Shown: positions 1 to 64,000 of the stretch, piece after piece | How the letters are laid out: each line of letters starts with the position of its first letter | How positions within the stretch are numbered: the stretch's first letter is position 1 | IMG/VR virus record: IMGVR_UViG_3300029288_006769 | Span: 346,367 to 410,366 of that record | Strand: one strand, 5' to 3' | Origin: a virus | DNA: 64,000 nucleotides | The notes under the pieces: model-generated | What the model was told of the DNA's origin: nothing | Database searches by the model: none | The model's input: the letters and a program-made list of their open reading frames with translations, nothing else | Program-made: the position numbers and the translations under genes

Positions 1-303
1 AGCATAAGGAGAAAGATTGATATCACTCTCTACATAAGAAGGATCTATAGCTGTAAGTTTGAAATAATATCGAACATTTGGTGGTACAGGTACATCAGAA
101 TCTTTTACAAGAGTACAAACTTTATTTTTGTAATTTTTGTCAACTAGATTAGGAATACCAGTTTTTACTAATGTGTAAATACCTGCAGGAGTAGCAGAAC
201 TATAAAGATTATAGCTTTTTGCTTCAGACTTAGTTAAAGGGATCCAGCCAAAAAATATATCCCCATTTCGACGGTACAAAACTTGTAATCTAGGTGCCGC
301 CAT
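1..303 (-). CDS. Virion structural protein, FN3-like (partial, runs off window start); paralog of 422-853
   Basis: ATG at 303 with AAGGAG RBS; MAAPRLQVLYRRNGDIFFGW..SYNLYSSATPAGIYTL resembles QIIYRLRQLIRLF..SFNFYYSDAPSGVYTL of the next gene. Confidence 0.6.
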   Translation of the reverse strand, partial: MAAPRLQVLYRRNGDIFFGWIPLTKSEAKSYNLYSSATPAGIYTLVKTGIPNLVDKNYKNKVCTLVKDSDVPVPPNVRYYFKLTAIDPSYVESDINLSPYA

Positions 304-366
304 TTTACTTCTCCTTCGGTTGGCAAAGACGTGTGTTCGTCTATTTCTTGTTAGTCCGAAGTTCTT

Positions 367-394
367 AAAAAAGGGTTAGATTCCTCTAACCCTT
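367..394 (-). terminator. Rho-independent terminator
   Basis: AAGGGTTAGA/TCTAACCCTT stem followed by T-run on minus strand, downstream of 422-853. Confidence 0.6.
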
Positions 395-421
395 AATATT
401 CAAAGAACTTTCAAATCAAAA

Positions 422-853
422 TTATGTGCCAACTGTTGTTGTCACAACATTCCCGTCAGCATCAACAGAAACAGGTATAAATCTTTGTGTATCTTTATTA
501 AAACCATATACGACTGAAAACTCTTTAGGGATAATTGTCTCTACTCTCGTTGGAATTGTCAAAGGTCCTTCCATTGCACCTTCAGTTCCTCCAGTAACAG
601 GAGCGAGTTCTATATAATTCCTTGCATTGTCGTCCCAATTAACAAGAGTTTCAGTACTGAATTCGAAAACAATTTTGCCTCTAGTAGCAGGTGCATTTGA
701 TGGCTGATTAACAGCAGAGCCAAACAAAGTGTAGACACCACTCGGAGCATCTGAATAATAGAAATTAAAAGAATCTACACCCGCTCTATAATCGACAAAA
801 AGACGAATCAATTGTCTCAACCTATAAATTATCTGTACACCTTGTATTGCCAT
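422..853 (-). CDS. Putative virion structural protein (beta-rich)
   Basis: 143 aa ORF in head module, similar to 1-303 product. Confidence 0.55.
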   Translation of the reverse strand: MAIQGVQIIYRLRQLIRLFVDYRAGVDSFNFYYSDAPSGVYTLFGSAVNQPSNAPATRGKIVFEFSTETLVNWDDNARNYIELAPVTGGTEGAMEGPLTIPTRVETIIPKEFSVVYGFNKDTQRFIPVSVDADGNVVTTTVGT

Positions 854-1522
854 TTATGCTTCCTGGCTTGTTGTTTCTAATTTTCTACGTCTTCTTATGC
901 GTTTTTCAATTTCCTGACTTATTTGTTCTTTAGCTTCATGCTTTTTTTCATCAAAATTTGGAGTTGCCAATTGGATATCATCAGCTCCTATTTCTTTTGC
1001 AAGATTTGCTATAACATCTTTCTTAGGTGGCTCTACTACAACTTCTCTTCTTGCTTGAGTTTGAATTGGACTCCTAAGAAGCTCATCAGGCCCTTTTGTT
1101 GTAACATCAGCTTGACGTTCTCTCATTCTTCGTTCAGCTGCATTAAAATTTGGTATTACAGGTTTATCTTCTTCTTTCTGTTTTTGCATCGGAGCTTTAG
1201 GTTTAAAACTTTTTCCAGCTTGACGAGATTCTAGACTTTTGTTTGTTTCCTTTGCATCAACAGAAGTTTTTATTGGTGTTTTCTTTTGAAGAACAATCTC
1301 TTCTTTTTCTTCTATGGGTTTAGATTTAGGAATTGAAATATACTGTGATGCTTCCTCCTCTGTGACTTCTGTCATCCATTTTGCTTTCAGAGAAGCTGAA
1401 ATCCCTTTTGAAGCATCACAAGTATATTTATCAAAATAAAAATACTCATCAGTCTGTATTTTTCTGTTCAAATCCGTTAGTCTAAAGCCACCTAACCGAT
1501 TACACTTGAAGAAACGATACAT
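854..1522 (-). CDS. Hypothetical protein
   Basis: 222 aa ORF with GGGAG RBS, abuts downstream gene. Confidence 0.7.
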   Translation of the reverse strand: MYRFFKCNRLGGFRLTDLNRKIQTDEYFYFDKYTCDASKGISASLKAKWMTEVTEEEASQYISIPKSKPIEEKEEIVLQKKTPIKTSVDAKETNKSLESRQAGKSFKPKAPMQKQKEEDKPVIPNFNAAERRMRERQADVTTKGPDELLRSPIQTQARREVVVEPPKKDVIANLAKEIGADDIQLATPNFDEKKHEAKEQISQEIEKRIRRRRKLETTSQEA

Positions 1523-1560
1523 ATTAATCTCCCTAAATCTTAATTTTAATTTTTTATAGA

Positions 1561-2079
1561 TTATGCTGTTGCTGCTTTACCGATTTCATTTCTCTTATCA
1601 TCAAATGTACCAGGACCAATAGAAATCCATTCTTCATCACCTAATTGAGATGAAGCAAAAGCCGCAGGATCATCTTTATTCGGATCATGTTCAATTGGAT
1701 GTGATGCCTCTTTACCAGCAGGATCTAACCAATCTTCGGTGCCCATCTCCATAGACATAGGATCATCAGTGTCTTCCCAAGCTTTTTCTTCATCGTAGTC
1801 ATCATCAGCCATTTCTTCAACGCCCGACTGATATGCTTCTTCCATTTTACCAAGAGCTTCAAGTTCTCTTGAAATTCTCATAAGTTTCTTGGCAAGTCTC
1901 TTTTTTCTGTTTGCAATGGAAGCAGCTCTATGAGCAGGATCTCTCTTGTCATTACCCCAGTTATTCTCCGGAGCAACTTCTTGTTCATGATCCAATCCAA
2001 CCTGCGGTCCATCATAACCAATCGCTTCACGGCATGCGCCAATCTCATCGAGATATGAAGCCTGTTTCTTTTCCATCAT
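1561..2079 (-). CDS. Hypothetical acidic protein (possible internal head protein)
   Basis: 172 aa ORF, AGGAGG RBS. Confidence 0.7.
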   Translation of the reverse strand: MMEKKQASYLDEIGACREAIGYDGPQVGLDHEQEVAPENNWGNDKRDPAHRAASIANRKKRLAKKLMRISRELEALGKMEEAYQSGVEEMADDDYDEEKAWEDTDDPMSMEMGTEDWLDPAGKEASHPIEHDPNKDDPAAFASSQLGDEEWISIGPGTFDDKRNEIGKAATA

Positions 2080-2120
2080 TATCCTCCTTAGGAAATGTCT
2101 TAATTTGTTTTATGTGAAAA

Positions 2121-2411
2121 TCATCCAAAACGATGATAATGTCTTAATCCTCTACGACGTTTTAATTGTGTTCTATGTATTGAACGATATCTTTTCATTC
2201 TTGTTCTTAATTTTTGTCTATGTGTTTTATAGTAGAGTTTTCTCTTTGTTCTTGTAGTTCCTCTACTTTTTCTTGGCCTTTTAATTCTAAATCGATAACG
2301 AGCTGCCACTTCCATTGCAACTTTATCAAGTATGTCAGCTAGATCTGCGCGATTATATTTGTCTTCTAATTCGTCAGCATAATCATGCAATTTTGCTAGA
2401 ATAGAGAACAT
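2121..2411 (-). CDS. Small protein with Arg/Lys-rich C-terminus (nucleic-acid binding)
   Basis: Start MFSILAK at 2411 with GGAGG RBS; C-terminal half very rich in R/K. Confidence 0.65.
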   Translation of the reverse strand: MFSILAKLHDYADELEDKYNRADLADILDKVAMEVAARYRFRIKRPRKSRGTTRTKRKLYYKTHRQKLRTRMKRYRSIHRTQLKRRRGLRHYHRFG

Positions 2412-3432
2412 CAGTCGCCTCCGAATCATATCTATATAAAAAATTAAAACAAGACAAAATCTCATTACAAGTACAAGCAAATTTCATTTTATAGACACAT
2501 AATTCATCTACAATAGCAAAATCTAATTTGTTTTGTTGACAAAACTTTCTTGCGGCATCGAATTTTAAATGATTATTTTCAGTATCTATAAAAACACTTG
2601 GTTTTATTTCGATTAAAATGCAATTATTTTTAAGACAAATTAAAACATCAGGAACATAATTTCTTATATAATCTTTTAGATAAGGTATACGAATAGGTTC
2701 GACATAATAACCAATAACATCATCAAATTTTTCTAAAGATTCGAATACTTGTAATTCCAGACTTGATCTATAATAAAATTTTAAATTGTTCTTATGTGAT
2801 TTGAAAAACCCAGTTTTGTATTTTGAACGTTTATCTATTTTTTCTAACATTTTTGCTGAAGCAATTGAAATCTTTGATCTTGCTTCTAAAGTATGATGTT
2901 TGCCAAAAAAACCATTATTTTTTCCAGAATTAGCTTTACTTATTTTTTGCTTTGTATCATAAGAATGATAATAACCATTTTGTTCGGCAGTTTTCTTTCT
3001 TGTTTTTTTATTTTTTTCAATTGCATCTAGAGTTGGTTTTTTCCCAAACATCCAACTCCCAAATTTTCTATCTTTTGCTATTTTAGACATTTTCTTTGAG
3101 AATTTTAAAAGTCTTGTATCAGTTTCTTTTGTTAAACCCTTAGACCATGATACATGACCTTCGTGTTTTCTGCCCTTGTTACTTCTAGAAATAGCTTGAT
3201 TATGTTGAGTCGTATTAGATTTGTGTCTTCTTGCATGCCCTTTTATAAACTTTATTCCAAGTCTCATTTTCTCCCAAGAAATAATTTTCCCGCATCCGCA
3301 AAGACAATAACAAAAAGTTGATTCTAAAGTCTTTCTACAATTATCACAAAATTTTGTCCGATTTGAATTTGCTTGGAATTCATTAGAACATTTAGAGCAA
3401 ACTTTGCGAATTTTATTTTTTAGAACTCTCAT
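2383..3432 (-). CDS. Putative homing endonuclease, NUMOD3 repeats + TnsA-like PD-(D/E)xK domain
   Basis: HSYDTKQKISKANSG..FFGKHHTLEARSKIS NUMOD3-like repeats; YRSSLE..YVPDVL..IEIKP nuclease motifs. Confidence 0.75.
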   Translation of the reverse strand: MRVLKNKIRKVCSKCSNEFQANSNRTKFCDNCRKTLESTFCYCLCGCGKIISWEKMRLGIKFIKGHARRHKSNTTQHNQAISRSNKGRKHEGHVSWSKGLTKETDTRLLKFSKKMSKIAKDRKFGSWMFGKKPTLDAIEKNKKTRKKTAEQNGYYHSYDTKQKISKANSGKNNGFFGKHHTLEARSKISIASAKMLEKIDKRSKYKTGFFKSHKNNLKFYYRSSLELQVFESLEKFDDVIGYYVEPIRIPYLKDYIRNYVPDVLICLKNNCILIEIKPSVFIDTENNHLKFDAARKFCQQNKLDFAIVDELCVYKMKFACTCNEILSCFNFLYRYDSEATDVLYSSKIA

Positions 3433-3787
3433 TTTTGCTCTTCTTGATCTTTTCTTCCATTTGTTTTAATAAAGTATAATAAAGTTCCCCATCTGATTCT
3501 GCAAGATGGTCCAAGGCAATTCGCTTTGTTACATCTTCATCAGGTGTATGCTCTTTCTCTACTTCAATCCCCATTTTCAATTCATTTTGATCGACATCTT
3601 CTTCACTAATCCCTTTTTCATTTGCTCTCCCGCTTGTAAGAAATGTTACAAACTTTGTTGCAAGTTTATAAATTTCAGCTTCAACTTCATGCACATCATA
3701 ATCCTGAGCTTCTGCCCATGCATGCAGATCAGCATCTTTAGGGTTAGGATTAAGTTTTAGAAAAAATATTATGTCTTCTCTTAACAT
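3413..3787 (-). CDS. DUF5661-like phage protein
   Basis: ELKMGIEVEKEHT..IALDHLAE..YYTLLKQME motif. Confidence 0.65.
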   Translation of the reverse strand: MLREDIIFFLKLNPNPKDADLHAWAEAQDYDVHEVEAEIYKLATKFVTFLTSGRANEKGISEEDVDQNELKMGIEVEKEHTPDEDVTKRIALDHLAESDGELYYTLLKQMEEKIKKSKNESSKK

Positions 3788-3822
3788 TATAAAACCTCTT
3801 ACAAGTTATTAGAGCACTACTA

Positions 3823-3838
3823 ATAAAAACAGTAGAAT
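3823..3838 (-). promoter_or_regulatory. Copy of recurrent upstream motif (candidate phage late promoter)
   Basis: ATTCTACTGTTTTTAT on minus strand, variant of TTTCTAWAGTTTTTAT, upstream of start 3787. Confidence 0.4.
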
Positions 3839-3880
3839 ATTCAACATTAGAATGCAAATAAAATATGATGCAATTATTTC

Positions 3881-3916
3881 AAACAAAAAGCCCCGCCTTG
3901 TTTCCAGGGCAGGGCT
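3881..3916 (-). terminator. Rho-independent terminator after major capsid gene
   Basis: AGCCCTGCCCTG-GAAA-CAAGGCGGGGCT followed by TTTTGTTT. Confidence 0.8.
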
Positions 3917-3940
3917 CAAAACTAATAATATTTCAATTAG

Positions 3941-4819
3941 TTATGGACGTGTAACTTCAATCAAGCTTACACCGCGCGGATTCCATACACCAATTCCGAT
4001 TTGTTCGAAAATTGACCAACCAATGAGGCGGTTATCCGGATCATCAGCGGGAAGAACTGTAATGTCAATTCTCTGCGGCATAACTGCAAGGAACTTCTCT
4101 TCGGTGCATACAAAGACTGTACCAATCGGAACTACCCTGCTAACAATGATATCGGCACCCCAGATCTGAGCCATCAAACCTGTGTTCAACAAACTCTTCT
4201 GAGTTACGGGGTCCAACTGGTCGCGACCAAACTTACGGATGTCAGAATAATCTCTGGCATTCATGAACAGACGTGCAACACGAAGGTCATGTTTCTCAAC
4301 TTCAGCAAAAGCATCAGCAAGCGCATCCCTGTCAAGAGACGGTGTTGCTGGTGTAACTGCGTTGAAAGGAAGACCAGTGTTTGGGTTGATCTGAGCAGCC
4401 GCAACTTGGAGGGCATTGAAACCAAGATCATCTTCACTTGCCTGGATGTCCTGTTTTGCCTTGTCCTGAGCACGGTCAATCAGATTGTACCGACGTTCTT
4501 TAATCTGGGTAAACGGAATTTTCGGGTTCGAAGCAAGTTCGAACAACGGAACGAGAATTCTTTTACCTTTGACGATAGTTTCTGGTGTCTGGCCTTCTTC
4601 ACCGATGACGATGGCCGGAACATCAACGTCTCTGTCATAGTACGGAAGAGCACCCTGAGGCAGAGGATCTACAACTGCTGCCCGACGGAACACACCCTCA
4701 TAGTCCAGACGTTCACGGAGGGGATTCTGCATCGATGCAGCAAGCTTCATCTTTCCTTCTGGGGAAAGCAAGAGCTTCTCAATGGCTCTTTCTTTGTCAG
4801 CTGCTGTCGTGATTTTCAT
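3941..4819 (-). CDS. Major capsid protein (HK97 fold)
   Basis: 292 aa; downstream of protease/scaffold/decoration genes, followed by strong terminator, raised GC3; IGEEG..P..FELASNP..DRAQDKAKQDIQASED..GIGVWNPRGV pattern typical of HK97-type MCPs. Confidence 0.85.
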   Translation of the reverse strand: MKITTAADKERAIEKLLLSPEGKMKLAASMQNPLRERLDYEGVFRRAAVVDPLPQGALPYYDRDVDVPAIVIGEEGQTPETIVKGKRILVPLFELASNPKIPFTQIKERRYNLIDRAQDKAKQDIQASEDDLGFNALQVAAAQINPNTGLPFNAVTPATPSLDRDALADAFAEVEKHDLRVARLFMNARDYSDIRKFGRDQLDPVTQKSLLNTGLMAQIWGADIIVSRVVPIGTVFVCTEEKFLAVMPQRIDITVLPADDPDNRLIGWSIFEQIGIGVWNPRGVSLIEVTRP

Positions 4820-4889
4820 GGAAATCTCCTTTAACTTACTGTTGCTTGTTTGTGAATACTTAGAACTTGTTACTTTTTGCGTCTTTCAG

Positions 4890-5378
4890 TTAGATCATCA
4901 GATCAAAACCAAGCCAAGGATCCGTCGGTGTCGGTGCCTTAGAGACACGACCAACGATATTGCTTGTTGTGTTTTCTGTTGTGAGAAGACCGAAATCACT
5001 AACATAGAGAAGAGCGCCAGCTACATAGGCGACATCGCCTGAATCAGCTTCATTGCGAGTCTCATAAATGTCAGTTTCAAACGATCCCATCGAACGCATA
5101 ACAGTAACTTTACCCGAAGCAACAGCTGGAGTATTTTCGAACGGTGAGCCTGCAGCATCGTTGAGAAAGATCCCGACAGCCGTATGGTCGTTACTGATAT
5201 CGACCTCGTAATTGTCGGAATACATCGCAACCATACCTGCCAGGACTCCGTCCGGTGTGTCAGCCGTAATCCGGGATGACGTAGCACCAGCAGCGCCATA
5301 GTTCTGACGAGTGAAGGCGCCAGGAGCCAATGTTGACAGAGAATTTCTGTCACCTGCGAACAGGATACGAAGTGCCAT
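4890..5378 (-). CDS. Capsid decoration/cement protein
   Basis: 162 aa directly upstream of MCP; GKVTV..YVAGALLYVSDFGLLT..IVGRV pattern typical of head decoration proteins. Confidence 0.65.
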   Translation of the reverse strand: MALRILFAGDRNSLSTLAPGAFTRQNYGAAGATSSRITADTPDGVLAGMVAMYSDNYEVDISNDHTAVGIFLNDAAGSPFENTPAVASGKVTVMRSMGSFETDIYETRNEADSGDVAYVAGALLYVSDFGLLTTENTTSNIVGRVSKAPTPTDPWLGFDLMI

Positions 5379-5501
5379 GGAACAACTCCTTACGTTAAGT
5401 TTTACTTTTGAAAACTAGCAGCACTACTGAACAGTTAATCTGAACTTATAAAAGGTTTATAAAAGACAGAGGATTTCACCCCTGTCTTTTTATAAAACTT
5501 A

Positions 5502-7085
5502 TTAGTCTTGTGGTGCGCCTCTCCACATCTTAGAAAGAACTTCAACTTCAGGATCACTTGTATAATCATTTTGTTCAACAAGAGAAGCATTTTTGTCGAT
5601 ACCAAATTCATCGACAACTTCACCATCTTCACGTTTTAAAGTTGAATGATCTGACGAACTTACTGTTTTTCCCGGATCTTTTTTTGCAGCTTCTTTTTTT
5701 GCTTCTTCTGCAACTTCATCTTTAGGAGTCTCAGAAACTTTTTCAGCAGGGGTTTCGGGCTTGTCAGCTTTCTCTTCATCTTTTGCAACTTCAGGTACAG
5801 CTTTCTCTTCTTTGCATTCAGCAAGTTTCTTTTCAATATCTTCAGCTTTCTCTTCAGCAGAATCACCAAGAGCATCTTCTTTGTCAGCTGTTTCAATATC
5901 ACCTTCAGCTTCGGCTGACTCAGCAAGTTTACGATGATTTGCAGCTACCGTTCGATATGTACGTGCCAATTCAGCAAGTTTTGCCTTTTTGTCATCTGTT
6001 GCAGCTCCTTCAGGTTTTTCTTCAGCTAGTGGAACTGCTGCATCGGCCTTTTCTTCTTCAACTTTACCTGCTGGTGTCGAGTCTGGTGTTGCATTTGGAG
6101 GAAGAGCTGATGCTGCATCTTTTTCTGCTGGTACTGCGGTTTCTGGTTGTGCAACTAGATCAGCTTTTTCTTCTTTTTTTGCTTCTTCTGCTTCTACTGG
6201 TGCAGCTTCTTCAGGTTCTTTCTTAGCTTCATCATCTGCTGTCTTCATAAGGGAAATAACTTCTTCGATATGAGCAACTTTTGCTGCAGCATCATCAGCT
6301 TTCTGATCAAGGAATTCAGCCTGCTCTTCATCATCATCTTCTTGTGCTTCGGCAGCAGCTTGACGATTGATTCTTTCGACCCGTGCCTGACGACGAAGTT
6401 CTTTTTGAGCATCTTCAATTGAAGCAAACTCGTTTTCTCCGGCAACTTTTCTTTCAAGTCTTTCAATTTCACTATCATCGAGTTTTACGATTTGAGCGAT
6501 TTTCGCTTTAATAGTTTCATATGAATCTTCAAGTTTGCCCTCAACAACAAGTTGTTTTGCAATTGCAAGTCCTCTACGAGCTTTACGTTCGATAGCACGA
6601 TCACTACGTTCTTGAGCAAGTTTCTTTTTCAAATTTGAAATAACTGCTTTAAAACCTGCAGCTTCACTTGCAAATTTATCCTCATCTTCATTTACATCTT
6701 CAGCAGGTTCGCCTTCGCCTTCATCTTCACCTGTACCTCCATCTTTTTCTTCAACAGAAGGATTTAAAGGTGCTGCAGGTGTCATCGGGCTTGCAACTGG
6801 TGCATCTGCACCTGCACCTTTGCCTTCAGCCTGAGTATTCACTGCCTGAACTACTTCTGAATGAAGTTCGTTTGTATCAGTAACAGCTGGTTGATCAGCT
6901 GGTGCCGCCATCTGCGCACTGGTTCTGCTTTGAAGTGTAGCAATCAAGTCCTCAGCAAATTTTTGAGCTTCAGCTGGTTCAAAAGTCTCTTTTGAAGACT
7001 CAACGACTTTCACCAGCTCTGATCCCTTGAATACTGCGACTTTTGTTCCACTTTTATGCACTTTTGCACTCCAACACAAATTCAT
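5502..7085 (-). CDS. Putative scaffolding protein
   Basis: 527 aa, Ala/Glu/Lys-rich coiled-coil and low-complexity, located between protease and capsid genes. Confidence 0.6.
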   Translation of the reverse strand: MNLCWSAKVHKSGTKVAVFKGSELVKVVESSKETFEPAEAQKFAEDLIATLQSRTSAQMAAPADQPAVTDTNELHSEVVQAVNTQAEGKGAGADAPVASPMTPAAPLNPSVEEKDGGTGEDEGEGEPAEDVNEDEDKFASEAAGFKAVISNLKKKLAQERSDRAIERKARRGLAIAKQLVVEGKLEDSYETIKAKIAQIVKLDDSEIERLERKVAGENEFASIEDAQKELRRQARVERINRQAAAEAQEDDDEEQAEFLDQKADDAAAKVAHIEEVISLMKTADDEAKKEPEEAAPVEAEEAKKEEKADLVAQPETAVPAEKDAASALPPNATPDSTPAGKVEEEKADAAVPLAEEKPEGAATDDKKAKLAELARTYRTVAANHRKLAESAEAEGDIETADKEDALGDSAEEKAEDIEKKLAECKEEKAVPEVAKDEEKADKPETPAEKVSETPKDEVAEEAKKEAAKKDPGKTVSSSDHSTLKREDGEVVDEFGIDKNASLVEQNDYTSDPEVEVLSKMWRGAPQD

Positions 7086-7100
7086 AGTATCTCTCCTCAG

Positions 7101-7372
7101 TTAAAGTGAAATTTGTTTTGCTTTAATCTCATTCTCAGTTATTACAACAAACTTCATATTATTGTCATTTACATATTTTCTAGCAGCTTCAAACTTTAAA
7201 ACATTTCGTTGTAATGTTGTAGAGAATTTGGGCTTAACTTCAATTAAATCTCTTGAGCCATCTGCATAAACAACTAAAATATCAGGCCAATAGCTTTTTT
7301 GCCTTTTAGAGACTGGCTTATTTTTCTTTTTGTCTCTTCAGATTTGGGTTTGCCTTTCTGCAAAAAACTCAT
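7101..7372 (-). pseudogene. Deleted/frameshifted NUMOD3-TnsA-like endonuclease remnant
   Basis: ATG frame MSFLQKGKPKSEETKRKISQSLKGKK stops early; -1 frame gives SYWPDILVVYADGSRDLIEVKP..KFEAARKY, homologous to the C-terminus of 2383-3432; central part missing. Confidence 0.7.
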
Positions 7373-7384
7373 TATACTATCCTA

Positions 7385-8023
7385 TTACATTAATTTTACT
7401 AACTCATTACAATGTTGACAGACAACATAATTTGAAGTATAACTTGGTTTTCTATTTTGATCTACAAGATCATCAATAGTATAATGTTCTTCATTCTCAC
7501 AATGAGTACAAGAAACTTTCACATAAGAATTTTCTAAAACAAATGCATTAATTTCTTTGGCCGTTTTTTCTAAACTTGTCTCTTTTATTTTAGAAATTAT
7601 AGATGTGCCATATCTTGCCGAGAAAAAATAGACTTTATCTTCAATAGCACCGTTCTTATATGCTTCTTCATAACCTACAGTCATTTTAGGTTGACTGTTG
7701 CAATACCATACCCATCGTGCTTCATCATATCTGAATCCACATGTCCATACATCAGATCTCTTATTAATCAAATTTTTTTTAATTTCTTCAGTCTGTGTTG
7801 CAAGTTTCAATTGTTTTATGATTTCAAAACTTGCTCTTACAGGATTTGAAGGGAATGTATCTTTAACGCGTTGAATGATTTTGTTTTTTGAAACATCAAC
7901 AATGACAATATCTTTCTCTAAACGAAACGCCTTCAAATTTCTTTGAAGGTCTATAGATGATATTGCTTGTTGTTCTAGTTTCTTGACAACATTAAAACAA
8001 AAAAAATTAGAAAAAAACTGCAT
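7385..8023 (-). CDS. Hypothetical protein with C-terminal Zn ribbon
   Basis: CTHC..CQHC; start uncertain. Confidence 0.6.
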   Translation of the reverse strand: MQFFSNFFCFNVVKKLEQQAISSIDLQRNLKAFRLEKDIVIVDVSKNKIIQRVKDTFPSNPVRASFEIIKQLKLATQTEEIKKNLINKRSDVWTCGFRYDEARWVWYCNSQPKMTVGYEEAYKNGAIEDKVYFFSARYGTSIISKIKETSLEKTAKEINAFVLENSYVKVSCTHCENEEHYTIDDLVDQNRKPSYTSNYVVCQHCNELVKLM

Positions 8024-8025
8024 AT

Positions 8026-9768
8026 TTAATTTTTCTTTTTATTAATATAGGACATAGGCATATAAAAATCTTCACCAGTTTCTGTAATGAATTGTCCGTA
8101 TTCGCCACTATCGATTGTAGTCACAAAAGATACTTTCTCTCCCTTTGTGATAACAGAATTCCCTTGCTCATCGAACCAATATGTACCTTCATCATGATCA
8201 ACTGGAATGTCTTGAGAAACAACAAATATATTCGATTTTTTTACCTGTTCTAAGTCATTAATATTTTTCATTATAGTCTTTTTGTCATCGAGTCTAATGA
8301 TGAACATGGGACCACGTTGTGAAACAACTTCTCCAATTTTTCCCTTTTCTTTACCAGTTTTTATTTTAACCCTATCACCAGATTTGATTTTTGTTTTAGC
8401 AGTTTTATAGAGAGATTCTTCTGAAGCAAAAAAACAACGGGGACATTCTATAATATCTTGTTGCCCTGCATCAACGGAAGTGGCCTTTATTTTCCAAAGA
8501 TCTGTTTTAAAACCACATTTTAAACATTCAAATGTATCAACTCTTGAAACTGTTTTATTTGCAGGAGCAATTTCTAGAACAACAATAGGAACTTGTTTGC
8601 GTAATTCAAAACCTGGCTTTAATCCCGCATCATCTTTTATGTCATGAGGATTATCATAAGGAATATCAGAATAATCATGGGTGGAAATTGAGAAATCTTT
8701 ATTACCTGATTCATTTTCAATTGGATGAGTTGCTTCTTTTTTACCAAAAACTTTTTCAAGGATTCTATCGACAAAACCTGTTTTTTGTTTTGGTAAGACT
8801 TGACAAAGATTTTCTAACTCTTCACTTGAAAGAGTTTCTTTTGCTGTGAGTATTTGATTTGCTGTTTTGATTTCTATAGAACCGTCTTGTTTGATTGCAA
8901 TATTTGCAACATCAGTATCCTTTGATGCAGCTTTTAAAAGAACTCCATCCTCTTTTACCATTGTTTCAATTTTCGAATTGAGGATATTTGCAAGCAGATA
9001 ATTACTAACTTCAGAAGTGGAAAGAATTTTTCTAAAAACAGCGCCAGCAAAAGCAGGATTAGCTACAAGAGAAACATCAAAAAATGTGTTATTTATACAT
9101 ATTTCTGCAGCTCTTCTTGATGTCCCATCAGGTAGTCTATAAGTAGAACCTTTATTACCACGTCTAAGATGTTCACAATATGATGTAGGATCATTTGCAA
9201 TGTTTCCACAAATACTGCATCTTGTTTGAGCTGTAGTACAACCCATAGAAACTGCATTTATAATACCATTTTCAATATTTGCTACAAGATCTTTGTGTCT
9301 TCTATCTACAGAAAAAAGGACATCAATAAGAAGTGTGTCACCCATGTCTCTTGCAATGACATCAATGCATTTTCCTTTTGCATTTTCTAATCTTTGATCA
9401 TGTTCTACAAAGGTTGTTGCTCTTTTAAAGGACTTGTAATCTTTTAAAAGATCATTACATGTCCAAGCATCATGATTGTCATTGATAAATTTTTCAGTAG
9501 CAGTAGTAATCCAGTAGCCATTGTCTTCAGTTTTTACCCCAGCCATAATCGTAGTATGAATGTAGATAAATTTCGTTGGATCAATTGTGCTTACAACCTG
9601 AAAATCAGCCTCTTTATCGACAGCTTCTTTGTCAACAGCTTCTTTTTTGGGTTCTTCAATAGTGTTTTTGATGTTTGCTTGTTTCTTTAGAGCACTCCAA
9701 CTACTAATGTCACCACCCAAAATTTCGATTTTTGCTGTTTTGAGCATGCCAACTTTATTGAAAGACAT
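8026..9768 (-). CDS. Prohead (capsid maturation) protease with Zn-finger insert and C-terminal KOW/SH3-like domains
   Basis: FVEH..GKCID..AVSMGC..CSICG..CEH..FFDVSLVANPA motifs; lies between portal and scaffold. Confidence 0.8.
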   Translation of the reverse strand: MSFNKVGMLKTAKIEILGGDISSWSALKKQANIKNTIEEPKKEAVDKEAVDKEADFQVVSTIDPTKFIYIHTTIMAGVKTEDNGYWITTATEKFINDNHDAWTCNDLLKDYKSFKRATTFVEHDQRLENAKGKCIDVIARDMGDTLLIDVLFSVDRRHKDLVANIENGIINAVSMGCTTAQTRCSICGNIANDPTSYCEHLRRGNKGSTYRLPDGTSRRAAEICINNTFFDVSLVANPAFAGAVFRKILSTSEVSNYLLANILNSKIETMVKEDGVLLKAASKDTDVANIAIKQDGSIEIKTANQILTAKETLSSEELENLCQVLPKQKTGFVDRILEKVFGKKEATHPIENESGNKDFSISTHDYSDIPYDNPHDIKDDAGLKPGFELRKQVPIVVLEIAPANKTVSRVDTFECLKCGFKTDLWKIKATSVDAGQQDIIECPRCFFASEESLYKTAKTKIKSGDRVKIKTGKEKGKIGEVVSQRGPMFIIRLDDKKTIMKNINDLEQVKKSNIFVVSQDIPVDHDEGTYWFDEQGNSVITKGEKVSFVTTIDSGEYGQFITETGEDFYMPMSYINKKKN

Positions 9769-9824
9769 GAGGCCTCCGAAAAATTGTCAATCTTTACACA
9801 ATTTTTTGATAAAAGTCTTGATTT

Positions 9825-9840
9825 ATAAAAACTTTAGAAA
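9825..9840 (-). promoter_or_regulatory. Recurrent upstream motif (candidate late promoter)
   Basis: TTTCTAAAGTTTTTAT upstream of the protease start. Confidence 0.5.
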
Positions 9841-9848
9841 AAGTCAAT

Positions 9849-10334
9849 TTACCATTTGATTTTTGCTCGTAACCATCCATTTAGATCACCAGGTATTGCA
9901 CCTACAATACCTATGACATCAGCATTACCACCTATATTTTCGTTTGTCAAAATTCCATTTGAATTAACATATAGTTTTTGATTATAAGTATAAATTCTTG
10001 TCGTGTCATAAGCATTTCTATTAAAATCTAGCAAAACATCATCTGATATCATTGATGCTGAATGATTGCTTGAATCGACAGGACTGTTTTCATATTTATA
10101 TGGTCGTCTTGCTGTTGCCAATCCATCCATATCTTTAAAATCATACTGTTTTCCATCATAATCTTCAAGTTTGTAACCGTTGATAAGCAAACCAACTGTT
10201 TCATTTGGCAATGCTTTTTCTACAGTCATTTTGTCTACAAATCTTACTATTTGACCACCATACCAACCTGTTCTTAGAAGATTAGGTCCAATTTTAACAT
10301 TAATTCCCCAGTATTTATAGTGGATCTTAATCAT
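9849..10334 (-). CDS. Second capsid decoration-like protein, paralog of 4890-5378
   Basis: YTYNQKLYVNSNGILTNEN..VIGIV..GWL aligns with YVAGALLYVSDFGLLTTEN..IVGRV..PWL. Confidence 0.55.
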   Translation of the reverse strand: MIKIHYKYWGINVKIGPNLLRTGWYGGQIVRFVDKMTVEKALPNETVGLLINGYKLEDYDGKQYDFKDMDGLATARRPYKYENSPVDSSNHSASMISDDVLLDFNRNAYDTTRIYTYNQKLYVNSNGILTNENIGGNADVIGIVGAIPGDLNGWLRAKIKW

Positions 10335-11038
10335 ATTCTTCCTGGCCTTGGTTTTATTCTTGTGGGTCGTTGTATTATAGGCTTTAATTCTCTTGGTCTT
10401 TTTTCTGTCAATGGTTTTTCTTGTTCAGGTTTTGTTGGTGTCACTGGAGCCTTTTGTTGTGGTTTTGTAGGAACTGGTTTAACAGGTACCTTAAGAGTTG
10501 GTTTGACAGGACCTTTTTGTGGGCCTTTGAACTGATCAGGAACTATAAATCTTTTAAACAAAGGTATTGACGCAGCAACATGTTTACAAATCAGATACCT
10601 TCTTTGTGGATCTCTTATATTGGGAGCGGTACCATCCGAGTATTGACGCTCAGAATAATCTTTATCAAGAGCATTAAAATCAGCACCATTATATTTCCAA
10701 GCATTACAATTACAAGATATTTCGACTTCTCTCCCAAGCATACCCTGTGTTTTAGGCCCTGTACCTAATAACTTAAAACGGACATCATAGGGCCCTTTGC
10801 TTTTTGTTTGATGACATTTTACAGAAAACATCCATCTACCATTTTTAGGATCATTACGTTTTGTTGTTGCTACACACCCTTTAGCATATTTGATAGATTT
10901 TTGATTTGTCTTAAATAATAATTCTCCTGCAGACATAGCAAGTTTTGCAAAAGGATCAGAAAACAATACTCCAAGCGGAATAATTTTTCTTGACAATAAC
11001 TCATTTGCTATAGATTGAATGGCTTCTTTATTCATCAA
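10331..11038 (-). CDS. SWIM Zn-finger protein with Pro/Lys-rich tail
   Basis: SCNC....ICKH motif. Confidence 0.65.
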   Translation of the reverse strand: MMNKEAIQSIANELLSRKIIPLGVLFSDPFAKLAMSAGELLFKTNQKSIKYAKGCVATTKRNDPKNGRWMFSVKCHQTKSKGPYDVRFKLLGTGPKTQGMLGREVEISCNCNAWKYNGADFNALDKDYSERQYSDGTAPNIRDPQRRYLICKHVAASIPLFKRFIVPDQFKGPQKGPVKPTLKVPVKPVPTKPQQKAPVTPTKPEQEKPLTEKRPRELKPIIQRPTRIKPRPGRI

Positions 11039-11436
11039 TAATCTCTTGCTTTCCCTATTATTGTTCCTATAGTACGCGAATCATTCCATTCAGGTATTGC
11101 GCCCAGTCTAGCATTACTTGCTTTTGTCACGTCATCATATAATTGCTTTGATGGGAAGATATATACAGAACCTTTTGCATATGTCTCGTTGTCAACGTAT
11201 TTATCGTTTAGATCAAAGATAATCTCAAAAACTATTTTCCAATGTTGATAAGATTGCTCTGTCTCATCTTCTCTAAAACTTGAATCTTTAAGTTCAAGAT
11301 GTACATGTTTAGATTTAATAGAACTAATAAATTGTTTTACTTTTTTTTCGAAATCAATCTTATCGACAAATTTCTGTTTCGAAACTGTTCTTTCACTTGC
11401 TTTCAAAATTTCATTTGTAATAAGTTCTATATTCAT
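11035..11436 (-). CDS. Hypothetical protein
   Basis: 133 aa, ATGA-coupled to neighbours. Confidence 0.7.
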   Translation of the reverse strand: MNIELITNEILKASERTVSKQKFVDKIDFEKKVKQFISSIKSKHVHLELKDSSFREDETEQSYQHWKIVFEIIFDLNDKYVDNETYAKGSVYIFPSKQLYDDVTKASNARLGAIPEWNDSRTIGTIIGKARDY

Positions 11437-13688
11437 ACTTTAAATTCTTCTCGAATTGTTTCTCTAATTGCACTTTTGATTTTTTCAATCTCGTGTGTTT
11501 CATTTAATTTTGATTCAAGTAAAAAAGTAAGTTTTGAAATATTATCAGCATATAAATCTTTTGCAGCATTTACTTTTTCTGTAATTGGCAATTCATCTTT
11601 AATTCTAGATGCAAAAACTTGAGGTAAATATTTTTTAAGCGTATGAATTCTTATTTTAGTTGTCGAAGATCCATTTAAAGCAAGAATTTCATTTTCTAAG
11701 TTCAAAACAGCACGTCTAGCATTCTGACTCAATTTTAAATCTTTTATCATTGAATCAACCCAAGCCTTCTTTGAGTTTTCTTCAACAATAATAGCAGCAC
11801 CAAGTTGCTCAGCTTTATCCGTGTCCACAAATGGAATATCAGGGATTTCAACTTTATTTTCAGATTCAGCAAATAATTTTACTTTTTTTTGATCTGTTCT
11901 TTCGGGTTTGAGTCTTTTTTCTAAAGGAACTTCCAGTTCTTCTATTTCATCGTCTCTTTTCTTATCTTTTTTATTTTCTTGTCTATCATATCTACGTTGT
12001 TCTCTTGTTTCTGCTGTTTTTGTAATTTTTTCATTTTGTGTCGCAAACATTTCTGTTGATGCTTCAGGTTCATATTTTAAACCAAGTTCTTGTGCCCTTA
12101 ATTCCGCAATTGCAGGTGCAAGAGTTCTTCCAGCTTCGGTAGCAGCACCATTCATCATGGTGAAATAATTAATATCGAGTGGAGTACCTTCAAATCTCTT
12201 GAGCCTTTCTTTAACAGTTTCAGCGTCAAGCCCAAAACACTCGAGCCAAGTTTGCATATCGATTTGACCCTGAGTAACCATTTGAGCAAGCATCTGTTTA
12301 TGGGCTGTATCATCAACAAAATTCAATCTGTTCCATTTGATACGAGGATACAACCATTTGATTTTCTTTTCTTTCTTAGAAGTACCTTCTTCATATTCTG
12401 CCCAATCATTTCTTTTGGCCATAGGAAGAAATAATGATTGAATCACATAACTTTCAATTCTTTCTCTATAAATTGAATATTTTTGATTCATTACTTCTAA
12501 TACGGTTTGTCCATTAGCATAAGAACCTTCACCTAACAAGAAACTTTTATTTATCATTAACCCTATCAACAGTTCCTCGTTTATCCAATTCCATTCTGAC
12601 TCTAATTGCATCAACCCTTGACTTGTTCCAACAAGGTCCCAATGCAATTCATAGTTAGTAATGATGGCGTAATCAGGATCTGCAAAAGCACTGTCGACCT
12701 GTTCTCTAATTATATTCAGATCAGCCATACCTGTAGAATCTGCCCAAATCAAATGTTTCGGCGTAAGATGTCGAGAAGCTACAGCATCCTGTGATTGTCT
12801 TAATCTGTCTTTATAAATAAGAGTTTTGAAATTTCTCTCTACAATACCAGTACCCACAAGGTCATAATCAGCCATTTTGTAGGTGACATGAGCCACATGG
12901 CTACCATGATTTGGATCTGTATTTAAAGGTATTTTCTTTCCTGTTTGTACAAGTTCAATAACATCTTCAGGTATTGCTTTAAAAAGAACACCTGTTTTTG
13001 GGTTATCAGGTCCATTGTTAATAATTTTCTTCATTTGCTCATTTGGAATTAAATCGACTCTCATTATATCAGTAAATTGAAGTTTTTCAAGTTCTATATA
13101 ATCAGGATCTAACAGAGTCAGTTTTGTCCAACGGTTTTTCTGTTCGCTCCATCGAGCAAAAGGAAAGACGTTACCAAGTTTGTAGTATTCAACACCCATT
13201 TGAAGGAGTTTATTGAACAAATCAATACCTTCAGTGGAACACATTTCTTCGTATTCTTCTTGGATCTTCCTTGTTTTTATCTTATCTTTGCTTGGGGGTA
13301 ATGTCAATCTTATACTTGACAAAGGAAGTTCAGCATGAGAATCTATAGCAGTACTAACTAAAGGATCATATTTGTAAAAATAACGACACCATGCATTTAT
13401 TTCTCTATAATCACGAGGAAGTAAGATAGAACTTGGCTCAAATTCTGGGTGGTAAAAGCTTGGCATAGAATTCTTAACATTTGCTCCACCCCCACAAGTA
13501 TTAGCAGTCTTAGACATTGATCTAGACATTCGATCTACTACACGTAACAAACGTTTGTTATATTTTCTGGGCTTTCCTTGATAAAACTCAGAATCTATAA
13601 TAGTTGTGTCATTCCCGAATTTGATCGTAGCGCCATTCTTTTTCATGCCACTTGAATCAAGTTCAGAGCGTTTTTTTCTTTGAATCAT
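11433..13688 (-). CDS. Portal protein
   Basis: 751 aa near terminase; YDPLVSTAID, EYYKLGNVFP, LLDPDYIE, YPRIKWNRLN segments typical of portals. Confidence 0.8.
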   Translation of the reverse strand: MIQRKKRSELDSSGMKKNGATIKFGNDTTIIDSEFYQGKPRKYNKRLLRVVDRMSRSMSKTANTCGGGANVKNSMPSFYHPEFEPSSILLPRDYREINAWCRYFYKYDPLVSTAIDSHAELPLSSIRLTLPPSKDKIKTRKIQEEYEEMCSTEGIDLFNKLLQMGVEYYKLGNVFPFARWSEQKNRWTKLTLLDPDYIELEKLQFTDIMRVDLIPNEQMKKIINNGPDNPKTGVLFKAIPEDVIELVQTGKKIPLNTDPNHGSHVAHVTYKMADYDLVGTGIVERNFKTLIYKDRLRQSQDAVASRHLTPKHLIWADSTGMADLNIIREQVDSAFADPDYAIITNYELHWDLVGTSQGLMQLESEWNWINEELLIGLMINKSFLLGEGSYANGQTVLEVMNQKYSIYRERIESYVIQSLFLPMAKRNDWAEYEEGTSKKEKKIKWLYPRIKWNRLNFVDDTAHKQMLAQMVTQGQIDMQTWLECFGLDAETVKERLKRFEGTPLDINYFTMMNGAATEAGRTLAPAIAELRAQELGLKYEPEASTEMFATQNEKITKTAETREQRRYDRQENKKDKKRDDEIEELEVPLEKRLKPERTDQKKVKLFAESENKVEIPDIPFVDTDKAEQLGAAIIVEENSKKAWVDSMIKDLKLSQNARRAVLNLENEILALNGSSTTKIRIHTLKKYLPQVFASRIKDELPITEKVNAAKDLYADNISKLTFLLESKLNETHEIEKIKSAIRETIREEFKV

Positions 13689-13734
13689 TATTTATACCTT
13701 TAAAATTATTAATCTGATTAATTCTTTAGAAAAA

Positions 13735-14367
13735 TTAAACTGCATCCCAATCAATAATTGATGCATGTGGCCCGTGTCTATGTCTAAATCTAAATTCTGA
13801 ATTCATAATGTATTCAAAAATGTCTTGTTGTTTTGCACCAACAATTGAGGCTAATTCAGCTGCAATTTCTTGATTTGACATTGTCGGGTGTTGCTCAAGT
13901 CTCATATTTATAAGAGTTCTTTGAGAACCTGTAAGACCACATTTCCTATTCAAACGGCGACATGCTCTTTTCAAGTAATTAATTTCAATAGCAGCAGATT
14001 GAAAAAGGCTATCATTCATATCAATGTCATCTGGCACTCGCAAATTATCTATTCTTTTTTTAAGTTCATCAATCTCTCCTTGAGTATCATAATCAGTTTG
14101 CAAATCTTCAAGTTGTTTTTTAAGCTCATCTATTTGAGATTGAAGTGCATCGGTACCAGCATCAGAAGGAGCCTCTGCCCCTGTATCAGTAGCAGGCATA
14201 TCAGCTATATCTTGTGCTAGATCAGGATTTGGTTGTTCATCAGGGCTAACAGAAGGATCATCAGCAGGAACATCTACAGGTTCATTAGTACCCGTTGTTT
14301 CATCGGGCGGGGTATCTTCTGCTGGTGCACTTTGTCTAATAAATCTATCAAACCATGGATGTTCCAT
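13735..14367 (-). CDS. Hypothetical protein (acidic N-terminus, coiled coil)
   Basis: 210 aa ORF, AGGAG RBS. Confidence 0.65.
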   Translation of the reverse strand: MEHPWFDRFIRQSAPAEDTPPDETTGTNEPVDVPADDPSVSPDEQPNPDLAQDIADMPATDTGAEAPSDAGTDALQSQIDELKKQLEDLQTDYDTQGEIDELKKRIDNLRVPDDIDMNDSLFQSAAIEINYLKRACRRLNRKCGLTGSQRTLINMRLEQHPTMSNQEIAAELASIVGAKQQDIFEYIMNSEFRFRHRHGPHASIIDWDAV

Positions 14368-14650
14368 GCTCTCTCCTTTGTTTTCTCTCTTGTCTTGCTT
14401 TTTCTATCTGTTCCTGTTTTTGTTTGAATAATTGTCTTGTTATTGCTGCTCTTTTTTGATTTGTAAAGAAACTTGTCTGTTTCTCAATTGCATTAGATAA
14501 GTCTAAAGCTTGTAAAGCCATTTTTTGCATACCAATAAGATAAAATTTAGCTGAAATATCATTCTCTTTCAACATCGAAATTTCTTTATTTAATTCTTGA
14601 GAATGAAACTTCAGTTTATTAATTATTTCTCTAACATGTTCTATACTCAT
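14348..14650 (-). CDS. Hypothetical protein
   Basis: 100 aa, coupled to terminase stop. Confidence 0.6.
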   Translation of the reverse strand: MSIEHVREIINKLKFHSQELNKEISMLKENDISAKFYLIGMQKMALQALDLSNAIEKQTSFFTNQKRAAITRQLFKQKQEQIEKARQERKQRREHGTSMV

Positions 14651-16518
14651 CTAAATGATCTCACTGGATGAATAGCTCTTTGCAAATTAGTTACCGTTTT
14701 ATGCAATTTCAAACGTCTTTGATAAGCTTGATGACTTGCTACTTTATCACCTGTTGACGTAAAAGTTTGCACTCCATTTGTTCCAACAATACTCAAAGCA
14801 GACATCCCGATTTCATTGTTAGTGGCTATATATGAAGCATTGGCTAAAACATCGCACAAGTCATCCGTTGTTATTTCTCCAAGAGTAGGTGCCTCAATTA
14901 AAAATTGTTTTTTCCCAACTCTTTTTTCCTGTAAATTTTTAAGTTCTTTTATTCCCCGTTCATGATAAAACATGTCGAGTCTTTCATCATAAATAAGATC
15001 TCTCAAATTTTTGTAAATTTTAGTGTTGTAATGTCTACTAAAAGGAGTTTTGAGAGCATTCAATCCTAATTTTTTGAACTTAAGAACAGAAGATGTACTG
15101 TCAAATTGGTCAAATACTATTTTCACTATTCTGAATTTTTGACATAAACTTGTTATATATTCGTGTATGACTTCTTCATCGATATAAGGCAATCCTTCAA
15201 ATTCAGGATCTCTTAATGACCAAACTTTCCATCTGTCTAAAATGACAATTGTTCTTTTTTGTCTTTTTTCTTTTCCTTCGATTACATTAGTTTTTTCTTT
15301 TTGTTCTACATGAACCATAGCAAGAGCATATCCATTTTGAGATGATGAAGGATCTACAGCTATATAATGGGCATAATTTGAAACTGGGACTGTTGTTTCA
15401 CTATCTCTTGTGATACAAGCATCAATTTTTTCAGGGTATCTAAAGAATCCTGAAATTATAGAAGAGAATTCTGCACCAAATTCTGAGTCAAATGATTCTG
15501 GGTTTCTCTTTTTTTCGCTTTCAAGATACTCGAAAGTAATTGTTTCATTCATCTCCCAAGTAGGTATTCTAAACATGATCTTGTTGAGATCAGGTTCATC
15601 ACCTTCTCGACCTATACAATCAAGATATAGATCGTAAAAAATACCTGCTTTGATGTACGGCGACGAAATGCTTATGATTTTTCCATCAAGTCCAAATGTC
15701 GCTACAGAAGGAGTCAATGCCTCATAAATTTGATCTCCTGAACGGTTTCCCTCATTATCAATAAAGTGAGCAATCTCGTCAAGAATTCCAACTATAATGC
15801 TACCACCACGTATACCACGTGCTGTACAAGGCAGAGCCAATATTTTTATAGAAACATGAGGATCTAAAGGTTTCCCGTGTAATCTTGTTTCTTGCGTATA
15901 GAGTTCTAAATCTCTTTTTGTTCTTAAACGAATCTCAGATTGATTTTTGCCTTCGACATAAGGCGTAAACCATTTTGAATTAAGAATTCTATTTTGAGTA
16001 GCTTTTGCAAGAATTAATGCCTGATCTGTTGTACTGGCAATATTGACAATGCGAATTTCTTCGCCTTGGGGTAATTTATAGTATTTTTGAGGATCTACTT
16101 TTAAAATTAGTCTATATGCTTCATATGAAGAAATGACCGATGCAATAAATGTTTTACCAGATCTACGTCCACAAACTAGAACAAGTTCAATAAAATCTTT
16201 AGGATCAAGGTTTCTTAAATTTGTTCTACCTTGTTGAATTAAAAAATTGACATATTCTACTTCAGTTAAATACTTCCCTTCCTCATCAAACGGGAATGAT
16301 CTTACTTTTATAGTTTTTTCTTTATCATCAAGTGAAATACCATAATAAACTTTAAGAACAAGTTTTTCAACAGCATGTAAGGGTTGATCAAGATAAAAAG
16401 GGTGTTCACAGAAGGTGATTATGTCAACTTCTTTTTCTGAATCATCAATGAGTCCCTTTGTTGCTTCTGCAAAAAGGGACTCAAACGAGAAGGAAGTATC
16501 TAAAATATCATTAGCCAT
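14647..16518 (-). CDS. terL: Terminase large subunit
   Basis: Walker A GRRSGKT, Walker B ILDEIAH, ISSP coupling motif, RNase H IAVDPS..FDQF..DDLCD; probable start MANDIL at 16518. Confidence 0.92.
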   Translation of the reverse strand: MANDILDTSFSFESLFAEATKGLIDDSEKEVDIITFCEHPFYLDQPLHAVEKLVLKVYYGISLDDKEKTIKVRSFPFDEEGKYLTEVEYVNFLIQQGRTNLRNLDPKDFIELVLVCGRRSGKTFIASVISSYEAYRLILKVDPQKYYKLPQGEEIRIVNIASTTDQALILAKATQNRILNSKWFTPYVEGKNQSEIRLRTKRDLELYTQETRLHGKPLDPHVSIKILALPCTARGIRGGSIIVGILDEIAHFIDNEGNRSGDQIYEALTPSVATFGLDGKIISISSPYIKAGIFYDLYLDCIGREGDEPDLNKIMFRIPTWEMNETITFEYLESEKKRNPESFDSEFGAEFSSIISGFFRYPEKIDACITRDSETTVPVSNYAHYIAVDPSSSQNGYALAMVHVEQKEKTNVIEGKEKRQKRTIVILDRWKVWSLRDPEFEGLPYIDEEVIHEYITSLCQKFRIVKIVFDQFDSTSSVLKFKKLGLNALKTPFSRHYNTKIYKNLRDLIYDERLDMFYHERGIKELKNLQEKRVGKKQFLIEAPTLGEITTDDLCDVLANASYIATNNEIGMSALSIVGTNGVQTFTSTGDKVASHQAYQRRLKLHKTVTNLQRAIHPVRSFR

Positions 16519-17518
16519 TATTGTATGACGCCACAACTTCGAAAATAATGTCTTCTGTTGTTCTGTATCTAAGCATTGCAATTTTGACAAGTTTGTTGAT
16601 CATACTTGCTGTGTAGAGTTCTTTCAATTTTGGACTTTCTCTAAGTTTCTCTCTTCCAATTGCAATCCAATGACGAACCATTCTTTCAGTAAAAGCAGGA
16701 TCTTCTTTACCAAGTTCTTTTGCGACCTCATTACTTGTCAGATCATCAGCTCCTGGATCATCCGGATGATAATATTTTAAAAGAACTTTCTTTTCATTGT
16801 CAGGTAATTTCTTGATTTCTTCCATGAAAAGTCTCATAATCTCTTTGTTTCTTAGAACTTCGTCCGGGAGAGGTTCGTTACTCTTGAGTGTGTCCATAAG
16901 AAGAAGTGCGCTCTCACCTTCATCACCAGAAACTTCTTCGTACATACTTTTGATAGTTCCCTGACCAAAAAGTTTTAAAATCTCAAGAGTTTTATCTACA
17001 TCTGTCTTAAGAATTTCAGAAAATTCTTTAAGATCTTTTGATTCATAATCAGCATTTTCATCATCAAGTTGAGATAAATCGATTTTGTTAAAATCTGGCA
17101 TTCTTTTATTTTTTTGAAAAAATGTCCTTAGAGCATTCTTGAATCTGATTTTATATTTTCCTACATCAGGTATAACTTCACCTTTACCTAGCATTTCGGC
17201 AATCGAGTGTCTATTGATTTTCGTTCCAAAAGCTTTTGCAATGTAACCTACAATTTCACCAGCAGATTTGGGAGTAAGTTCCATAAGAACTTCAAGAAAA
17301 CTACTCTCAATGTGATGACGAATTTCTTCCCTTTCTTTTGCATTACTAGCAAGTTCAGAAACTTGTTTCATCTTTTTCCCTATCAATCCGCCAAATGTCT
17401 CGCGTAAATCATCAAAGACTCTTGTTTTATCTTTTCTTGATGTTGCTGAATCTTGCAAGGTTTTAACAGCGTTTACAAGATCATCACCCTCCAATTTTTT
17501 AGATTTAAGCCAAAACAT
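16511..17518 (-). CDS. Phage RNA polymerase sigma factor-like protein
   Basis: Region 3/4-like LLMDTL..LPDE..IKKLPDNEKKVLLKYY..LTSNEVAKELG..TERMVRHW; start MFWLKS at 17518 with AGGAG RBS. Confidence 0.7.
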   Translation of the reverse strand: MFWLKSKKLEGDDLVNAVKTLQDSATSRKDKTRVFDDLRETFGGLIGKKMKQVSELASNAKEREEIRHHIESSFLEVLMELTPKSAGEIVGYIAKAFGTKINRHSIAEMLGKGEVIPDVGKYKIRFKNALRTFFQKNKRMPDFNKIDLSQLDDENADYESKDLKEFSEILKTDVDKTLEILKLFGQGTIKSMYEEVSGDEGESALLLMDTLKSNEPLPDEVLRNKEIMRLFMEEIKKLPDNEKKVLLKYYHPDDPGADDLTSNEVAKELGKEDPAFTERMVRHWIAIGREKLRESPKLKELYTASMINKLVKIAMLRYRTTEDIIFEVVASYNNG

Positions 17519-17519
17519 T

Positions 17520-17777
17520 TCACTCTCCTTTTGTTTGTGACATTGCTTTTCGTTTTTCTTTTCTCTTTTCAAGAATGCTTCTTCTTTTGTCAGCATCCTC
17601 TCCTATAATACAATCTAGTAATCTATGTTCACTTCCCTTTACTACTCCTGAAAATCGGGAAATCAATCTTCTTGTTTCACTTCCACATTCTGGACATTTT
17701 GCATCTGGCGAATCTATATGCAAAAATTCTTCAAATTCATATCCGCAACTAAGACAAGAAAATTCATAAATGGGCAT
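17520..17777 (-). CDS. FmdB-family Zn-ribbon protein
   Basis: MPIYEFSCLSCG..CPECG. Confidence 0.8.
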   Translation of the reverse strand: MPIYEFSCLSCGYEFEEFLHIDSPDAKCPECGSETRRLISRFSGVVKGSEHRLLDCIIGEDADKRRSILEKRKEKRKAMSQTKGE

Positions 17778-17804
17778 ACAGCACCTTTAATTTCATTTAA
17801 TTTT

Positions 17805-17975
17805 TTAAACATATACACGTATTTGATTTCGTTGTTTGTAACGTTTTCTGAGGCACTCAACACAAATAATCTCTCCATACATTACTTCTATTACTTCTCT
17901 TGTTTTCTTATCTACGATTTCAACTTTGATACGTGCATAATTGTCTTTCTCTAGATTGCAATTCGAGCAATGCAT
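17805..17975 (-). CDS. Small Zn-finger protein (56 aa, not in ORF track)
   Basis: MHCSNC..LCVECL with GGAG RBS. Confidence 0.55.
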   Translation of the reverse strand: MHCSNCNLEKDNYARIKVEIVDKKTREVIEVMYGEIICVECLRKRYKQRNQIRVYV

Positions 17976-17990
17976 TTTCATCTCCGTTAA

Positions 17991-18269
17991 TTATTTTATA
18001 TCGGCAAGTTTTGTTGCTCCCTCACCTGATCTCTCCCTTTCAATCATTTTTGATTTCATCTTGTCGTTCTTTTTTTTCATTTGGTCTTTAATTCTAAAGC
18101 CCTGACTTGGCCAATCATTTCCTTTGAGAACAAAATTCTTGTTTAAAGAAAAAAGCCTTTCACAATCACCAGAACAAATCTCGCATGACACTTTTGGAGT
18201 AGCTGTAATACCGTGCATTTGTTCTTGAACATTTCCACATTCCTTACACTGATACTCATATGTGGGCAT
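17991..18269 (-). CDS. FmdB-family Zn-ribbon protein (second copy)
   Basis: MPTYEYQCKECG..CEICSG..FVLKGNDW. Confidence 0.8.
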   Translation of the reverse strand: MPTYEYQCKECGNVQEQMHGITATPKVSCEICSGDCERLFSLNKNFVLKGNDWPSQGFRIKDQMKKKNDKMKSKMIERERSGEGATKLADIK

Positions 18270-18391
18270 TTTAATCTCCTCTTAAAAATTAATTTTATTT
18301 AATTTGTACTACTAATTATATCTTGAATTTCAATGACAATGATCTTTAAATTGAAAACACAACACAATTCTGTCTATTAAACAATAGTCTT

Positions 18392-18407
18392 ATAAAAACT
18401 ATAGAAA
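18392..18407 (-). promoter_or_regulatory. Recurrent upstream motif (candidate late promoter)
   Basis: TTTCTATAGTTTTTAT upstream of the FmdB-sigma-terminase run. Confidence 0.5.
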
Positions 18408-18418
18408 TGGGAAATGAA

Positions 18419-19102
18419 CTAGTTCAAAAACCAGTTTATTGGTTGAATATTTTTAGATGCCAAAAAATCATTTGTTTTAGAAAAGTGTTTGCATCCAAAA
18501 AATTTGTATGAGGATAAAGGTGACGGATGAGCAGACATTAAAATTTGATGTTTTTTCTGATCTATTAAAAATCTCTTATTTTTAGCAAAAGAACCCCACA
18601 ACAAAAAAACAATATTGCTTTTTAAATCAGATATTTTTTCAATTACACAATCAGTGAAAATCTCCCAACCTATTTTTGAATGCGACAATGGTTTATGGAG
18701 CTCGACTGTAAGAAAAGAATTCAAAAGCAATACGCCTTGACGAGCCCAGGACTCTAAACAACCAGATTTTGGTATTTCAATTTCTAAATCATTTGCAAGT
18801 TCCTTAAAAATATTTATAAGACTTGGTGGCTTATCGATTCCTGCAGGAACAGAAAAAGAGAGGCCCTGAGCTTGTCCAACATTATGATAAGGGTCTTGGC
18901 CTAATAGAACCACTTTGGTGTCATCAAAAGAACACCATTCAAATGCTTTAAAGATATTATGTATTTCTGGTCTTATTTCTTTTTCTTTGTACTCTGCAAA
19001 AATTCGTTTTTTTAATTCAATAAAATAAGACTTATCCTGTTCTTCTTGAAGGATTGTTTTCCAACTTTCAGGTAACTCTAAAATATTTTTTCTATTTATC
19101 AT
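18419..19102 (-). CDS. ung: Uracil-DNA glycosylase family 1
   Basis: GQDPYH, GVLLLN and HPSPLS motifs. Confidence 0.95.
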   Translation of the reverse strand: MINRKNILELPESWKTILQEEQDKSYFIELKKRIFAEYKEKEIRPEIHNIFKAFEWCSFDDTKVVLLGQDPYHNVGQAQGLSFSVPAGIDKPPSLINIFKELANDLEIEIPKSGCLESWARQGVLLLNSFLTVELHKPLSHSKIGWEIFTDCVIEKISDLKSNIVFLLWGSFAKNKRFLIDQKKHQILMSAHPSPLSSYKFFGCKHFSKTNDFLASKNIQPINWFLN

Positions 19103-20024
19103 TACTCAAACACATTTTTAAAAAATCAATGACTTTTAATTTTATTCCAGGAGAAGTTTTTTCACTATTTCCTGCAACATTTAAAACTTTTATTGCATTA
19201 CATTTCAACCAACTTTTGAATTTTATTTGTTGTTCTTTTAAATCTACATTTAAGTCAACATCAAAATAAGGTTTATCGTATTGAACTATTGCTTCAAATG
19301 TACATTTTTCACCTGATGAATTAAAATTTGTTGCAAATCTTACTGTCCCATCAGATTCTTTAACATTTAGATAAGTTCTTGGAGGATAATAACTTGATTC
19401 ATGTTCTTGCATATTGTATAATTCTTTATATTCTGGTTTGTCTCCATCTAATGTTCTAAAACCTGCAGGCATCCATCCACCAGATTTAAACCCTATCAAT
19501 TTTGCTGTAATTATACCAGCTTCATCAGCCCCTGTTTGACCACCTGAAATAATTTTTTCAACTTGAATATTATACCAATCAACTGTCGTAGGAATACTTT
19601 GTGTTTCTCTTGAAAAATCGAGCTTTGTGATCAAATCCGGTCTATGTAATCTGATCATCTTTCCAATCAAAGTAGTATGACAAAAAAACATTCCTGTATT
19701 TTTTATTTGCTCTTTTGAAGAAGAACTACTCGGGCACCAACAACATAAAATATATTGTTGTTTTTTGTCAAGACTTTCAAGCCAGTTTTCTATTTGTTCC
19801 CATCTATCTACATAACCTCCTCGTAACTCATTTATATAGCTATCAATAGAATTGCCACAATTTCTAAGTCTTAATCGAAAACCATTGACATCTTTTGGGA
19901 ACAAAAATTCTAAGTCATGATACTTACACCACTCAGGTTTCCAACAAGCAACACTGTATTTGTTTTCTAATTCATGTTTCTTTGCTTCAAAAAATGAAGT
20001 TAATAATACATTGAATTCAAGCAT
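19092..20024 (-). CDS. Protein with C-terminal SLOG (putative molybdenum carrier-like) domain
   Basis: KIISGGQTGADEAG..GGWMP..RTYLNVKESDGT..LNVAGN. Confidence 0.75.
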   Translation of the reverse strand: MLEFNVLLTSFFEAKKHELENKYSVACWKPEWCKYHDLEFLFPKDVNGFRLRLRNCGNSIDSYINELRGGYVDRWEQIENWLESLDKKQQYILCCWCPSSSSSKEQIKNTGMFFCHTTLIGKMIRLHRPDLITKLDFSRETQSIPTTVDWYNIQVEKIISGGQTGADEAGIITAKLIGFKSGGWMPAGFRTLDGDKPEYKELYNMQEHESSYYPPRTYLNVKESDGTVRFATNFNSSGEKCTFEAIVQYDKPYFDVDLNVDLKEQQIKFKSWLKCNAIKVLNVAGNSEKTSPGIKLKVIDFLKMCLSNDK

Positions 20025-20040
20025 ATCTATTTATATACCA

Positions 20041-20080
20041 AAAACAAAAAGAGCCGACACCTTTGAACCTGCCGGCTCTT
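20041..20080 (-). terminator. Rho-independent terminator
   Basis: AAGAGCCGGCAGG..GTGTCGGCTCTT stem followed by T-run. Confidence 0.6.
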
Positions 20081-20092
20081 ATTAATAAAAAA

Positions 20093-21805
20093 TTAATTTT
20101 TATGTTTATGAATCTGAACTACGCGCTCTTGCTGTAAAGCTTTTTCTTTTGAAGGATGCCTTCCTAAAAGTCTATCTTGATCCTTTGTGTATAAACACCA
20201 TCGTTGTTCTGATTTGGGTCTATTATCTTGATCTTTTTTAGGGCATTTTTTGATTATTGCTATCTTGATAAGTTCATGTTTACTAAGAATCTTTTTCTCT
20301 TCATTTGTCAAAAGGTTACTCAAGTATTTTATTGGATCTTTAAAACCATAACGCTCAATATATTTGAAAATAATATTGAAAGCTTCCCAATTTTTACTAA
20401 ATTTGCAACCTAATAATTCAAATTCATTTGTTTTGAATCTAATTAAACGAAATTCTTTAATTTCTTCTTTCAAAGTTTTCAAATCTTGAAAATCTCGTGT
20501 TAATTTTGCTTTTATATCAGTCGTGTCCTTATTTGCTTTTTCTTGATAGACTAAGTCATTCACATGAACTTTTGTTCTAAAAATAAAGGGTAGAACAAAT
20601 CTAACAATAGACAAAGCTTGCTGTCGTTCTTTTGCAAATTCTTCATCAGGTACAAAAGTAGTATCGACAAATTTTGGAGAACTCAACCACGAATCCTTAA
20701 GAATATCATAAACAGAATCAGATTCTAAACGTCTATTTTTCCCTATAACAAAGAATTTCACGGGATGGTCACCAACCAACTTCTTGTCATTTAACCTATA
20801 GACATATTGGCGGATAAATTGCCTTATCTCGAGATCATTCGAGCAATGTCTAACCGATTGTAGATTGTCTTGTCTAAACTTGTCAAAATCTATAGAAACA
20901 TTTATATCGACATCAGTTTCCGGAACATATTGATTAGTAACCATTGATCCTGTCATTGAAATATCAGTTACCCAATTTTTATAATTGTTAAATTTAGAAA
21001 GAACACTAGAGAGCCTATCAAGAATTATCTTTCTAATTTCAGATTTTAATCTTATTGGTTCGACTTTCAAATCCCAAATCATAGGACAAAAAGTTTCTTG
21101 AGGATAATCAATTATCGAAGCATGCTTGGGCAAACGTCTTTCAAAAAAAATTTCAAGTTCTTTGGGTAAGAGTTTTTTCTTTTTTAAAACTTCTGCATTC
21201 TGCTCCAACATATCTTTCCCGCCTGGGACATAATCTCTTCTTTCGATTAAAGGTTGCATTATCTGAGCAATAATTCTCTCAGTATTTGCTTTTTTGTATT
21301 CTGATGTATCTTTAACTTTTATCCAAAGAAATTTTTTAGCACTTGTTTTTATAAGAGCATAATAACCATCAACTTTTTTACCATTAAATTTTACCACGTA
21401 TTTCTTATCATAATCGACATCTACAAGTTCAAAAGTTCCTTTGTCATAAATATCGACTGTTCCTGCACCATAATGCCCTTCTGGTATAGTGCCCTCAAAA
21501 TCACGATAAGCTATATCATGATCTTCAGTTTCTGATGCAAGCAAAGGTTTATCGCTTGGGAGTTTATGCTTTGGAATTGCCCAACTTCTAAGCACTGTAC
21601 CTGATTTGTCTGGGAATTTTGTTTCTGGTTCCGTTGTGCTATCATTATCCCAAACACGCTTTTTGTAATATGAAGTAAGGGCATCTTTCAATGAATCAAC
21701 AGGGAATTCAAGTCGTAGATCCCAGTGTTCATTAGTAGCGACATGATGTTGTATTACGAATTTTCCTTTATATCCAATTTGAAGTTTTTCTTTATCGTAA
21801 CTCAT
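20093..21805 (-). CDS. LigD-type 3'-phosphoesterase fused to Pol-beta-like nucleotidyltransferase
   Basis: FVIQHH..HWDLRLE..RSWAIPK..ETEDH..FEGTIPEGHYGAGTV (LigD PE domain); TGSMVTNQY..DVDINV (NTase). Confidence 0.8.
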   Translation of the reverse strand: MSYDKEKLQIGYKGKFVIQHHVATNEHWDLRLEFPVDSLKDALTSYYKKRVWDNDSTTEPETKFPDKSGTVLRSWAIPKHKLPSDKPLLASETEDHDIAYRDFEGTIPEGHYGAGTVDIYDKGTFELVDVDYDKKYVVKFNGKKVDGYYALIKTSAKKFLWIKVKDTSEYKKANTERIIAQIMQPLIERRDYVPGGKDMLEQNAEVLKKKKLLPKELEIFFERRLPKHASIIDYPQETFCPMIWDLKVEPIRLKSEIRKIILDRLSSVLSKFNNYKNWVTDISMTGSMVTNQYVPETDVDINVSIDFDKFRQDNLQSVRHCSNDLEIRQFIRQYVYRLNDKKLVGDHPVKFFVIGKNRRLESDSVYDILKDSWLSSPKFVDTTFVPDEEFAKERQQALSIVRFVLPFIFRTKVHVNDLVYQEKANKDTTDIKAKLTRDFQDLKTLKEEIKEFRLIRFKTNEFELLGCKFSKNWEAFNIIFKYIERYGFKDPIKYLSNLLTNEEKKILSKHELIKIAIIKKCPKKDQDNRPKSEQRWCLYTKDQDRLLGRHPSKEKALQQERVVQIHKHKN

Positions 21806-22083
21806 AAAACTTCAAACCTCATATTTCTTAATCTTGACAATCTTCTTTTCAATTCATTTTTAAGAGTTCTTTCATTAGTTACTTCCATATTCATAAGAAT
21901 ATCAAGAACTATTGATATGTTAGGCCTTCCCACAAAATTAGAAAAACCTGGAGCAGCCCGAATTGTTTTTTGAAAAAGAAGTGAACTTGGCCTGTCTAAA
22001 ACAACATTAATTCGTATTTTTCTTGTTCTGTCAGCAGCTTCTTTTAAAATTTCATTTGCTATTTTCTGGACTTGTTTCTTCAT
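21802..22083 (-). CDS. Hypothetical protein
   Basis: 93 aa; N-terminal KIANEIL motif shared with other proteins here. Confidence 0.6.
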   Translation of the reverse strand: MKKQVQKIANEILKEAADRTRKIRINVVLDRPSSLLFQKTIRAAPGFSNFVGRPNISIVLDILMNMEVTNERTLKNELKRRLSRLRNMRFEVL

Positions 22084-22315
22084 TAGTTTCTTCTTTAATA
22101 GATTTTCTTGATTTTGATTTTACAGCAGCATGGCCTAAGCCCAAAGCTGACAATAAGAAACCAAATATAGTCACACTCTTTGAAAAAACTAGAGGAAAAC
22201 CATCAGGGCAACCATTGGGCCATATCACAGCTATACTCGGAATTAAAACAGACCAATAGATCAATGCAATTGTTCTTTTTCTTCCATTAATGAGCCGCCA
22301 TAATTTAACTAGCAT
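22052..22315 (-). CDS. Small membrane protein, possible holin
   Basis: Two hydrophobic segments and charged C-terminus, near endolysin. Confidence 0.45.
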   Translation of the reverse strand: MLVKLWRLINGRKRTIALIYWSVLIPSIAVIWPNGCPDGFPLVFSKSVTIFGFLLSALGLGHAAVKSKSRKSIKEETNEETSPENSK

Positions 22316-23166
22316 AATGCACCTCCAGTTTTATTGATTTCATAGAGTATGCGTAGATAAGAGGATTCTTTCTTTTTATTATCCCATTTGAATTTCTTTC
22401 CAATAACTTTTTGATAAATTTTATCAAACTTTGCATCTTCTTTTTTAAAACTTTTTAGAGAAGAAACTGGTACACAACATAATCCAGTTTCTATTCTCAT
22501 GCTATATGGTGCAATATGACCACCATCAGATTTCATCGGTGAAAGATCTATATTAATTTTTGAACCAGAAGGCTTATTTGTTGCAATTACAATCTTGTCA
22601 TCGTCTTTAAAATATTCTTCCAGACGTTTTTCAACATCTTTTCTGATAGCACTTATATCACGTTTTGATTTTAATTTTCCTTTTACATGAAAACCTCGTT
22701 TTCCTGTAAAATTTATCTCTGGATTTGATTTGAAATCTTTTTGTTCTTTTATAAAATCAACACATTGCGAAACAATATCTTTCAAAGATTCAAATGTTGC
22801 ACTGGACCCTGGATCAATATCGAAAATAGCTTCATCCGTTGTAGTTGGAGATGTAATATGGTATTCACCTGTCTTCCCTGTGTGATATTGTTCAAAATCA
22901 TCAACTGAATTGATCCTAATATATTGAGTTTTTTTATCATAAGGACGTCTTATGTAAAGTCTTGAACCCGGACGAATTGCCATGACAACAAATAAATCAT
23001 GTCCTTTTAATTCTGGTACAAGTTTATTTTTTACACCATCATAATAATTCCAGACATCAATTTCTTTCACACCGTTAGAAAAATATTCATTCTTTTTGAC
23101 TACAAGTTGGTCAGGATGTTCTGGATAATCTGCTGTTTTATTCAGTAGTTTTTCCATCAAATTCAT
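22309..23166 (-). CDS. LigD-type primase-polymerase (AEP) domain protein
   Basis: IFDIDPG, FTGKRGFHV and IAPYSMR motifs. Confidence 0.8.
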   Translation of the reverse strand: MNLMEKLLNKTADYPEHPDQLVVKKNEYFSNGVKEIDVWNYYDGVKNKLVPELKGHDLFVVMAIRPGSRLYIRRPYDKKTQYIRINSVDDFEQYHTGKTGEYHITSPTTTDEAIFDIDPGSSATFESLKDIVSQCVDFIKEQKDFKSNPEINFTGKRGFHVKGKLKSKRDISAIRKDVEKRLEEYFKDDDKIVIATNKPSGSKINIDLSPMKSDGGHIAPYSMRIETGLCCVPVSSLKSFKKEDAKFDKIYQKVIGKKFKWDNKKKESSYLRILYEINKTGGALC

Positions 23167-23581
23167 CCGTTTTATCGTTCAATGCATCAGCTTTTGTCTT
23201 ATGAATTATTTTATCTTTGTGTTGCGGTGGTGCATAAAGTGTGTAAAGTTTAAGATCTTCTTTTCCTGTGTTAATTATATTGTGTTCTGTACCTGCAGGA
23301 ATCAATATAGAAAAACCATCTTTAATTTGATGGGTCTCTCCACTAATAACAACTTCACCAGAGCCAGCATCTAATCTAAAAAACTGATCGACATCTTTAT
23401 GTGTTTCTTTTCCAATATCTTCTTTAGGTTTTAATGTCATCAAAACTAATTGTAAGTTTTCTGCTGTATAAATAACTTTCCTGAAATTTTTGTTTCTTAT
23501 TGTTTCTTCTTCTATATTGATGACAAAACCTTTTTTCTTGTTTTTCTTCAAAATCTCATCGGCTATTTTTGAAACATTCAT
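23138..23581 (-). CDS. Cupin domain protein
   Basis: QLVLMTL..IGKETH..DQFF..IPAGTEHNIINTG. Confidence 0.9.
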   Translation of the reverse strand: MNVSKIADEILKKNKKKGFVINIEEETIRNKNFRKVIYTAENLQLVLMTLKPKEDIGKETHKDVDQFFRLDAGSGEVVISGETHQIKDGFSILIPAGTEHNIINTGKEDLKLYTLYAPPQHKDKIIHKTKADALNDKTDEFDGKTTE

Positions 23582-23589
23582 AATTTCAC

Positions 23590-24069
23590 CTATGCTAGAA
23601 ATTCAAAATGTGGATAATCAGGGTTTTTAAATCTTCCTCCCCATTTCAATCCTACACTTTCTCCAAGTAATCCAGCTTCTAAATAATCAGGCTGTTCATT
23701 TTGATTGACATTAACTTTTACATCCCAAATAACTTTTCCATTTTTTGTAATAGCAATATCAAAAGCTCGTGATTTATCGTTTTCTTTATAACCATCATCA
23801 AGATCTACGAGATGTCGGGATGCAAGTGTCCATGTTACTTTATTCTTATTTTCTTTTTCTGTAATTGAAGGTAAATTAGCCATTCTTCTAAGGATATTGA
23901 CTTCTCTTACAGGTTGTCTGCCTTGAGCATATAGTGCCTGTTGTTCTTTTACTGTTCTAGCTGTACATGTCACTATAAAAGCGATTTTTGCAGCATCCAT
24001 TTTTTCTTTGAATTTAGCATATATTAGCTGCATTTGTGGTGTTAAATCTTCAATTTTTCTTGAAGCCAT
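23590..24069 (-). CDS. M15 family peptidase (L-Ala-D-Glu type endolysin)
   Basis: RT..EQ.ALYAQGR, SRH, AFDI, WGGRF..DYPHFE. Confidence 0.88.
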   Translation of the reverse strand: MASRKIEDLTPQMQLIYAKFKEKMDAAKIAFIVTCTARTVKEQQALYAQGRQPVREVNILRRMANLPSITEKENKNKVTWTLASRHLVDLDDGYKENDKSRAFDIAITKNGKVIWDVKVNVNQNEQPDYLEAGLLGESVGLKWGGRFKNPDYPHFEFLA

Positions 24070-24072
24070 AAT

Positions 24073-25533
24073 CTATTCTTCCTGATAAGATTCTGGCCAT
24101 ACACCTTCATTTTGTTTAAATTTCTTCTTTATTTTTTCGCCATTAGCTTTAGGGTTAAGTTCTTCTAGAGCAATCATAGCATCTTCCCAATATATTCCCT
24201 CATGATCAATTAATGTTTTAAGTTCTTCAGCAAGTTTATCATAATCAGTAGAGTTCCTTACGATGATAAATTCTTTAATGTTTTCACGATTCTTAGGGTG
24301 TTTCATAGGTTTTCTGCCAAAAGCAGCAAGAATTTCACCAGCAATTTTGTCAATATTGTTATTCAGAACTGAAGCGGTTTTGATTTGCGCTTTTTTAGTG
24401 AAATGCTTGTGTATTGCAGCTTTAATTTCTACCATTGTTTGTCCAGGAAAGAAGTTCTCACGTATAATTTCGCAAGCTTCTCTAAGACAAGAAATTATTT
24501 CTTTGTCTTCATTGGTTGCAAGAATTTTTGCAGTATTTACAGTTTCAACAACATGAGACCCTGTAAAATCTTTTGAAAGCGTGATAATTTCATCATCGAC
24601 AGCTTTTCCAAGATGTTTGAAATACATCATTTTAAGATTCTCAGGTCCAGGTAAACCAATCTCTATTCTTCTATCAAAACGACAAGGGCGAGAAGAAAGA
24701 GCTGTGTCCAGCATTTCAATTTTATTTGTAGATGCTATAACAACAAGTGGTTCACCAAATTTTCTCATACCATCAAGATTTGTAAGCAGATCGCCAAGTT
24801 GATTTGAAGCTGTAAAGTTATCTCTATTTCCACTCATAAAATCTATATCTTCGAATGCAAGAACTGTTGGGCCAAGATATGCCAAGAACTCAAACAGCTT
24901 ACTAACAGCCATATATCTAAAAGATTCAGCTGTCACATAAATTCTACTTACATTTTTCTTGTCAAGATCATTAAAAACAGCTTTTACAACAGAAGTCTTC
25001 CCAGTCCCTGGAGGCCCATACATAACAAGACCCCGTTTGTTCACTCCTGCTGTTGCAAATTTTTGATTTCCAAGAAATTCTGATGTGTTAAGCCGTATAT
25101 CTTTCTTAGCTTTTTCGGTAAGGATAACATCATCCCAAGAAACTTTCGGAACATCCCTGAAAAACATTGTTTCTTTTTCAGCATATAGGCATTTTCCACG
25201 ATATTGATTTTTCTTAATCATATCGTTTTCAAATCTGTCAATCCATTGTTTTGCTTCTTCTCTTGTTTGAGCATAACAGTTCACATGAAAACTACCATAC
25301 TGCATATATGCTGTAATTATTTTGTTATCATAAACTGCAGATAAATTTTCAATTGCAGGCATTGTGTTATAGACATCGATTTGTAAATCATCTAAAACTG
25401 GTTTTTTCCCAAAATCATTTGCTGTTGCAATTTTTGGTGTTTGTTCCTTCAACAGATTTGTGATTGTATATTTTGCAATTGGGACAAGTAAACCATCATA
25501 AGAACGAGAAACTGGAGTGAGACCGAGTATCAT
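24073..25533 (-). CDS. AAA+ ATPase
   Basis: GPPGTGKT, AFEDID, STNK..LDTALSSRPCRFDR. Confidence 0.9.
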   Translation of the reverse strand: MILGLTPVSRSYDGLLVPIAKYTITNLLKEQTPKIATANDFGKKPVLDDLQIDVYNTMPAIENLSAVYDNKIITAYMQYGSFHVNCYAQTREEAKQWIDRFENDMIKKNQYRGKCLYAEKETMFFRDVPKVSWDDVILTEKAKKDIRLNTSEFLGNQKFATAGVNKRGLVMYGPPGTGKTSVVKAVFNDLDKKNVSRIYVTAESFRYMAVSKLFEFLAYLGPTVLAFEDIDFMSGNRDNFTASNQLGDLLTNLDGMRKFGEPLVVIASTNKIEMLDTALSSRPCRFDRRIEIGLPGPENLKMMYFKHLGKAVDDEIITLSKDFTGSHVVETVNTAKILATNEDKEIISCLREACEIIRENFFPGQTMVEIKAAIHKHFTKKAQIKTASVLNNNIDKIAGEILAAFGRKPMKHPKNRENIKEFIIVRNSTDYDKLAEELKTLIDHEGIYWEDAMIALEELNPKANGEKIKKKFKQNEGVWPESYQEE

Positions 25534-25547
25534 ATTTAATCTCCTTT

Positions 25548-25883
25548 TTAATTACTCTCTTTTAGATGTTTTTTATTAACAATGTGGTATTGTTCTAATG
25601 GGAAAGCTTTAAGTCTTTTCAAAACATCAAGTACTTTTTGTTTGCTTTTTACATCAGAATTTATCTCTACTTCTACAAGATTTTTGCCAGTAAAATCTGG
25701 GAACTCTTCGTCATCTATATCAAAAACTTTAAGCTCTACTGTTAATCTGCTTAAATGCCTTTTCAATTCTTCAATTTTTGTTTCATCAAGACCCCATGAC
25801 CCAAGATCCTTTGGATATTTTGCCGATGTTTCTAAATTGAAAGCAAGTTTTTTAACTATAGAATTCAATTCTTTCAAAATCAT
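25548..25883 (-). CDS. Hypothetical protein
   Basis: 111 aa, coupled to ligase stop. Confidence 0.6.
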   Translation of the reverse strand: MILKELNSIVKKLAFNLETSAKYPKDLGSWGLDETKIEELKRHLSRLTVELKVFDIDDEEFPDFTGKNLVEVEINSDVKSKQKVLDVLKRLKAFPLEQYHIVNKKHLKESN

Positions 25884-27019
25884 AAGTTTCCTCCAACAAC
25901 TGATCTTATAATAGACTCAGATATAATAAAAAGTTTAGAACTTTTTAAAAAATTTTTTTTCATTTTAGCATAATCTGGTAATTGACTCAAACGCAAATCC
26001 TGTGCATTTATATCTTTATCGGTTCTTTCTCTAACGAATCCAGGTTTTGAAATAGTAGCAGCAAATTGATCTTCAATTTTTTCCCAAGATTTATCTTTAA
26101 ATTCAAATGTATTGACAGGTCTATAATTCAATCTCTCGTAACTTGTTTCTATAACTTTATTCATTTTAAAAGGATCGACCCAAATAGTTCCATTTTCTTT
26201 CTTTATCTCATATTTTTTAGCAAGTTTCCACCATTCATCCCGATCAGTATCTGTAAAACCAACTCCTAAATTTATGACTTTATAAAACTGTTTCCCATCA
26301 TAAAAACCTAATATCAAAGCCCCCATACGGCCTTTATTCTTCCCACGACCTTCTTGAACAGCTAATACGCCAAGATCTAAAGTAAAAACAGGTTTAGACT
26401 TATAGATTTTTCCATCTGCCGTTCGAACAACTATACCTTCATTTTTTTCTTTTTCGACCCACTTGTTCCAAACTGATTTCAAGTCAGAAACTTTTCCGAT
26501 TTTATGATCTACTGGATAAATATGCTTCGATTTCCCAAACCATTTTTCGAGTTTTTCAAAATTTGTTTTATAATCTTCATAAGAACTTGAAACTTCTTTA
26601 TTATCAAGTTCATGAACTTCAAAAGGAAAAAATTCTATATGTTCTTCTTCACCAAGTTCTGGTTTTCTTAACGTTGATTCAGTATCGTTAAAATGTACTG
26701 GTTTTCCATGAGATGAAGTCTTTGCAAGTTCTCCAAAAATAATAGCCTGTCGAACTTTTTCTTTTTTCAAAATAGTTTCTATTTCGTTCGACACAGGCAT
26801 ATCTTGACGAATTCTACCATCTTTTGAACTGAACTTTACATCTCCTGGAGTATATTCCATGCCACCTAATTCGCCATCAATTTTTTCTGACGCGAAAATC
26901 TCTTGGTCTCCAACTTCTTTTTTGAGCTCATCAAAGCTTAAGGAGACCATACCTTGATGCTCTTTCCAGGATTGTACTTGTTTTGTTAAGCTATTAGACT
27001 TGTCAATATGGGACTTCAT
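25880..27019 (-). CDS. ATP-dependent DNA ligase
   Basis: EKIDGE motif I, IFGE, EGIVVR, YKSKP and OB-domain GVGFTD; probable start MKSHID at 27019. Confidence 0.88.
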   Translation of the reverse strand: MKSHIDKSNSLTKQVQSWKEHQGMVSLSFDELKKEVGDQEIFASEKIDGELGGMEYTPGDVKFSSKDGRIRQDMPVSNEIETILKKEKVRQAIIFGELAKTSSHGKPVHFNDTESTLRKPELGEEEHIEFFPFEVHELDNKEVSSSYEDYKTNFEKLEKWFGKSKHIYPVDHKIGKVSDLKSVWNKWVEKEKNEGIVVRTADGKIYKSKPVFTLDLGVLAVQEGRGKNKGRMGALILGFYDGKQFYKVINLGVGFTDTDRDEWWKLAKKYEIKKENGTIWVDPFKMNKVIETSYERLNYRPVNTFEFKDKSWEKIEDQFAATISKPGFVRERTDKDINAQDLRLSQLPDYAKMKKNFLKSSKLFIISESIIRSVVGGNL

Positions 27020-27034
27020 GTCAAATAACAGCAA

Positions 27035-27050
27035 ATAAAAACTATAGAAA
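27035..27050 (-). promoter_or_regulatory. Recurrent upstream motif (candidate late promoter)
   Basis: TTTCTATAGTTTTTAT, 15 nt before ligase ATG. Confidence 0.5.
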
Positions 27051-27075
27051 AGAACTAGATGTTTAGACAAACGTT

Positions 27076-27489
27076 TTAAACAGTTACAGCTTCGGCATCT
27101 ACTTCCTCAAGTATTTTTTGCAAATCATACTTGGGTTTCAATTTCATCTTATGCTGTTGTTTGTCGTATTCAAGGAAAGGATGTGGAGATTCACGCTTAT
27201 CTTTTATGAAAAGCTCGATAAACTCTTTACCACCTCGAAGAAGTTCATCTATCGATAATGTCTTGACATCAGGGTTTCCTAAGAAAAACTTTTTATCAAG
27301 ATATCCAAAATCTGCAAGAGCAATTTCAGGTTCACTTTGGCTAGTAAAATCTTCCCAAAATTTTTTTCGATCTTCAGGCGATAAAAACTCAAAATGTAGA
27401 TCGGCATGCCCTTTCCCCTTAACAGGTACCTGAGGCATTGCTTCTTTTACTATATCATCTAACAATCTATTATATTCAGCACATTTCAT
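27076..27489 (-). CDS. Hypothetical protein
   Basis: 137 aa, AGGAG RBS. Confidence 0.65.
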   Translation of the reverse strand: MKCAEYNRLLDDIVKEAMPQVPVKGKGHADLHFEFLSPEDRKKFWEDFTSQSEPEIALADFGYLDKKFFLGNPDVKTLSIDELLRGGKEFIELFIKDKRESPHPFLEYDKQQHKMKLKPKYDLQKILEEVDAEAVTV

Positions 27490-27517
27490 TCTATTCTCCT
27501 AACAAAATATTAAGAGA

Positions 27518-27533
27518 ATAAAAGCTTTAGAAA
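27518..27533 (-). promoter_or_regulatory. Recurrent upstream motif (candidate late promoter)
   Basis: TTTCTAAAGCTTTTAT upstream of 27489. Confidence 0.45.
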
Positions 27534-27535
27534 AT

Positions 27536-28018
27536 CTACTGTCCAGTTGAACCAAAACCTCCCAAACCACGTGAAGTAGCATCAAGATCTTCTACTTCTA
27601 TAACAGGGAATAAACCTACAGGACAAACAACAAGTTGAGCAATCTTATCACCAACTTTTAGTTCTTGTCGCTCATGTCCTATATTTGCAATAATAATTCC
27701 AATATGTCCTCTATATTGCTGGTCAATTGTACCCGGACTATTTACAACTATAAGACCTTTGTTCAAAGCATTGCCACTTCTTGGTCTTGCTTGAATTTCC
27801 CAACCTATACCTGCAGTACCTGCAAGCCCTGTGTCAATTAAAACTCTATCATTTGTTGAAAGTATCACGTTTTGAGCACCTTCTGACATTTCCTTCAAAC
27901 CTGAAACTTCAAATTTCTTAACAAAATGATGTATGAAAACATCAGCACCAGAATCTGTTGAATTAGCACGTTCTGGCAATCTAGCATCAGCATATAACTT
28001 TTTGATTTTTAAGTTCAT
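27536..28018 (-). CDS. dut: dUTPase (trimeric)
   Basis: RPRSG, NSPGTIDQQYRG, IAQLV, RGLGGFGSTG. Confidence 0.95.
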   Translation of the reverse strand: MNLKIKKLYADARLPERANSTDSGADVFIHHFVKKFEVSGLKEMSEGAQNVILSTNDRVLIDTGLAGTAGIGWEIQARPRSGNALNKGLIVVNSPGTIDQQYRGHIGIIIANIGHERQELKVGDKIAQLVVCPVGLFPVIEVEDLDATSRGLGGFGSTGQ

Positions 28019-28176
28019 TATGCTCCAATCTGAATTTCTTCAAAATGTACATGTGCAGGTTTCAAACAATGAACTTTTTCCCAACATTCAAACGAACAAA
28101 ATCCATCATCAGTTTCAACATTATCAACATGATAGCTTTTATTGCATTCAGGATTTGAACAATTAGAATGAGACAT
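28018..28176 (-). CDS. Small Cys-rich protein (52 aa, not in ORF track)
   Basis: MSHSNCSNPEC..FCSFECW. Confidence 0.5.
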   Translation of the reverse strand: MSHSNCSNPECNKSYHVDNVETDDGFCSFECWEKVHCLKPAHVHFEEIQIGA

Positions 28177-28204
28177 ACCTGCCCCCTAGTTAAAGTTTTT
28201 TATA

Positions 28205-30754
28205 TTAACCACAACCAACATAATCTGGACAATCAATACAACGTTGACAACCACCCTCCATTACAACTCTACCACCACAAACTGGGCATTTAATTCCCTT
28301 AAGCTCTATACCATCATTTAATGTTTTAGACAAAAACTTTCTAACGGCAGTAAGAAGCGTTGAAACATTATCCCCATCAATTCCCATCAAAGAAACAAGT
28401 ATGTCTTCTCTAGGGATATTGTGTCTCAAACACAAAGAAATCATACGTCCAAGTCTATTATGAGGATAATCTTCATTTGCTTTATCGACAGTCTCTTTTA
28501 CAATCTCTCTATCTATTCCGCAAGATAATGCAAGTTTAGAGAGATTTCGAGCTGCTTTATTACAAACTTTTAATTCTTCACCACCATATTGTGAATTAGT
28601 ATAGATCCAAATACAAATAGGGAATTCTTTTCTTGAATCTTCAGGAAGATATGAAAAATGTAAATAGAATTTTTTACCTTCTCTTTTTATAATATGAGTT
28701 TCACCGTTTATGAAAATGTCGGGAAGTTTTATGTCTTTTGCAATAATTTCTCGTCTTGCAGCTTTACTTATATCAGAAAGTACAGATTCCATTGAACCTT
28801 CACGATATGTCGTAAAACCATTAAGTCCAAGTTTCCATGCCTTCAAGTAAAGTTCTTTAAAATCATCAAAAGGATAGTCATTAGGAAGATTCGCTGTTTT
28901 GCTAGTACTTTGATTATTATAGAATTGAACGACTTCTTGAATTCTCAAATGATCATCAATTTTCAAATCTTTTGTTGTAACAAGATACTTTGAATGATCT
29001 TCATCAGGGAAATTATCAAGTAACCATTGATACCCGTAATCTCTTACTTTATTTATCTTGCATAAACCCCTGTTATGAGGCTCATAATAATATTCAAAAT
29101 CACTATACTCGCCCCTCCAGTATTCATAATCTTTCTCTTTATGATGTTTTAAGAGTTTTTTGACGTTGTCAGCGTCAAGTCCTTCGGGCCACTGTTGACA
29201 AATAACTTTTCTCTCATACTCAATAAGAAAAACAGGCTCAATTCCGTTTGAAGTGATATCTGAAAGCAAAGATGAGTTACCAAGCGGCGGAACAGTTGTA
29301 GTTTTTGCATTTCTTGCACCATATTTTCTCAACATTGCTCTTGTGTCGTCTGTAATTCTTACAGAATTGAAAAATTCTGTGCTCTCAAATTCAGCTTTTC
29401 TATATGCTCCAAAAACTCCTTTTTCTTTAGCAAGTAATGCTGATGTTTGCCATGTAAGATTTTCTTTTAATTGGCAAATTTTCTTAGTGAATTCAACAGC
29501 TTCTTGACTATTATAAGGAATTTTGAGCATCATTAAAGTAGAACCCAAACCATTAATCCCCATACCTATTTGACGAAGATTATCTATAACCCATTGATAA
29601 CTTGGCAGAGGTGCATAAGTAAGATCATTTACGTTGTCAAGCATTCTTGTAAAAATCTTTACATCTTTGATGTATTCGTCAAAGTCAAAATAAGTAGTTC
29701 TATCAATTTTTATATGGACATATTGAGTGAGGTTTAAAGAGCCAAGAAGACAGACAGTGCCAATAGATGCTAGACCTCCTATTTCCCCACAAGGGTTGGT
29801 CGCTGTTACTCGACCAAGATATGCAACAGGATTGTTGTGCATCATATTATCAGCAAAAAGGACACCAGGCTCTGCTCTATCATAACAAGATTGCATTATC
29901 AAGTTATAAAGTTCTCTTGCTTTAATTTTTTTGAACACAACTCCATTAAAACTCTGTTCAAAGAACTCATCGTTTTCTACAGCTCTCAAAAAATCATCAG
30001 TTAGAACAACAGAGATATTGAATTTTGTCAATACACCAGAGGTCTGTTTTGCTCTTACGAACTCTTCACAATCAGGGTGTGTAACGCTCAAGGCACCAAG
30101 CATTGCACCTTTTCTTATTGAATCTTTTATAATTTCCTTTACTTTCTCGAATTTTTCTGCTCCAAGATAGTTCTTGATTCTATCAACATAACCATCAGCA
30201 TCACCTTGAACAATACATTGAGAAACAGCGTCCCAGATTTTCATATAAGCTACAACACCAGGATGCTTGATTCCAGTACCTTTAATTATAGAACCACGAG
30301 GTCTAATAAAATCAAAGCTTACACCATAACCACCTTCAGAAGCAAGAGTTTTTGCTTGTTCTGTTATGGTTAAAAAGATATTTAACAAATCATCAGGAGA
30401 ATCATCAGTTTCATATTCAATAGGAAATTGTATGAGTTTGTTTTCTGTTTCACGTTCATATGAAACTTTTGCATTAGAAACAGGAGCAGCAACAAAACAA
30501 TTAAGTAAAGTTGCTTTCTTGTAAGTAGTCCCTACATTTGCTGTTATTCTCCCGCCAGTAGTACATTTCAATCCTACTGGTTCCCCTTCGACGATTTTTA
30601 CAAGTGTATGTAAAAAAGGCTCATACCACTCATCAGGATTTTTTTCTACAGATGCAAGGGCTCTAGCAACTCTTTGGAAAGTCTCGTATGGAGTCTCATT
30701 ACCAAATTTATATTTTGAAGCCCATATTTCTCTAGCAAGTTCAGTTTTAAACAT
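28205..30754 (-). CDS. nrdJ: Ribonucleotide reductase, class II (B12-dependent)
   Basis: LLNCFV, EPGVLF, TNPCGEI, CLLGSLNL, C-terminal Zn ribbon and Cys pair; no beta subunit nearby. Confidence 0.85.
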   Translation of the reverse strand: MFKTELAREIWASKYKFGNETPYETFQRVARALASVEKNPDEWYEPFLHTLVKIVEGEPVGLKCTTGGRITANVGTTYKKATLLNCFVAAPVSNAKVSYERETENKLIQFPIEYETDDSPDDLLNIFLTITEQAKTLASEGGYGVSFDFIRPRGSIIKGTGIKHPGVVAYMKIWDAVSQCIVQGDADGYVDRIKNYLGAEKFEKVKEIIKDSIRKGAMLGALSVTHPDCEEFVRAKQTSGVLTKFNISVVLTDDFLRAVENDEFFEQSFNGVVFKKIKARELYNLIMQSCYDRAEPGVLFADNMMHNNPVAYLGRVTATNPCGEIGGLASIGTVCLLGSLNLTQYVHIKIDRTTYFDFDEYIKDVKIFTRMLDNVNDLTYAPLPSYQWVIDNLRQIGMGINGLGSTLMMLKIPYNSQEAVEFTKKICQLKENLTWQTSALLAKEKGVFGAYRKAEFESTEFFNSVRITDDTRAMLRKYGARNAKTTTVPPLGNSSLLSDITSNGIEPVFLIEYERKVICQQWPEGLDADNVKKLLKHHKEKDYEYWRGEYSDFEYYYEPHNRGLCKINKVRDYGYQWLLDNFPDEDHSKYLVTTKDLKIDDHLRIQEVVQFYNNQSTSKTANLPNDYPFDDFKELYLKAWKLGLNGFTTYREGSMESVLSDISKAARREIIAKDIKLPDIFINGETHIIKREGKKFYLHFSYLPEDSRKEFPICIWIYTNSQYGGEELKVCNKAARNLSKLALSCGIDREIVKETVDKANEDYPHNRLGRMISLCLRHNIPREDILVSLMGIDGDNVSTLLTAVRKFLSKTLNDGIELKGIKCPVCGGRVVMEGGCQRCIDCPDYVGCG

Positions 30755-30795
30755 GATGATTTCCCGTCTAGTGTAAGACTAATATGGTTCTCCGA

Positions 30796-30966
30796 TTATT
30801 TAAATTCTTGTATATGTAATGAGAGGAGTTCAGCTACAAAAGCTAAAGTTTGCTTTTCTTTAGGTGTGAATTTAAATCGTTCTATTTTATCGCCTTCGAT
30901 AATATTTTCTATATTTTGTAAGGCTGTCTCAAAATCTTGTTTTTTCTCAGATAACTTTTCGCTCAT
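30796..30966 (-). CDS. Hypothetical protein
   Basis: Short ORF starting MSEKLSEK. Confidence 0.5.
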   Translation of the reverse strand: MSEKLSEKKQDFETALQNIENIIEGDKIERFKFTPKEKQTLAFVAELLSLHIQEFK

Positions 30967-30967
30967 G

Positions 30968-31114
30968 TCACCCTTCTTGCATATCAACTAGTTTTGTTTC
31001 TTTATCGCCACACTTCTTACAAATAAAGACCTGCATTATCTTATGCAAGTCTTCACCAAAATTCTTACTTTCAACATCAAAATCTATCGAGCCGCATTTT
31101 TTGCAAGCGTTCAT
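30968..31114 (-). CDS. Small Zn-ribbon protein (48 aa, not in ORF track)
   Basis: MNACKKCG..ICKKCG with AAGGAG RBS. Confidence 0.55.
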   Translation of the reverse strand: MNACKKCGSIDFDVESKNFGEDLHKIMQVFICKKCGDKETKLVDMQEG

Positions 31115-31242
31115 TTTTATTAATCTCCTTTAATTTATTTCTATAAAAAGGAGCAATAAAAACACTAAAAAAACAAGTCTTTTGTTTATTAATAAGAATG
31201 AGAAAAGAGAACTACGTGATGTCTGGTGAGAAAAATAATTTG

Positions 31243-31775
31243 TCAGTCTACTTCAATATCCTGATCAACTAATTTTTTAACTTCTGCAAATTCATGTTGA
31301 TCAAACCCTTTAAGCCTTGCAGTCCAATTAGGATTGTCGGGGAGACAATCCATAACATGTGCTACAGTTTCAAAACTTACTGGAGTAAAATTGTTACTGT
31401 CAACACCTACATCAAAAGATTTTCCAAAGGGCTCGAGCATACCGTGCGAGTGTCCGTATAAATGCCAAACACGCATTGCAAAATGAGATAGAACAATAGT
31501 TTTCTTTTCAATTTTAATTATATGTAAGTCATAAACTTTATCAAAAACACTACAATCATATCTATAATCATGATTCCCTACAATCAGCTCGATCCGGCCC
31601 TTCAATCTCTTTCTATAATGATAAGGGTTCTTAAAGGAGAAATCCCCAAGATGATAGACTGTGTCGCGCTCACCAACTACATTGTTCCAATTATTTATTA
31701 TTGTTTCAAAGGACGATCGCAATAATGTATAATTTTTGAATGACCAAGATGCGTGTCGGAAGTAAAGAAAATCAT
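31243..31775 (-). pseudogene. Calcineurin-like metallophosphoesterase, frameshifted
   Basis: MIFFTSDTHLGH (DxH) from ATG 31775 stops after 25 aa; HLGD, GNHD and GHSH motifs lie in the -1 frame. Confidence 0.7.
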
Positions 31776-34462
31776 TGTAGGAGTTCTCTATTTTCTATTA
31801 AGACTTTCTCATATAATTTTTCACCTAAAATGTCTCGAGCAAGAAGTTGCTTTTGTTTGAAATCTAGTATAGTACAAATACCTTCTTCAAATAACTTTCT
31901 TACTCTTACTCCGCCAATACCCCTCAGAGAACAAAGTTCGGTTTGTTTATCCGTAATTTCGTATTCTATTCTTAATTGAAGTTTTCTCCAAAAATCAGAT
32001 CTGTTCCAATGTGCATGCATTTTGTCTATCATATCTAAAGCAGTACACATGCGCTCAGCATCAAACTTGACCTGACGTTTTTGATGTTCTCCCAGTTCTT
32101 CTGAAAAAGTCAAACAAGCATAGAAAGCTACTCCAATTGTACCACAACTTTCTGAAATAATTAAGTTTCTATTTCTACATGATGCTACAAATTCTTTTAC
32201 AAGATCCTGCATTTCTTTCCCAGCAAAAACATCAGTGTTGTCAGGTATATTTGCTAGAGCCCAACTTATAGCATAATCGTCAAGTTTATTCTCAACAAAA
32301 AGCCGATTGAAATTAAAATACCAACTTGAGATAGAATATGGGCTATAATATAAGTAAGCAGCAACACGTCCTAGTTTTGTTACCTTATAGTTGTTTCCAA
32401 CTTTTTCAATAACTTTTATTCTTTCTAATTTTGAGAGCAAATTTTCAGCATCACACCTATCAAGAAAATTGCTTTGAAAAGCTGCAAGACTTCTATTATA
32501 CCAATCCATCAAAGTTGATATATCATAAACGTTATTCTCAGAAATTTCAGAAATTATATGAAATGCAAGAACATCTTGGTCGTTCATTGTCGATAGAATT
32601 GGAGGAATGTTTTCACACCAACTTTTATATCTCATGAATTTATTTTGAGGAAGAAGTACATGAGCATCACCTTTAGGATCAAGCCCGACACGACCTGACC
32701 GTCCTACCATTTGTTTTATATCCAAAGGTTCGACTTCTTGTATTCCTCTATGAACACCTACGACAACACATCTTCTGCAAGGTAAATTAATTCCCCAAGC
32801 AAGGGTAGATGTTGCAACTATAATTCGTATCCCATTTTTATCTTTAAACTCATTAGGAATTCGTACTCTATCTTCGAGAGTAAGTTCCGAATTATGGAGT
32901 TCTACTTTTTCACCCATATCTTTTAACATGGTAAAAATTGATCTACCCATATTTTTTGAATGAACAAAAACAATGAATTTATCTTCTTTAAATTGTTGTG
33001 TAACAGCAATTGCTTTATTCATTTTGTTTTTTTCAACAGATTGATATTTCCCATAATCATCATACGGTTCATAATGGATATCAAGTTGACAAGGCCTGTA
33101 ATCCGAATTTATCAATTCTGATTTTTTGCCATTCAGACTAGAAAGCCAACGCGCAAGTTCATCAACATTCGGCATTGTAGCAGAAAGAAAAATAACGCGA
33201 CAGGAAGGATTCTGTTTTGTAAAACGCATTATTGCGCTCTCAGCTTTATCTCCTCTCCCTTTTACGCATAAAAGATGAGATTCATCTTGAACAATAGTTC
33301 CTGCCTCTAATAACCAATTGTTTTTTTCTATTGCAATTCTTCGAGTACGACTGTCAAGCATTTCGGTTGTCATTATAATTATATGTGCATTGTTGAGTTC
33401 TTCAACGCGTTTTTCTGTAAGCTGATAATCTCCTGTAACAATACTCACATTTAATTTTGACCATCCATGATTTGGATTTGTCCAGTCTTCATATTTCTCT
33501 TGTGAAACTGCTTTCAAAGGAGAAAGAAAAATTGCTTTCCTGCCCTTAGCAATAGAATCGCTCATGAACATTTCAGCAACAGTAGTTTTTCCAGCAGAAG
33601 TAGCAGCAGCAACTACACAATTGACATCCTGATTATAATATGCAAAAACTTCAGATTGAACTGGATTAAAAAATTCAAATTTGAAATTCAAATATGGAAA
33701 ATTTGATGTCGGTACAAGTTCAATGTTTTTCTTTGTTTTGAGTTGTATTGAAGATTGTTCTTGCTTTTGTATAAAATTTTGTTTTGGAAATTCTATCTTC
33801 ATTTGTTCAGATTCATCAGTTTCTTCAACGCCTTGAGCATAAATTTCGACATTTCTTACCTGTCTTGTCCCTGTGCAACCTGTTACAAAAAATTGAGTAC
33901 ACCCATAAAATTCGCCTTTTCTTCCATTACGTTTTTTCATGGGAGCATCACATTCAGGACAATGAACAGCAGGCTCATTTTCTTGAGGGTCTGTAATTGT
34001 TTTGGGTATGTTTATGTGTCCTGTCAAGGACATTGAAGTTTTGCAATTGGGATATGACAAACAGCCATAAAATTGGCCCCTGATCCCTTCTCTAAGAACC
34101 ATTACGCTTCCGCAAGACTTACAAAACTTTAAATTTGTAATTTCTTGTTTGAACTCATCAAGTTTTTCTTTAAGACGTTCTTTCCAATTCGACATCCGAT
34201 GTGTTCTTTTAGCTTTATCTATGGGTTTTGAACTTTTTTTATCCAGCAGAACACATCGAATTGCATCTTCACCAAGAGACCGTGAAGTGCCTGCAAATTT
34301 ATCTATCGAGGAATAGATACGAACAAAAATTGTTGGATTTTGTGTTTTTAAATCATAAATAATTTCATTAGAAGCTAGTTCATCTGCTTCAGAATAAATC
34401 CCATAACTTCTAAGAAAATCTTCGAAATTCTCTTTTAATATCATAACTGATGTTGAAGTCAT
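31772..34462 (-). CDS. Ski2/Hel308-like SF2 helicase with N-terminal topoisomerase-type Zn ribbons
   Basis: TSAGKT, DESH, SAT, STLAWGINLP, QMVGRSGR, C-terminal HhH; two CxxC..GxFYGC ribbons. Confidence 0.9.
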   Translation of the reverse strand: MTSTSVMILKENFEDFLRSYGIYSEADELASNEIIYDLKTQNPTIFVRIYSSIDKFAGTSRSLGEDAIRCVLLDKKSSKPIDKAKRTHRMSNWKERLKEKLDEFKQEITNLKFCKSCGSVMVLREGIRGQFYGCLSYPNCKTSMSLTGHINIPKTITDPQENEPAVHCPECDAPMKKRNGRKGEFYGCTQFFVTGCTGTRQVRNVEIYAQGVEETDESEQMKIEFPKQNFIQKQEQSSIQLKTKKNIELVPTSNFPYLNFKFEFFNPVQSEVFAYYNQDVNCVVAAATSAGKTTVAEMFMSDSIAKGRKAIFLSPLKAVSQEKYEDWTNPNHGWSKLNVSIVTGDYQLTEKRVEELNNAHIIIMTTEMLDSRTRRIAIEKNNWLLEAGTIVQDESHLLCVKGRGDKAESAIMRFTKQNPSCRVIFLSATMPNVDELARWLSSLNGKKSELINSDYRPCQLDIHYEPYDDYGKYQSVEKNKMNKAIAVTQQFKEDKFIVFVHSKNMGRSIFTMLKDMGEKVELHNSELTLEDRVRIPNEFKDKNGIRIIVATSTLAWGINLPCRRCVVVGVHRGIQEVEPLDIKQMVGRSGRVGLDPKGDAHVLLPQNKFMRYKSWCENIPPILSTMNDQDVLAFHIISEISENNVYDISTLMDWYNRSLAAFQSNFLDRCDAENLLSKLERIKVIEKVGNNYKVTKLGRVAAYLYYSPYSISSWYFNFNRLFVENKLDDYAISWALANIPDNTDVFAGKEMQDLVKEFVASCRNRNLIISESCGTIGVAFYACLTFSEELGEHQKRQVKFDAERMCTALDMIDKMHAHWNRSDFWRKLQLRIEYEITDKQTELCSLRGIGGVRVRKLFEEGICTILDFKQKQLLARDILGEKLYEKVLIENRELLQ

Positions 34463-34511
34463 TATTCTCTCCTAAGTACTATTTATATCTAAATAATTTA
34501 TAAAGTATGCC

Positions 34512-34554
34512 AAAAACAAAAAGCCCCTGGAAGTTATTCTTCCAAGGGCCTTTT
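34512..34554 (-). terminator. Rho-independent terminator
   Basis: GGCCCTTGGAAG..CTTCCAGGGGCT followed by T-run. Confidence 0.65.
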
Positions 34555-34567
34555 AAAATCCAACTTT

Positions 34568-34828
34568 TTAATAATCGAATCTAGCAAGTTCTTTCAATAA
34601 TTCAGGTTTTGTTTGTTCACTTGACAAAATTTCTTGTGCAAAATCAATTTCAGCACCATCTTTTAAATACTCAAATGCTAGAATTGTACGAAGTTCTTTT
34701 AAAGAAAGAGTTCCAACATTCTTATTTCCAAGTTTTTTCTTAATCTTATTATACTCTTGTTCTAAACTACGAAGATCAAAATTACATATTTTAAGAATTT
34801 CTGATGCAACTCTTTCTACATTTTTCAT
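34568..34828 (-). CDS. Hypothetical protein
   Basis: 86 aa, N-terminal RVASEIL motif. Confidence 0.6.
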   Translation of the reverse strand: MKNVERVASEILKICNFDLRSLEQEYNKIKKKLGNKNVGTLSLKELRTILAFEYLKDGAEIDFAQEILSSEQTKPELLKELARFDY

Positions 34829-35343
34829 TCTTTAGCCTCAGGTTCTGCTTTTTGTTTTTCTTGAACTTCTTTTTTTTCTTGCTGAGCATTGAATGTGTTG
34901 TAAAGACGTCTGTCGACACTCAATAAACGTTTAAAAGCTGGAACTCCATTTACAACACCAAAATTCAAAATTTCTTTTAACAACCGAACAGCAGGATATC
35001 TGTCAACCATAGAACTATATCGCATCATAATTCTTCTAAGTTCCATAAGAAATTGTGCAACATCACCTACTGTTCTTTTTTCGGCACCTTTTTCTAAAGA
35101 CATTAAAATTGTATTTCTTGGTTTTCTAATTCTGGGATTGTCGATCAAAGGTGTAATTTTTGAAAGAATTTCATCATTACCTTTACTTGCAAGAAATTTT
35201 CTTAAAAAAGTAGAATAAACCTGAAATTCTTTTGAAATTTTCTTTTCCGCTGCAAGATCAGTTTCAGGTTTTTTTGTTTCAGCTTCAAGTTCTAAAGCAG
35301 CAGTTTTTATTACATTTGCATAATTTAATAATTGGTTTTGCAT
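34825..35343 (-). CDS. Hypothetical protein
   Basis: 172 aa, AGGAGG RBS. Confidence 0.65.
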   Translation of the reverse strand: MQNQLLNYANVIKTAALELEAETKKPETDLAAEKKISKEFQVYSTFLRKFLASKGNDEILSKITPLIDNPRIRKPRNTILMSLEKGAEKRTVGDVAQFLMELRRIMMRYSSMVDRYPAVRLLKEILNFGVVNGVPAFKRLLSVDRRLYNTFNAQQEKKEVQEKQKAEPEAKE

Positions 35344-35597
35344 GTATCCTCCTTAATTTTTTCAAATTCAGATAAAATTCTGTGTTGAATGTTTTTTCTA
35401 AAATCTGTATTGAGTGGATGTACAAGATCTTTAAATTTATCACCCACTCTTTTTGATGGCATTGCTATAAAAATACCTTTTTTCCCATCAAGAATTTTTA
35501 TTCCATGTACCACAAGTATGTCATCTAAAGTGATGCTCACATAAGCTCTTACTTTTTTATCATCGGAAATAGTGACACGTACTTCTGTTATTTCCAT
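35325..35597 (-). CDS. spoVG: SpoVG family protein
   Basis: MEITEVRV..AYVSITLD..VHGIKI..GIFIAMPS..FKDLVHPLN. Confidence 0.92.
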   Translation of the reverse strand: MEITEVRVTISDDKKVRAYVSITLDDILVVHGIKILDGKKGIFIAMPSKRVGDKFKDLVHPLNTDFRKNIQHRILSEFEKIKEDTCKTNY

Positions 35598-35612
35598 GAC
35601 ACGTATGGCGAG

Positions 35613-35628
35613 ATAAATACTTTAGAAA
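35613..35628 (-). promoter_or_regulatory. Recurrent upstream motif (candidate late promoter)
   Basis: TTTCTAAAGTATTTAT, 15 nt before spoVG ATG. Confidence 0.45.
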
Positions 35629-35660
35629 ACTGTTTTGATCTTGCGCTTGCTAGAGCAAGA

Positions 35661-36194
35661 TCAAATACTAAAACCAGTAATAAGTACTTCACCTGTCTTT
35701 TTATTAATACGATATTCCCGACGATAAACAGGAAGGTTGAGTTGTTGTTCACCTAAAGGAGTAAGAAAGATGACTTCTTGATTTGAAGAGCCTTTCCACT
35801 GCGACTCACATTTTTTTTCTGAATCAAAGGGCCCCGAGCAAAGCATATCTATGGTGGTTAAAATTTTACTAAATTTTTCTTTGATTTTTGGAAAAGTATA
35901 ACCTGAGCACAAAAAAATGCTTTTTTTTCCGAAAATCATTTCTGACAATGCAAATATCGAATCATATTGGTCTAAAGGTTCTCCACCCGTAATAGTCAAA
36001 CCTAAGGACGAAGATTTTAAAATAGAAGATGCAAGTTCTTCTATTTCTATAGAAGTTCCTGCATTGAAATCCCATGTATCTGTGTTGATACAATCTTTGC
36101 AATGGATACTGCAACCTTGGACCCAAATTGTGAAGCGATCTCCCGGCCCTTGTACATGACTTTTTTCAATAATGTGATTTAATTTTAAATTCAT
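35661..36194 (-). CDS. Radical SAM, NrdG-like activating enzyme
   Basis: GPGDRFTIWVQGCSIHCKDC, TGGEPLDQ, GSSNQ. Confidence 0.85.
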   Translation of the reverse strand: MNLKLNHIIEKSHVQGPGDRFTIWVQGCSIHCKDCINTDTWDFNAGTSIEIEELASSILKSSSLGLTITGGEPLDQYDSIFALSEMIFGKKSIFLCSGYTFPKIKEKFSKILTTIDMLCSGPFDSEKKCESQWKGSSNQEVIFLTPLGEQQLNLPVYRREYRINKKTGEVLITGFSI

Positions 36195-36491
36195 CTAATC
36201 TAGAAAACCATCAACTAATTTTAAAATTTCTTCAATGAGTTCTTTTTTCTTCATTATTTTTCTAAAATCTTTGCCCGCCTTATGTGAACCAGGCACGACA
36301 GATTTTATTAGTTCATAATCATTTTTCTTCTTTTTCCAGACATCTAAAGTTACATTGCTTCCACTTATAGTAAAGCAAGGCTCTTCATCATGTTCTGATT
36401 TTGATTGCACAATTTGTTCTGCAATAAAACTTTCAAATCCTTGTGTTTTATTTAAAACCTCATCGGCAATTGTTTTTACAGACTTTTTCAT
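36195..36491 (-). CDS. Hypothetical protein
   Basis: 98 aa, N-terminal TIADEVL motif. Confidence 0.6.
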   Translation of the reverse strand: MKKSVKTIADEVLNKTQGFESFIAEQIVQSKSEHDEEPCFTISGSNVTLDVWKKKKNDYELIKSVVPGSHKAGKDFRKIMKKKELIEEILKLVDGFLD

Positions 36492-36874
36492 ATCACCATT
36501 TTTTCAAGAATCCTGATGGGAACTTCAGCCATAATTGAAACCACTGTTGTATCAATATGCGCCTCGACATTTTCAACAGACTGATTTGGATAAATCCTGT
36601 CAAACCAAACTTTAGCTTTATCTTCAGTTCTATCGGGTATTATCTCTTTGACAATACCATTAGAATTTTCAGCAAAAGCACTAAAAGGTTCCGTGAGTCT
36701 AACTCTGTCTCCAATTACAATTTCTATATCATAAACATAACTTGTTGACTCAATATTTAAACGCACAGGCTGATCTAGAACTGTAAATTCTATTGTTCCT
36801 CTGCTACTATCTTCAATAACTAGTTTTGCAGAACTTACAGTTATAGAGATAGGATCAGTTAGAATGACATCCAT
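36488..36874 (-). CDS. Hypothetical protein
   Basis: 128 aa, coupled to neighbours. Confidence 0.6.
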   Translation of the reverse strand: MDVILTDPISITVSSAKLVIEDSSRGTIEFTVLDQPVRLNIESTSYVYDIEIVIGDRVRLTEPFSAFAENSNGIVKEIIPDRTEDKAKVWFDRIYPNQSVENVEAHIDTTVVSIMAEVPIRILEKMVI

Positions 36875-37125
36875 TATCTCAAACTACCAGGACGTCTTTC
36901 GCCATCAGCAATATTCAAATTCTTGTTGTCTCTCAATCCACCAAGAATACCCATATTATAAGTGAACACAAGATTTGTAGTTTCTACAATTTTATAAATA
37001 CTATGGGGAACTTGTGACAAAGGACCTGTTTTAGCACCAGTTACTGGATTGAGATCGTTGATTTCGAAAAGTTCTTTAGGCGATGCAACACCGGCATCAT
37101 ATGTAACTTTTTGACGAATACCCAT
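36874..37125 (-). CDS. Hypothetical protein
   Basis: Start MGIRQK at 37125 with AGGAGG RBS. Confidence 0.6.
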   Translation of the reverse strand: MGIRQKVTYDAGVASPKELFEINDLNPVTGAKTGPLSQVPHSIYKIVETTNLVFTYNMGILGGLRDNKNLNIADGERRPGSLR

Positions 37126-37172
37126 TTTATCCTCCTTAAAGGTTTTGGCAAAAACTTTTAAAGAAGACACAG

Positions 37173-37188
37173 ATAAAAACTATAGAAA
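37173..37188 (-). promoter_or_regulatory. Recurrent upstream motif (candidate late promoter)
   Basis: TTTCTATAGTTTTTAT upstream of 37125. Confidence 0.5.
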
Positions 37189-37189
37189 A

Positions 37190-37879
37190 TCAAATACTTT
37201 TGCTAACTGTGCTCAACAAATTTCTTACATTTCCTATTTTTAATTCTTCAAGAAATTGTCGCTCTTTTATAATACGTTTTTCTGATTTTAACCAGATTCT
37301 TTCTAAAATTATTCCTTTAGAATATTTTAAAAAAGAAGCCATTCCTACACTATGAGTGTCCTTTTCTAAAAAGTAACACCACAACTTAGTTTCGCCTGTC
37401 ATAGATTCATAAAATAAATCTTTTCTTGAAAGCGTATAAGTTGTACCCTCAAAAACAAACGATTTTAATCCTACACAATTCATTTTGTATTCGACATCCG
37501 AATATACATCCTTTGCTCTTGAAACAAAAAAATCATAAGTATCTTTATTAAAAAGCAGAGAATGTGATAAATTTATAAGACGTATTTGTTCCATTCTATC
37601 AGAACAAATTTTGCAATCACGTAAATGCTCGAGCAACATTGTTCGTTGTTCTTCTGGTACATAAGACAAATTCTTTTCTTTAGACTCGTTATCCGAATCT
37701 TCTACGAGCATCTCTAAAAAAGGATTTGTTATATGACCAAACTCAAAAAGATAAGAAACTATTTTTTGTTCTGTCTTGCAACGAGGACAGATTACGACAA
37801 ATTCTTCTTTTATATTGTTCCAAGTGTTTCTATCGACATCATTAATAGAAAGTAAAGTTTTACAAGTATTACATCTCAT
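37190..37879 (-). CDS. Hypothetical Zn-binding protein
   Basis: CNTC..CPRC and HLRDCKIC (anti-sigma-type HxxxCxxC). Confidence 0.6.
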   Translation of the reverse strand: MRCNTCKTLLSINDVDRNTWNNIKEEFVVICPRCKTEQKIVSYLFEFGHITNPFLEMLVEDSDNESKEKNLSYVPEEQRTMLLEHLRDCKICSDRMEQIRLINLSHSLLFNKDTYDFFVSRAKDVYSDVEYKMNCVGLKSFVFEGTTYTLSRKDLFYESMTGETKLWCYFLEKDTHSVGMASFLKYSKGIILERIWLKSEKRIIKERQFLEELKIGNVRNLLSTVSKSI

Positions 37880-38514
37880 TATTTCACCATATATTTTTTT
37901 TGAAATTCAATCTTAAATTGTCTTGCTTCTTCTTGAGAACCGATTTTAGAATCGACAAGTTTTACAGGTCTTCTTTCTTTTGATTTTGTATAAGGCGAAC
38001 CGCTACCACCATTATGGTATTTTATTGCATTTTCTAAATTTATTGTTACACCACAATAAAATGTCAGATCCTTGCATTGTAGGACATAAGCAGTATATTG
38101 TGGTTCTTGTTGCTCGATTTGAATAGGAGTTTCAAAATTAGATTGTTGTTTAGATTGCTCAGGTTGTTTTTTTATTTCAATAACTTCTTCACTTATTTTT
38201 GGCAATTCAGCTTTTTCAGTCTTTAATTCAACTGGCTCGACTACAGGCTCTACAATAGGAAAATCAAATTTTGAAATATCACATTTTATTGAAAGAAGCG
38301 AAACGCATTTTCTACAAACCAAAATACTTGGTGTGACCTTTAAAATCTTAAAACCCACATCATGCTGTTTATACGGTTCAGGACATCCTCTTGAACAATA
38401 TAAATATTTTTTAAGTCTTCCTGAATCATCTGTGTAAAAAAATTCTTTCATAATTTGATTAATGTCGAAACCGACTCCCAAGCTTTTTGTTTTAAAAGCA
38501 AACCATTTCCCCAA
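37879..38514 (-). CDS. Protein with C-terminal GIY-YIG nuclease domain
   Basis: YTAYVLQCKDLTFYCGVT..HNGG.GSPYTK..RRPVKLV. Confidence 0.75.
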   Translation of the reverse strand: MGKWFAFKTKSLGVGFDINQIMKEFFYTDDSGRLKKYLYCSRGCPEPYKQHDVGFKILKVTPSILVCRKCVSLLSIKCDISKFDFPIVEPVVEPVELKTEKAELPKISEEVIEIKKQPEQSKQQSNFETPIQIEQQEPQYTAYVLQCKDLTFYCGVTINLENAIKYHNGGSGSPYTKSKERRPVKLVDSKIGSQEEARQFKIEFQKKYMVK

Positions 38515-39371
38515 AATAGGGATTCTAAATGATTTGAAATTTTTTCTGAATGACTTGAACCTTTTGACAATCTTTCATAATCGATGTAATTTACGACAGA
38601 ACAAAACCATGACCAAGCAGAAGTAGAGTTAGAAAATTTTTTGCTTTCAAAATTGTGTTGTTGTCTGATTTTTTCTAAATTGTTTTTTGTTCTCGTTGAT
38701 TCAAGGCTATACGTCGAAAAAACGCTTTCAATAAACATTTCAATTTTTTTTGTATCGAAAACAGATTTATATAATTTTAAAATCGACTCCTCAAATTTTT
38801 GATAAAATCTGTCAGCTAAATCGAATATTTTTTTTGAATCGTCTATTCGTTGATAGACTTTGCCTACATGACGTAATGCTATTCCTTGTTCAACTCTTTT
38901 CCCAAAAGAAATATTCAATAAAGTTTGAGTAGATTTTCTTATAGGCAAAAAATAAGCTCGAATCGCTCCTCTACCATCATGAGCATTTGAAAAAAGAATA
39001 AATTTCTCTATTACATCTTTTGATGGTAATGTTATTTCATCATTTAATTTTATAAGCAACCAAATTTTTTCACCTTTTCCTATAAAACCAGCTGCATGAA
39101 ATGAAGCAGAACCATTCTGTATTGATTTATCTAAAAAAGAAAAAACATTTATATTCTGAATGCTCTTATAAGACGAATTGACAATTCCTAGAACATCATT
39201 CGTATCTGTTCGTACAATTGCAACTTTTCCATCAATTTTCTGTCCATCAACAACTTGAATTCTTTTTGATTCTACTGTCCAATTCAACTTTGCTTTTTGC
39301 ATTGCATTAGCTGATGTTTTTGTTGTCTTGGGCAGTGTAATCCCAAACTCTCCCCAAATTTTTCTAGACAT
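38448..39371 (-). CDS. DUF932 family phage/plasmid protein
   Basis: AKLNWTV..RTDT..LGIV..Y..IQN..GEKIW..NAHDG..LRH pattern. Confidence 0.8.
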   Translation of the reverse strand: MSRKIWGEFGITLPKTTKTSANAMQKAKLNWTVESKRIQVVDGQKIDGKVAIVRTDTNDVLGIVNSSYKSIQNINVFSFLDKSIQNGSASFHAAGFIGKGEKIWLLIKLNDEITLPSKDVIEKFILFSNAHDGRGAIRAYFLPIRKSTQTLLNISFGKRVEQGIALRHVGKVYQRIDDSKKIFDLADRFYQKFEESILKLYKSVFDTKKIEMFIESVFSTYSLESTRTKNNLEKIRQQHNFESKKFSNSTSAWSWFCSVVNYIDYERLSKGSSHSEKISNHLESLFWGNGLLLKQKAWESVSTLIKL

Positions 39372-39431
39372 AAAAACTCCATCTTATCTAAATTTGCTTA
39401 ATAATATTATAAAGAAATCCAAACAAGTGTT

Positions 39432-39572
39432 TCATTGTTCAAAATTAATTTCATCATCAGCAAATAATTCTTCTTCATCCAAAATGCTATCTGTTCCCTC
39501 GAATTCGTCATCATTGTCATTGATGTCATCATCGTTAAATAGAATTTTATAAATATCATCGTCTTCTGTCAT
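39432..39572 (-). CDS. Very acidic 46 aa protein (not in ORF track)
   Basis: AGAGGA RBS; 21 of 46 residues are D/E. Confidence 0.55.
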   Translation of the reverse strand: MTEDDDIYKILFNDDDINDNDDEFEGTDSILDEEELFADDEINFEQ

Positions 39573-39678
39573 ATTTTCCTCTTTCTAAAAACTGTGTTTT
39601 ATTTTCACAAGATATAACGTTTAGAAAATTTTCCCTTTTTAGCTTTTAAATTGTAGGATTTAACAAAGGAGGATCAAG

Positions 39679-39861
39679 ATGAAAAAAGATTTAATTTATG
39701 TTACGACCTGCGAAAACTGTATTCATTCAGATTTCTGTTGTATATTAAATTCTTACACTTGCAATAATTTTATTCCCACCATTGATTCTAATTATAGATA
39801 TGTACTAGATCCAAATTTATTTGAAATAGAAAAACAAAATTTTGCATTGTATTTATTATGA
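39679..39861 (+). CDS. Hypothetical Cys-rich protein
   Basis: AGGAGG RBS, 60 aa. Confidence 0.6.
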   Translation: MKKDLIYVTTCENCIHSDFCCILNSYTCNNFIPTIDSNYRYVLDPNLFEIEKQNFALYLL

Positions 39862-39902
39862 TCGAAAATTAGAAAATTAAATTAAATCTAATTGAAGATT
39901 AT

Positions 39903-40172
39903 ATGACACATATTAAAGATATTAATGCTCTACGCACATCTTGTTCCTACACTGGAGCTTTTTTAGACCCTTTCAGTGAACAAAAACTTATCCCATTAAA
40001 AAAGAAACTTGTCAAAAAAGCAATAAAACAATACAAAAATGTAACGGCTTGTAGCCCATTCTGTTTTCAGCTTCATGAACAAAAACTTCTCTTCTGGTTC
40101 AACCATAACGAAACTACTAAAACTTTATCCCATACAATCAAAGCTTCTATAGTTTCATCTATAACTTTTTAG
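39903..40172 (+). CDS. Hypothetical protein
   Basis: 89 aa ORF. Confidence 0.5.
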   Translation: MTHIKDINALRTSCSYTGAFLDPFSEQKLIPLKKKLVKKAIKQYKNVTACSPFCFQLHEQKLLFWFNHNETTKTLSHTIKASIVSSITF

Positions 40173-40204
40173 TTCTTTCCAATTCAAATAATTAAAAATG
40201 CTTT

Positions 40205-41050
40205 ATGAACTACAAATGCAAAGTCTGCTCTTGGACAGGCACAAGAGGTGATTTAGTACTAGACAAAATTAACTCAAACTCAAATTATGACAATCATAAT
40301 CATTTGAGACATCCCGACACCTTCAGCACTGATTTCAGCTATATACTCAATGTTCAAAATTGGTGCTACTGTCCAAATTGTTTCAACATGTTTCCAATAC
40401 CCAGATCTGAAACAGTCCTTTCGCTTGTACATCGTGGCTCAGTAATCTCTATTGTCACTAATAATCCATTCCATAGAGGCCCAACATTCTTACATCTCGG
40501 AAGAATTCTTGATTTTGTTGTAGGAGAAAGAAATATATCATTTCTCGGATATAAAGCCCTTGAACATTTTCCTTTCAATCTTAATATGATTCTCAGCACT
40601 ACTCCAGAATTAGAATTTGAATCAAAAATCGTCTTGAAGATTGTCCACTATTTTCATAAACAACATTTTAATTGTGAAGCACGAGACTATGACGATTATA
40701 AGCTTTTTGGGAGATGGGGTATTATTATGAAAAATACTTATCCACTAAGAAGTTGTTCACTTTGTGCTAGAATTCATGATTATGAGACAAAAAAATCAAA
40801 TGGTTGGCCACTGTCAGTCAAAGCAATTGATAGAATAAAAATGGATACTTTTAAAAGTCTTGCAAATGTGCCATTAAACACAAACAATAAATTCAATAAA
40901 ATCTTTAATCCGCAAAATATTGTAGAAAAACCACAAATCTGTTGTTGCAACGAAATAAGCAAGAAACCAAATGAATTTTGCTCTATTCATAATACTGCTG
41001 ACATTGTTGGTACTGCATCACCAAGCAATTTAGCAAGTCTAAATTTCTAA
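40205..41050 (+). CDS. Hypothetical protein
   Basis: 281 aa ORF, several CxxC. Confidence 0.6.
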   Translation: MNYKCKVCSWTGTRGDLVLDKINSNSNYDNHNHLRHPDTFSTDFSYILNVQNWCYCPNCFNMFPIPRSETVLSLVHRGSVISIVTNNPFHRGPTFLHLGRILDFVVGERNISFLGYKALEHFPFNLNMILSTTPELEFESKIVLKIVHYFHKQHFNCEARDYDDYKLFGRWGIIMKNTYPLRSCSLCARIHDYETKKSNGWPLSVKAIDRIKMDTFKSLANVPLNTNNKFNKIFNPQNIVEKPQICCCNEISKKPNEFCSIHNTADIVGTASPSNLASLNF

Positions 41051-41922
41051 ATCTTATAAAGACCTTTAGACTTAATATATTCGATAACGTCTTTATCCAA
41101 ATAAGATGCAACAGTTTCAAAATTTCCAACACCACAACATTCTCTTAATCTTGTCGAATTAACCTCCACCGGCGGAACATCAGGATCTATATATCTATGT
41201 GGCTGTTTTAAACACCATTCAGCACCTTCGAAAACATAACCTTGTCTATTAATCACAACAAATGGTACAATCTTCAAAAGATCTTCATAATTAGACCACT
41301 GTGTTATTGTATTTGCATTATCAAGCCCAATCATTAAACTAAAAGAGAAAAAATCCTTATAAACAGGGTCATTCATTAACAACTTCATAAAATGATATGT
41401 CTCACCCTGAAATTCATGTGTTATTTCATAATCAAAAACTCTTATTCGAGCATCAACCCTTGCTGCTATACGACACATCTCTAAACGATCTTCAGCGCTT
41501 GCAAGATCTTTACCATAAAGATGCTTATAACAAGGGGTCAACCACACTTCATCAAAATCGCTACTATGATTCAAAACTATTTGAGCAGCTTCAATATGCC
41601 CATTATGAATCATATTGAATGCTCCGCCCTGAATCACTACACGACGTTTTCTACCCAAAGTCTTATATTGTTTCTGACGCCGCTTTATTTTTGCCAATGT
41701 CCCCTGAATCACATCTTCAAGTTCCCAACCATTTTCATTACACGATTGAATCGCAGAACAAAGAAGATCGCCTGTCTCTTCTTTCATTCCACGTATATCG
41801 ACTGTTCTCGATAACTCAATTGCTTCTCCAAGTATATCATTATGCCGCTCACGCAAAGAACTATGCCCGAACGACTCAACAAAAAGCTCGTCTATCGTTT
41901 TTTGCAATTCTTTTGTATCCAT
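41047..41922 (-). CDS. nadD: MazG-like pyrophosphatase domain fused to nicotinate/nicotinamide-nucleotide adenylyltransferase
   Basis: GEAIEL..KEETGDLL (MazG-like); GGAFNMIHNGH, IGLDN..W, NSTRLR (NadD). Confidence 0.8.
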   Translation of the reverse strand: MDTKELQKTIDELFVESFGHSSLRERHNDILGEAIELSRTVDIRGMKEETGDLLCSAIQSCNENGWELEDVIQGTLAKIKRRQKQYKTLGRKRRVVIQGGAFNMIHNGHIEAAQIVLNHSSDFDEVWLTPCYKHLYGKDLASAEDRLEMCRIAARVDARIRVFDYEITHEFQGETYHFMKLLMNDPVYKDFFSFSLMIGLDNANTITQWSNYEDLLKIVPFVVINRQGYVFEGAEWCLKQPHRYIDPDVPPVEVNSTRLRECCGVGNFETVASYLDKDVIEYIKSKGLYKI

Positions 41923-42045
41923 ACATTCCCTTTCTAAAATATCTTCAATATAATTACTTTTTATGCACCAGGGTTCTATATACAAAAACAATTATAGCTA
42001 GCACAACTATATGTTGACTAGCTTTATTGTATGTGAGTTACTTGT

Positions 42046-42324
42046 TTATCTGCGGTAAGGAGGTCTGTTCCCTGCGGGTCTTCTTTCCTGTTCTCTGGCA
42101 GCTGATACTGACAACTGACGCCCTTCGATTGAAGATTGCGAACCTTCTGACAATGCTCTGTCTGCATTATCCAATTCGACAAAACCAAAACCACGTGACC
42201 GCCCTGTATCGCGATCCATAATAACTTTTGCAGACATGACACTTCCATACTGTTCAAAATGTCTCTGCAGAGCAGCATCATCCGTGCTAAACGGAAGATT
42301 CCCTACATAAATCTTCTGACTCAC
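42046..42324 (-). CDS. RRM RNA-binding protein
   Basis: KIYVGNLPF (RNP2), RSRGFGFVE (RNP1); GTG start with GGAGG RBS. Confidence 0.92.
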   Translation of the reverse strand: MSQKIYVGNLPFSTDDAALQRHFEQYGSVMSAKVIMDRDTGRSRGFGFVELDNADRALSEGSQSSIEGRQLSVSAAREQERRPAGNRPPYRR

Positions 42325-42355
42325 AAGAACCTCCACTAACGTTAATAATGAAAAA

Positions 42356-42429
42356 TACCCCGTGCAGGACTCAAACCTGCGACCCTCTGCTTAGAAGGCA
42401 GATGCTCTATTCAACTGAGCTAACGGGGC
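42356..42429 (-). tRNA. tRNA-Arg(TCT)
   Basis: Cloverleaf, anticodon loop CTTCTAA; A19/T56 elbow variant. Confidence 0.9.
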
Positions 42430-42478
42430 AAAGTTTCATAAATTATATATCATACACATAATAAAAAGTAAATTAAAA

Positions 42479-42551
42479 AGCAGCAGACCGGGCTTGAACC
42501 GGCGACCTCTACCTTGGCAAGGTAATATTCTACCAACTGAACTACTGCTGC
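42479..42551 (-). tRNA. tRNA-Gly(GCC)
   Basis: Cloverleaf, loop TTGCCAA, U73. Confidence 0.92.
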
Positions 42552-42557
42552 ATATAA

Positions 42558-42634
42558 TGGTACCCTCGGCAAGACTTTAACTTGCGACTTTTCGGTTCGT
42601 AGCCGAATGCTCTATACGACTGAGCTACGAGGGC
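42558..42634 (-). tRNA. tRNA-Arg(ACG)
   Basis: Cloverleaf with CCA, loop CTACGAA; T19/A56 elbow variant. Confidence 0.88.
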
Positions 42635-43604
42635 ATAACTTTCTTTTAAAACAAGATTCTTTATAAAATTCTGGCATATATTTTTTCATCCAAGATGCTA
42701 CTTTTTGTTGTCTAATATTTAAAATTTTTGATGCCTGATCTACCCAACCAAATTTTAAAAAATCAATTTTGCTTATTTTAATAGCATTTATTTTTTCTTG
42801 AATTCTTTTTTCTTTGATTTGCAATCTTTTTTGTTTTTCTTCTAGAATTTTATCTTTAATAGTTTTAATGTCATTAATGTTATAATATCTGTCTTGTCGA
42901 TCGTCAATGTTTTTTATAAAAGTTAACAATTCTTGTTTTTCTTTATTAGAATTTTTACATACGTTCACCCAACAAACTCTATAAATCTTCCAACCAAGAG
43001 ATCTTAAATAAGCGTCTCTTTTTGCATCATGCTCGATATTTTCTTTTGAACGATAATGTTGTTGACCGTCAATTTCTATATCTAATTTCAAGTCAATAAT
43101 TGCAAAATCAAGAAAATATTTCCCGACATTGAGTTTTTCTTTTATTAGATATCTCTTGTTTAAACTCTCTAATTCGAAAAAATTAACAAAATATTTTTCT
43201 GGATAACTTCTTCTATTTGGGTCAGAATTTTTAAAACTCCAACCTTGATGTTCACCTTTTTTACATATCTCGATTTGAGCACGACTTATTTTCTTTTTAT
43301 GTTCATTAGAAAGTTTTATTTTCCTTTTTTTACAAGATTTAATGACATATTTAATAGATGTAATTTTGTAACCAAATTCTTTAATTTTAGGAATTGGGAC
43401 ACCATCTTCATATAATTTTTTGATCTGTTGAACAATAAATTCTGAAATTTGACATCTAGCCTCATGAATTTTCATACCTCGAAACGACTTACAACTTCTC
43501 CCGCATTTTTCGCATTTAAAAAAGTGGACGAAGGGACTTGAACCCTCAACAATCAGATTGGAAATCTGAGACTCTACCATTGAGCTACGTCCACAAAAAT
43601 TCAT
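42612..43604 (-). CDS. DUF559/Vsr-like endonuclease with N-terminal Zn finger (putative homing endonuclease)
   Basis: YFLDFA..IEIDGQQHY..DAKRDAYLRSLGWKIYRV; frame overlaps tRNA genes at both ends, start uncertain. Confidence 0.75.
   Translation of the reverse strand: MNFCGRSSMVESQISNLIVEGSSPFVHFFKCEKCGRSCKSFRGMKIHEARCQISEFIVQQIKKLYEDGVPIPKIKEFGYKITSIKYVIKSCKKRKIKLSNEHKKKISRAQIEICKKGEHQGWSFKNSDPNRRSYPEKYFVNFFELESLNKRYLIKEKLNVGKYFLDFAIIDLKLDIEIDGQQHYRSKENIEHDAKRDAYLRSLGWKIYRVCWVNVCKNSNKEKQELLTFIKNIDDRQDRYYNINDIKTIKDKILEEKQKRLQIKEKRIQEKINAIKISKIDFLKFGWVDQASKILNIRQQKVASWMKKYMPEFYKESCFKRKLCPRSSVV
43523..43594 (-). tRNA. tRNA-Gly(TCC)
   Basis: Cloverleaf, loop TTTCCAA, U73. Confidence 0.9.
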
Positions 43605-43676
43605 AGTCCGGGGCGGAGTCGAACCGCTGTCCTGAGATTGAGAATCTCAAATCCTAAACCACTAGACGACCGGACC
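43604..43676 (-). tRNA. tRNA-Glu(CTC)
   Basis: Cloverleaf, loop TTCTCAA. Confidence 0.88.
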
Positions 43677-43682
43677 AAAAAA

Positions 43683-43759
43683 TGGCTGGCGGGAAGGGAC
43701 TTGAACCCCCAACCTTCGGGTTAACGGCCCGACGCTACCGCCTGTTGAGCTACCCGCCA
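43683..43759 (-). tRNA. tRNA-Asn(GTT)
   Basis: Cloverleaf, G73-CCA, loop CCGTTAA (C33). Confidence 0.85.
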
Positions 43760-43851
43760 ATAAAATTAAATGCTCTACCTATCTCTGACTCTTTCCTTTT
43801 CAGACAGCCCTCAGGTTTAAAATCGTGTAGAGCAATTTCAAAGATCAAAAT

Positions 43852-43923
43852 CGGGACATAGGAGAATTGAACTCCTGTCTCCGGGTTGACAGCCCGGTGG
43901 CCTAACCACTAGACGAATGCCCC
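43852..43923 (-). tRNA. tRNA-Asp(GTC)
   Basis: Cloverleaf, loop CTGTCAA, G73. Confidence 0.9.
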
Positions 43924-43932
43924 ATAAAATTT

Positions 43933-44006
43933 TGGACCGTGTCGGGATTGAACCGACCAAAAAGCTGCTTGCAGGGCAGCTCCGCCCCCATTGACTGTTA
44001 CGGCCC
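43933..44006 (-). tRNA. tRNA-Ala(TGC), atypical D arm
   Basis: G3:U70 pair, A73, loop CCTGCAA (C33), canonical T arm. Confidence 0.75.
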
Positions 44007-44118
44007 TTAAAAAACTTTGAGCTATATGAGAGTCTTCTACTACCATTCCTGCCGGCTATATAGCTCAATAGCCTTGGGAAATGGTACCTGATTACTCAAG
44101 TTCTAAAAGTCTCTCTTT

Positions 44119-44376
44119 TTAAATATCTGTCAAAGAACTATCTCTGTTCTTTATTTCTTGCATTGAGAGACCATAAAGTCTCCTTTGATTACCACACATA
44201 GCACAAGAACAAAGTTTTGTCGTATTTCTTCTTCTTGCTGCTGCTAAATGAATAGCCTTCTCTCTTTCATTGGGATCTTTTATCCATCTGTAAGAATCCC
44301 AATAACCTGCTCCACGCCTTTTGCCCTTGGTATCTCCAATGACAAAACGTTCAAGCCTGTTTCCAGGGTGTGACAT
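44119..44376 (-). CDS. Small basic protein with CSCAMC motif
   Basis: Start MSHPGN at 44376 with AAGGAG RBS. Confidence 0.65.
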   Translation of the reverse strand: MSHPGNRLERFVIGDTKGKRRGAGYWDSYRWIKDPNEREKAIHLAAARRRNTTKLCSCAMCGNQRRLYGLSMQEIKNRDSSLTDI

Positions 44377-44447
44377 AATGACTCCTTTCCGCACTCTCTG
44401 GTGGAGTGCTATAGACTGGATGCCATTATGTCCTCCTTTCAATTTTA

Positions 44448-44521
44448 TGGGCCATGAGGGACTTGAACCCCCGGCCTTCTCGTTATGAGCGAGCTACTCT
44501 TACCAACTGAGTTAATGACCC
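44448..44521 (-). tRNA. tRNA-CAT (Ile2 or elongator Met)
   Basis: Cloverleaf, loop CTCATAA; G1-C72 paired, so not initiator. Confidence 0.85.
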
Positions 44522-44532
44522 GTATATTTCAA

Positions 44533-44606
44533 TAGGGGTGAGAGGGATTGAACCTCCGACCTTCTGCTTATCAGACAAACGCTCTTACCAACTGAGCTAC
44601 ACCCCT
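44533..44606 (-). tRNA. tRNA-Ile(GAT)
   Basis: Cloverleaf, loop CTGATAA. Confidence 0.92.
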
Positions 44607-44619
44607 GTAAATTTCAAAG

Positions 44620-44691
44620 TAGCCCCAAGGAGAATTGAACTCCTGCTATCAGGTTGAAAACCTGGTGTCCTTACCACTAGACCATGGGGCC
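44620..44691 (-). tRNA. tRNA-Glu(TTC)
   Basis: Cloverleaf, loop TTTTCAA. Confidence 0.88.
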
Positions 44692-44696
44692 AAAAA

Positions 44697-44772
44697 TGGA
44701 GCCAGCACCCGGGCTCAAACCGGGAGTCTTTCGATTACAAGTCGAATGCTTCATCAATTAAGCTATACTGGC
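44697..44772 (-). tRNA. tRNA-Thr(TGT)
   Basis: Cloverleaf with CCA, loop CTTGTAA; A19/T56 elbow variant. Confidence 0.88.
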
Positions 44773-45564
44773 GAAATTTGTTTCTAACCATAATTTATCG
44801 TATCTAATCAAAAATTTATAACCTCCATAAAAAGCACGTCTAAATTCTTGCTTTGACTTAAAAGTTGACGCTTTTTGTTTTGCAAGTTCAAGCGTCCATT
44901 TTATCAGCGTTTTTCCTTCTAATTCTACTTGTTTTTTTCTTTCAAGTTGCTTTTTTGTCAATTGTCTGTTTTTTCTTGTACTTCTCCCTAAATTATTTCT
45001 ATAAGTACTTGTTAACGAATGATGATTGGGACATAACAATTGCAAATTTTCTTCATTATTATTTTCGCCATTACCATCTTTATGATGCATTTCTATTGGG
45101 ATTTTTTGAGTAAATATATTTCTTTCAGACCATCCGCATATCATGCATTTTTCACCGAATTTTTCAATCAAATATTTTTTTAAAACTTTTGTGTTTCTTT
45201 GCTTTCCTTCAGGAATTAATTTAAAATCTTTTTTCTTTTTTTGTTTTTTATAAAACTCAGAATAACAAGAACTAGAGCAAAATTTATTGTTTGAAGTTAA
45301 TGTCTTGCAATTTAAGCATTCTTTTGTCCTGTCAATCTTTTTTCTTTTTGGAAACTTACTTCCATTATAAATTGCTGCACAAGTACGATTACAGAATTTT
45401 CCGTTTCTTTTTTCGTAACTTAAAGGTTCATTACATTGTTCGCAAAAATTAGGTTCTTTTAGATAATTATTGACTTTTGTTATATGTTTTTCAAACTGAG
45501 CCACCCTTGAATTCTTATAACCTTTCTTTCCAGCTGTCGACGCTGTTTCAGAATTCCAAATCAT
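44758..45564 (-). CDS. HNH endonuclease (putative homing endonuclease)
   Basis: CMICGW..IEMHHKDGN..NN.ENLQLLCPNHHSLT; N-terminal CxxC..FC repeats. Confidence 0.85.
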   Translation of the reverse strand: MIWNSETASTAGKKGYKNSRVAQFEKHITKVNNYLKEPNFCEQCNEPLSYEKRNGKFCNRTCAAIYNGSKFPKRKKIDRTKECLNCKTLTSNNKFCSSSCYSEFYKKQKKKKDFKLIPEGKQRNTKVLKKYLIEKFGEKCMICGWSERNIFTQKIPIEMHHKDGNGENNNEENLQLLCPNHHSLTSTYRNNLGRSTRKNRQLTKKQLERKKQVELEGKTLIKWTLELAKQKASTFKSKQEFRRAFYGGYKFLIRYDKLWLETNFASIA

Positions 45565-45578
45565 ATTTTTCTCTAAAT

Positions 45579-45703
45579 CAAACGGACCCTGAATTTCTTC
45601 AAGGTCCGCATCCTAAATTTCGTTTTTATATTAGGATGCGGACATTACCCTCCTGTTTCGTCATTACCGTTAATGGCAATGCGATTTTCGCGGGTTCTGT
45701 TTG
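45579..45703 (-). ncRNA. Putative structured RNA at the head of the tRNA operon
   Basis: Terminal stem CAAACAGAACCC/GGGTCCGTTTG enclosing several hairpins, including a perfect 13 bp stem (45604-45616/45631-45643). Confidence 0.4.
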
Positions 45704-45800
45704 CTATCCTAATAGTTTTCATAATTGTTTCCTTGAAATAAATATACCACTATTATAATCAAGTGTACAGGTATTTTTAAAAATAAATTATAAATATTTT

Positions 45801-46118
45801 ATGACCTTCACAGAACAACTTAATGAAGCAAAACATTGCATTGATGTTATGAAAAGAATTGGCACATATCATGGCCATAAAATAGGAGTAATAAATATAG
45901 AAAAAGACACATTGACTTTATTTAATGGTAGAGTTTGTCTTTATAGAGAAGATGGTGATACATTGATTACAGAGTATGCTTGCGATGAACAATGGATTGA
46001 AAAAAACTTGAAAGTAAATAATTGTCTTATAACACATTCAGCATGTGTTTGCGTGCCCAGAAATCTAGTCATCCCATGGAGTTCGAAATTTGAAAAAATA
46101 TTTGGCAAAAATGTCTAA
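45801..46118 (+). CDS. Hypothetical protein
   Basis: 105 aa ORF. Confidence 0.55.
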   Translation: MTFTEQLNEAKHCIDVMKRIGTYHGHKIGVINIEKDTLTLFNGRVCLYREDGDTLITEYACDEQWIEKNLKVNNCLITHSACVCVPRNLVIPWSSKFEKIFGKNV

Positions 46119-46357
46119 TAAAATAGATATACTTCAATTATGGAATCAAAAGTCTTTAAAAAGCGACTAACATGATTTTTAGATTTTGTGTTACACAAAA
46201 AATTGAAATACAAAAAGGTTATACTTGCGGTTCTTATTGTTCTGACTATAAACCTCGAAATAAAAAATGTGGCATTTGCAAATATTCAAGAAAATTCAAA
46301 TTCTCTGACAGAGAAGCAAAAGAAAAAATTTTAACACTTTTGAATTCTTAAATTTTT

Positions 46358-47365
46358 ATGGATCGTACACAATTCAGAGAATCAGTCTTTAAGCGAGACA
46401 ATAACAAGTGTGTCATGTGTGGTGCTCCTGCTGTTGATGCTCACCATATTATTGATCGTTCTCTGTTCGAAGATGGTGGTTATCATCTTGATAATGGAGT
46501 AAGTCTTTGTGCTGAGCATCATATTGAAGCAGAAGAGACAAAGATTTCTTGCAGCAAATTAAGAGAAAAAGCTTGCATTACAAAAGTTTATCTCCCAGAT
46601 TATTTTGATTTTGAAGAACAATATGACCATTGGGGAAATATAGTAAACACAAATGGTACACGTCTAAAAGGTGAACTTTTTGAACAACCTAACGTGCAAA
46701 AAGCTTTAAAAGATTCTCTCCATTTATTTCTTCCTTATTTCAAATATCAGAAAACATTTCATCTTTCAAATTCTCCTGGGCTCCAGAAAAATGACAAGAA
46801 ACTCAGAGATGAATCAGCATTTCTTGGAAAAGAAATTGTTGGCACAATAAAGATGGATGGTGAAAACACCAATATGTATCCTGATTATATTCATGCTAGG
46901 TCAATTGATTCTGTCGGGCATGAGTCAAGAACATGGGTGAAAGCGTTGCATGGGAGTATTGCATATCAAATACCACAAGGATACAGGATTTGTGGAGAGA
47001 ATCTTTTTGCAAAACATTCAATTCATTATATGCATCTTACAAGCTTTTTCAATGTGTTCTCTATTTGGAATGACAAAAATGAAGCATTGTGTTGGGATGA
47101 AACAGTAGAGTATTGCGAGCTGCTTGATTTAACTACCGTTCCTGTTTTTTATCGAGGGATTTATGATCCAGAAGCAATTACGAAAGCCTTCGAAAAGTAT
47201 TGTAATGAGAGTAAAGATCTTGTCGAAGGTTATGTGATAAGAACTTCAGGGGTTATACATTTTTCTAAATTCAGAAAGAACGTAGCCAAATGGGTGAGAA
47301 AAGGCCACGTTCAAACTGAACATAATTGGATGCAACAAAAAGTAATACCGAATAAAATATCTTAA
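46358..47365 (+). CDS. HNH domain fused to RNA ligase (Rnl2-like nucleotidyltransferase)
   Basis: RD..KCVMCG..DAHHI..NGVSLC..HH (HNH); KTFHL..SPG, KMDGEN, CGEN, EGYVIR, AKWVR (ligase motifs). Confidence 0.82.
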   Translation: MDRTQFRESVFKRDNNKCVMCGAPAVDAHHIIDRSLFEDGGYHLDNGVSLCAEHHIEAEETKISCSKLREKACITKVYLPDYFDFEEQYDHWGNIVNTNGTRLKGELFEQPNVQKALKDSLHLFLPYFKYQKTFHLSNSPGLQKNDKKLRDESAFLGKEIVGTIKMDGENTNMYPDYIHARSIDSVGHESRTWVKALHGSIAYQIPQGYRICGENLFAKHSIHYMHLTSFFNVFSIWNDKNEALCWDETVEYCELLDLTTVPVFYRGIYDPEAITKAFEKYCNESKDLVEGYVIRTSGVIHFSKFRKNVAKWVRKGHVQTEHNWMQQKVIPNKIS

Positions 47366-47748
47366 TCCTCTTGACCTTTTTGGTCCCAATCAAGAAGTTC
47401 CACAGTTTGACCACTTAGTTCATGAGTACTATCTGGTAGAAATTGAATTTTTCCATCAGTTATAAAACTGTGACAAATTATTTGCTTGCAACCAACAGCT
47501 TTATTGTTTTCAAAAACCCAAGTACTCGGATCTCCTGGTGGGTTTTTTACATGTTTGGTTAAAATAGAAGCTCTAATTGTTGGTTTTTCTCTATCACCAT
47601 TCCAAGTCCATACAGGTCCTTTAGGGACAGTGTCTGTTAAGGCTTGTGCAGGTGTAAAACCACTTGTAGAAAACCAATGAGCACAATTACAACCTGGACA
47701 AAGAAAGAAATACACGCCTTGCTGTGCAGAATCATTTATTTTACTCAT
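47362..47748 (-). CDS. DUF6527-like protein
   Basis: CPGC..H..WTWNGD..PT..SIL..CHSFITDGKIQFL.DSTH. Confidence 0.7.
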   Translation of the reverse strand: MSKINDSAQQGVYFFLCPGCNCAHWFSTSGFTPAQALTDTVPKGPVWTWNGDREKPTIRASILTKHVKNPPGDPSTWVFENNKAVGCKQIICHSFITDGKIQFLPDSTHELSGQTVELLDWDQKGQED

Positions 47749-48788
47749 GAATCCAACCTTTTTGTTTTAATGATTTTGTAAAGAATTTCTACTATTTCAG
47801 CATCAAAAAGAATTCCACGTCCATCAAATAAAATTTGCAAAGCATATTCTATGTCTTGTGCTTTTCTATAAGGTCTATTTGAAACCAATGCATTGAAAGT
47901 GTCAGCAACAGCAAGAATACGAGCACCAGCAGGAATAGCTTTTTCTTTTAGTTTATGGGGATAACCTTCACCATTCCAACGTTCATGGTGATGCAAAACA
48001 TAATCACTTATTTTCCCAACAGCATCAACGGGCTTAATGATTTTATATGACATTTCTGAATGATGTTTGATGAGTTCATATTCTTCATCTGACAATTTGT
48101 CTTTCTTAAAAAGTATTTCATCCCTTATTCCGATTTTTCCAATGTCATGTAGTCTGCCAGCTATAGTAACATCTTCAATAAAGTTTGAGTCATCAGAATA
48201 TTCCCAACAAATTTTCTCTGAGAGTTCACCTACCATTTCTGAATGGTTTTTTGTGTACTCATCTTTTTGTTCTAGAGCATTTGTCAATGCTGTCAAAGTA
48301 TTAAAGAAAATTTTATCTCTCTCTTTTTGAATTGCAACTATTTTTGTACGCAGGTTTTCTGCTAGATGTGTGTTTCTCCTTAGATTCCTTGTATTACGAG
48401 AAGCTTGTAACAGTAACAAACCTAAAGTCATGAGTTGAAAAGGTTTACTCAAAAATGCATATATATTCTTTTTTATAATTGTAGTAATAAATTGATCTGT
48501 GTTGTAACCTGTAGTTAAAATAATTGTCAATTCAGGGTCAATTCCACTAGCTTGATCTATAAAATCAAACCCAGAGCAACCATTGTCAAGGCAAATATCG
48601 CAAAGAGCTACATCAAATTGATGAGCTTCTATAAGTTCTATTGCTTTAGGTAATGATTCAGCAACAAAGCAATGACCTCCATGATTGTCGACAAACAATT
48701 TGAGAACATCTAACTCTGTACGATCATCATCAATGACAAGCACAGTCAGATTCATCAAAAAGGGCGTGTGCTGAATTGAACTTGGCAT
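47745..48788 (-). CDS. Response regulator with HD-GYP phosphodiesterase (RpfG-like)
   Basis: REC: VIDDD..CDI..TG..SKPF; HD-GYP: YTKNHS, LHDIGK, HHERWNGEGYP, RPYR. Confidence 0.92.
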   Translation of the reverse strand: MPSSIQHTPFLMNLTVLVIDDDRTELDVLKLFVDNHGGHCFVAESLPKAIELIEAHQFDVALCDICLDNGCSGFDFIDQASGIDPELTIILTTGYNTDQFITTIIKKNIYAFLSKPFQLMTLGLLLLQASRNTRNLRRNTHLAENLRTKIVAIQKERDKIFFNTLTALTNALEQKDEYTKNHSEMVGELSEKICWEYSDDSNFIEDVTIAGRLHDIGKIGIRDEILFKKDKLSDEEYELIKHHSEMSYKIIKPVDAVGKISDYVLHHHERWNGEGYPHKLKEKAIPAGARILAVADTFNALVSNRPYRKAQDIEYALQILFDGRGILFDAEIVEILYKIIKTKRLDS

Positions 48789-51700
48789 TATTTTGTCCTT
48801 TTAAGTTCTTCTGCTATGATAGTATTTGTCGAGTCTAACGCCACAGCTTTTGTTATATATTCAGTATAAGTTTTGATTTCGCCATTAAATTTACAAATCA
48901 TTCCAAGCCCATAATATGACATAGCATATTTCGGATCTATTGAAATAGCTTTATTGTAATACTCTCTTGCTGTTTCGTTGTCTTTTTTCAACATATAGAT
49001 GTCAGCTCTTTTACAAATTGCTGGAGCATATCTAGAATCAACATAAGAAACCATTTTGCAATATTCCAAAGCATCATCAAGATTGCCTTGCTCAATTTTG
49101 ATTTGAGCTAAGAACATCATTAAATTAATATCTTGCGGCTCTTTCTTTCTCATTTCTACAGCTATATTTTCAGCACCAGCATAATCCTTCAATTGATATA
49201 GAATTTTTGCATAGATATCTAGATTTGTAAAACTCCTGTTTATTGCAAGCAATTGTTCTGTTTCATTTTTTGCTTCATTGTATTTAGAGAATCTTTTGTA
49301 AGAGTCAATTAGATATAGTCTTATTGTTGTGTCTTTAGATTTTTGTTGTTTTGCTGTTTGCAAGAATTCAAAGCCTTCACTCGAATAGGCATCCTTCAAA
49401 TAGATTTTGCCCAGTATATATAACATATCAGGGTCAGAATTGTTTTGTGCCTTCGCCATTCGTAGATAGGCTAGACTTTCATGTAGTTCGCCTACTTCAT
49501 AACAATAGATGCCGAGTTCCTTGTTTGCATTAAAGTTCTTACTGTCTCTGCCCAAAATCTCTTTATATGTCTTTATTTCCAAAACTCTGTTGCCGTTCTG
49601 TTTGTAGCAATATGCTAGTTTTGAAAGCATATCTACTGAAATAGTGTCTTTCAATGCTTTTGTTTTTTCAAAGTTATACTGAGCTCTCTTATAATCCCCA
49701 AGCTTGAAATAAATTCCACTTAGTCTTTCATAGTTTCTATAATCATAATAGAATCTTTTTGTATTGGCTACATAGATGTCTTTTGCAAGATTGACATGTA
49801 GCTGTTCTTGTAATCTTCCCATGTGGTAGAAATATGTAGAATCTCTAGTATTGATTTGACAATAGAGTTTATAGAACTTGATTGCTTTTTCTATATTTTT
49901 CAAATTTTCATGAGAAACAGCTATGAGTCTATAAACTTCAGCTATTCTAGAATAACTGTTGAATTTCGTACACATAGTCAAAATTGAAATTGCATTATCA
50001 TATTCTTTAGTCATGAAAAGCGCTCTGCCATATATAAAACTTTGATCAGCATTGCCTATAATATTTGCTAGAGCAAAGTATTTTACTGCTGACTTGTAGT
50101 CTTCTTTTTCATAAGAGTATACTCCTACTTTTAAACTCAATTTATCATTTTTATATTTTGCAAGATAAGATTTGTACGTGCTCATTTCTAAATCTTTTTT
50201 ACCTTGTTTAAGATAAAGAGCTGCAAGGTTGAAGTATTCGTTTTTTGCTGTTTGTACAAGATTGACATATTGTTCATAAGAAGCTATTGCATTTGAAATC
50301 GCACCAGTTCTTTCTTGACAAATAGCTATTTTTAGAATAATAGGTGCCGTGATTTTTTCTTGTTGTAATTTATTGTAGACATTCAATGCTTTTGTGTAGC
50401 TCCCCATATCATAATAAGTATTAGCAAGGCTTATTATAACCAAACTATCAGCTTGTTTTGTCACTAAAGCTCTATTGCAGATTCTTATAATTTCTGAGAC
50501 ATTTTTCTTGATTATGACTACATAGCTGAAATTCTTGAGATAGTCTATTCTTGAATAAGCTAATGTCATTGTTTTGTTGTATTCTAGATAGGCATTGTCA
50601 TAATCTTTAAGTTTGAAATAGACATCAGCTAATTTTTTATGAGCATCTACATTTTGAGCATCAAGATTCAGGATCTTTTTTAGATACACAATGGAATTCT
50701 GATTGTCTTTTGCTTTCCCTAGCAATGTAACAATTTTGAAATAGTCTGTGACATTGAAAACTCTAAGTTTTTCTAATTCATAATAGTGTTTCAATGCCTG
50801 AGCGTTTTTTTCAGTTGCATAATAAGAATTTGCAAGTCTTTCTCTAGATTCTATGTCTTTAGAATCGAGTTCTACAATTTTAGTGTCTATAACAAATAGT
50901 TGTTCTTTTCTATTTGTCTCTCTATAACAAACTGCTAAATCTTTGTATTGCTCAAGGCTTGGCGTAAATTTCACAAGAATTTCAAGTTGTTCAATTGCTT
51001 TTTGATATTTCTTTTTGTCAAGAGCAATTTTATAGATTATTTCTCTGCATTTATTGGAAGCAGCTCCTTTTCTTAAAAGTGTTTCAGAAGCATCTTTTGC
51101 TTTATCATAATCTTGTTGTTTGAAAGCACAAATCGCTATTCTTTCAAGAACATCAAAATTTTCTCTAAAAATATATGTCTTTTCGTAATATTTTTGAGCT
51201 TTATCATAATTTTTGTTTTCATAATAGTAATCACCAAGTTGCAAAGCATTTTCTGGCGTATCTTTTTGTTTTGAAAGCCGAACTGCTATTTTTTTTGCTT
51301 TTGTCTTATAATTCTGTTTTTCATAAGCATCGATCAACAGGAAATACATTGGAATAGCTGATGAGTCAACTCTTAAAACTTTATTTGCATATAATTCAAT
51401 TTTAGCATAATCATTTGTAGTTGCATAGTATTGGGCTATAAGTCTATTGTATTCAAGACCTGCGTTTAACACTTCAAATTCTTTTACATATTTCAAAACA
51501 CTTACATAATCTTTCAAATTCATGTATATTTTTGCTATTTTCAATTTAAGCTGCAATGCTTGTTTGGCATCAGCTTTTTTTGTTGCTGCTTCATAAAAAG
51601 CAAGAGCTCTTGAAATATTTTTTTGTTCTTCTAAGCATTTCCCTTGATTTGTCAAATCTTCATATTGAAAACTTTGTACTTGGAGTTTATTGTACTCAAC

Positions 51701-52387
51701 AAAAGCTTCTTGGCATTGTCCTTTTGAGATATAAAGTCTAGCAAGTTTGAGTCTGTCCTCTATAGAAATATTGTTTACAGTTTTCAAATACAATAATGAA
51801 GAATCAGATTGACCAAGAGCCGCATAACATAATGAAAGACGGAGTGCAATTGCATCATCTTTTTTAAGTGAATATTGTTTCAATAAATAGGGAATAGCTT
51901 GTTTATACAATTTTCTTTCATAGTAAATTGTGCCCAATGCTTCTTTAGCTTCTTTTGTTGTTCTAATTTTTTCGAACCATTTTTGGGCCTCATCATACCT
52001 TCTAATTTTGTAACAGATACTAGCATGTTGAAGTTTGTAACTTTCAGTAATTGAGTCTTTTTGTACGCATTTAGAAGAGAATTCATAAGCTCTTTCGCAA
52101 AGACCGATTTTACAATAGACTCTAGCAAGAGAAGTTAGAACAAGACAATTAGAAGGATAAAGTCTATATAAAGACAGATAGCAAGCAATTGCTTTTTCAT
52201 CAAAGCCGAGATTTTCATGTGCAAAACCATAAGCATAAGTAGTTTCTTCGTCTTGCACTTTATAGTTTGTCTCAATATATTTGATAACTTGCTTATAATC
52301 TTTTTTAAAAAGAAGACCATCAAGTTTCTTGTCGGCAAAACTTGCAATAGCGACTAAGAAAATCAAGAAAAATTTTAATGTTTTCAT
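48788..52387 (-). CDS. Large TPR-repeat protein with signal peptide
   Basis: Start MKTLKFFLIFLVAIASFA (Sec signal) at 52387 with GGAGG RBS; TPR-like helical repeats throughout. Confidence 0.85.
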   Translation of the reverse strand: MKTLKFFLIFLVAIASFADKKLDGLLFKKDYKQVIKYIETNYKVQDEETTYAYGFAHENLGFDEKAIACYLSLYRLYPSNCLVLTSLARVYCKIGLCERAYEFSSKCVQKDSITESYKLQHASICYKIRRYDEAQKWFEKIRTTKEAKEALGTIYYERKLYKQAIPYLLKQYSLKKDDAIALRLSLCYAALGQSDSSLLYLKTVNNISIEDRLKLARLYISKGQCQEAFVEYNKLQVQSFQYEDLTNQGKCLEEQKNISRALAFYEAATKKADAKQALQLKLKIAKIYMNLKDYVSVLKYVKEFEVLNAGLEYNRLIAQYYATTNDYAKIELYANKVLRVDSSAIPMYFLLIDAYEKQNYKTKAKKIAVRLSKQKDTPENALQLGDYYYENKNYDKAQKYYEKTYIFRENFDVLERIAICAFKQQDYDKAKDASETLLRKGAASNKCREIIYKIALDKKKYQKAIEQLEILVKFTPSLEQYKDLAVCYRETNRKEQLFVIDTKIVELDSKDIESRERLANSYYATEKNAQALKHYYELEKLRVFNVTDYFKIVTLLGKAKDNQNSIVYLKKILNLDAQNVDAHKKLADVYFKLKDYDNAYLEYNKTMTLAYSRIDYLKNFSYVVIIKKNVSEIIRICNRALVTKQADSLVIISLANTYYDMGSYTKALNVYNKLQQEKITAPIILKIAICQERTGAISNAIASYEQYVNLVQTAKNEYFNLAALYLKQGKKDLEMSTYKSYLAKYKNDKLSLKVGVYSYEKEDYKSAVKYFALANIIGNADQSFIYGRALFMTKEYDNAISILTMCTKFNSYSRIAEVYRLIAVSHENLKNIEKAIKFYKLYCQINTRDSTYFYHMGRLQEQLHVNLAKDIYVANTKRFYYDYRNYERLSGIYFKLGDYKRAQYNFEKTKALKDTISVDMLSKLAYCYKQNGNRVLEIKTYKEILGRDSKNFNANKELGIYCYEVGELHESLAYLRMAKAQNNSDPDMLYILGKIYLKDAYSSEGFEFLQTAKQQKSKDTTIRLYLIDSYKRFSKYNEAKNETEQLLAINRSFTNLDIYAKILYQLKDYAGAENIAVEMRKKEPQDINLMMFLAQIKIEQGNLDDALEYCKMVSYVDSRYAPAICKRADIYMLKKDNETAREYYNKAISIDPKYAMSYYGLGMICKFNGEIKTYTEYITKAVALDSTNTIIAEELKRTK

Positions 52388-52609
52388 ATTCCCTCCCATT
52401 GTTATGGGCAGCAAAAAAACATCCAGAACAACTTTTGAATTAATCAATGTTCCAGAAATCGTCAAGTTAATTTAATTTTGATAGGAAGGAATTTAATTGA
52501 GAGTAAATCAAATCTATCTAACCAACAAATATCTACCCTTATCCTTATATTATAGATTATACCACCTTATTGGTTTAAAATGAAAATAAAAAATATTTTT
52601 TAAAAATAA

Positions 52610-52639
52610 TTGTTACTTTTGCTAACTTTGATATATATT
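52610..52639 (+). promoter_or_regulatory. Possible sigma70-type promoter for the ncRNA array
   Basis: TTGTTA-18 nt-TATATT, ending 7 nt before unit 1. Confidence 0.35.
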
Positions 52640-52646
52640 TATTCTA

Positions 52647-52787
52647 GAACAAATGCTCTTTAACAGCAAGTGCTTACATTACTTTGTAGCTCAGCTGGTA
52701 GAGCGATTGCCTATTAAGCGATAAGTCTCAGGTTCGAATCCTGAAAAAGTAGCCAAAAACTAGCATTTACAACTCGAGCATTTGTTC
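52647..52787 (+). ncRNA. Scaffolded tRNA-like RNA unit 1 (Y RNA-like); normal-order Asn-like domain, ATT anticodon
   Basis: 12 bp outer stem GAACAAATGCTC/GAGCATTTGTTC; scaffold TTTAAC..GTGCTTACAT / TAGCAT..AACTC; 76 nt cloverleaf 52680-52755 ending GCCA. Confidence 0.8.
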
Positions 52788-52809
52788 ATTTCAAATTGAA
52801 AATAAATTT

Positions 52810-52966
52810 TTAAAACTGCTCTTTAACATCGGGTGCTTACATGGATATAACTTTAGTTCACCAAACCGAAGTTTGACGTTCGATTCGTCATTCCCCCGCT
52901 AAGAAAATATGTGTTTTCTTGGTGGGGGAAAGTAAAAAATAGCATACGTAACTCGAGCAGTTTTAA
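52810..52966 (+). ncRNA. Scaffolded tRNA-like RNA unit 2; permuted, opened in the D arm
   Basis: 12 bp outer stem TTAAAACTGCTC/GAGCAGTTTTAA; order: D 3' half, anticodon-like arm, T arm (TGACG-TTCGATT-CGTCA), acceptor closed by a long hairpin. Confidence 0.75.
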
Positions 52967-52979
52967 TTTTGAAAAATAA

Positions 52980-53115
52980 ACAAGTGTTCTTTAACTCTAA
53001 GTGCTTACATGCTTTTAAGCTCAATTGGTAGAGCAATTGTTATTGGAACAATTCGTTCTTGGTTCAAATCCAGGAAAAGCGACCAAAAAATAGCATTTAT
53101 AACTCGAACACTTGT
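52980..53115 (+). ncRNA. Scaffolded tRNA-like RNA unit 3; normal-order domain, TTG at anticodon position
   Basis: 10 bp outer stem ACAAGTGTTC/GAACACTTGT; 76 nt cloverleaf 53010-53085 ending ACCA. Confidence 0.8.
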
Positions 53116-53134
53116 CTTTTAAATAAGGAAAAAA

Positions 53135-53285
53135 TAAGTCATGTCTTTTAACCTTGGAAGCTTACATTTTTTTCGTCAGTTCAAATCTGACTGCTCCACC
53201 GGCGGTGGAGTATGGCCGAGTGGTTTAAGGCACCCAACTGCTAATTGGACAAAGAAAACAGCTCTCAGAACTCAGACATGACTTA
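53135..53285 (+). ncRNA. Scaffolded tRNA-like RNA unit 4; permuted tRNA-Ser(GCT), opened at the variable arm
   Basis: 12 bp outer stem TAAGTCATGTCT/AGACATGACTTA; order: T arm, loop-closed acceptor, D arm GCCGAGTGGTTTAAGGC, anticodon loop CTGCTAA. Confidence 0.8.
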
Positions 53286-53307
53286 AATTTTAAAATTCAC
53301 GATGAAG

Positions 53308-53343
53308 AAGAGGGCTCAATCAAAAGAGCCCTCTTTTGTTTTT
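53308..53343 (+). terminator. Rho-independent terminator closing the ncRNA array
   Basis: AAGAGGGCTC-AATCAAAA-GAGCCCTCTT followed by TTGTTTTT. Confidence 0.8.
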
Positions 53344-53413
53344 AGCATTATTTTTAGAATTTTACAAGTTAAAATATAGAAATAGAGCAACAAGCAAAAG
53401 AAAGGAATGAACT

Positions 53414-53665
53414 ATGTCAACGATCCATGTTGTTTACGGCGGAAGAAATGAAGATCTTGAGTTTGACGAAGTGTTCAGACCAGATAGACATGAAGCTCTG
53501 GGAGTAACAAATCCTGAACCAAGAAATATGACACCAGAAATTGTAAAACGAGCTTTAGCAAATCATTATGATGTGAATCAAAATGAATTTGAAGCTCATT
53601 TTGTCGAAATCAACTCGAACGGAAATATCACCGTACGTCCCAATGCGAGATGGGGAGGTCATTAA
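53414..53665 (+). CDS. Ubiquitin-like (beta-grasp) protein
   Basis: 83 aa ending NITVRPNARWGG-H; same operon as JAB and ThiF. Confidence 0.7.
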   Translation: MSTIHVVYGGRNEDLEFDEVFRPDRHEALGVTNPEPRNMTPEIVKRALANHYDVNQNEFEAHFVEINSNGNITVRPNARWGGH

Positions 53666-53666
53666 A

Positions 53667-55217
53667 ATGACAACTATGGTAAAAAAAGAACAAGACATCA
53701 GGGTTAAAATCCTCAACTCATTTATGACCTGTCCTCATCGAGACACGGGTGAATTGCAAAAAATTCATGCAGAAATGAGAGAGAAAGATCCTGTGTTCTA
53801 TGCACATCTTGCTGCATGGTACAAAAAGAATGGTGATCTTCGTGATCATAATGAAGTTTTCACAGCCATGTTGATCACAGATCCTTTCTTGGACAATCGC
53901 GAAACAGGTATTGCTCTTTTTCAAAATCAAGCTCCCTTTATGAAAATCAAAATTCTCAGTTTCATTAAAGGGAAGAAAATCACTCTGAGGGAAAAGACGG
54001 GTGAACAAGTCAAACGCGGAAAGAAAATGATTGATGAGATCAAAAATTCTAAGAAACAAGTTGGTCTTATCAAAAATATCCCAAACATACTTCGAACTGA
54101 AATCGAAAGATATGTTCGTTGGCTTGAAAAAGACAATGATAGATTTGATTCTGTTGCTCTGACAAATTTCAATGATTTGAAATCTTTTTATGCAGGTAAA
54201 GGTGTTCAGATCAAACCTTGTCCAAGAGCACAACAAATCCTGTTTGAAGAAAAATTTCCTGAAGATAGCAAACTTACTGTTTTCAAACAAATCAGAGAAG
54301 CTGATACGCCTGAGAAAGCAGCCAATCTGATGGTGCAACATAAAATTCCTTACACTATTGCAGTAGGTTTGAGAGATAAAATTACGCCATCTATTTTGAT
54401 TGCTTTGATCAATAACATGACTGCTCAGGAAATTATTACAAACATTGCTTCTTTGCAAGAAAAAGGTGCAATGGATAATCCTGGAACAAAAAAATTGATC
54501 ACAGAAAAACTTGAAGCAGCAAAAACAGCAAAGAATGTAACTGCTCTCAAATCCAAAAGAGCTAAGCAGACAGGAAGAGTCAAAGACGAAACTGTTCTCA
54601 AGCAGTTGGATGAAATTGCTGATAAGCAAATCAAAAAATCTGGGTCAATCAAAGTTTCTACTGGGTTGCTCATTGACAGATCAGGTTCTATGGATGTTGC
54701 AATTCAAGTTGGAAAACAGATTGCTGCAACAATTTGTGGTTCAATGGAAGCTGATTTGTTCGGTGTCGCATTTGATACTATGGCACAAGCTGTTAAAGCA
54801 AGTGAAAATACATTAACTGCTTGGGAAAAAGCATTTGCGCCAATCCATGCAAGCGGTAGAACTTCAGTTGGTTGTGCTCTTGATTTCATGATCAGGTATA
54901 AATTATATGCTGAACAGCTCATTATTGTGACTGATGAGGATGAAAACCAGAATCCACGATTTGCTGATGTATTTCCAAAGTATGTACAGGAAATGAAAGT
55001 AACTCCTGCAATTATTATCGTAAGAGTAGGTGACAAAAAAACTGGACTCAGTACTTCGCTTAAAAACGCAGGAATTTCTTTTGATTCATATGAACCATCA
55101 GGAAATGACTACTATGGACTTTCAGGTCTGATACCTTTGCTTTCTCGTAAATCAAAGTTAGACCTTGTTTATGAAATTATGGACTTTCCACTTCCGATTC
55201 GAAAGTCTTATGTCTAA
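53667..55217 (+). CDS. Ro60/TROVE-like helical domain plus C-terminal vWA
   Basis: vWA MIDAS IDRSGSM..GRTS..VTDEDEN; N-terminal DPVFYAHLAAWY..LRD and LINNMTAQEIITNIASL resemble TROVE segments; adjacent tRNA-like RNAs. Confidence 0.7.
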   Translation: MTTMVKKEQDIRVKILNSFMTCPHRDTGELQKIHAEMREKDPVFYAHLAAWYKKNGDLRDHNEVFTAMLITDPFLDNRETGIALFQNQAPFMKIKILSFIKGKKITLREKTGEQVKRGKKMIDEIKNSKKQVGLIKNIPNILRTEIERYVRWLEKDNDRFDSVALTNFNDLKSFYAGKGVQIKPCPRAQQILFEEKFPEDSKLTVFKQIREADTPEKAANLMVQHKIPYTIAVGLRDKITPSILIALINNMTAQEIITNIASLQEKGAMDNPGTKKLITEKLEAAKTAKNVTALKSKRAKQTGRVKDETVLKQLDEIADKQIKKSGSIKVSTGLLIDRSGSMDVAIQVGKQIAATICGSMEADLFGVAFDTMAQAVKASENTLTAWEKAFAPIHASGRTSVGCALDFMIRYKLYAEQLIIVTDEDENQNPRFADVFPKYVQEMKVTPAIIIVRVGDKKTGLSTSLKNAGISFDSYEPSGNDYYGLSGLIPLLSRKSKLDLVYEIMDFPLPIRKSYV

Positions 55218-56055
55218 TGTTTTTGATCTTATTAAAAAAGTAGGGGAGAAAGAAGCGGCTATTCAAGAGTTTATCTCCCCTATTTTTTTTAATGAATATG
55301 TAGCCACCAAGATCGAAGGCATTGTTTATAAATTCAAAATTTCGCAAAAAACTCCAGGTTGGTATAAAATACAATCCATAGACAGAAAGACAGCAAAAAC
55401 TGTCGAACAGGCTGATCTTTCTGATATCGATACTTATTTGAAGTTTCTAACCAAGATTCGTTTTATTCTTGTAATGAAAAAGAATAACGTTTATTTTGGT
55501 ATACCCGAAAAATCAAATAATTTAAAACTTCCATTTGAGCAAATGATCCCTGTGTATCTTACTGATGATTCAGTTCAAGATTTTGACAGAGTCATTGTGC
55601 GTTTTGATGGCGCAAATTTCTGGTACCATCAATTGGATTATTCAAATGACATTTCAAAGGCATCATATTTAAGAGAGAAATTGTTGAAAGTTGTCGATTC
55701 AAAGAAAATTAATTATTCGGGTTTGACAATCGAAGAAAAAATTGCTTATACTTTAAGAGTTACACTTGATAAAAAACTTGTAATTGACAAAAAGAAGACA
55801 TCTCTTAAAGATGATGTTGAACATGCTGGTGGCGAATTTATAAAATTTACGGAAAAAAGCGACCATTTCAGCGTAACTTATATTGTCGATGGACAACAAT
55901 ATACAAGCCATGTGAGTAAAAACGAAAGTCATAGCGTAATAACTGCTGGAATTTGTTTGTCTGGTGAAGATAGAAAATATGATTTAAAAAGTCTTATAAC
56001 AGTTATGAGAGAGGGTCAGCATGCAGGAAGAATCCATAGAACTCACAACTTTTAA
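55210..56055 (+). CDS. Conserved hypothetical protein, candidate divergent E2-like conjugating enzyme
   Basis: Single Cys, in the C-terminal AGICLSG..DLKSLITVMR, resembling the E2 GxICL active-site context; lies between Ubl/vWA and JAB. Confidence 0.45.
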   Translation: MSNVFDLIKKVGEKEAAIQEFISPIFFNEYVATKIEGIVYKFKISQKTPGWYKIQSIDRKTAKTVEQADLSDIDTYLKFLTKIRFILVMKKNNVYFGIPEKSNNLKLPFEQMIPVYLTDDSVQDFDRVIVRFDGANFWYHQLDYSNDISKASYLREKLLKVVDSKKINYSGLTIEEKIAYTLRVTLDKKLVIDKKKTSLKDDVEHAGGEFIKFTEKSDHFSVTYIVDGQQYTSHVSKNESHSVITAGICLSGEDRKYDLKSLITVMREGQHAGRIHRTHNF

Positions 56056-56434
56056 AGAAAGATGCTGGACATTATACGGTTTTAAAATTGGAAAATTTAT
56101 TTTCGGTTGGCTTAAATATTTGGATGAAGGTGAAGAGTTTGCTGTAGAATTTGATTGGCGAAAAGGTTTGTCAAAATTTATCATCGGGTGGTTTCATACC
56201 CATCCAACTACGGTTACTTTGAATCCAAGCAAAGAAGACAAAAAAACAATGCGTTCTTGGGTTAGAACTTTAGAACGCCCATTGATTTGTGGGATCATGT
56301 ATGACCATAAAAAAAGAAGAGAATTTCTTTGGAGAAATTGTTATTTATTTAAACGTTGGCCTGGCGGCAATGTGAACTACCAACCAATTATGAGAGATAA
56401 ACTAATCAAACATTTTTATATTGGAATTCTATGA
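56021..56434 (+). CDS. JAB/MPN metalloprotease
   Basis: IIGWFHTHP..PSKED (HxH-x7-S-x2-D). Confidence 0.85.
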   Translation: MQEESIELTTFKERCWTLYGFKIGKFIFGWLKYLDEGEEFAVEFDWRKGLSKFIIGWFHTHPTTVTLNPSKEDKKTMRSWVRTLERPLICGIMYDHKKRREFLWRNCYLFKRWPGGNVNYQPIMRDKLIKHFYIGIL

Positions 56435-56562
56435 AAAATAAAGGGTTCAAAAAAGAAACTCCTGAAGATGTTATTAACTGGCTTGCTTCTATGAAAATAA
56501 AGGTGCATTATTTAATAAAAAGCTCAGGAAAAAATTAGAAAAAAGAAAGAAAAAAATGAGCA

Positions 56563-56799
56563 TTGTCTAAATTTCCTTATAATGTCTATGCAACAAAAGA
56601 AAAAGTGTATATAGAAAAGAAAACAGGATGTGCAGCTCGCTTATGTTCTATATCTGCCGAATTTTATGACAGTAACGAAAAACAGGAAATAATTTTGGAA
56701 TGTTCATTTAAAAAATTCCAAGAGAAAGCTATGTCAAGAGGATATATAGTACTTGATAAATTCAGACCTGCATGGGATATTGAAAGAGAGATAAAATGA
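56563..56799 (+). CDS. Hypothetical protein
   Basis: 78 aa, coupled to ThiF start. Confidence 0.5.
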   Translation: MSKFPYNVYATKEKVYIEKKTGCAARLCSISAEFYDSNEKQEIILECSFKKFQEKAMSRGYIVLDKFRPAWDIEREIK

Positions 56800-57428
56800 G
56801 TACTTTCAAACATGAAGAACTATATCGGGAAAAAGTATTATTCGAAATGATGTCAAAATTTTCTATTACTATGTGTGGTGCTGGAGCTATAGGTTCTAAT
56901 CTTGTCGATAATTTGATCCGTCAAGGCTTCAAAAAAATTTCCGTAATAGATTTTGACAGAGTTGAAGATGGAAATAGACATACACAAATATGGAGCTCAA
57001 GAGAGATTGGACAGCTTAAAGTAACAGCATTAAGAAATAGAATGTTTGAAGTTCTCAATACGCAAATTACTGCAATTTCTAAAAAACTTGATAAATCAAA
57101 TCTTAATCTTATAGAGCCTTCAAGTTTAGTTATTGATGGCTTTGACAATGTACCAAGTAGAAAATTGATAACAGAATATTGTAAAGAAAATAACATTGAT
57201 TGTTTGCATATTGGTTTGTTCCAAGATTATGCTGAAATAATCTGGAACGAAAAATACAGAGTGCCTGATGAAGTAACTAATATGGATATATGTGAATATC
57301 CTTTAGCAAGGAATATAATTTTGTTGGCTATTGCTGTAGCGACAGAGATATTAATAGCATATTTAGAAACAGGTGAAAAGCGTAATTTCGTGATAACTTT
57401 AAAAGACTTCAAAATTTCGAGAATATAA
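56796..57428 (+). CDS. ThiF/E1-like adenylyltransferase
   Basis: CGAGAIGS, IDFDRVEDGNRHTQ, IGQLKV, IDGFDN..SR; candidate catalytic Cys in DICEYP. Confidence 0.88.
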   Translation: MSTFKHEELYREKVLFEMMSKFSITMCGAGAIGSNLVDNLIRQGFKKISVIDFDRVEDGNRHTQIWSSREIGQLKVTALRNRMFEVLNTQITAISKKLDKSNLNLIEPSSLVIDGFDNVPSRKLITEYCKENNIDCLHIGLFQDYAEIIWNEKYRVPDEVTNMDICEYPLARNIILLAIAVATEILIAYLETGEKRNFVITLKDFKISRI

Positions 57429-57940
57429 TGGATATTTGGTTCAATATGTTGATCGGTATTCCCGGTTCTGGGAAATCTACTTGGCTAAACATACAACCTC
57501 GAAAAACTTATGTTGTCTGTCCTGATTCAATACGATTATATTTAACTGGTGATATTTCAAATCATAGTCAAGAAGAGACTGTTTGGAATATTGCAAAATA
57601 CACAACACGTTGGGCTTTAGTAAATAATATTTCAATAACATTTGATGCAACTAACACAAGTACATTTTTAAGAAGAGACTTTCTTGGGGCTCTTCCTCTT
57701 CAAGTATCGGATTTTAAACGCAAAGCAATTCTTTTTCCTACAGACCCAAATGTGGCTGTTTCAAGAGTTAATGCTAGAACATTTGGCTCAAAAGTTCCAC
57801 CAGAAAAAATATTTCAATCACATCTATTGTTTCAGCAAACTTTGAAAGATATTTTAGATGAAGATTGGGACTGTATAGAAACGATAGGAGACTCAAATGG
57901 CGGAAAAACTGTTAAAATCCCGGAAAGTGTCAGGACCTGA
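57428..57940 (+). CDS. P-loop kinase, polynucleotide-kinase-like (AAA_33)
   Basis: LIGIPGSGKST, CPDSIR, FDATN..R, RVNAR..VP. Confidence 0.8.
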   Translation: MDIWFNMLIGIPGSGKSTWLNIQPRKTYVVCPDSIRLYLTGDISNHSQEETVWNIAKYTTRWALVNNISITFDATNTSTFLRRDFLGALPLQVSDFKRKAILFPTDPNVAVSRVNARTFGSKVPPEKIFQSHLLFQQTLKDILDEDWDCIETIGDSNGGKTVKIPESVRT

Positions 57941-59309
57941 AAACGATGGTTTTACAGAAACAGTAAAACATAAAGTTTTATTCTGCGGCAACCCTGAAGG
58001 AAACAACAACAAGTTCTATTCAATAGAGCTTCAAAAAAATTCTAAAGGTCAATATCGGTTATTTACTCATTATGGCCGTCTCGGAAAAACCGATGTTTAT
58101 GAAGTCCGCGATGAATACCTCGGTAGACCTCTCGATCTTTCAACAGCAGATCGTGAATTTGAAGTTATCCTCGCTTCAAAACTCAAAGGCAAGAAAAAAG
58201 AAAGCGAACTCGGTGGAAACCGTGTTGAAAAATATGAATTGGTCGAGACATTCGCACCCACGGTTGGCTCTGTCAATGTCCGCGGAAAAAATGTTGGCAT
58301 TACTGTTTCAGTCAAAAAAGATGATGTTGTTGACTCTTATTCCAATCCGGAAGTTGCTCGAATTATCCGTCAAATTGTCGATGAAAACATCCATACCATT
58401 TCTACATTGACAACCTTGAAACTAACATCAAATGGGTTTGAAACTCCCCTGGGTCCCGTCACAAAAGAACATGTGGCAAATGCAAGAGTCCCACTTATGT
58501 CTTTGAAATCTCTGATGGTTAATGACGAAATCAACCCCGACAATCAATTGACTCGAGATCACAATGCAAAATATTTCTCCATGATTCCCCATCCCTTTGG
58601 ACACAAAATAACAAAAGATGACTGGATTCTTTCTGCGGCAAAACTCGCCGAAGAATTCGAATTGCTTGACAACCTTGAATCAGCTGTTACAATGGGTGCC
58701 GCCATGCAAAATGCCGCACAACAAAAACGCGCTCTTGGTACAGATATCGAAATAGTTTCCGACAAAAGAGAAATTGATCGAATTTACTCCTATATTACGA
58801 CAACAAAAGCGGGAAATCATCGTGGTTCTGATGTGTGGAACTGGAAACCTAAAAACGTTTTCAAAATCAAAATACCTGCAGAAAGAGCAAGATTTGAAAA
58901 AACTGAAAAACAATTCGGTAACCAACATGAACTCTTCCATGGCTCAAAAAATGGCAATATTTTGAGTATTCTCAAGGGGGGTCTGATCATCCCTTCATGC
59001 AATGCCGGTCATGTCACAGGTCGTATGTTCGGTGATGGTATTTATTTTGCTAATGCATCGACGAAATCTCTTAATTACTCTACAGGATTTTGGGGCGGAC
59101 GTGGCAATAAAAATTCAAATTCTTTCTTATTTCTTGCAAATGTTGCTATGGGAAAAACATTTGTAGCCCATGACGCTCGGTATTCTGGAATACCACATGG
59201 ATATGACTCAATTCATGCTCAAAAAGGAAGATCGTTATATAATGACGAATTTATTGTTTTCAAATTGCAACAAGCCACTTTAACATATCTGGTTGAAATG
59301 ACCAAATAA
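57897..59309 (+). CDS. WGR-domain poly(ADP-ribose) polymerase
   Basis: NNNKFY..THYGRLG (WGR); YFSMIPH (regulatory); LFHGS, GRMFGDGIYFA, SLNY, NDEFIVF (H-Y-E triad). Confidence 0.9.
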   Translation: MAEKLLKSRKVSGPENDGFTETVKHKVLFCGNPEGNNNKFYSIELQKNSKGQYRLFTHYGRLGKTDVYEVRDEYLGRPLDLSTADREFEVILASKLKGKKKESELGGNRVEKYELVETFAPTVGSVNVRGKNVGITVSVKKDDVVDSYSNPEVARIIRQIVDENIHTISTLTTLKLTSNGFETPLGPVTKEHVANARVPLMSLKSLMVNDEINPDNQLTRDHNAKYFSMIPHPFGHKITKDDWILSAAKLAEEFELLDNLESAVTMGAAMQNAAQQKRALGTDIEIVSDKREIDRIYSYITTTKAGNHRGSDVWNWKPKNVFKIKIPAERARFEKTEKQFGNQHELFHGSKNGNILSILKGGLIIPSCNAGHVTGRMFGDGIYFANASTKSLNYSTGFWGGRGNKNSNSFLFLANVAMGKTFVAHDARYSGIPHGYDSIHAQKGRSLYNDEFIVFKLQQATLTYLVEMTK

Positions 59310-59318
59310 GGAGGTTCT

Positions 59319-59906
59319 ATGTCTGATGATTCTATCATCCAAGCAAAAGTCGAGCAATTCGGTGCCCAAGGAGGAATGTTTACATCGGTAGACATCGGAA
59401 ACTCCATCAAAGAAGATCAGCACTGGGTGAAAAATTCCATAGTTGCTGCCTGGCTCAGACAAAACGCATTGGTTGTCCTGCAAGGGTATGCAACAACTCT
59501 TATCGATGTTCAAACGTCCAATGGTCCGGCAACCGCTTTCTTGTATCATCCCATGGGTTCAGATCCCAATGATTACAAAAGAAGAAATCAGAGCGCAATG
59601 CCCCCGCAAAATACCGTCAATTTTCCGGGAACAACTCCGTCGACAAACTCACAAAAAACAAAAGTTCGTTCCGATTGCAATGCCAGACTTCGTATCCCTG
59701 CTTCCATCGTCAGACAACTCGGCTGGAATCCCGGCGACATGGTTGACAATTCCAAAATCATCATCAATGGTACAACGCCCTTGACAGACGGAAACATCGT
59801 CCATTCAGATGGACGTATTACATTCCGTCGTAGTTGTCTCGGTTTCGGTGACGGTCCAGTCATGGCCTATGTCGAAAATGGTTGCCTGCATTTCGAGAAG
59901 CCATAA
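59319..59906 (+). CDS. Hypothetical protein with AbrB-like C-terminal region
   Basis: AGGAGG RBS; DCNARLRIPASIVRQLGWNPGD. Confidence 0.6.
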   Translation: MSDDSIIQAKVEQFGAQGGMFTSVDIGNSIKEDQHWVKNSIVAAWLRQNALVVLQGYATTLIDVQTSNGPATAFLYHPMGSDPNDYKRRNQSAMPPQNTVNFPGTTPSTNSQKTKVRSDCNARLRIPASIVRQLGWNPGDMVDNSKIIINGTTPLTDGNIVHSDGRITFRRSCLGFGDGPVMAYVENGCLHFEKP

Positions 59907-60568
59907 TGAATTTATTCGGACCTTGTAAAGTTCTTAATAATCAGGATGTCTCTTATTTAGATGACATCCTGATGTGTAATGGATTACTGCAAGTTGTGCC
60001 TGCAGAAACATTGGCGCAAATACCATCGAACCATTTGGCTATTTTTGGACACAAGTATGGTTTCTATTGTTTCCCGACAATTGAATTAGCCAATTGGTTA
60101 AAAGACAATTTTGATCTTTCTAAAATGATCGAAATTGGTGCCGGACATGGAGCACTTGCTAGATATTTGAAAATTCCAGCAACAGACTCTAAATTAATGG
60201 ATGACCCTCAAATACAGAACTACTACAGTATGATGGGTCAACCGACAGTGAAATATCCAAACGATGTCGAAAAAATAACTGCAAAAGATGCAGTCTACAA
60301 ATATAAACCCAAAATAGTACTTGGGTGTTGGGTTACTCATAAATACACTATGCAAGAACATGACCGTGGTGGGAATATGTATGGTGTAGATGAAGGATGG
60401 ATTTTAAAACGTGTCGATCAATATATCATTATTGGCAATGAAAAAGTGCATAATAAAAAAAAGATTCTTGACTTACCCCATAAGGCATACCAATTCCCTT
60501 GGTTGTATAGTAGATCAGTCGAGCCTACCAAGAACATAATTTATGTTTGGGATAAGGTGTCTATATGA
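59906..60568 (+). CDS. Putative SAM-dependent methyltransferase-like protein
   Basis: MIEIGAGHGALA motif I; TAATG-coupled start. Confidence 0.55.
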   Translation: MNLFGPCKVLNNQDVSYLDDILMCNGLLQVVPAETLAQIPSNHLAIFGHKYGFYCFPTIELANWLKDNFDLSKMIEIGAGHGALARYLKIPATDSKLMDDPQIQNYYSMMGQPTVKYPNDVEKITAKDAVYKYKPKIVLGCWVTHKYTMQEHDRGGNMYGVDEGWILKRVDQYIIIGNEKVHNKKKILDLPHKAYQFPWLYSRSVEPTKNIIYVWDKVSI

Positions 60569-61299
60569 CTGAATTAAAAATATGTGCTATGCGGTCACGC
60601 GATAACAGCTTTGTCAGGAATTTTTGGTGCTGTCATGGTGGAACAGGCTATGATGACGAATGGCACGCGGATCCTGGTAGATTTTATGCAGATATTAAAA
60701 CCCTACAATTCAAAAATTCATTTCCATATCATTTAGAACTTTATAAAATAGGTAGAAAATATCATTTATCAATATCAGTTCATTTTAATCATCAACAAGA
60801 TTTTTCTATAGCAAGAATGTCAAAAATTTCAAATAAAAAAGAAGCAACAAGAGCAACATTTAAAAGTATTAGAGAATTTGAAAAAGATAAAGTAAGAGTC
60901 AATGAAATGTGGCGACAGATATCTCATGACACACCCGTAGTTGATTCTGATGGTATTTGGAGATATTCTGTATTGATAGGTTCTGCAGATACAACTCTAA
61001 TCAAGACTTCTCTTAACTCTCATAATGCTGCATTAGGTTATGGAGATTTTTATTCTTTACATTTTGAACGTAATGCATGGACTTGGACAAAACATAGTAT
61101 AATGTCTATGGGTCATAGTACATCAGGTTGCGAACGCGTCTCATTTATGATTTGGAAAGCTATTTATGGTTACAATCCTATTTTAGACACAATTATCGAT
61201 GAAGCAATTCTTTTTGCACAACAAAACCCTTCACCTAATATAATAGAAGAAGATTTATCCGAACAATATATGCAAGCTTTTCATGACTCACAATTTTGA
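60565..61299 (+). CDS. Hypothetical protein
   Basis: 244 aa, ATGA-coupled. Confidence 0.65.
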   Translation: MTELKICAMRSRDNSFVRNFWCCHGGTGYDDEWHADPGRFYADIKTLQFKNSFPYHLELYKIGRKYHLSISVHFNHQQDFSIARMSKISNKKEATRATFKSIREFEKDKVRVNEMWRQISHDTPVVDSDGIWRYSVLIGSADTTLIKTSLNSHNAALGYGDFYSLHFERNAWTWTKHSIMSMGHSTSGCERVSFMIWKAIYGYNPILDTIIDEAILFAQQNPSPNIIEEDLSEQYMQAFHDSQF

Positions 61300-61305
61300 G
61301 GCCAC

Positions 61306-61914
61306 ATGCACAATCTACAAGATGCTCTCATAAAAGCAAAATTAGCTAAAGAAGAACAAAGACAAACAACAGCTGTTGCTGAACCTCTCAAACAAGAAAT
61401 AAAACAACAATATCAGCAACCTGCTCGCTTAACAGCACCAGAATTTGAAAAATTTGAGACGCTTTTCTGTACAGAAAAATCAAAGCCTTTTGCAATACAT
61501 TTATTACATGGATTTCTTCCTTTCCCTGACAACGATTATATTTGGGGGTGGGAAGACAAAAAATGGAAAAATGGGAAAAAATGCTGTATTTGTGGTTTAG
61601 AAACTTTATCAAGAGATGATCTTTTTAAAAATATTGACAAACAAACAGAAGCTTCAATGGAGGGAATGATACGAAGTGTCAAAGAAGAAAATTTTAATGT
61701 CCATGAATTTTTAAAATCAAAAAAGCAAGAAATGTTTGGTGATCGTCTTATGGGAGTCACATCAGAAAAAACTTCTTGTATTATGTGTGCTCCTTGTTAT
61801 GAAACATTTTCAAATTGGGTACCTACAAGAATGCTTTATGACGATTCATTTGCTAAACTTATTACAAAAGTACGTTTGGCAAACACTTTTAAACAACGCG
61901 ATATCCCTTCATAA
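61306..61914 (+). CDS. Hypothetical Zn-binding protein
   Basis: CCICG..CAPC. Confidence 0.65.
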   Translation: MHNLQDALIKAKLAKEEQRQTTAVAEPLKQEIKQQYQQPARLTAPEFEKFETLFCTEKSKPFAIHLLHGFLPFPDNDYIWGWEDKKWKNGKKCCICGLETLSRDDLFKNIDKQTEASMEGMIRSVKEENFNVHEFLKSKKQEMFGDRLMGVTSEKTSCIMCAPCYETFSNWVPTRMLYDDSFAKLITKVRLANTFKQRDIPS

Positions 61915-62225
61915 TAAATCCCAAAATATTTTTTGGCAGTATTAAAAGTCTCTTTCGAAATTGCTCGATGGAGGTACTATGAATCGTTTCGAAAAAATCG
62001 AATATTTATATTTTAAATGGCGGCTCATAGTTATCCTCTTCATTCTAGCTGCTTCTGAATATATTTGGTTTCATTGGTATCTTTATACCGGGTTCAATAC
62101 TCAAAAAACCATAAAACGAATTCGTTCTAATTACTTTTGTCCACATACAGTCTTACAGCTTTGGATTGATTATAAACTTGGCAATCTGTAATTTGTCATT
62201 GTGATATAATTTATAGGGAGGCAAT

Positions 62226-62693
62226 ATGAATATTTTTACAGCAGGTATGCCGGAACTATGTGAAGAACTCAAAAATAGTTTGAGCTCTGATATTGCTACT
62301 TACGAACACAACTTCGAACAAATTATCGGCTTTGCAAAGACTGGGAAACTCAAAAAGTTATGTATTTATATGGATGTGTGGAACGTAAGTGGTCGCGCAT
62401 TCAATGGTATGCGTGGCCAAGGAGCTGCCGAGAAAATCCACGAGATTGACCCGGACATCTCGGTTCTCATCTGGGATGGTCGTGAATATGACTCCAAAGA
62501 CCCTGATGTCATAATGCCCCCAGCATTCCAAGTTACCGGAACAATACATCCAATCAAAAACAAAAACGAACTTTATCTGGATTTTGACCACTATAAAGAA
62601 GAAGATATTGACAGAATAACAGAGCAGTTCTTTACTGGGGAACTTACCCTTTCGGATATTCCCCAGCGTGAATGTATTGAAATTATGCTATAG
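62226..62693 (+). CDS. Hypothetical protein
   Basis: 155 aa, GGAGG RBS. Confidence 0.65.
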   Translation: MNIFTAGMPELCEELKNSLSSDIATYEHNFEQIIGFAKTGKLKKLCIYMDVWNVSGRAFNGMRGQGAAEKIHEIDPDISVLIWDGREYDSKDPDVIMPPAFQVTGTIHPIKNKNELYLDFDHYKEEDIDRITEQFFTGELTLSDIPQRECIEIML

Positions 62694-63276
62694 CAGGTTC
62701 TTTAATTTCAGTTACTGACCAAACATCATTTCGATTAACTAAACGTATAGCACCTTCTGTTGCTTGTGTAAGTGCTTTTCGCATTTCATTAATATCTGCA
62801 GCAGAATTTCTTCTTGTCAAATAATTTTCAATAAATGGCATTACGCGTTTTGAAAATGTATTTATGTCACCATTTGCTTTTTCCCAAGTTTCTTTCAAAT
62901 TAGAAACCAAATCAGAAGATTTTATTAAAGCAGATTCTCTAATTGTAAAATCAACTATGAATTCATCCATTGAACCGTAATACTCAGCAACTTTAGCCAT
63001 TAATTCGATCGAAGAAATAACTCCAAGATCAGCACCTTTAAGCATTATATTGCCAAGATATTTCAAAACTTTATTCTTATTACCACTAAAACTATCAATT
63101 GTCGTAATTACATTTTCTAAATATTGTTCACTAACATTTACTCCTTCATCTCTTGATTTAGAAATCATTTCCTTCATTTCGTCAACAGATTTTTTGTCAA
63201 GAGAATTCAAAACTTTAGCTAACCAGTGAGCAAAAGATTTTTCTTTCTTACTAAGATCAACGCTTATAACATCCAT
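62683..63276 (-). CDS. Hypothetical protein
   Basis: 197 aa, AAGGAG RBS. Confidence 0.65.
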   Translation of the reverse strand: MDVISVDLSKKEKSFAHWLAKVLNSLDKKSVDEMKEMISKSRDEGVNVSEQYLENVITTIDSFSGNKNKVLKYLGNIMLKGADLGVISSIELMAKVAEYYGSMDEFIVDFTIRESALIKSSDLVSNLKETWEKANGDINTFSKRVMPFIENYLTRRNSAADINEMRKALTQATEGAIRLVNRNDVWSVTEIKEPAIA

Positions 63277-63326
63277 TTTTGAATCTCCTTTTTCTTTCTA
63301 TGTTTTATAAAAACAAGAAAAAAGAG

Positions 63327-63743
63327 TTAGAATACAAGCTGTTCAGCATTCTTTATATGGTCATATATGACAATTGGACTATATAAAACTCTTGTCGTAT
63401 TACAATTTTGAACGAACTCTAAAAGATAATCATCGACAGTCTCACCTTTTATCAATCTTGATAAATCAATTCTTGTGTCTTTAGCTATAAATGTTGTTAC
63501 AAGAACATTATCTTTTGTCTTTCCTTTTTTCAATTCTTTTGACATATAGTCATAAACTTTAAGTTTTATATCAGCAAAAAACTGATCAGCATAAGAAATA
63601 ATTGGGAGTCCAATTTTTTCTGACCCAACACGACATTTCAACTTGAATTGCGAGTAATCCAAATCAATATCAGTGTTTAGTTCTAGGTCATCGATTATTG
63701 GTTTGTTTTTTACAAGACAAAAAAGAAAAAATGAGTATACCAT
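63327..63743 (-). CDS. Hypothetical protein
   Basis: 138 aa, AGGAGG RBS. Confidence 0.6.
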   Translation of the reverse strand: MVYSFFLFCLVKNKPIIDDLELNTDIDLDYSQFKLKCRVGSEKIGLPIISYADQFFADIKLKVYDYMSKELKKGKTKDNVLVTTFIAKDTRIDLSRLIKGETVDDYLLEFVQNCNTTRVLYSPIVIYDHIKNAEQLVF

Positions 63744-64000
63744 ATTCCCTCCTTAAAAAGCAAATTTGTTTTGAATTAATAAGTAAGGAAGGAAATCTAA
63801 TCTAGTAAATCTTTAGTCTAAATATACAATACTTGTCAATCATTTTTTTCGTTATTTTTTGACATCTGTCTATGTAGCATTCTGTTTTTAACTTCTGAAT
63901 CTTTTGAAGATCCAAAATAAAAAGAAAATATTTGTGTGATTATAGCTGACAAGACTCCCAAAATGTAAATTGCAATATCTTTTTTTGCAGGGTCCAAAGG

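What the first reader, a model, noticed from the sequence alone, without database searches (positions are those of the whole stretch)
52647..53285. Conserved RNA scaffold repeated four times with fully covarying outer stems
Each unit reads [10-12 bp stem]-TTTAAC-N6-GCTTACAT-[tRNA-like cargo]-A-rich-AGC-N6-AACTC-[stem']. The outer stems differ in sequence between units yet stay perfectly complementary: GAACAAATGCTC/GAGCATTTGTTC, TTAAAACTGCTC/GAGCAGTTTTAA, ACAAGTGTTC/GAACACTTGT and TAAGTCATGTCT/AGACATGACTTA. An inner 7-8 bp stem also covaries (AAGTGCT/AGCATTT, CGGGTGCT/AGCATACG, TAAGTGCT/AGCATTTA, TGGAAGCT/AGCTCTCA). The unpaired TTTAAC/AACTC internal loop and TACAT are invariant. This is the signature of selection on RNA structure plus a sequence-specific protein-binding or processing site. 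It does not resemble the canonical Y RNA bulged-C helix as far as I can judge by eye.
Basis: seen in the sequence. Interest (0 to 1): 0.9.

Follow-up and report, generated by a model that had tools for sequence, protein, structure and literature searches.

The report
Y-RNA-like handle RNAs displaying tRNA mimics
Four small RNA genes in a row in a 424-kb phage share one conserved "handle" and each carries a different tRNA look-alike; they lie just upstream of a very diverged Ro60-type gene, and I found the same handle beside that gene in other phages and many bacteria but in neither Rfam nor the papers I searched.

Summary
Window 52647-53285 contains four tandem units of 136-157 nt. A fifth unit lies 219 kb away in the same phage. 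Each unit has an outer stem of 10-12 bp, an internal loop (TTTAAC on one side, AACTC on the other), an inner stem of 7-9 bp, then UACAU, a cargo, and an A-rich linker.

Covariation is real. On 32 homologous units, 85% of inner-stem cells pair, against 62% in shuffles (0 of 500 reach it). Eight of the nine pairs show changes on both sides.

The cargoes are tRNA look-alikes attached to the handle at different points: beyond the acceptor end, in the D-loop, or in the variable arm.

No Rfam family other than tRNA matches. The gene about 380 nt downstream gets no Pfam TROVE hit, but its model matches Ro60 structures over the full length. The handle recurs on that gene's strand in at least 14 of 18 related phage loci and in 60 of 80 bacterial loci.

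Best reading (about 0.7): a diverged Y-RNA class whose handle binds the Ro60-like ring and whose cargo mimics translation RNAs. It is a new variant of a known kind. Binding, processing and function are inferred, not shown. This scan has noted related arrays before on other DNA.

The parts
52610..52639 (+). Promoter-like site just upstream of unit 1 (weak call)
   Evidence: It is the only sigma-70-like match in 52350-53450, and shuffles give more such sites than that. The block immediately before unit 1 is conserved in the syntenic locus L013, but the first hexamer is not.
52647..52787 (+). Unit 1: handle plus a complete normal-order tRNA-like cargo (52680-52755, ends GCCA, anticodon loop reads AUU)
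   Evidence: Outer stem pairs 12/12. Rfam tRNA scores 57.4 bits. The orthologue in L013/L139 has a different anticodon loop (UAA) and compensatory changes in the stem.
52810..52966 (+). Unit 2: handle plus hairpin, T-arm and a long closed acceptor-like hairpin. This is a degenerate D-loop-permuted tRNA body.
   Evidence: Outer stem pairs 12/12. Relatives L132 and L126 keep both D-stem halves, and after re-permutation ARAGORN calls them tRNA; the L132 copy gives tRNA-Met(CAU).
52980..53115 (+). Unit 3: handle plus a complete tRNA-like cargo (53010-53085, ends ACCA) whose anticodon loop has A at position 33
   Evidence: Outer stem pairs 10/10. Rfam tRNA scores 48.8 bits. The odd loop (A33, then UUGGA) recurs in the L126 orthologue; the L139 orthologue has a shorter, related loop.
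53135..53285 (+). Unit 4: handle plus a circularly permuted class II tRNA body. The order is T-arm, acceptor closed by a 3-nt loop, D-arm, anticodon arm (GCU). The handle sits at the tip of the variable arm.
   Evidence: Outer stem pairs 12/12. After re-permutation ARAGORN calls it tRNA-Ser(GCU). The closed acceptor shows compensatory changes in L013.
53306..53346 (+). Intrinsic terminator that ends the RNA array
   Evidence: A 12-bp stem with 6 G-C pairs followed by a T run. It is the only such site in the region.
53414..53665 (+).
   Evidence: ORF. A similar small ORF follows the array in L013, L135, L132, L146, L151 and L152. It has no Pfam match above threshold.
53667..55217 (+). Ro60-like (TROVE-fold plus vWA) protein, 516 aa; the proposed partner of the handle
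   Evidence: No Pfam TROVE or DUF2828 hit. The AF2 model has pLDDT 83.5. The 12 best Foldseek hits are all Ro60 structures over the full length, with E from 1e-10 to 2e-8 and TM 0.52-0.60. A profile of the family hits the phage phiLo Ro60 sequence at E = 0.029. The MIDAS residues D-x-S-x-S are invariant.

Best explanation
The four units are genes for a diverged class of Y-RNA-like small RNAs.

Proposed mechanism:
1. The array is probably transcribed as one precursor of about 700 nt, ending at the terminator at 53306.
2. In each unit the 5' and 3' ends pair into an outer stem, which isolates the unit.
3. The conserved handle is the docking site for the Ro60-like ring protein encoded about 380 nt downstream. 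The handle is the internal loop, the inner stem (first pairs U-A, C-G, G-C) and the unpaired UACA.
4. The variable cargo is displayed away from the handle. It mimics tRNA; in bacterial relatives one cargo mimics a piece of 23S rRNA. It would engage proteins that recognise translation RNAs, either as a tether, as in Ro60-Y RNA-PNPase particles, or as a decoy or bait.

Shown here: the RNA structure (by covariation), the tRNA-likeness of the cargoes, the Ro60 fold of the neighbouring protein (predicted), and the recurrent linkage of handle and gene.

Inferred: transcription as one precursor, cutting into monomers, binding to the protein, and the biological role.
For: **Structure**
- On 32 units the inner stem is 85.4% paired, against 61.7% in shuffles (0 of 500 reach it). 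Covariation score is 0.674 against 0.228. Slid controls give 32-43%. Eight of nine pairs change on both sides.
- My own anchor alignment of 40 non-redundant units from 13 loci gives 83% against 63% (maximum 70% in 2000 shuffles).
- Candidates defined without using the outer stem: 170 on the gene strand against 9 on the reverse strand. Of the 170, 97 have 9/9 outer pairs.
- G-U pairs far outnumber A-C mismatches, which supports RNA on the + strand.

**Partner protein**
- The model of the neighbouring protein matches Ro60 structures over the full length. The profile hit to phage phiLo Ro60 is E = 0.029.

**Linkage**
- Units lie on the gene strand in 14 of 18 related phage loci by a strict finder, with about 1 background hit per 100 kb. 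By eye they are also present in L147, L151 and L152.
- In bacterial loci, 60 of 80 carry 131 units, against 4 on the reverse strand.

**Cargo**
- Rfam tRNA scores 57 and 49 bits for units 1 and 3.
- Re-permuted units 4 and 5 are called tRNA-Ser and tRNA-Leu.
- Cargoes in relatives include acceptor-less tRNA bodies, D-loop-permuted bodies and non-tRNA hairpins.

**Precedent**
- Y RNAs lie within 4 kb of Ro60 on the same strand. YrlA carries a tRNA-like domain with a closed acceptor, and YrlA and YrlB are cut from one precursor (PMC4201824).
- Phage phiLo Ro60 binds two upstream Y-like RNAs (PMC12135203).
Against: - No binding, expression or processing data exist for this locus.
- The Ro60 assignment rests on a predicted fold and a marginal profile hit. 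Pfam TROVE does not match.
- The GNCGAA motif that marks the Ro60 site of known Y RNAs is absent, and the Rfam scans returned no Y-RNA-type hit at all.
- The fifth unit lies 219 kb from the protein gene.
- Linkage could also reflect a shared operon with another partner, such as the small protein or the E1/JAB genes that travel with the gene.
- My unit finder required outer-stem pairing, so the outer-stem percentages are partly by construction.
Confidence: 0.7

Rival explanations
1. The scaffold is a processing cassette. Leader-trailer stems with a conserved loop would be cut by an endonuclease (RNase III-type, or a phage or Cas6-type enzyme) to release tRNA-like RNAs. The Ro60-like gene would be only a neighbour.
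For: The units sit in one array between a promoter-like site and a terminator, with short AU-rich spacers. Outer plus inner stem span about 20 bp, the size of RNase III substrates (general knowledge). In relatives L126, L142, L145 and L147 the spacers hold a covarying hairpin followed by GGATTGAAAC, which looks like a Cas6-type repeat. So dedicated processing signals do exist in this family.
Against: Those processing-like hairpins lie between units, outside the handle, and this phage has none. The handle itself is kept where nothing usable would be released: a closed acceptor with a 3-nt loop, or non-tRNA hairpin cargo. None of the phage's 38 ordinary tRNAs has the motif. The conserved, unpaired UACA and RACUY and the tight linkage to one protein family over 35-86% identity point to a stable bound structure, not a discarded flank.
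Confidence: 0.12
2. The units are permuted or split tRNA genes. They would mature by cutting in the internal loop and ligation (circular intermediate), as in red-alga permuted tRNAs, using the phage RNA ligase. The product would be working tRNAs.
For: Units 4 and 5 are complete class II tRNA bodies in rotated order. Unit 5 has a 32-nt insert at the acceptor, and its discriminator is A. An HNH-RNA-ligase fusion gene lies about 5 kb upstream, at 46358-47365.
Against: The acceptor of unit 4 is closed by only 3 nt, and this is conserved with compensatory changes, so no free ends can be made. Units 1 and 3 are already in normal order yet sit in the same handle. Their anticodon loops are non-canonical (A33) or differ between orthologues. 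There is no bulge-helix-bulge: the loops are 6-7 and 5 nt. Some relatives carry non-tRNA cargo. The phage already has normal tRNA-Ser(GCU), Leu(CAA), Gln(UUG) and Asn(GUU).
Confidence: 0.05
3. The repeats act at the DNA level, as inverted-repeat mobile or recombination elements that captured tRNA genes. There would be no RNA-level function.
For: Each unit is flanked by inverted repeats, and the units are tandem.
Against: The stems hold many G-U pairs, which would be A-C mismatches on the other strand. Both stems show compensatory changes between distant genomes. Units occur almost only on the strand of the protein gene: 131 against 4. There are no target-site duplications or transposase genes nearby.
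Confidence: 0.03

Closest known systems
YrlA/YrlB Y RNAs of bacteria and mycobacteriophages with Rsr/Ro60 (Chen et al. 2014, PMC4201824)
   Same: They are encoded just upstream of, and on the same strand as, a Ro60-type gene. The 5' and 3' ends pair into a terminal stem with an internal loop. The design is modular: a protein-binding stem plus a tRNA-like domain with a T-arm and a closed acceptor. A YUAY-like element (here UUAC within GCUUACAU) follows the stem. Several RNAs come from one locus and one precursor.
   Different: There is no GNCGAA(N)G motif and no Rfam hit. The handle has two stems with its own conserved loop and UACA. The handle joins the tRNA body beyond the acceptor end, at the acceptor, in the D-loop or in the variable arm, and never at the anticodon stem. 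Anticodon arms are kept. Arrays hold 3-6 units. The partner protein is too diverged for Pfam TROVE.
Yrl1/Yrl2 with Ro60 of Thermus phage phiLo (PMC12135203; PDB 9KOP, 9L5Y)
   Same: A phage-encoded Ro60 with Y-like RNAs directly upstream. It is the closest solved protein by sequence profile and among the top fold hits.
   Different: The phiLo RNAs were found through a CGAA motif and have stem-bulge-stem shapes with no tRNA bodies. There are two RNAs, not an array. Here binding is only inferred.
Circularly permuted tRNA genes (Cyanidioschyzon merolae type)
   Same: In units 4 and 5 the 3' half of the tRNA body precedes the 5' half, and a helix formed by the unit ends sits at the junction.
   Different: There is no bulge-helix-bulge. 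The acceptor is closed by a tiny loop. The same helix also holds normal-order and non-tRNA cargo. So this is mimicry, not a maturation pathway.
Class I RNAs of Dictyostelium, and the 'stem + ACAGCAA' handle RNAs noted elsewhere in this scan beside DUF2828-type Ro60-like genes
   Same: A short stem joins the ends, a conserved unpaired motif follows the 5' stem strand directly, and the rest is variable. The motif here (CUUACA, extended to UACAAACAA in distant relatives) overlaps the Class I 11-nt motif as I recall it (CCUUACAGCAA, from memory; PMC7919456 gives the design and the conserved positions).
   Different: Only about 6 nt are shared. The units here have a second, outer stem and an internal loop. 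The Rfam scans gave no hit other than tRNA. The partner protein is not DUF2828. This is a resemblance, not a tested relationship.

Membership tests
Y RNA / YrlA | Encoded within about 4 kb of a Ro60 gene and on the same strand | tested here: met
   The array ends at 53285 and the Ro60-like gene starts at 53667, on the same strand. The linkage recurs in phage and bacterial loci.
Y RNA / YrlA | 5' and 3' ends pair into a terminal stem interrupted by a loop or bulge | tested here: met
   Outer stem, internal loop and inner stem are supported by covariation and by the fold.
Y RNA / YrlA | GNCGAA(N)G / GGUCCGA-like Ro60 contact motif on the 5' strand | tested here: not met
   None of the 5' strands contains it. 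The loops read TTTAAC, ATTAC, TCCA or CCNAC.
Y RNA / YrlA | Match to an Rfam Y-RNA-type covariance model | tested here: not met
   No such hit at E<=10 in 52500-53400, nor at gathering score in 18 related loci.
Y RNA / YrlA | tRNA-like domain (T-arm, D-arm, closed acceptor) with the Y stem in place of the anticodon stem | tested here: inconclusive
   tRNA-like domains are present in all five units. The handle, however, joins beyond the acceptor end, in the D-loop or in the variable arm, and the anticodon arms are kept.
Y RNA / YrlA | Bound by the Ro60 protein | not testable with these tools
   This needs EMSA, RIP or cryo-EM.
Ro60 / TROVE protein (the neighbouring gene) | Match to Pfam TROVE (PF05731) | tested here: not met
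   No hit at E<=0.01 on the protein. No hit at E<=10 in the whole genome, while the control genomes did give hits.
Ro60 / TROVE protein (the neighbouring gene) | HEAT-repeat ring plus C-terminal vWA domain with a MIDAS site | tested here: met
   Full-length Foldseek matches to Ro60 structures (1yvp, 2nvo, 9kop, 9nfa), E 1e-10 to 2e-8. D337-x-S339-x-S341 is invariant. This rests on a predicted model with pLDDT 83.5.
Permuted tRNA genes | Bulge-helix-bulge at the junction, and an acceptor that can be opened by RNase P and RNase Z | tested here: not met
   The loops are 6-7 and 5 nt, not 3-4-3. The acceptor of unit 4 is closed by 3 nt.
Dictyostelium Class I RNA | Short terminal stem plus a conserved 11-nt motif, and a match to an Rfam model | tested here: inconclusive
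   Part of the motif (CUUACA) is shared. The Rfam scans gave no hit other than tRNA. The design is described in PMC7919456.

The most novel reading that the evidence does not exclude
The handle plus the Ro60-like ring is a general display platform for mimics of translation RNAs: tRNA bodies attached at every possible point and, in Nostoc and Calothrix, a mimic of the 23S GTPase-associated centre beside an L7/L12 paralogue. The mimics would work as baits or decoys for enzymes or toxins that attack tRNA and rRNA, and would be coupled to the ubiquitin-like/E1/JAB genes that travel with it. Bacteria would use it to sense or absorb such attacks, and giant phages would use it to blunt tRNA-cutting defences.
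Probability: 0.2. Interest if true: 0.85.

Novelty: new variant of a known kind. Interest (0 to 1): 0.7.

Why it matters
Ro60 and its Y RNAs are conserved from bacteria to humans, yet the role of their RNA modules is still poorly understood.

This locus defines a large RNA family that I found neither in Rfam nor in the papers I searched. It sits beside a Ro60-like protein that standard domain models miss. At least 218 bacterial species genomes and many giant phages encode that protein.

The handle is constant and the cargo is freely swapped, including whole tRNAs, rotated tRNAs and an rRNA piece. The family is therefore a natural experiment on what Y-RNA cargo modules are for.

Several carriers are culturable cyanobacteria (Nostoc linckia NIES-25, Calothrix NIES-2100, Fischerella PCC 7414 and PCC 7521), so the question can be tested directly.

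The work also warns annotators that the "tRNA-Asn(AUU)" and "tRNA-Gln(UUG)" called here are probably not decoding tRNAs.

Tried and rejected
- **Loose 5'-motif scan of viral contigs.** It returned over 110 stretches, nearly all single chance hits. Only L013 was real.
- **Relatives of the 83-aa protein.** None were found.
- **Pfam TROVE and DUF2828 on the genome, and phmmer of the protein against PDB sequences.** No hits.
- **BLASTN against phage records.** It matched only generic tRNA segments.
- **MAFFT alignment of whole units, A2.** It keeps the inner stem in register, but not the outer stem, because loop lengths differ. I therefore scored only the inner stem with the pair-counting tool and handled the outer stem with anchor-based scripts.
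- **Are the cargoes recent copies of the phage's own tRNAs?** Rejected: identity is only 62-74%, the level of any two tRNAs.
- **Is it a CRISPR array?** Rejected for this window: there is no repeat hairpin between the units.

Full report
**Setting**

The window is bases 346367-410366 of a 424,144-bp phage record that is 98% complete. The phage encodes 38 ordinary tRNAs, a tmRNA and a CUA-anticodon suppressor tRNA.

**Check of the observation**

The pattern TTTAAC-N7-GCTTACAT occurs exactly four times in the window, all on the + strand. It occurs five times in the whole genome, against none for the reversed control pattern. The fifth copy lies at about 179.6-179.8 kb on the minus strand, next to a normal tRNA-Leu(CAA).

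AGC-N6-AACTC precedes the 3' stem strand in each unit. The flanking 12-mers pair 12/12, 12/12, 11/12 and 12/12. The minimum-free-energy and centroid folds of the whole array form all four outer stems as separate domains; z = -5.7.

A promoter-like site (52610-52639, a weak call) and a clear terminator (53306-53337) bracket the array.

**Relatives and covariation**

A composite pattern found the same four-unit array in two viral contigs (L013, L116) and one sludge contig (L138), with compensatory stem changes. It also found more distant arrays in sediment and other contigs (L126, L135, L132). In that scan, motif-only chance hits paired 3-10 of 12 in their flanks (most 3-7), while true relatives paired 11-12 of 12.

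I then used the downstream protein as a handle to fetch 23 viral loci and 80 bacterial loci.

- A strict finder required 9/9 outer pairs, UACA, ACYY and at least 6/9 inner pairs. It gave 36 units in 14 of 18 true phage relatives. Background was 2 hits in 159 kb of reverse strand and 5 weak extra hits in both strands of the genome.
- By eye, L147, L151 and L152 also carry units.
- In bacteria, 60 of 80 loci carry 131 units on the gene strand, against 4 on the reverse strand.
- On a MAFFT alignment of 32 units (A2), the nine inner-stem pairs are 85.4% paired against 61.7% in shuffles (0 of 500 reach it). Covariation score is 0.674 against 0.228. Slid controls give 32-43%. Eight pairs change on both sides.
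- My anchor alignment of 40 non-redundant units gives the same picture. It also shows UACA in all 40, RACUY in 38 of 40, and U-A/C-G/G-C as the first three inner pairs, with covarying exceptions such as GCA/UGC and ACU/AGU.
- When candidates are defined without any outer-stem criterion, 170 lie on the gene strand against 9 on the reverse strand, and 97 of the 170 have 9/9 outer pairs.
- G-U pairs greatly outnumber A-C mismatches, so the structure belongs to RNA of the + strand.

**The cargoes**

- Units 1 and 3 are complete tRNA-like bodies (57.4 and 48.8 bits) with encoded CCA.
  - The anticodon loop of unit 1 differs from that of its orthologue (AUU against UAA).
  - Unit 3 has A at position 33; the L126 orthologue keeps the same loop, and the L139 orthologue has a shorter, related one.
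- Units 4 and 5 are class II tRNA bodies in rotated order. With the handle placed at the variable-arm tip, ARAGORN calls them tRNA-Ser(GCU) and tRNA-Leu(CAA). The acceptor of unit 4 is closed by three bases, and this is conserved with compensatory changes in L013.
- Unit 2 is a degenerate D-loop-permuted body. Better-preserved relatives re-permute into a clean cloverleaf.
- Relatives also show acceptor-less bodies, where the handle takes the acceptor's place, and GC-rich non-tRNA hairpins.
- The cargoes are not recent copies of the phage's own tRNAs.

**The neighbouring protein**

The 516-aa ORF at 53667-55217 has no Pfam family at E<=0.01, no TROVE or DUF2828 match, and no phmmer hit in PDB sequences.

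It has at least 296 close homologues. A profile of 35 of them hits only the Ro60 of Thermus phage phiLo, at E = 0.029, collinear at both ends.

An AlphaFold model (pLDDT 83.5, pTM 0.73) gives Ro60 structures as its 12 best Foldseek hits, over the full length. These are frog and human Ro60, Deinococcus Rsr and phiLo Ro60, with E from 1e-10 to 2e-8 and TM 0.52-0.60. The MIDAS residues of the vWA domain are invariant. I therefore read it as a very diverged Ro60.

**Comparison with what is known**

Y RNAs lie within 4 kb of Ro60 on the same strand. YrlA has a tRNA-like domain with a closed acceptor and a GNCGAA(N)G motif, and YrlA and YrlB are cut from one precursor (PMC4201824). The Ro60 of phage phiLo binds two upstream Y-like RNAs that were found through a CGAA motif (PMC12135203). 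TROVE proteins were noted in a few jumbo phages (PMC7824862).

The present RNAs share the architecture and the genomic logic. They lack the motif, get no Y-RNA-type hit in the Rfam scans, use a two-stem handle with its own conserved loop and UACA, and join the tRNA body at points other than the anticodon stem.

My literature searches found no description of this handle or of such arrays.

Earlier notes of this scan report the same array in a related genome, and related "handle" arrays beside Ro60-like genes in many other phages. I used them as leads and tested the points I rely on.

**Verdict**

The most likely identity is a diverged Y-RNA class partnered with a diverged Ro60 (confidence about 0.7). 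It is a new variant of a known kind. Binding, processing and biological role remain inferred.

Noticed in passing
L237:5757-5963 (Nostoc linckia NIES-25) and L203:5818-5873 (Calothrix NIES-2100): One handle unit downstream of the bacterial Ro60-like gene carries a cargo that Rfam scores as bacterial 23S rRNA model positions 1093-1148 (51.7 bits). By eye it resembles the GTPase-associated centre (L11/thiostrepton region). So the cargoes are not limited to tRNA mimics.
   Followed up: partly
L237:2886-3266: The ORF just upstream of the Nostoc Ro60-like gene is a paralogue of ribosomal protein L7/L12 (Pfam PF00542, E = 1e-24). It sits in the same locus as the 23S stalk-region mimic and a ThiF/E1 gene (L237:6995-7645).
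   Followed up: partly
L126:342-382 and 700-740 (minus strand); L147:2850-2890 and 2993-3033; L142:2326-2366 and 2410-2450; L145:2155-2195 and 2337-2377: In four related arrays the spacers between units hold a hairpin with covarying stems followed by GGATTGAAAC. This looks like a Cas6-type CRISPR repeat with its 8-nt tag and may be the processing site of the precursor. The window's own array has no such element.
   Followed up: partly
G000 C1 about 179,636-179,813 (minus strand; L111:1353-1531), outside the window: A fifth handle unit carries a permuted tRNA-Leu(CAA) body with a 32-nt insert at the acceptor. It lies directly after the phage's normal tRNA-Leu(CAA), in the main tRNA cluster, 219 kb from the Ro60-like gene.
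   Followed up: partly
window 46358-47365 (+): A protein that fuses an HNH-like endonuclease motif (weak, E = 0.0025) to an RNA ligase domain (PF09414, E = 1e-26), about 5 kb upstream of the array. It may be an RNA-repair function related to the tRNA theme.
   Followed up: no
window 55165-59309 (+): The operon after the Ro60-like gene holds a 296-aa protein with no family, a weak JAB-like protein, a ThiF/E1-like protein and a WGR-PARP protein. The E1 also accompanies the gene in Nostoc.
   Followed up: partly
window 47745-52465 (-): A 1225-aa TPR-repeat protein and a response-regulator/HD-domain protein lie on the opposite strand, just upstream of the array.
   Followed up: no
G000 C1 1278-1350 and 199752-200147: The phage encodes a CUA-anticodon suppressor tRNA and its own tmRNA. 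This hints at stop-codon reassignment or translation takeover. The long ORFs in this window read through under the standard code.
   Followed up: no

What the first reader, a model, noticed from the sequence alone, without database searches (positions are those of the whole stretch)
52810..52966. Second permutation, opened in the D arm, with the acceptor capped by a long hairpin
The cargo starts ATGGATATAAC (D-loop/D-stem 3' half), then TTAGT-TCACCAA-ACCGA (anticodon-like arm), AGTT, T arm TGACG-TTCGATT-CGTCA and TTCCCCCGCTAAGAAAA-TATGTG-TTTTCTTGGTGGGGGAA (about 17 bp extended acceptor). With units 1 and 3 (attached via the acceptor end) and unit 4 (via the variable arm), three attachment geometries occur in one array. 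Inference: each unit exposes a different tRNA face, and the cargos were captured independently into a common scaffold.
Basis: partly seen in the sequence, partly recalled or inferred. Interest (0 to 1): 0.8.

Follow-up and report, generated by a model that had tools for sequence, protein, structure and literature searches.

The report
Decayed D-loop-opened tRNA mimic, Y-like RNA
This is one of four small RNA genes in a huge phage that share a common stem "handle" and sit beside a Ro60-shaped protein gene; its head is a tRNA whose ends were sealed and reopened in the D loop, a topology I found in no paper I could search, but this copy has lost its D stem.

Summary
The unit folds far better than shuffles (z -7.3).

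A covariance model was built from the cargos alone of five distant relatives. It aligns window 52842-52940 end to end (56 bits, E about 1e-12), the best hit in the 424-kb phage genome.

Thirteen such cargos form a class: capped acceptor, U8/A9, D stem, then the handle inserted in the D loop, G18G19, anticodon arm, variable region, T arm.
- 96% of cells pair and 21 of 25 pairs show compensatory change.
- When re-permuted in silico, 7 of 8 intact members are called as tRNAs by ARAGORN.

The window's copy is not called. Compared with intact members it lacks six bases (U8, A9 and the 5' D strand), and its anticodon stem has an A.C mismatch. Three hairpins remain, kept by 8 compensatory pairs against the 74%-identity relatives.

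The downstream 516-aa protein has no Pfam TROVE hit but folds as full-length Ro60.

Verdict: a Y-RNA-like tRNA mimic with a new opening point and a new handle, here in reduced form. Binding and function are untested.

Other agents of this scan have reported similar handle-plus-tRNA-mimic arrays beside Ro60-like genes in many other genomes.

The parts
52610..52639 (+). Promoter-like site ahead of the four-unit array
   Evidence: The only sigma-70-like match in 52380-53420. This stretch is also conserved in L018 and L186. It is a consensus match only.
52812..52821 (+). Unit 2 outer (closing) stem, 5' strand AAAACTGCTC
   Evidence: Pairs with 52955-52964. The stem covaries between units 1-4. It is identical in L196 and L210.
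52822..52827 (+). Conserved 5' internal-loop motif TTTAAC of the handle
   Evidence: Invariant in units 1-4. Variants of the Y-N-Y-A-A-C kind occur in about 100 units.
52830..52841 (+). Inner helix 5' strand CGGGTGCT plus the conserved TACA
   Evidence: Pairs with 52941-52948. GCTTACA is conserved in all units, including bacterial ones.
52842..52847 (+). D-loop 3' part TGGATA (G18, G19 and A21 equivalents)
   Evidence: Aligns to TGGATA/TGGTTA of the intact members.
52848..52852 (+). Relic of the D-stem 3' strand (TAAC, where intact members have GAGC) plus position 26
   Evidence: Shown by the A5 alignment. Its partner strand is absent. In the MFE it pairs with the variable region instead.
52853..52869 (+). 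Anticodon-arm-derived hairpin TTAGT-TCACCAA-ACCGA (A.C mismatch)
   Evidence: Aligned to the anticodon arm of model R1. L237:2815-2928 has the same loop, TCACCAA. The MFE alternative is a 10-bp hairpin at 52849-52873.
52870..52873 (+). Variable-region equivalent AGTT
   Evidence: R1 alignment.
52874..52890 (+). T arm: 5-bp stem and loop TTCGATT
   Evidence: 100% of cells pair and all five pairs covary in the class.
52891..52930 (+). Capped acceptor: TTCCCCC/GGGGGAA plus a 10-bp extension and the loop TATGTG
   Evidence: Covaries in the class and against L196/L210.
52931..52940 (+). AG (A14, G15 equivalents) and the A-rich linker TAAAAAAT
   Evidence: Identical to AGTAAAAAAT of L271. The six bases TAGCTC that precede it in L271 and L270 are missing here.
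52941..52954 (+). Inner helix 3' strand AGCATACG and the conserved 3' loop TAACTC
52955..52964 (+). Outer stem 3' strand GAGCAGTTTT
52650..52784 (+). Unit 1: same handle, whole tRNA (anticodon ATT) with CCA
52981..53114 (+). Unit 3: same handle, whole tRNA (TTG, with A at position 33) with CCA
53138..53282 (+). Unit 4: same handle in place of the variable arm of a permuted tRNA-Ser(GCT)
53306..53337 (+). Intrinsic-terminator-like hairpin that closes the array
53667..55217 (+). Gene for a 516-aa protein with a Ro60 fold (HEAT ring plus vWA), the presumed partner
   Evidence: AF2 model with pLDDT 84. Foldseek top 12 hits are all Ro60/TROVE, E 1e-11 to 3e-9, TM about 0.6. The MIDAS residues D337, S339 and S341 are invariant. 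There is no Pfam hit.

Best explanation
Unit 2 is a Y-RNA-like non-coding RNA made of two modules.

1. The handle. A closing stem is formed by the RNA's two ends, followed by a conserved internal loop (TTTAAC opposite TAACTC), a second helix and GCTTACA. All units of the array share this handle.
2. The head. It descends from a tRNA whose acceptor end was sealed by a long hairpin and which was reopened in the D loop, where the handle is now inserted.

In intact relatives this topology keeps every tRNA stem and the elbow contacts. In this phage lineage a six-base loss removed U8, A9 and the 5' D strand. What remains is a three-hairpin head: an anticodon-derived hairpin, a canonical T arm with the GG of the D loop still beside it, and a 17-bp capped acceptor.

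Shown: the sequence features, the homology to the class, the covariation, and the linkage to the Ro60-like gene.

Inferred:
- The array is made as one transcript.
- The handle is the binding site of the downstream Ro60-fold protein.
- The tRNA-like head tethers or decoys a tRNA-recognising factor, as proposed for YrlA.
For: - Fold z-score -7.3.
- The handle is shared and covaries among units 1-4 and across about 100 units.
- Model R1 was built only from the cargos of five relatives whose Ro60-like proteins are 53-69% identical to the window's. It hits 52842-52940 full length at 56.1 bits, the top hit in the window and in the whole phage genome.
- Class of 13 cargos: 96.2% of cells pair against 39-52% when partners are slid, and 21 of 25 pairs show changes on both sides.
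- Seven of 8 intact members are called as 76-77-nt tRNAs after re-permutation.
- Tertiary signals in the class: position 15 and position 48 read G:C six times, A:U once and U:A twice. Also, 9 of the 10 members with GG have TTC in the T loop, while none of the 3 members without GG does.
- Reduced subclass (window, L196, L210): 47 pairs, 8 of them compensatory, with an identical outer stem.
- The partner protein folds as Ro60. A profile search finds only the phiLo phage TROVE protein, weakly (E 0.07).
- Linkage: 120 strict units lie upstream on the same strand in 267 kb, against 3 downstream in 382 kb. The same handle sits beside bacterial homologues.
- Literature: Y RNAs are encoded beside Ro60 and carry tRNA-like domains (PMC4201824; bioRxiv 10.1101/312249).
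Against: - There is no expression, processing or binding data.
- The handle lacks the GNCGAAN0-1G/CGAA motif that marks known Ro60-binding sites.
- The protein is TROVE only by fold, not by Pfam.
- This copy has lost the D stem and has an A.C mismatch.
- The closest relative (85% protein identity, L280) has lost the unit altogether, so the unit is dispensable in at least one lineage.
- Alignment A5 was fitted to the model, which inflates pair counts somewhat. The independent MAFFT alignment A3 gives 96.8%.
Confidence: 0.72

Rival explanations
1. Unit 2 is a decaying relic. It was once an intact D-loop-opened module and is now non-functional and drifting towards loss.
For: The 5' D strand is deleted, and the 3' D strand has drifted from GAGC to TAAC. 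There is an A.C mismatch in the anticodon-derived stem. ARAGORN fails after re-permutation. The nearest relative, L280, keeps only the 3' end of this unit's handle and has an emptied unit 4. L211 and L291 carry a single unit, and L290 holds an empty handle beside a whole-tRNA unit.
Against: The three hairpins are kept by 8 compensatory pairs between the window and L196/L210. Those genomes' Ro60-like proteins are only 74% identical, yet the outer stem and loop motifs are 100% identical. The canonical T loop and the GG are both retained.
Confidence: 0.14
2. The handle is not a protein-binding Y stem. It is a processing signal, for example a double-strand-specific RNase site, that releases tRNAs and tRNA-like RNAs from a polycistronic transcript. 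Linkage to the Ro60-like gene would then be only operon neighbourhood.
For: Units 1 and 3 are whole tRNAs with an encoded CCA flanked by the stem. A fifth unit lies in a tRNA cluster 220 kb from the Ro60-like gene. The handle has no CGAA motif.
Against: The internal-loop sequences are conserved from phages to Chloroflexota chromosomes, always beside the Ro60-like gene. This goes well beyond what a plain helix cut by a duplex-specific RNase would need. Capped, permuted and empty cargos could not yield tRNAs.
Confidence: 0.1
3. It is a permuted tRNA gene in the sense of Cyanidioschyzon. The handle would be excised, the D loop ligated (the phage encodes an RNA ligase and a kinase), and the acceptor cap trimmed to give a working tRNA.
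For: Intact class members re-permute into full tRNAs. In three of them the acceptor 3' strand is followed by N-CCA. The window holds an RNA ligase at 46358-47365 and an AAA_33 kinase.
Against: This copy lacks U8, A9 and one D strand, so it cannot give a canonical tRNA. The cap continues the acceptor helix without a break, which makes a poor RNase P substrate (inference, supported by the RNase P discussion in PMC4201824). Anticodon loops in the class are 6-7 nt long and not conserved. No splicing endonuclease was seen.
Confidence: 0.03
4. This is a chance resemblance: only a T-arm-like hairpin is real.
For: Rfam's tRNA model gives no hit on this unit even at E up to 10.
Against: An independent cargo model matches full length at E about 1e-12. 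Homologues occupy the same array position in relatives. Fold z-score is -7.3.
Confidence: 0.01

Closest known systems
YrlA, the tRNA-like bacterial and phage Y RNA bound by Rsr/Ro60 (Chen et al. 2014, PMC4201824; Wang et al. 2018, bioRxiv 10.1101/312249)
   Same: It is encoded next to a Ro60-type gene on the same strand. The 5' and 3' ends form a long stem. The head is a circularly permuted tRNA with a canonical T arm and a loop-closed acceptor stem of variable length, and no free CCA.
   Different: YrlA is opened at the anticodon loop, so the anticodon stem runs into the Ro-binding stem, and it keeps an intact D stem-loop. Here the class is opened in the D loop and keeps a closed anticodon arm, and the window's copy has no D stem at all. 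The handle has no GNCGAAN0-1G motif. The partner protein is not recognised by Pfam TROVE. The RNAs come in arrays of 1 to about 8 units with several opening points.
Deinococcus radiodurans Yrn1 (Y RNA of the Rsr-PNPase RYPER complex)
   Same: It is a Y RNA whose tRNA-like part has a T arm, incomplete D features and a closed anticodon-like arm. Its orientation differs from YrlA (PMC4201824).
   Different: In Yrn1 the hairpin between the T and D parts takes the anticodon position, and there is no capped acceptor. Its Ro-binding helix resembles the metazoan one. It has no sequence relation to this handle.
Thermus phage phiLo Ro60 with Yrl1/Yrl2 (PMC12135203; PDB 9KOP, 9L5Y)
   Same: A phage-encoded Ro60 with Y-like RNAs encoded just upstream. 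These chains are among the top structural matches, and the only profile match, of the window's protein.
   Different: The phiLo RNAs were picked by their CGAA motif and stem-bulge-stem shape. They are not described as tRNA-derived or as permuted at different points.
Circularly permuted tRNA genes of Cyanidioschyzon merolae and some algae
   Same: The gene order is 3' half, intervening sequence, then 5' half. Opening points include the D loop region.
   Different: Those genes are processed through a circular intermediate into working tRNAs. Here the acceptor is closed by a long perfect helix, the opening carries a conserved structured handle, and the genes are linked to Ro60.
Bas63 gp130, a Ro60-like phage protein reported to counter the Ppl defence (bioRxiv 10.1101/2024.10.10.617714)
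   Same: A phage Ro60-fold protein next to tRNA-like genes that the authors suspected to be Y RNAs. It gives a precedent for an anti-defence role.
   Different: tblastn against GenBank phages found no detectable sequence relation (one search found only LR756511.1). No RNA partner was shown there.

Membership tests
Y RNA (Ro60-associated ncRNA, broad sense) | The 5' and 3' ends pair into a long stem that encloses a large loop or module | tested here: met
   A 10-bp outer stem plus an inner helix. It covaries among units and against relatives.
Y RNA (Ro60-associated ncRNA, broad sense) | Encoded within a few kb of a Ro60 gene, usually on the same strand | tested here: met
   The unit ends 703 nt upstream of a gene whose product folds as Ro60. 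Of 64 loci with at least 2 kb of upstream sequence, 44 have strict units upstream on the same strand.
Y RNA (Ro60-associated ncRNA, broad sense) | Conserved Ro60-binding motif (GGUCCGA in metazoa; GNCGAAN0-1G/CGAA near the 5' end in bacteria and phages) | tested here: not met
   The 5' strand of the handle reads CTCTTTAAC...GTGCTTACA. There is no Rfam Y-RNA hit on the unit even at E up to 10.
Y RNA (Ro60-associated ncRNA, broad sense) | Physically bound by Ro60 | not testable with these tools
   Needs immunoprecipitation or EMSA.
YrlA subfamily | T arm followed directly by a loop-closed acceptor stem | tested here: met
   52874-52890, then 52891-52930.
YrlA subfamily | An intact D stem-loop follows the acceptor stem | tested here: not met
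   In the class the D arm is split by the handle. In the window the 5' D strand is missing.
YrlA subfamily | The Y stem is continuous with the anticodon stem, with no anticodon loop | tested here: not met
   A closed anticodon-derived hairpin is present at 52853-52869, and the handle enters at the D loop.
tRNA (Rfam RF00005 / ARAGORN) | Full cloverleaf recognised by a tRNA model, directly or after re-permutation | tested here: not met
   No RF00005 hit on the unit. ARAGORN finds nothing in the re-permuted window copy, while 7 of 8 intact relatives are called.
D-loop-opened, acceptor-capped permuted-tRNA module (class defined here, model R1) | Full-length match to the cargo model: anticodon arm, variable region, T arm, acceptor N-TCCCCC/GGGGGA-N with an extension hairpin | tested here: met
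   56.1 bits, E 9e-13, model positions 1-108. The window was not used to build the model.
D-loop-opened, acceptor-capped permuted-tRNA module (class defined here, model R1) | A 4-bp D stem (GCUC/GAGC) closing the three-way junction, preceded by U8 and A9 | tested here: not met
   Deleted in the window, L196 and L210.
Ro60/TROVE protein (the presumed partner) | Sequence match to Pfam TROVE | tested here: not met
   No Pfam family even at E up to 10, apart from a chance hit. The A2 profile finds the phiLo TROVE protein only at E 0.074.
Ro60/TROVE protein (the presumed partner) | HEAT-repeat ring plus a C-terminal vWA domain with a MIDAS site | tested here: met
   Foldseek matches Ro60 chains over 514-590 alignment columns, E 1e-11 to 3e-9, TM 0.51-0.61. 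The DxSxS residues are invariant.

The most novel reading that the evidence does not exclude
The array is a 'tRNA display' system. One Ro60-like ring, working with the linked ubiquitin-like/E1/JAB genes, would load a set of handle-tagged tRNA mimics. Their different opening points (acceptor end, D loop, anticodon loop, position 26/27, variable arm) would each leave a different tRNA surface free. The particle could then decoy or capture several host tRNA-targeting defence nucleases or tRNA enzymes at once. The D-loop-opened class would be the version that shows an intact anticodon arm and acceptor-T arm while the elbow carries the handle.
Probability: 0.2. Interest if true: 0.85.

Novelty: new variant of a known kind. 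Interest (0 to 1): 0.62.

Why it matters
Known tRNA-like Y RNAs (YrlA) use one topology, opened at the anticodon loop, and their effector is still unknown.

This locus and its relatives show that the same idea, a handle plus a sealed and reopened tRNA, exists with at least five opening points. They come on a different handle, beside a Ro60 branch that sequence models miss, in huge phages and in bacterial chromosomes.

The D-loop-opened class is useful for two reasons:
- Its insertion site is the length-variable, solvent-exposed part of the D loop, so the whole L-shape can survive.
- It is the only topology in the window's own array that leaves both the anticodon arm and the acceptor-T arm closed, which limits what the head could be recognised by.

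Comparing intact and reduced copies, such as the one in this window, says which parts selection keeps: the T arm, the GG, the capped acceptor and one further hairpin. That gives concrete constructs for binding and structural work.

Tried and rejected
- Rfam at gathering and at E up to 10 gave only tRNA hits on whole-tRNA and acceptor-less units. No Y-RNA or YrlA family matched. A 17-bit Y_RNA hit on the minus strand at 52456-52527 lies outside the array and is chance (E 1.8).
- Pfam and a PDB sequence search on the 516-aa protein gave nothing. Only the fold search identified it.
- The first collection scans with the bare 5' motif were swamped by chance matches. Only L018 and L186 were real, so I switched to protein-guided loci.
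- My first own-genome pattern had the wrong gap length and found nothing. It was corrected.
- The automatic 'double the cargo and run ARAGORN' classification is rough. Junction positions 6-7 and 63-70 are artefacts of whole tRNAs, and its call for the window's unit 2 (tRNA-Gly with a filler) is an artefact. I use it only for the classes with junctions at positions 9-12, 21-29 and 38-44.
- A weak D stem in the window copy (GUAA/UAAC, 3 of 4 pairs) was considered and dropped. The alignment shows the true 5' strand is deleted.
- The closer relatives L211, L290, L291 and L280 were searched for more reduced copies, and none has this unit.
- The GenBank phage collection held one homologue, unannotated.
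- The Annual Review on bacterial Ro60 (PMC10870794) is not held in the library.

Full report
**What is in the sequence.** The window is part of a 424-kb IMG/VR virus record. Between a promoter-like site (52610-52639) and a terminator-like hairpin (53306-53337) lie four units. Each is closed by a covarying outer stem and shares the same inner elements: TTTAAC, a second helix, GCTTACA on the 5' side, and an A-rich linker, AGCA-type helix strand and AACTC on the 3' side. ARAGORN and Rfam call whole tRNAs with an encoded CCA inside units 1 and 3. Unit 4 is a tRNA-Ser(GCT) body in permuted order, with the handle where the long variable arm should be.

Unit 2, the finding, spans 52812-52964. The MFE structure has the closing stem, the inner helix and three hairpins. 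Its energy is -57.3 kcal/mol against -30.3 +/- 3.7 for dinucleotide shuffles.

**Relatives.** Motif scans of viral contigs were mostly noise but gave one syntenic array, L018/L186. The downstream 516-aa protein has hundreds of homologues. Using an alignment of 30 of them, I fetched 14 viral, 80 metagenomic and 11 genomic loci. A script looked for GC-N-TACA preceded by a 9-nt strand that pairs perfectly with a strand following ACT. It found about 100 distinct units. They lie overwhelmingly upstream of the protein gene on its strand: 120 units in 267 kb, against 3 downstream in 382 kb. The 38 on the other strand cluster in nine loci with a divergent arrangement. Arrays hold from one to about eight units.

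**The D-loop-opened class.** Five units from phages whose proteins are only 53-69% identical to the window's (L198, L212, L263, L271, L286) have the same cargo order as unit 2 but are clean. Their order is:
- (U)GG(A/U)UA, then GAGC, then N26;
- a 5-bp stem with a 6-7-nt loop;
- a 5-nt variable region;
- a T arm;
- N-UCCCCC, an extension hairpin of variable length, then GGGGGA-N;
- UA, GCUC, AG, and an A-rich linker.

This is a tRNA read from G18 round to R15, with the acceptor ends joined by a hairpin and the handle inserted in the length-variable part of the D loop. On the plain MAFFT alignment of these five cargos, 96.8% of cells pair and 12 of 25 pairs change on both sides, against 39-50% pairing when partners are slid.

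I built a covariance model from these five cargos only, without the handle and without the window. In the window its best hit is 52842-52940, full length, at 56.1 bits and E 9e-13. The next hits (37 bits and below) are junctions of adjacent ordinary tRNA genes, which is what a permuted-tRNA model should find. It is also the top hit in the whole phage genome.

Across the loci the model found three more clean members (L270, L237, L244), the two close relatives of the window's copy (L196, L210), and two members of a sister subclass. These are L286:1272-1381 and L237:2815-2928, and the latter has the window's loop TCACCAA. For the 13 cargos, 96.2% of cells pair and 21 of 25 pairs show compensatory change. 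This alignment was fitted to the model, so the figure leans towards the structure.

I then cut at the acceptor cap and joined the D loop in silico. ARAGORN of the 8 clean members as 76-77-nt tRNAs.

Tertiary signals agree with a tRNA fold. Position 15 and position 48 read G:C six times, A:U once and U:A twice. The three members without GG in the D-loop part are exactly those without TTC in the T loop.

**What the window's copy is.** Aligned to the class, the 3' side of the window's cargo reads GGGGGAA-AG-TAAAAAAT, where L271 reads GGGGGAG-TAGCTC-AG-TAAAAAAT. Six bases, equivalent to U8, A9 and the 5' D strand, are missing. The orphaned 3' strand has drifted from GAGC to TAAC. The model marks the D pairs non-canonical and one anticodon-stem pair is A.C. 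ARAGORN does not recognise the re-permuted sequence. In the MFE the relic strand pairs with the variable region, which lengthens the anticodon-derived hairpin to 10 bp with a 5-nt loop.

L196 and L210 (74% protein identity) are reduced further. Between them and the window, however, the T stem, the acceptor, its extension and the first hairpin are kept by 8 compensatory pairs, and the closing stem and loop motifs are identical. That argues for selection on a three-hairpin head.

Two things argue the other way. The nearest relative (L280, 85%) has lost units 1 and 2, keeping only the last bases of unit 2's handle, and has emptied unit 4. L211 and L291 carry a single unit, and L290 holds an empty handle beside a whole-tRNA unit. 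Single units are therefore dispensable.

**Other opening points.** The same handle carries several kinds of cargo:
- whole tRNAs joined at the acceptor end;
- tRNA bodies whose acceptor stem is replaced by the handle's inner helix (Rfam tRNA positions 7-64);
- cargos opened in the anticodon stem, as in YrlA (for example L208:2784, L240:1109, L284:2560);
- class II tRNAs opened at the variable arm (about 16 units, usually last in the array);
- in Chloroflexota chromosomes such as Dictyobacter alpinus, cargos opened between the D arm and the anticodon arm;
- short non-tRNA hairpins and empty handles.

A fifth unit of the window's own genome, a permuted tRNA-Leu(CAA) opened at the variable arm, lies in a tRNA cluster 220 kb away.

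**The partner.** The 516-aa protein has no Pfam or PDB sequence match. Its AlphaFold model (pLDDT 84, pTM 0.76) matches Ro60 chains from Xenopus, human, Deinococcus and Thermus phage phiLo over its whole length. Foldseek E-values are 1e-11 to 3e-9 and TM is about 0.6, and the twelve best hits are all Ro60. The family profile finds only the phiLo TROVE protein, weakly. The MIDAS residues of the vWA domain are invariant.

The operon also encodes:
- an 83-aa protein upstream of the Ro60-like gene;
- a conserved protein of about 290 aa (55% identical in L198);
- a JAB peptidase and a ThiF-type E1;
- here, an AAA_33 kinase and a WGR-PARP;
- in L270, an RlaP nucleotidyltransferase.

**Comparison with what is known.** YrlA RNAs are circularly permuted tRNA mimics with a closed acceptor, an intact D stem-loop and the Ro-binding stem continuing the anticodon stem. 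They carry a GNCGAAN0-1G motif (PMC4201824; bioRxiv 10.1101/312249). D. radiodurans Yrn1 has a different orientation. Phage Ro60 with Y-like RNAs is known from mycobacteriophages and from phiLo (PMC12135203). A Ro60-like protein of phage Bas63 was reported to counter the Ppl defence, with nearby tRNA genes suspected to be Y RNAs (bioRxiv 10.1101/2024.10.10.617714).

I found no description of a D-loop-opened module, of this handle, or of arrays that mix opening points. The library lacks most subscription journals, so this is not proof of absence. Other agents of this scan have already reported similar handle-plus-mimic arrays beside Ro60-like genes in many other genomes. The system as a whole is therefore not new to the scan. 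What is added here is the D-loop class, its covariation, and the decayed state of this copy.

**Mechanism.** Three things are shown: a modular RNA with a conserved handle, a tRNA-derived head, and tight linkage to a Ro60-fold gene. By analogy with Y RNAs I infer that the handle binds the ring protein and that the head recruits or decoys a tRNA-recognising factor. I put handle binding at about 0.6 and a decoy or tether role at about 0.3. The phage context (tRNA clusters, an RNA ligase, a kinase, a PARP) suggests a conflict over tRNA integrity. Nothing tested here says which factor is involved.

Noticed in passing
L001:1353-1529 (minus strand) = G000:C1:179634-179810: A fifth copy of the handle lies 220 kb from the Ro60-like gene, inside a tRNA cluster. 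Its cargo is a permuted tRNA-Leu(CAA) opened at the variable arm, with a roughly 33-nt insertion in the acceptor cap. An ordinary tRNA-Leu(CAA) gene lies next to it.
   Followed up: partly
window 53414-59309: The operon after the array encodes an 83-aa protein (weak DUF4170 hit), the Ro60-fold protein, a conserved roughly 290-aa protein with no family, a JAB peptidase, a ThiF-type E1, an AAA_33 kinase and a WGR-PARP. The roughly 290-aa protein, JAB and ThiF recur in L198 and L270, and RlaP replaces kinase and PARP in L270.
   Followed up: partly
L280:3840-4130: The closest relative (85% protein identity) keeps only the last bases of unit 2's handle just after the promoter. It also has a mutated unit 3 and an empty unit 4 handle. 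L290:860-960 has another empty handle. The arrays turn over quickly.
   Followed up: partly
L294:3080-3260 (Dictyobacter alpinus chromosome), L302:2900-3120 and 3270-3440: Bacterial homologues of the Ro60-like gene (36-41% identity) are preceded by RNAs with the same GCTTACA ... ACTCG handle. The cargo has an anticodon-like hairpin, T arm, capped acceptor and an intact D arm, so it is opened at position 26/27. This is a further geometry.
   Followed up: partly
window 52680-52755 and 53010-53085: The whole tRNAs in units 1 and 3 have odd anticodon loops: CTATTAA with A34, and TATTGGA with A at position 33. Both are followed by CCA and then the A-rich linker of the handle.
   Followed up: no
L214:452-546, L230:873-966, L264:23-117, L218:2787-2918: Some units carry no tRNA part but two short hairpins, one with a recurring GCCGGGCC-loop-GGCCCGGC-like stem. 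This is a separate cargo class.
   Followed up: no
window 42355-44772 (minus strand) and 46358-47365: Eleven ordinary tRNA genes lie in two clusters, and there is a gene with an HNH domain fused to an RNA ligase domain (PF09414). Together with the kinase these could form a tRNA repair set.
   Followed up: no
A5 alignment (13 cargos from L198, L212, L237, L244, L263, L270, L271, L286, L196, L210 and the window): In the arrays that hold a D-loop-opened unit, a class II tRNA opened at the variable arm is usually the last unit before the protein operon. The array order therefore seems conserved across distant phages.
   Followed up: partly

What the first reader, a model, noticed from the sequence alone, without database searches (positions are those of the whole stretch)
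53135..53285. Circularly permuted tRNA-Ser(GCT) with the scaffold replacing its long variable arm
The order is T arm (GTCAG-TTCAAAT-CTGAC), acceptor 3' strand TGCTCCA, linker CCGGCGG, acceptor 5' strand TGGAGTA, Ser-type D arm (TG-GCC-GAGTGGTTTAA-GGC) and anticodon arm with loop CTGCTAA. The acceptor is closed by a loop with no CCA, so it cannot be charged as transcribed. YrlA RNAs are permuted at the anticodon arm and lose the anticodon; this unit keeps it. Alternative hypothesis: the scaffold is an excision/ligation signal producing a circular intermediate, as for the permuted tRNA genes of some algae and archaea. The phage encodes both an RNA ligase and a PNK-like kinase.
Basis: partly seen in the sequence, partly recalled or inferred. 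Interest (0 to 1): 0.85.

Follow-up and report, generated by a model that had tools for sequence, protein, structure and literature searches.

The report
Phage tRNA-Ser mimic, permuted at variable arm
A giant phage makes a small RNA that is a complete serine-tRNA look-alike, rewired so that its amino-acid end is sealed and a conserved "handle" grows out where the variable arm should be, next to a hidden Ro60-type RNA-binding protein gene; relatives in at least 24 other loci show this is a conserved design and a new variant of the known Y-RNA tRNA mimics.

Summary
Window 53135-53285 (+) reads handle 5' strand, T arm, acceptor 3' strand, short cap, acceptor 5' strand, Ser-type D arm, complete anticodon arm (CUGCUAA), handle 3' strand. 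As transcribed, no tRNA finder calls it. With the handle closed into a hairpin and the sequence rotated, ARAGORN calls tRNA-Ser(GCU) in 80/80 variants, against 0/2000 shuffles.

It is the last of four handle-sharing RNAs in one promoter-to-terminator unit. The array lies 380 nt upstream of a protein that Pfam misses but that folds as Ro60.

A covariance model finds 46 units of this topology near Ro60 homologues (34 distinct). Their acceptor, T, D and anticodon stems are 96-100% paired, with compensatory changes, and the 15-48 Levitt pair covaries.

My reading is a Y-RNA-like, non-chargeable tRNA mimic docked on Ro60 through the handle, showing its elbow and anticodon loop as bait. Processing into a working tRNA is unlikely:
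- the acceptor helix is capped;
- the phage has a normal tRNA-Ser(GCU);
- close relatives switch the anticodon on the same body (GCU to UCU);
- the nearest relative has lost the head but kept the handle.

It is a new variant of the YrlA kind. YrlA opens in the anticodon stem and has no anticodon loop. The scan noted the array family before on other DNA.

The parts
52610..52639 (+). Promoter-like site ahead of the four-unit array
   Evidence: TTGTTA-18-TATATT, the only sigma-70-like match in 52400-53450. A consensus match only.
52639..53131 (+). Units 1-3 of the array, with the same handle and other head wirings
   Evidence: The shared motif TTTAAC-N5-GTGCTTACA occurs at 52659, 52822 and 52990. 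Model R1 scores these units 43, 35.7 and 46.4 bits, that is, handle only. Units 1 and 3 contain ARAGORN tRNA calls.
53135..53146 (+). Handle, outer stem 5' strand
   Evidence: Pairs with 53274-53285. In the 34 units the 9 modelled pairs are 98.3% paired and all 9 show changes on both sides.
53147..53152 (+). Handle internal loop, 5' side (UUUAAC)
   Evidence: Conserved motif of all five units of this genome.
53153..53162 (+). Handle middle stem, 5' strand
   Evidence: Pairs with 53260-53268. The GC/CG core pairs are kept in 29-31 of 34 units; the rest is poorly aligned.
53163..53166 (+). Invariant UACA bulge between handle and head
   Evidence: Identical in all 34 units.
53167..53174 (+). U7 strand of the variable-arm-like helix, then C48
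   Evidence: U7 pairs with AAAGAAAA at 53251-53258. ARAGORN draws this as a 7-bp variable arm. C48 partners G15, and the 15-48 pair covaries in the family.
53175..53191 (+). T arm
   Evidence: 5-bp stem with loop UUCAAAU. The T loop is TTCRANT in 34/34 units and the stem is 98.8% paired.
53192..53212 (+). Sealed acceptor: 3' strand, cap CCGGCGG, 5' strand
   Evidence: 7 bp plus 2 further C-G pairs and a GGC triloop. The family stem is 98.3% paired with 7/7 pairs compensated. Three double changes separate it from the orthologue L051.
53213..53232 (+). U8, G9, Ser-type D arm (3-bp stem, loop GAGUGGUUUAA), A26
   Evidence: D stem 100% paired and U8-A14 present in 30/34 units.
53233..53249 (+). 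Complete anticodon arm, loop CUGCUAA, anticodon GCU at 53240-53242
   Evidence: Stem 95.9% paired in the family with 5/5 pairs compensated. The loop is 7 nt in 31/34 units and position 37 is a purine in 31/31.
53250..53285 (+). Handle 3' strand: A-rich variable-arm strand, middle stem, AACUC loop (53269-53273), outer stem
   Evidence: ACU of the 3' loop is invariant in alignment A3. Pairing as given above.
53306..53337 (+). Intrinsic terminator-like hairpin closing the array
   Evidence: 12-bp stem followed by a T run.
53667..55217 (+). Ro60-fold protein with a vWA domain, the likely partner of the handle
   Evidence: AlphaFold model with pLDDT 84. The top 12 Foldseek PDB hits are all Ro60/TROVE, best E 4e-11, aligned over the full length. 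A profile against PDB sequences hits only TROVE proteins, E 0.055. Pfam finds nothing.

Best explanation
This is a gene for a Y-RNA-like non-coding RNA whose head is a whole tRNA-Ser(GCU) body, circularly permuted in the variable region.

Shown: the RNA has all four tRNA helices and the core tertiary partners (U8-A14, G15-C48, GG in the D loop, a T loop). The acceptor end is closed by a 9-bp capped hairpin. The 5' and 3' ends leave the body exactly where a type II variable arm would, and run on into a roughly 30-bp handle with invariant UACA and ACU motifs. The design is conserved with compensatory changes in 34 distinct units, nearly all beside homologues of one Ro60-fold protein.

Inferred: the handle docks the RNA on that Ro60-like protein, as Y RNA stems do. 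The sealed acceptor keeps it out of charging and translation. The exposed elbow and intact anticodon loop act as bait for proteins that read tRNA shape plus anticodon loop. The most likely such proteins are host anticodon-loop nucleases or tRNA-modifying or repair enzymes. The RNA would either titrate them or bring them to Ro60 and the neighbouring RNA-repair, ubiquitin-like and PARP enzymes.

Sub-confidences: permuted tRNA mimic 0.9; Ro60 docking 0.65; bait or decoy role 0.35.
For: - The re-permutation test is positive, with 0/2000 shuffles scoring.
- On a MAFFT alignment that was not fitted to structure, the T, acceptor, D and anticodon stems are 95-100% paired and no shuffle reaches the observed values.
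- The same holds on 34 model-aligned units.
- The Levitt pair is A-U in 20 and G-C in 11 of 34 units. The T loop is invariant in form.
- Model R1 separates this wiring (66.6-137 bits, 46 hits) from other handle units in those loci (52.3 bits or less).
- The neighbouring gene has the Ro60 fold.
- Handle units were found in most Ro60-centred loci searched, including bacterial Chloroflexota contigs.
- Acceptor caps are GAAA, UUCG or GCAA tetraloops, or 28-37-nt hairpins that extend the helix.
- A canonical tRNA-Ser(GCU) exists elsewhere in the genome.
- The anticodon changes on an otherwise conserved body: L051 GCU against L064 UCU at 94% identity, and L054 AUU against L069 AUC with that as the only difference in 140 nt.
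- Position 33 is U in only 21/31 units.
- RtcB, an HNH-RNA ligase and a P-loop kinase are encoded in the phage.
- Published work shows YrlA is a Ro60-bound permuted tRNA mimic (PMC4201824; 10.1101/312249) and that a phage Ro60 binds phage Y-like RNAs (PMC12135203).
Against: - No expression, end-mapping or binding data exist.
- The handle lacks the GNCGAAN0-1G / GGUCCGA motif of known Ro60 sites, so docking rests on gene neighbourhood alone.
- A fifth unit with this wiring (Leu CAA) sits in the tRNA cluster about 220 kb from the Ro60 gene.
- This particular unit has a fully canonical anticodon loop and a 7-bp acceptor. M. smegmatis YrlA, which also has a 7-bp stem, is opened by RNase P and receives CCA (PMC4201824).
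- No target of the proposed bait is identified.
Confidence: 0.6

Rival explanations
1. It is a permuted tRNA gene that matures into a working tRNA-Ser. Either the handle is cut and ligated into a variable-arm hairpin (a circular intermediate) and RNase P/Z then open the acceptor, or RNase P opens the cap and CCA is added, giving a two-piece tRNA held together by the handle.
For: - The re-permuted sequence is a textbook type II tRNA-Ser with a canonical anticodon loop.
- The phage encodes RtcB, an RNA ligase and a P-loop kinase.
- Some relatives carry ACCA or GCCA just after the acceptor 3' strand.
- M. smegmatis YrlA is cut by RNase P and receives CCA (PMC4201824).
Against: - The discriminator here is C followed by CGG, not CCA.
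- Positions -1/73 and -2/74 are paired and capped, and this extension is kept by compensatory change in L051.
- Many relatives cap the acceptor with tetraloops or 10-bp extensions.
- The phage has no splicing endonuclease, and I see no bulge-helix-bulge in the handle by eye.
- A canonical tRNA-Ser(GCU) is already present.
- Ser-type bodies carry UCU, GUU or UAG anticodons in relatives. These would mistranslate if charged, because SerRS does not read the anticodon (the SerRS point is established knowledge).
- The closest relative, L140, has deleted the head.
Confidence: 0.08
2. It is a decaying remnant of two tandem tRNA genes (the T arm and 3' end of one, the 5' half of the next) with no function of its own.
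For: - Tandem tRNAs mimic this order. A tRNA-Lys dimer in this genome scores 54.5 bits with model R1.
- Relic CCA sequences in some caps, together with published ideas on YrlA origin, point to such an ancestry (10.1101/312249).
Against: - All helices stay paired through many compensatory changes in 34 distinct sequences, including the acceptor formed across the junction.
- The unit is framed by the conserved handle and scores 136.8 bits against 54.5 for a true dimer.
- It lies inside a promoter-to-terminator unit.
Confidence: 0.03
3. The handle is not a Ro60 site but a processing or stability cassette, for example a double-strand nuclease site that releases units from the polycistronic transcript. 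The proximity of Ro60 would then be incidental.
For: - Units 1 and 3 hold ordinary-order tRNAs with encoded CCA inside the same handle.
- A fifth unit lies far from Ro60 in the tRNA cluster.
- The handle lacks known Ro60 motifs.
Against: - Handle units recur next to Ro60 homologues across phages at 35-86% protein identity and in bacterial chromosomes.
- The invariant single-stranded motifs (UACA, ACU) look like a sequence-specific protein site.
- An empty handle is retained in L140.
Confidence: 0.15

Closest known systems
YrlA-type bacterial and phage Y RNAs bound by Rsr/Ro60 (Chen et al. 2014, PMC4201824; Wang et al. 2018, bioRxiv 10.1101/312249)
   Same: Both are encoded beside a Ro60 gene on the same strand. 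The order is stem 5' strand, T arm, closed acceptor-like stem-loop, D arm, stem 3' strand. The tRNA tertiary nucleotides are kept and there is no free CCA. YrlA has been described as resembling a circularly permuted tRNA, probably derived from tRNA dimers.
   Different: YrlA's terminal stem stands in for the anticodon stem and there is no anticodon loop. Here a full anticodon stem-loop lies between the D arm and the 3' strand, and the stem leaves from the variable region. The handle lacks GNCGAAN0-1G and has its own invariant UACA and ACU motifs. The partner Ro60 is too divergent for Pfam TROVE. Heads carry about 20 different anticodons.
Deinococcus radiodurans Yrn1 (Chen et al. 2014)
   Same: It is a Y RNA with tRNA-like features in a different arm order from YrlA, which shows that Y RNAs use more than one wiring.
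   Different: Yrn1 has a weak D arm and a 6-nt 'anticodon' loop, and its Ro60 stem sits at the acceptor position. It is not a complete tRNA body.
Permuted tRNA genes of Cyanidioschyzon merolae and Thermofilum pendens (cited in 10.1101/312249; PMC4090602)
   Same: The 3' half is encoded upstream of the 5' half, and the acceptor is initially closed by a linker.
   Different: Those genes mature through bulge-helix-bulge cleavage, ligation to a circle and RNase P/Z opening, and they are the cell's working copies. Here there is no such motif or endonuclease, the acceptor helix is capped, and a canonical copy exists.
Two-piece tmRNA from circularly permuted ssrA genes (from my own knowledge, not checked here)
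   Same: It is a bacterial and phage-borne tRNA-like RNA made from a permuted gene.
   Different: tmRNA keeps a free, chargeable acceptor end and acts on ribosomes.

Membership tests
YrlA-type Y RNA | Encoded within about 4 kb of a Ro60/TROVE gene and on the same strand | tested here: met
   The unit ends at 53285 and the Ro60-fold ORF starts at 53667 on the + strand.
YrlA-type Y RNA | T arm, closed acceptor-like stem-loop and D arm in that order, with tRNA tertiary nucleotides | tested here: met
YrlA-type Y RNA | The 5'/3' terminal stem takes the place of the anticodon stem, and there is no anticodon loop | tested here: not met
   A complete 5-bp / 7-nt anticodon arm lies at 53233-53249, and the terminal stem leaves between positions 45 and 48.
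YrlA-type Y RNA | GNCGAAN0-1G motif near the 5' end (the proposed Ro60 contact) | tested here: not met
   The motif is absent from 53135-53175 by inspection. The conserved 5' motifs are UUUAAC and GCUUACA.
YrlA-type Y RNA | Bound by Ro60 in vivo | not testable with these tools
   Needs a pull-down or EMSA.
Canonical type II tRNA-Ser gene | Contiguous cloverleaf with free acceptor ends, recognised by tRNA finders | tested here: not met
   No ARAGORN or Rfam tRNA call in linear form. Rfam gives only a partial match, 16.6 bits.
Canonical type II tRNA-Ser gene | Cloverleaf arms, 3-bp D stem, long variable arm and GCU anticodon once put in order | tested here: met
   ARAGORN calls tRNA-Ser(gct) in 80/80 variants, with a 7-bp variable stem made from the inner handle.
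Canonical type II tRNA-Ser gene | Discriminator plus a 3' CCA that is encoded or can be added | tested here: not met
   The acceptor 3' strand is followed by CCGG, which is paired into the cap.
Permuted tRNA genes processed through a circular intermediate | 3' half upstream of 5' half | tested here: met
Permuted tRNA genes processed through a circular intermediate | Bulge-helix-bulge at the leader-trailer junction, and a splicing endonuclease | tested here: not met
   The handle has a 4-nt/1-nt bulge and a 6/5 internal loop with conserved sequence, by inspection. PF01974 is absent from the phage. The host was not examined.
Permuted tRNA genes processed through a circular intermediate | It is the organism's working copy of that isoacceptor | tested here: not met
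   A canonical tRNA-Ser(GCU) lies at genome 180998-181081.

The most novel reading that the evidence does not exclude
The variable-arm wiring exists to display an intact, freely exchangeable anticodon arm on a Ro60 particle. On this reading the phages (and some Chloroflexota) keep a programmable set of anticodon-specific baits that capture or inhibit host anticodon-loop nucleases or other anticodon readers. That would explain the 20 different anticodons, the single-base anticodon switches between near-identical units, and the frequent G34-to-A34 and non-U33 loops. It would be a new RNA-based counter-defence principle.
Probability: 0.2. Interest if true: 0.85.

Novelty: new variant of a known kind. 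Interest (0 to 1): 0.62.

Why it matters
Y RNAs were known to mimic the upper half of tRNA. This unit shows a lineage in which the whole tRNA is displayed, anticodon arm included, by moving the break point to the variable region. The partner is a Ro60 that domain databases miss.

The finding gives a concrete, testable RNP: the handle, the Ro60-like protein and a tRNA-Ser head. It also gives a covariance model that finds dozens of members, and a reason why tRNA finders and Rfam overlook them.

If the heads are anticodon-specific baits, the system links Ro60 biology to the contest between phages and tRNA-cutting defences.

Tried and rejected
- **Rfam.** Runs at gathering and permissive thresholds gave nothing for the handle or the unit.
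- **Pfam TROVE.** Searches on the genome and on the ORF were negative. Single-sequence phmmer against PDB was also negative. The Ro60 identity appeared only with a profile and a fold search.
- **First motif pattern.** My first pattern had a wrong base and found only unit 4.
- **Viral-collection pattern scan.** Of 49 loci returned, only two (the same phage type) had the 3' half of the handle. The rest look like chance matches.
- **MAFFT on all 24 units.** This mis-aligned the variable caps, so I rebuilt the alignment from 15 short-cap units.
- **Minimum-free-energy folding.** It recovers the handle, T arm and capped acceptor but misfolds the D and anticodon arms, as is usual for tRNA.
- **tRNA-dimer artefact.** I considered this and rejected it on score and covariation.
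- **Infernal on the re-permuted sequence.** ARAGORN with shuffles was used instead.

Full report
**Setting**

The window is part of a 424-kb phage record with 35% G+C. Between a promoter-like site (52610-52639) and a strong terminator-like hairpin (53306-53337) lie four tandem units on the + strand. All four share a handle made of these parts:
- an outer stem of 9-12 bp whose sequence differs in every unit;
- a 5' internal-loop motif UUUAAC;
- a middle stem;
- the motif GCUUACA, followed by a variable insert;
- an A-rich stretch, AGC, a few bases, the 3' motif AACUC, and the outer stem 3' strand.

A fifth unit lies in the phage's tRNA cluster at genome 179634-179810 on the minus strand. The finding is unit 4.

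**The observation**

In linear form, ARAGORN and Rfam do not call a tRNA. Rfam's tRNA model gives only a 16.6-bit partial match covering the D and anticodon arms.

I closed the handle with a GAAA loop and let ARAGORN read across the junction. It then calls tRNA-Ser(GCU) at default thresholds in 80 of 80 trimming variants. None of 2000 dinucleotide shuffles gives any tRNA call.

The drawn cloverleaf has these features:
- a 7-bp acceptor;
- U8;
- a 3-bp D stem with the long Ser-type D loop;
- a canonical CUGCUAA anticodon loop;
- two unpaired bases, then a 7-bp variable stem made of the inner handle (A-rich strand with U7);
- C48 and a standard T arm.

The same test turns the fifth unit into tRNA-Leu(CAA).

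**Conservation**

The protein encoded 380 nt downstream (53667-55217) has hundreds of homologues. I fetched DNA around them from viral, metagenome and genome collections. A simple handle finder plus the rotation test found the same wiring in many loci.

I aligned 15 such units with MAFFT, with no structure used. On that alignment the T, acceptor, D and anticodon stems are 100, 99, 100 and 94.7% paired. Changes on both sides occur in 4/5, 7/7, 2/3 and 5/5 pairs. No shuffle or slid control comes near these values.

A covariance model built from this alignment gives these scores over 91 loci:
- 46 hits of 66.6-137 bits for this wiring;
- four hits at 52.3 bits;
- 50.6 bits or less for handle units with other wirings in those loci, including units 1-3 of this window;
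- 54.5 bits for a true tRNA dimer in the genome.

The 34 distinct high scorers give the same pairing picture, with the outer stem 98.3% paired.

Tertiary partners are kept:
- U8-A14 in 30/34 units;
- T loop TTCRANT in 34/34;
- the base just before the T stem pairs with D-loop position 15 as A-U (20 units) or G-C (11 units). This is the Levitt pair, and here it is G15-C48.

That last result places the exit of the handle exactly in the variable region. The direct orthologue in L051 differs from the window unit by three double compensatory changes in the acceptor, and it keeps the 2-bp extension under the cap.

**The partner**

Pfam finds nothing in the downstream ORF, and the genome has no TROVE match. 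A 35-sequence profile hits only two TROVE proteins in PDB, at E 0.055. An AlphaFold model (pLDDT 84) matches Ro60 structures over its full length as the top 12 Foldseek hits (best E 4e-11, TM about 0.57). These include the Ro60 of Thermus phage phiLo. vWA domains follow further down the list.

Handle units accompany most of the Ro60 homologues searched, including chromosomal loci of Chloroflexota. Binding itself is inferred, and the handle lacks the published Ro60 contact motif (PMC4201824).

**Mimic or tRNA precursor**

Several results argue for a sealed mimic:
- The cap extends the acceptor helix here (C-G, C-G, then a GGC triloop). In relatives the cap is a GAAA, UUCG, GCAA or similar tetraloop, or a 28-37-nt hairpin that continues the helix.
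- The phage has a normal tRNA-Ser(GCU) and a normal tRNA-Leu(CAA).
- On conserved bodies the anticodon changes. L051 has GCU and L064 has UCU at 94% identity. L054 has AUU and L069 has AUC, and that is the only difference in 140 nt. Ser-type bodies also carry GUU and UAG.
- Position 33 is U in only 21 of 31 seven-base loops, while position 37 is always a purine.
- The closest relative (Ro60 85% identical) has kept the handle at this position but deleted the head.
- The phage has no tRNA splicing endonuclease, and I see no bulge-helix-bulge in the handle.

Some points run the other way:
- This unit's loop is fully canonical.
- Its acceptor has 7 bp, like the M. smegmatis YrlA that RNase P opens (PMC4201824).
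- The phage encodes RtcB, an HNH-RNA ligase and a P-loop kinase.

**Comparison with known RNAs**

YrlA RNAs are described as resembling circularly permuted tRNAs with a closed acceptor, with a terminal stem in place of the anticodon stem and no anticodon loop (PMC4201824; 10.1101/312249). Unit 4 shares the neighbourhood, the T / closed-acceptor / D order and the tertiary core. It fails two defining features, the position of the stem and the GNCGAA motif.

I found no description of a Y-like RNA opened in the variable region with the anticodon arm retained. The papers I could search were the two above, a jumbo-phage survey (PMC7824862), the phage Ro60 study (PMC12135203) and a 2026 preprint on bacterial tRNA mimics. 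The Annual Review on bacterial Ro60 was not available.

**Verdict**

This is a new variant of the Y-RNA tRNA mimic. It is one of a family with at least 34 distinct members of this wiring. Earlier notes of this scan had already flagged the array family on two other genomes. What is added here is the test, the spread and the covariation of the variable-region wiring.

Noticed in passing
G000:C1:179634-179810 (-), = L144:635-811 (-): A fifth handle unit, with the same wiring and a tRNA-Leu(CAA)-like head and a 37-nt cap. It sits inside the phage tRNA cluster directly after a canonical tRNA-Leu(CAA), far from the Ro60 gene.
   Followed up: partly
L140:3056-3125 (+): In the closest relative (Ro60 85% identical) the handle of unit 4 is intact but the tRNA head is deleted. 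Units 1 and 2 are also lost there, apart from a 3' remnant.
   Followed up: partly
L054:2518-2657 vs L069:741-880; L051:2967-3111 vs L064:1576-1717: Near-identical units differ in the anticodon. AUU against AUC is the only change in 140 nt, and GCU against UCU occurs at 94% identity. This suggests fast or selected anticodon turnover.
   Followed up: partly
L106:2186-2366 (-), L139:2788-2954 (+), L103:1926-2069 (+): Some caps begin with ACCA or GCCA right after the acceptor 3' strand. These look like relics of an encoded discriminator plus CCA, and fit an origin from tandem tRNA genes.
   Followed up: no
L075:2019-2777 (-); L058:2091-2696 (-): Some phages carry three or four units of the variable-region wiring in tandem, several with non-U33 or 8-nt anticodon loops.
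   Followed up: no
L157 (Dictyobacter alpinus chromosome), L165, L162, L164: Ro60-like homologues in Chloroflexota and other bacterial assemblies also have handle units upstream. L162 and L164 have the variable-region wiring (85 and 102 bits).
   Followed up: partly
Rfam gives no match there at gathering threshold.
   Followed up: partly
G000:C1:1278-1350 (-) and 199752-200147 (-): The phage carries a tRNA with a CUA (amber-reading) anticodon, and its own tmRNA.
   Followed up: no
G000:C1:413221-415512 (+): An RtcB ligase matched in two pieces within one 806-aa open frame, which suggests an inserted element such as an intein.
   Followed up: no
window 52680-52755 and 53010-53085 (+): Units 1 and 3 hold ordinary-order tRNAs with encoded CCA but odd loops: anticodon AUU in one, and A33 with UUG in the other.
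   Followed up: no
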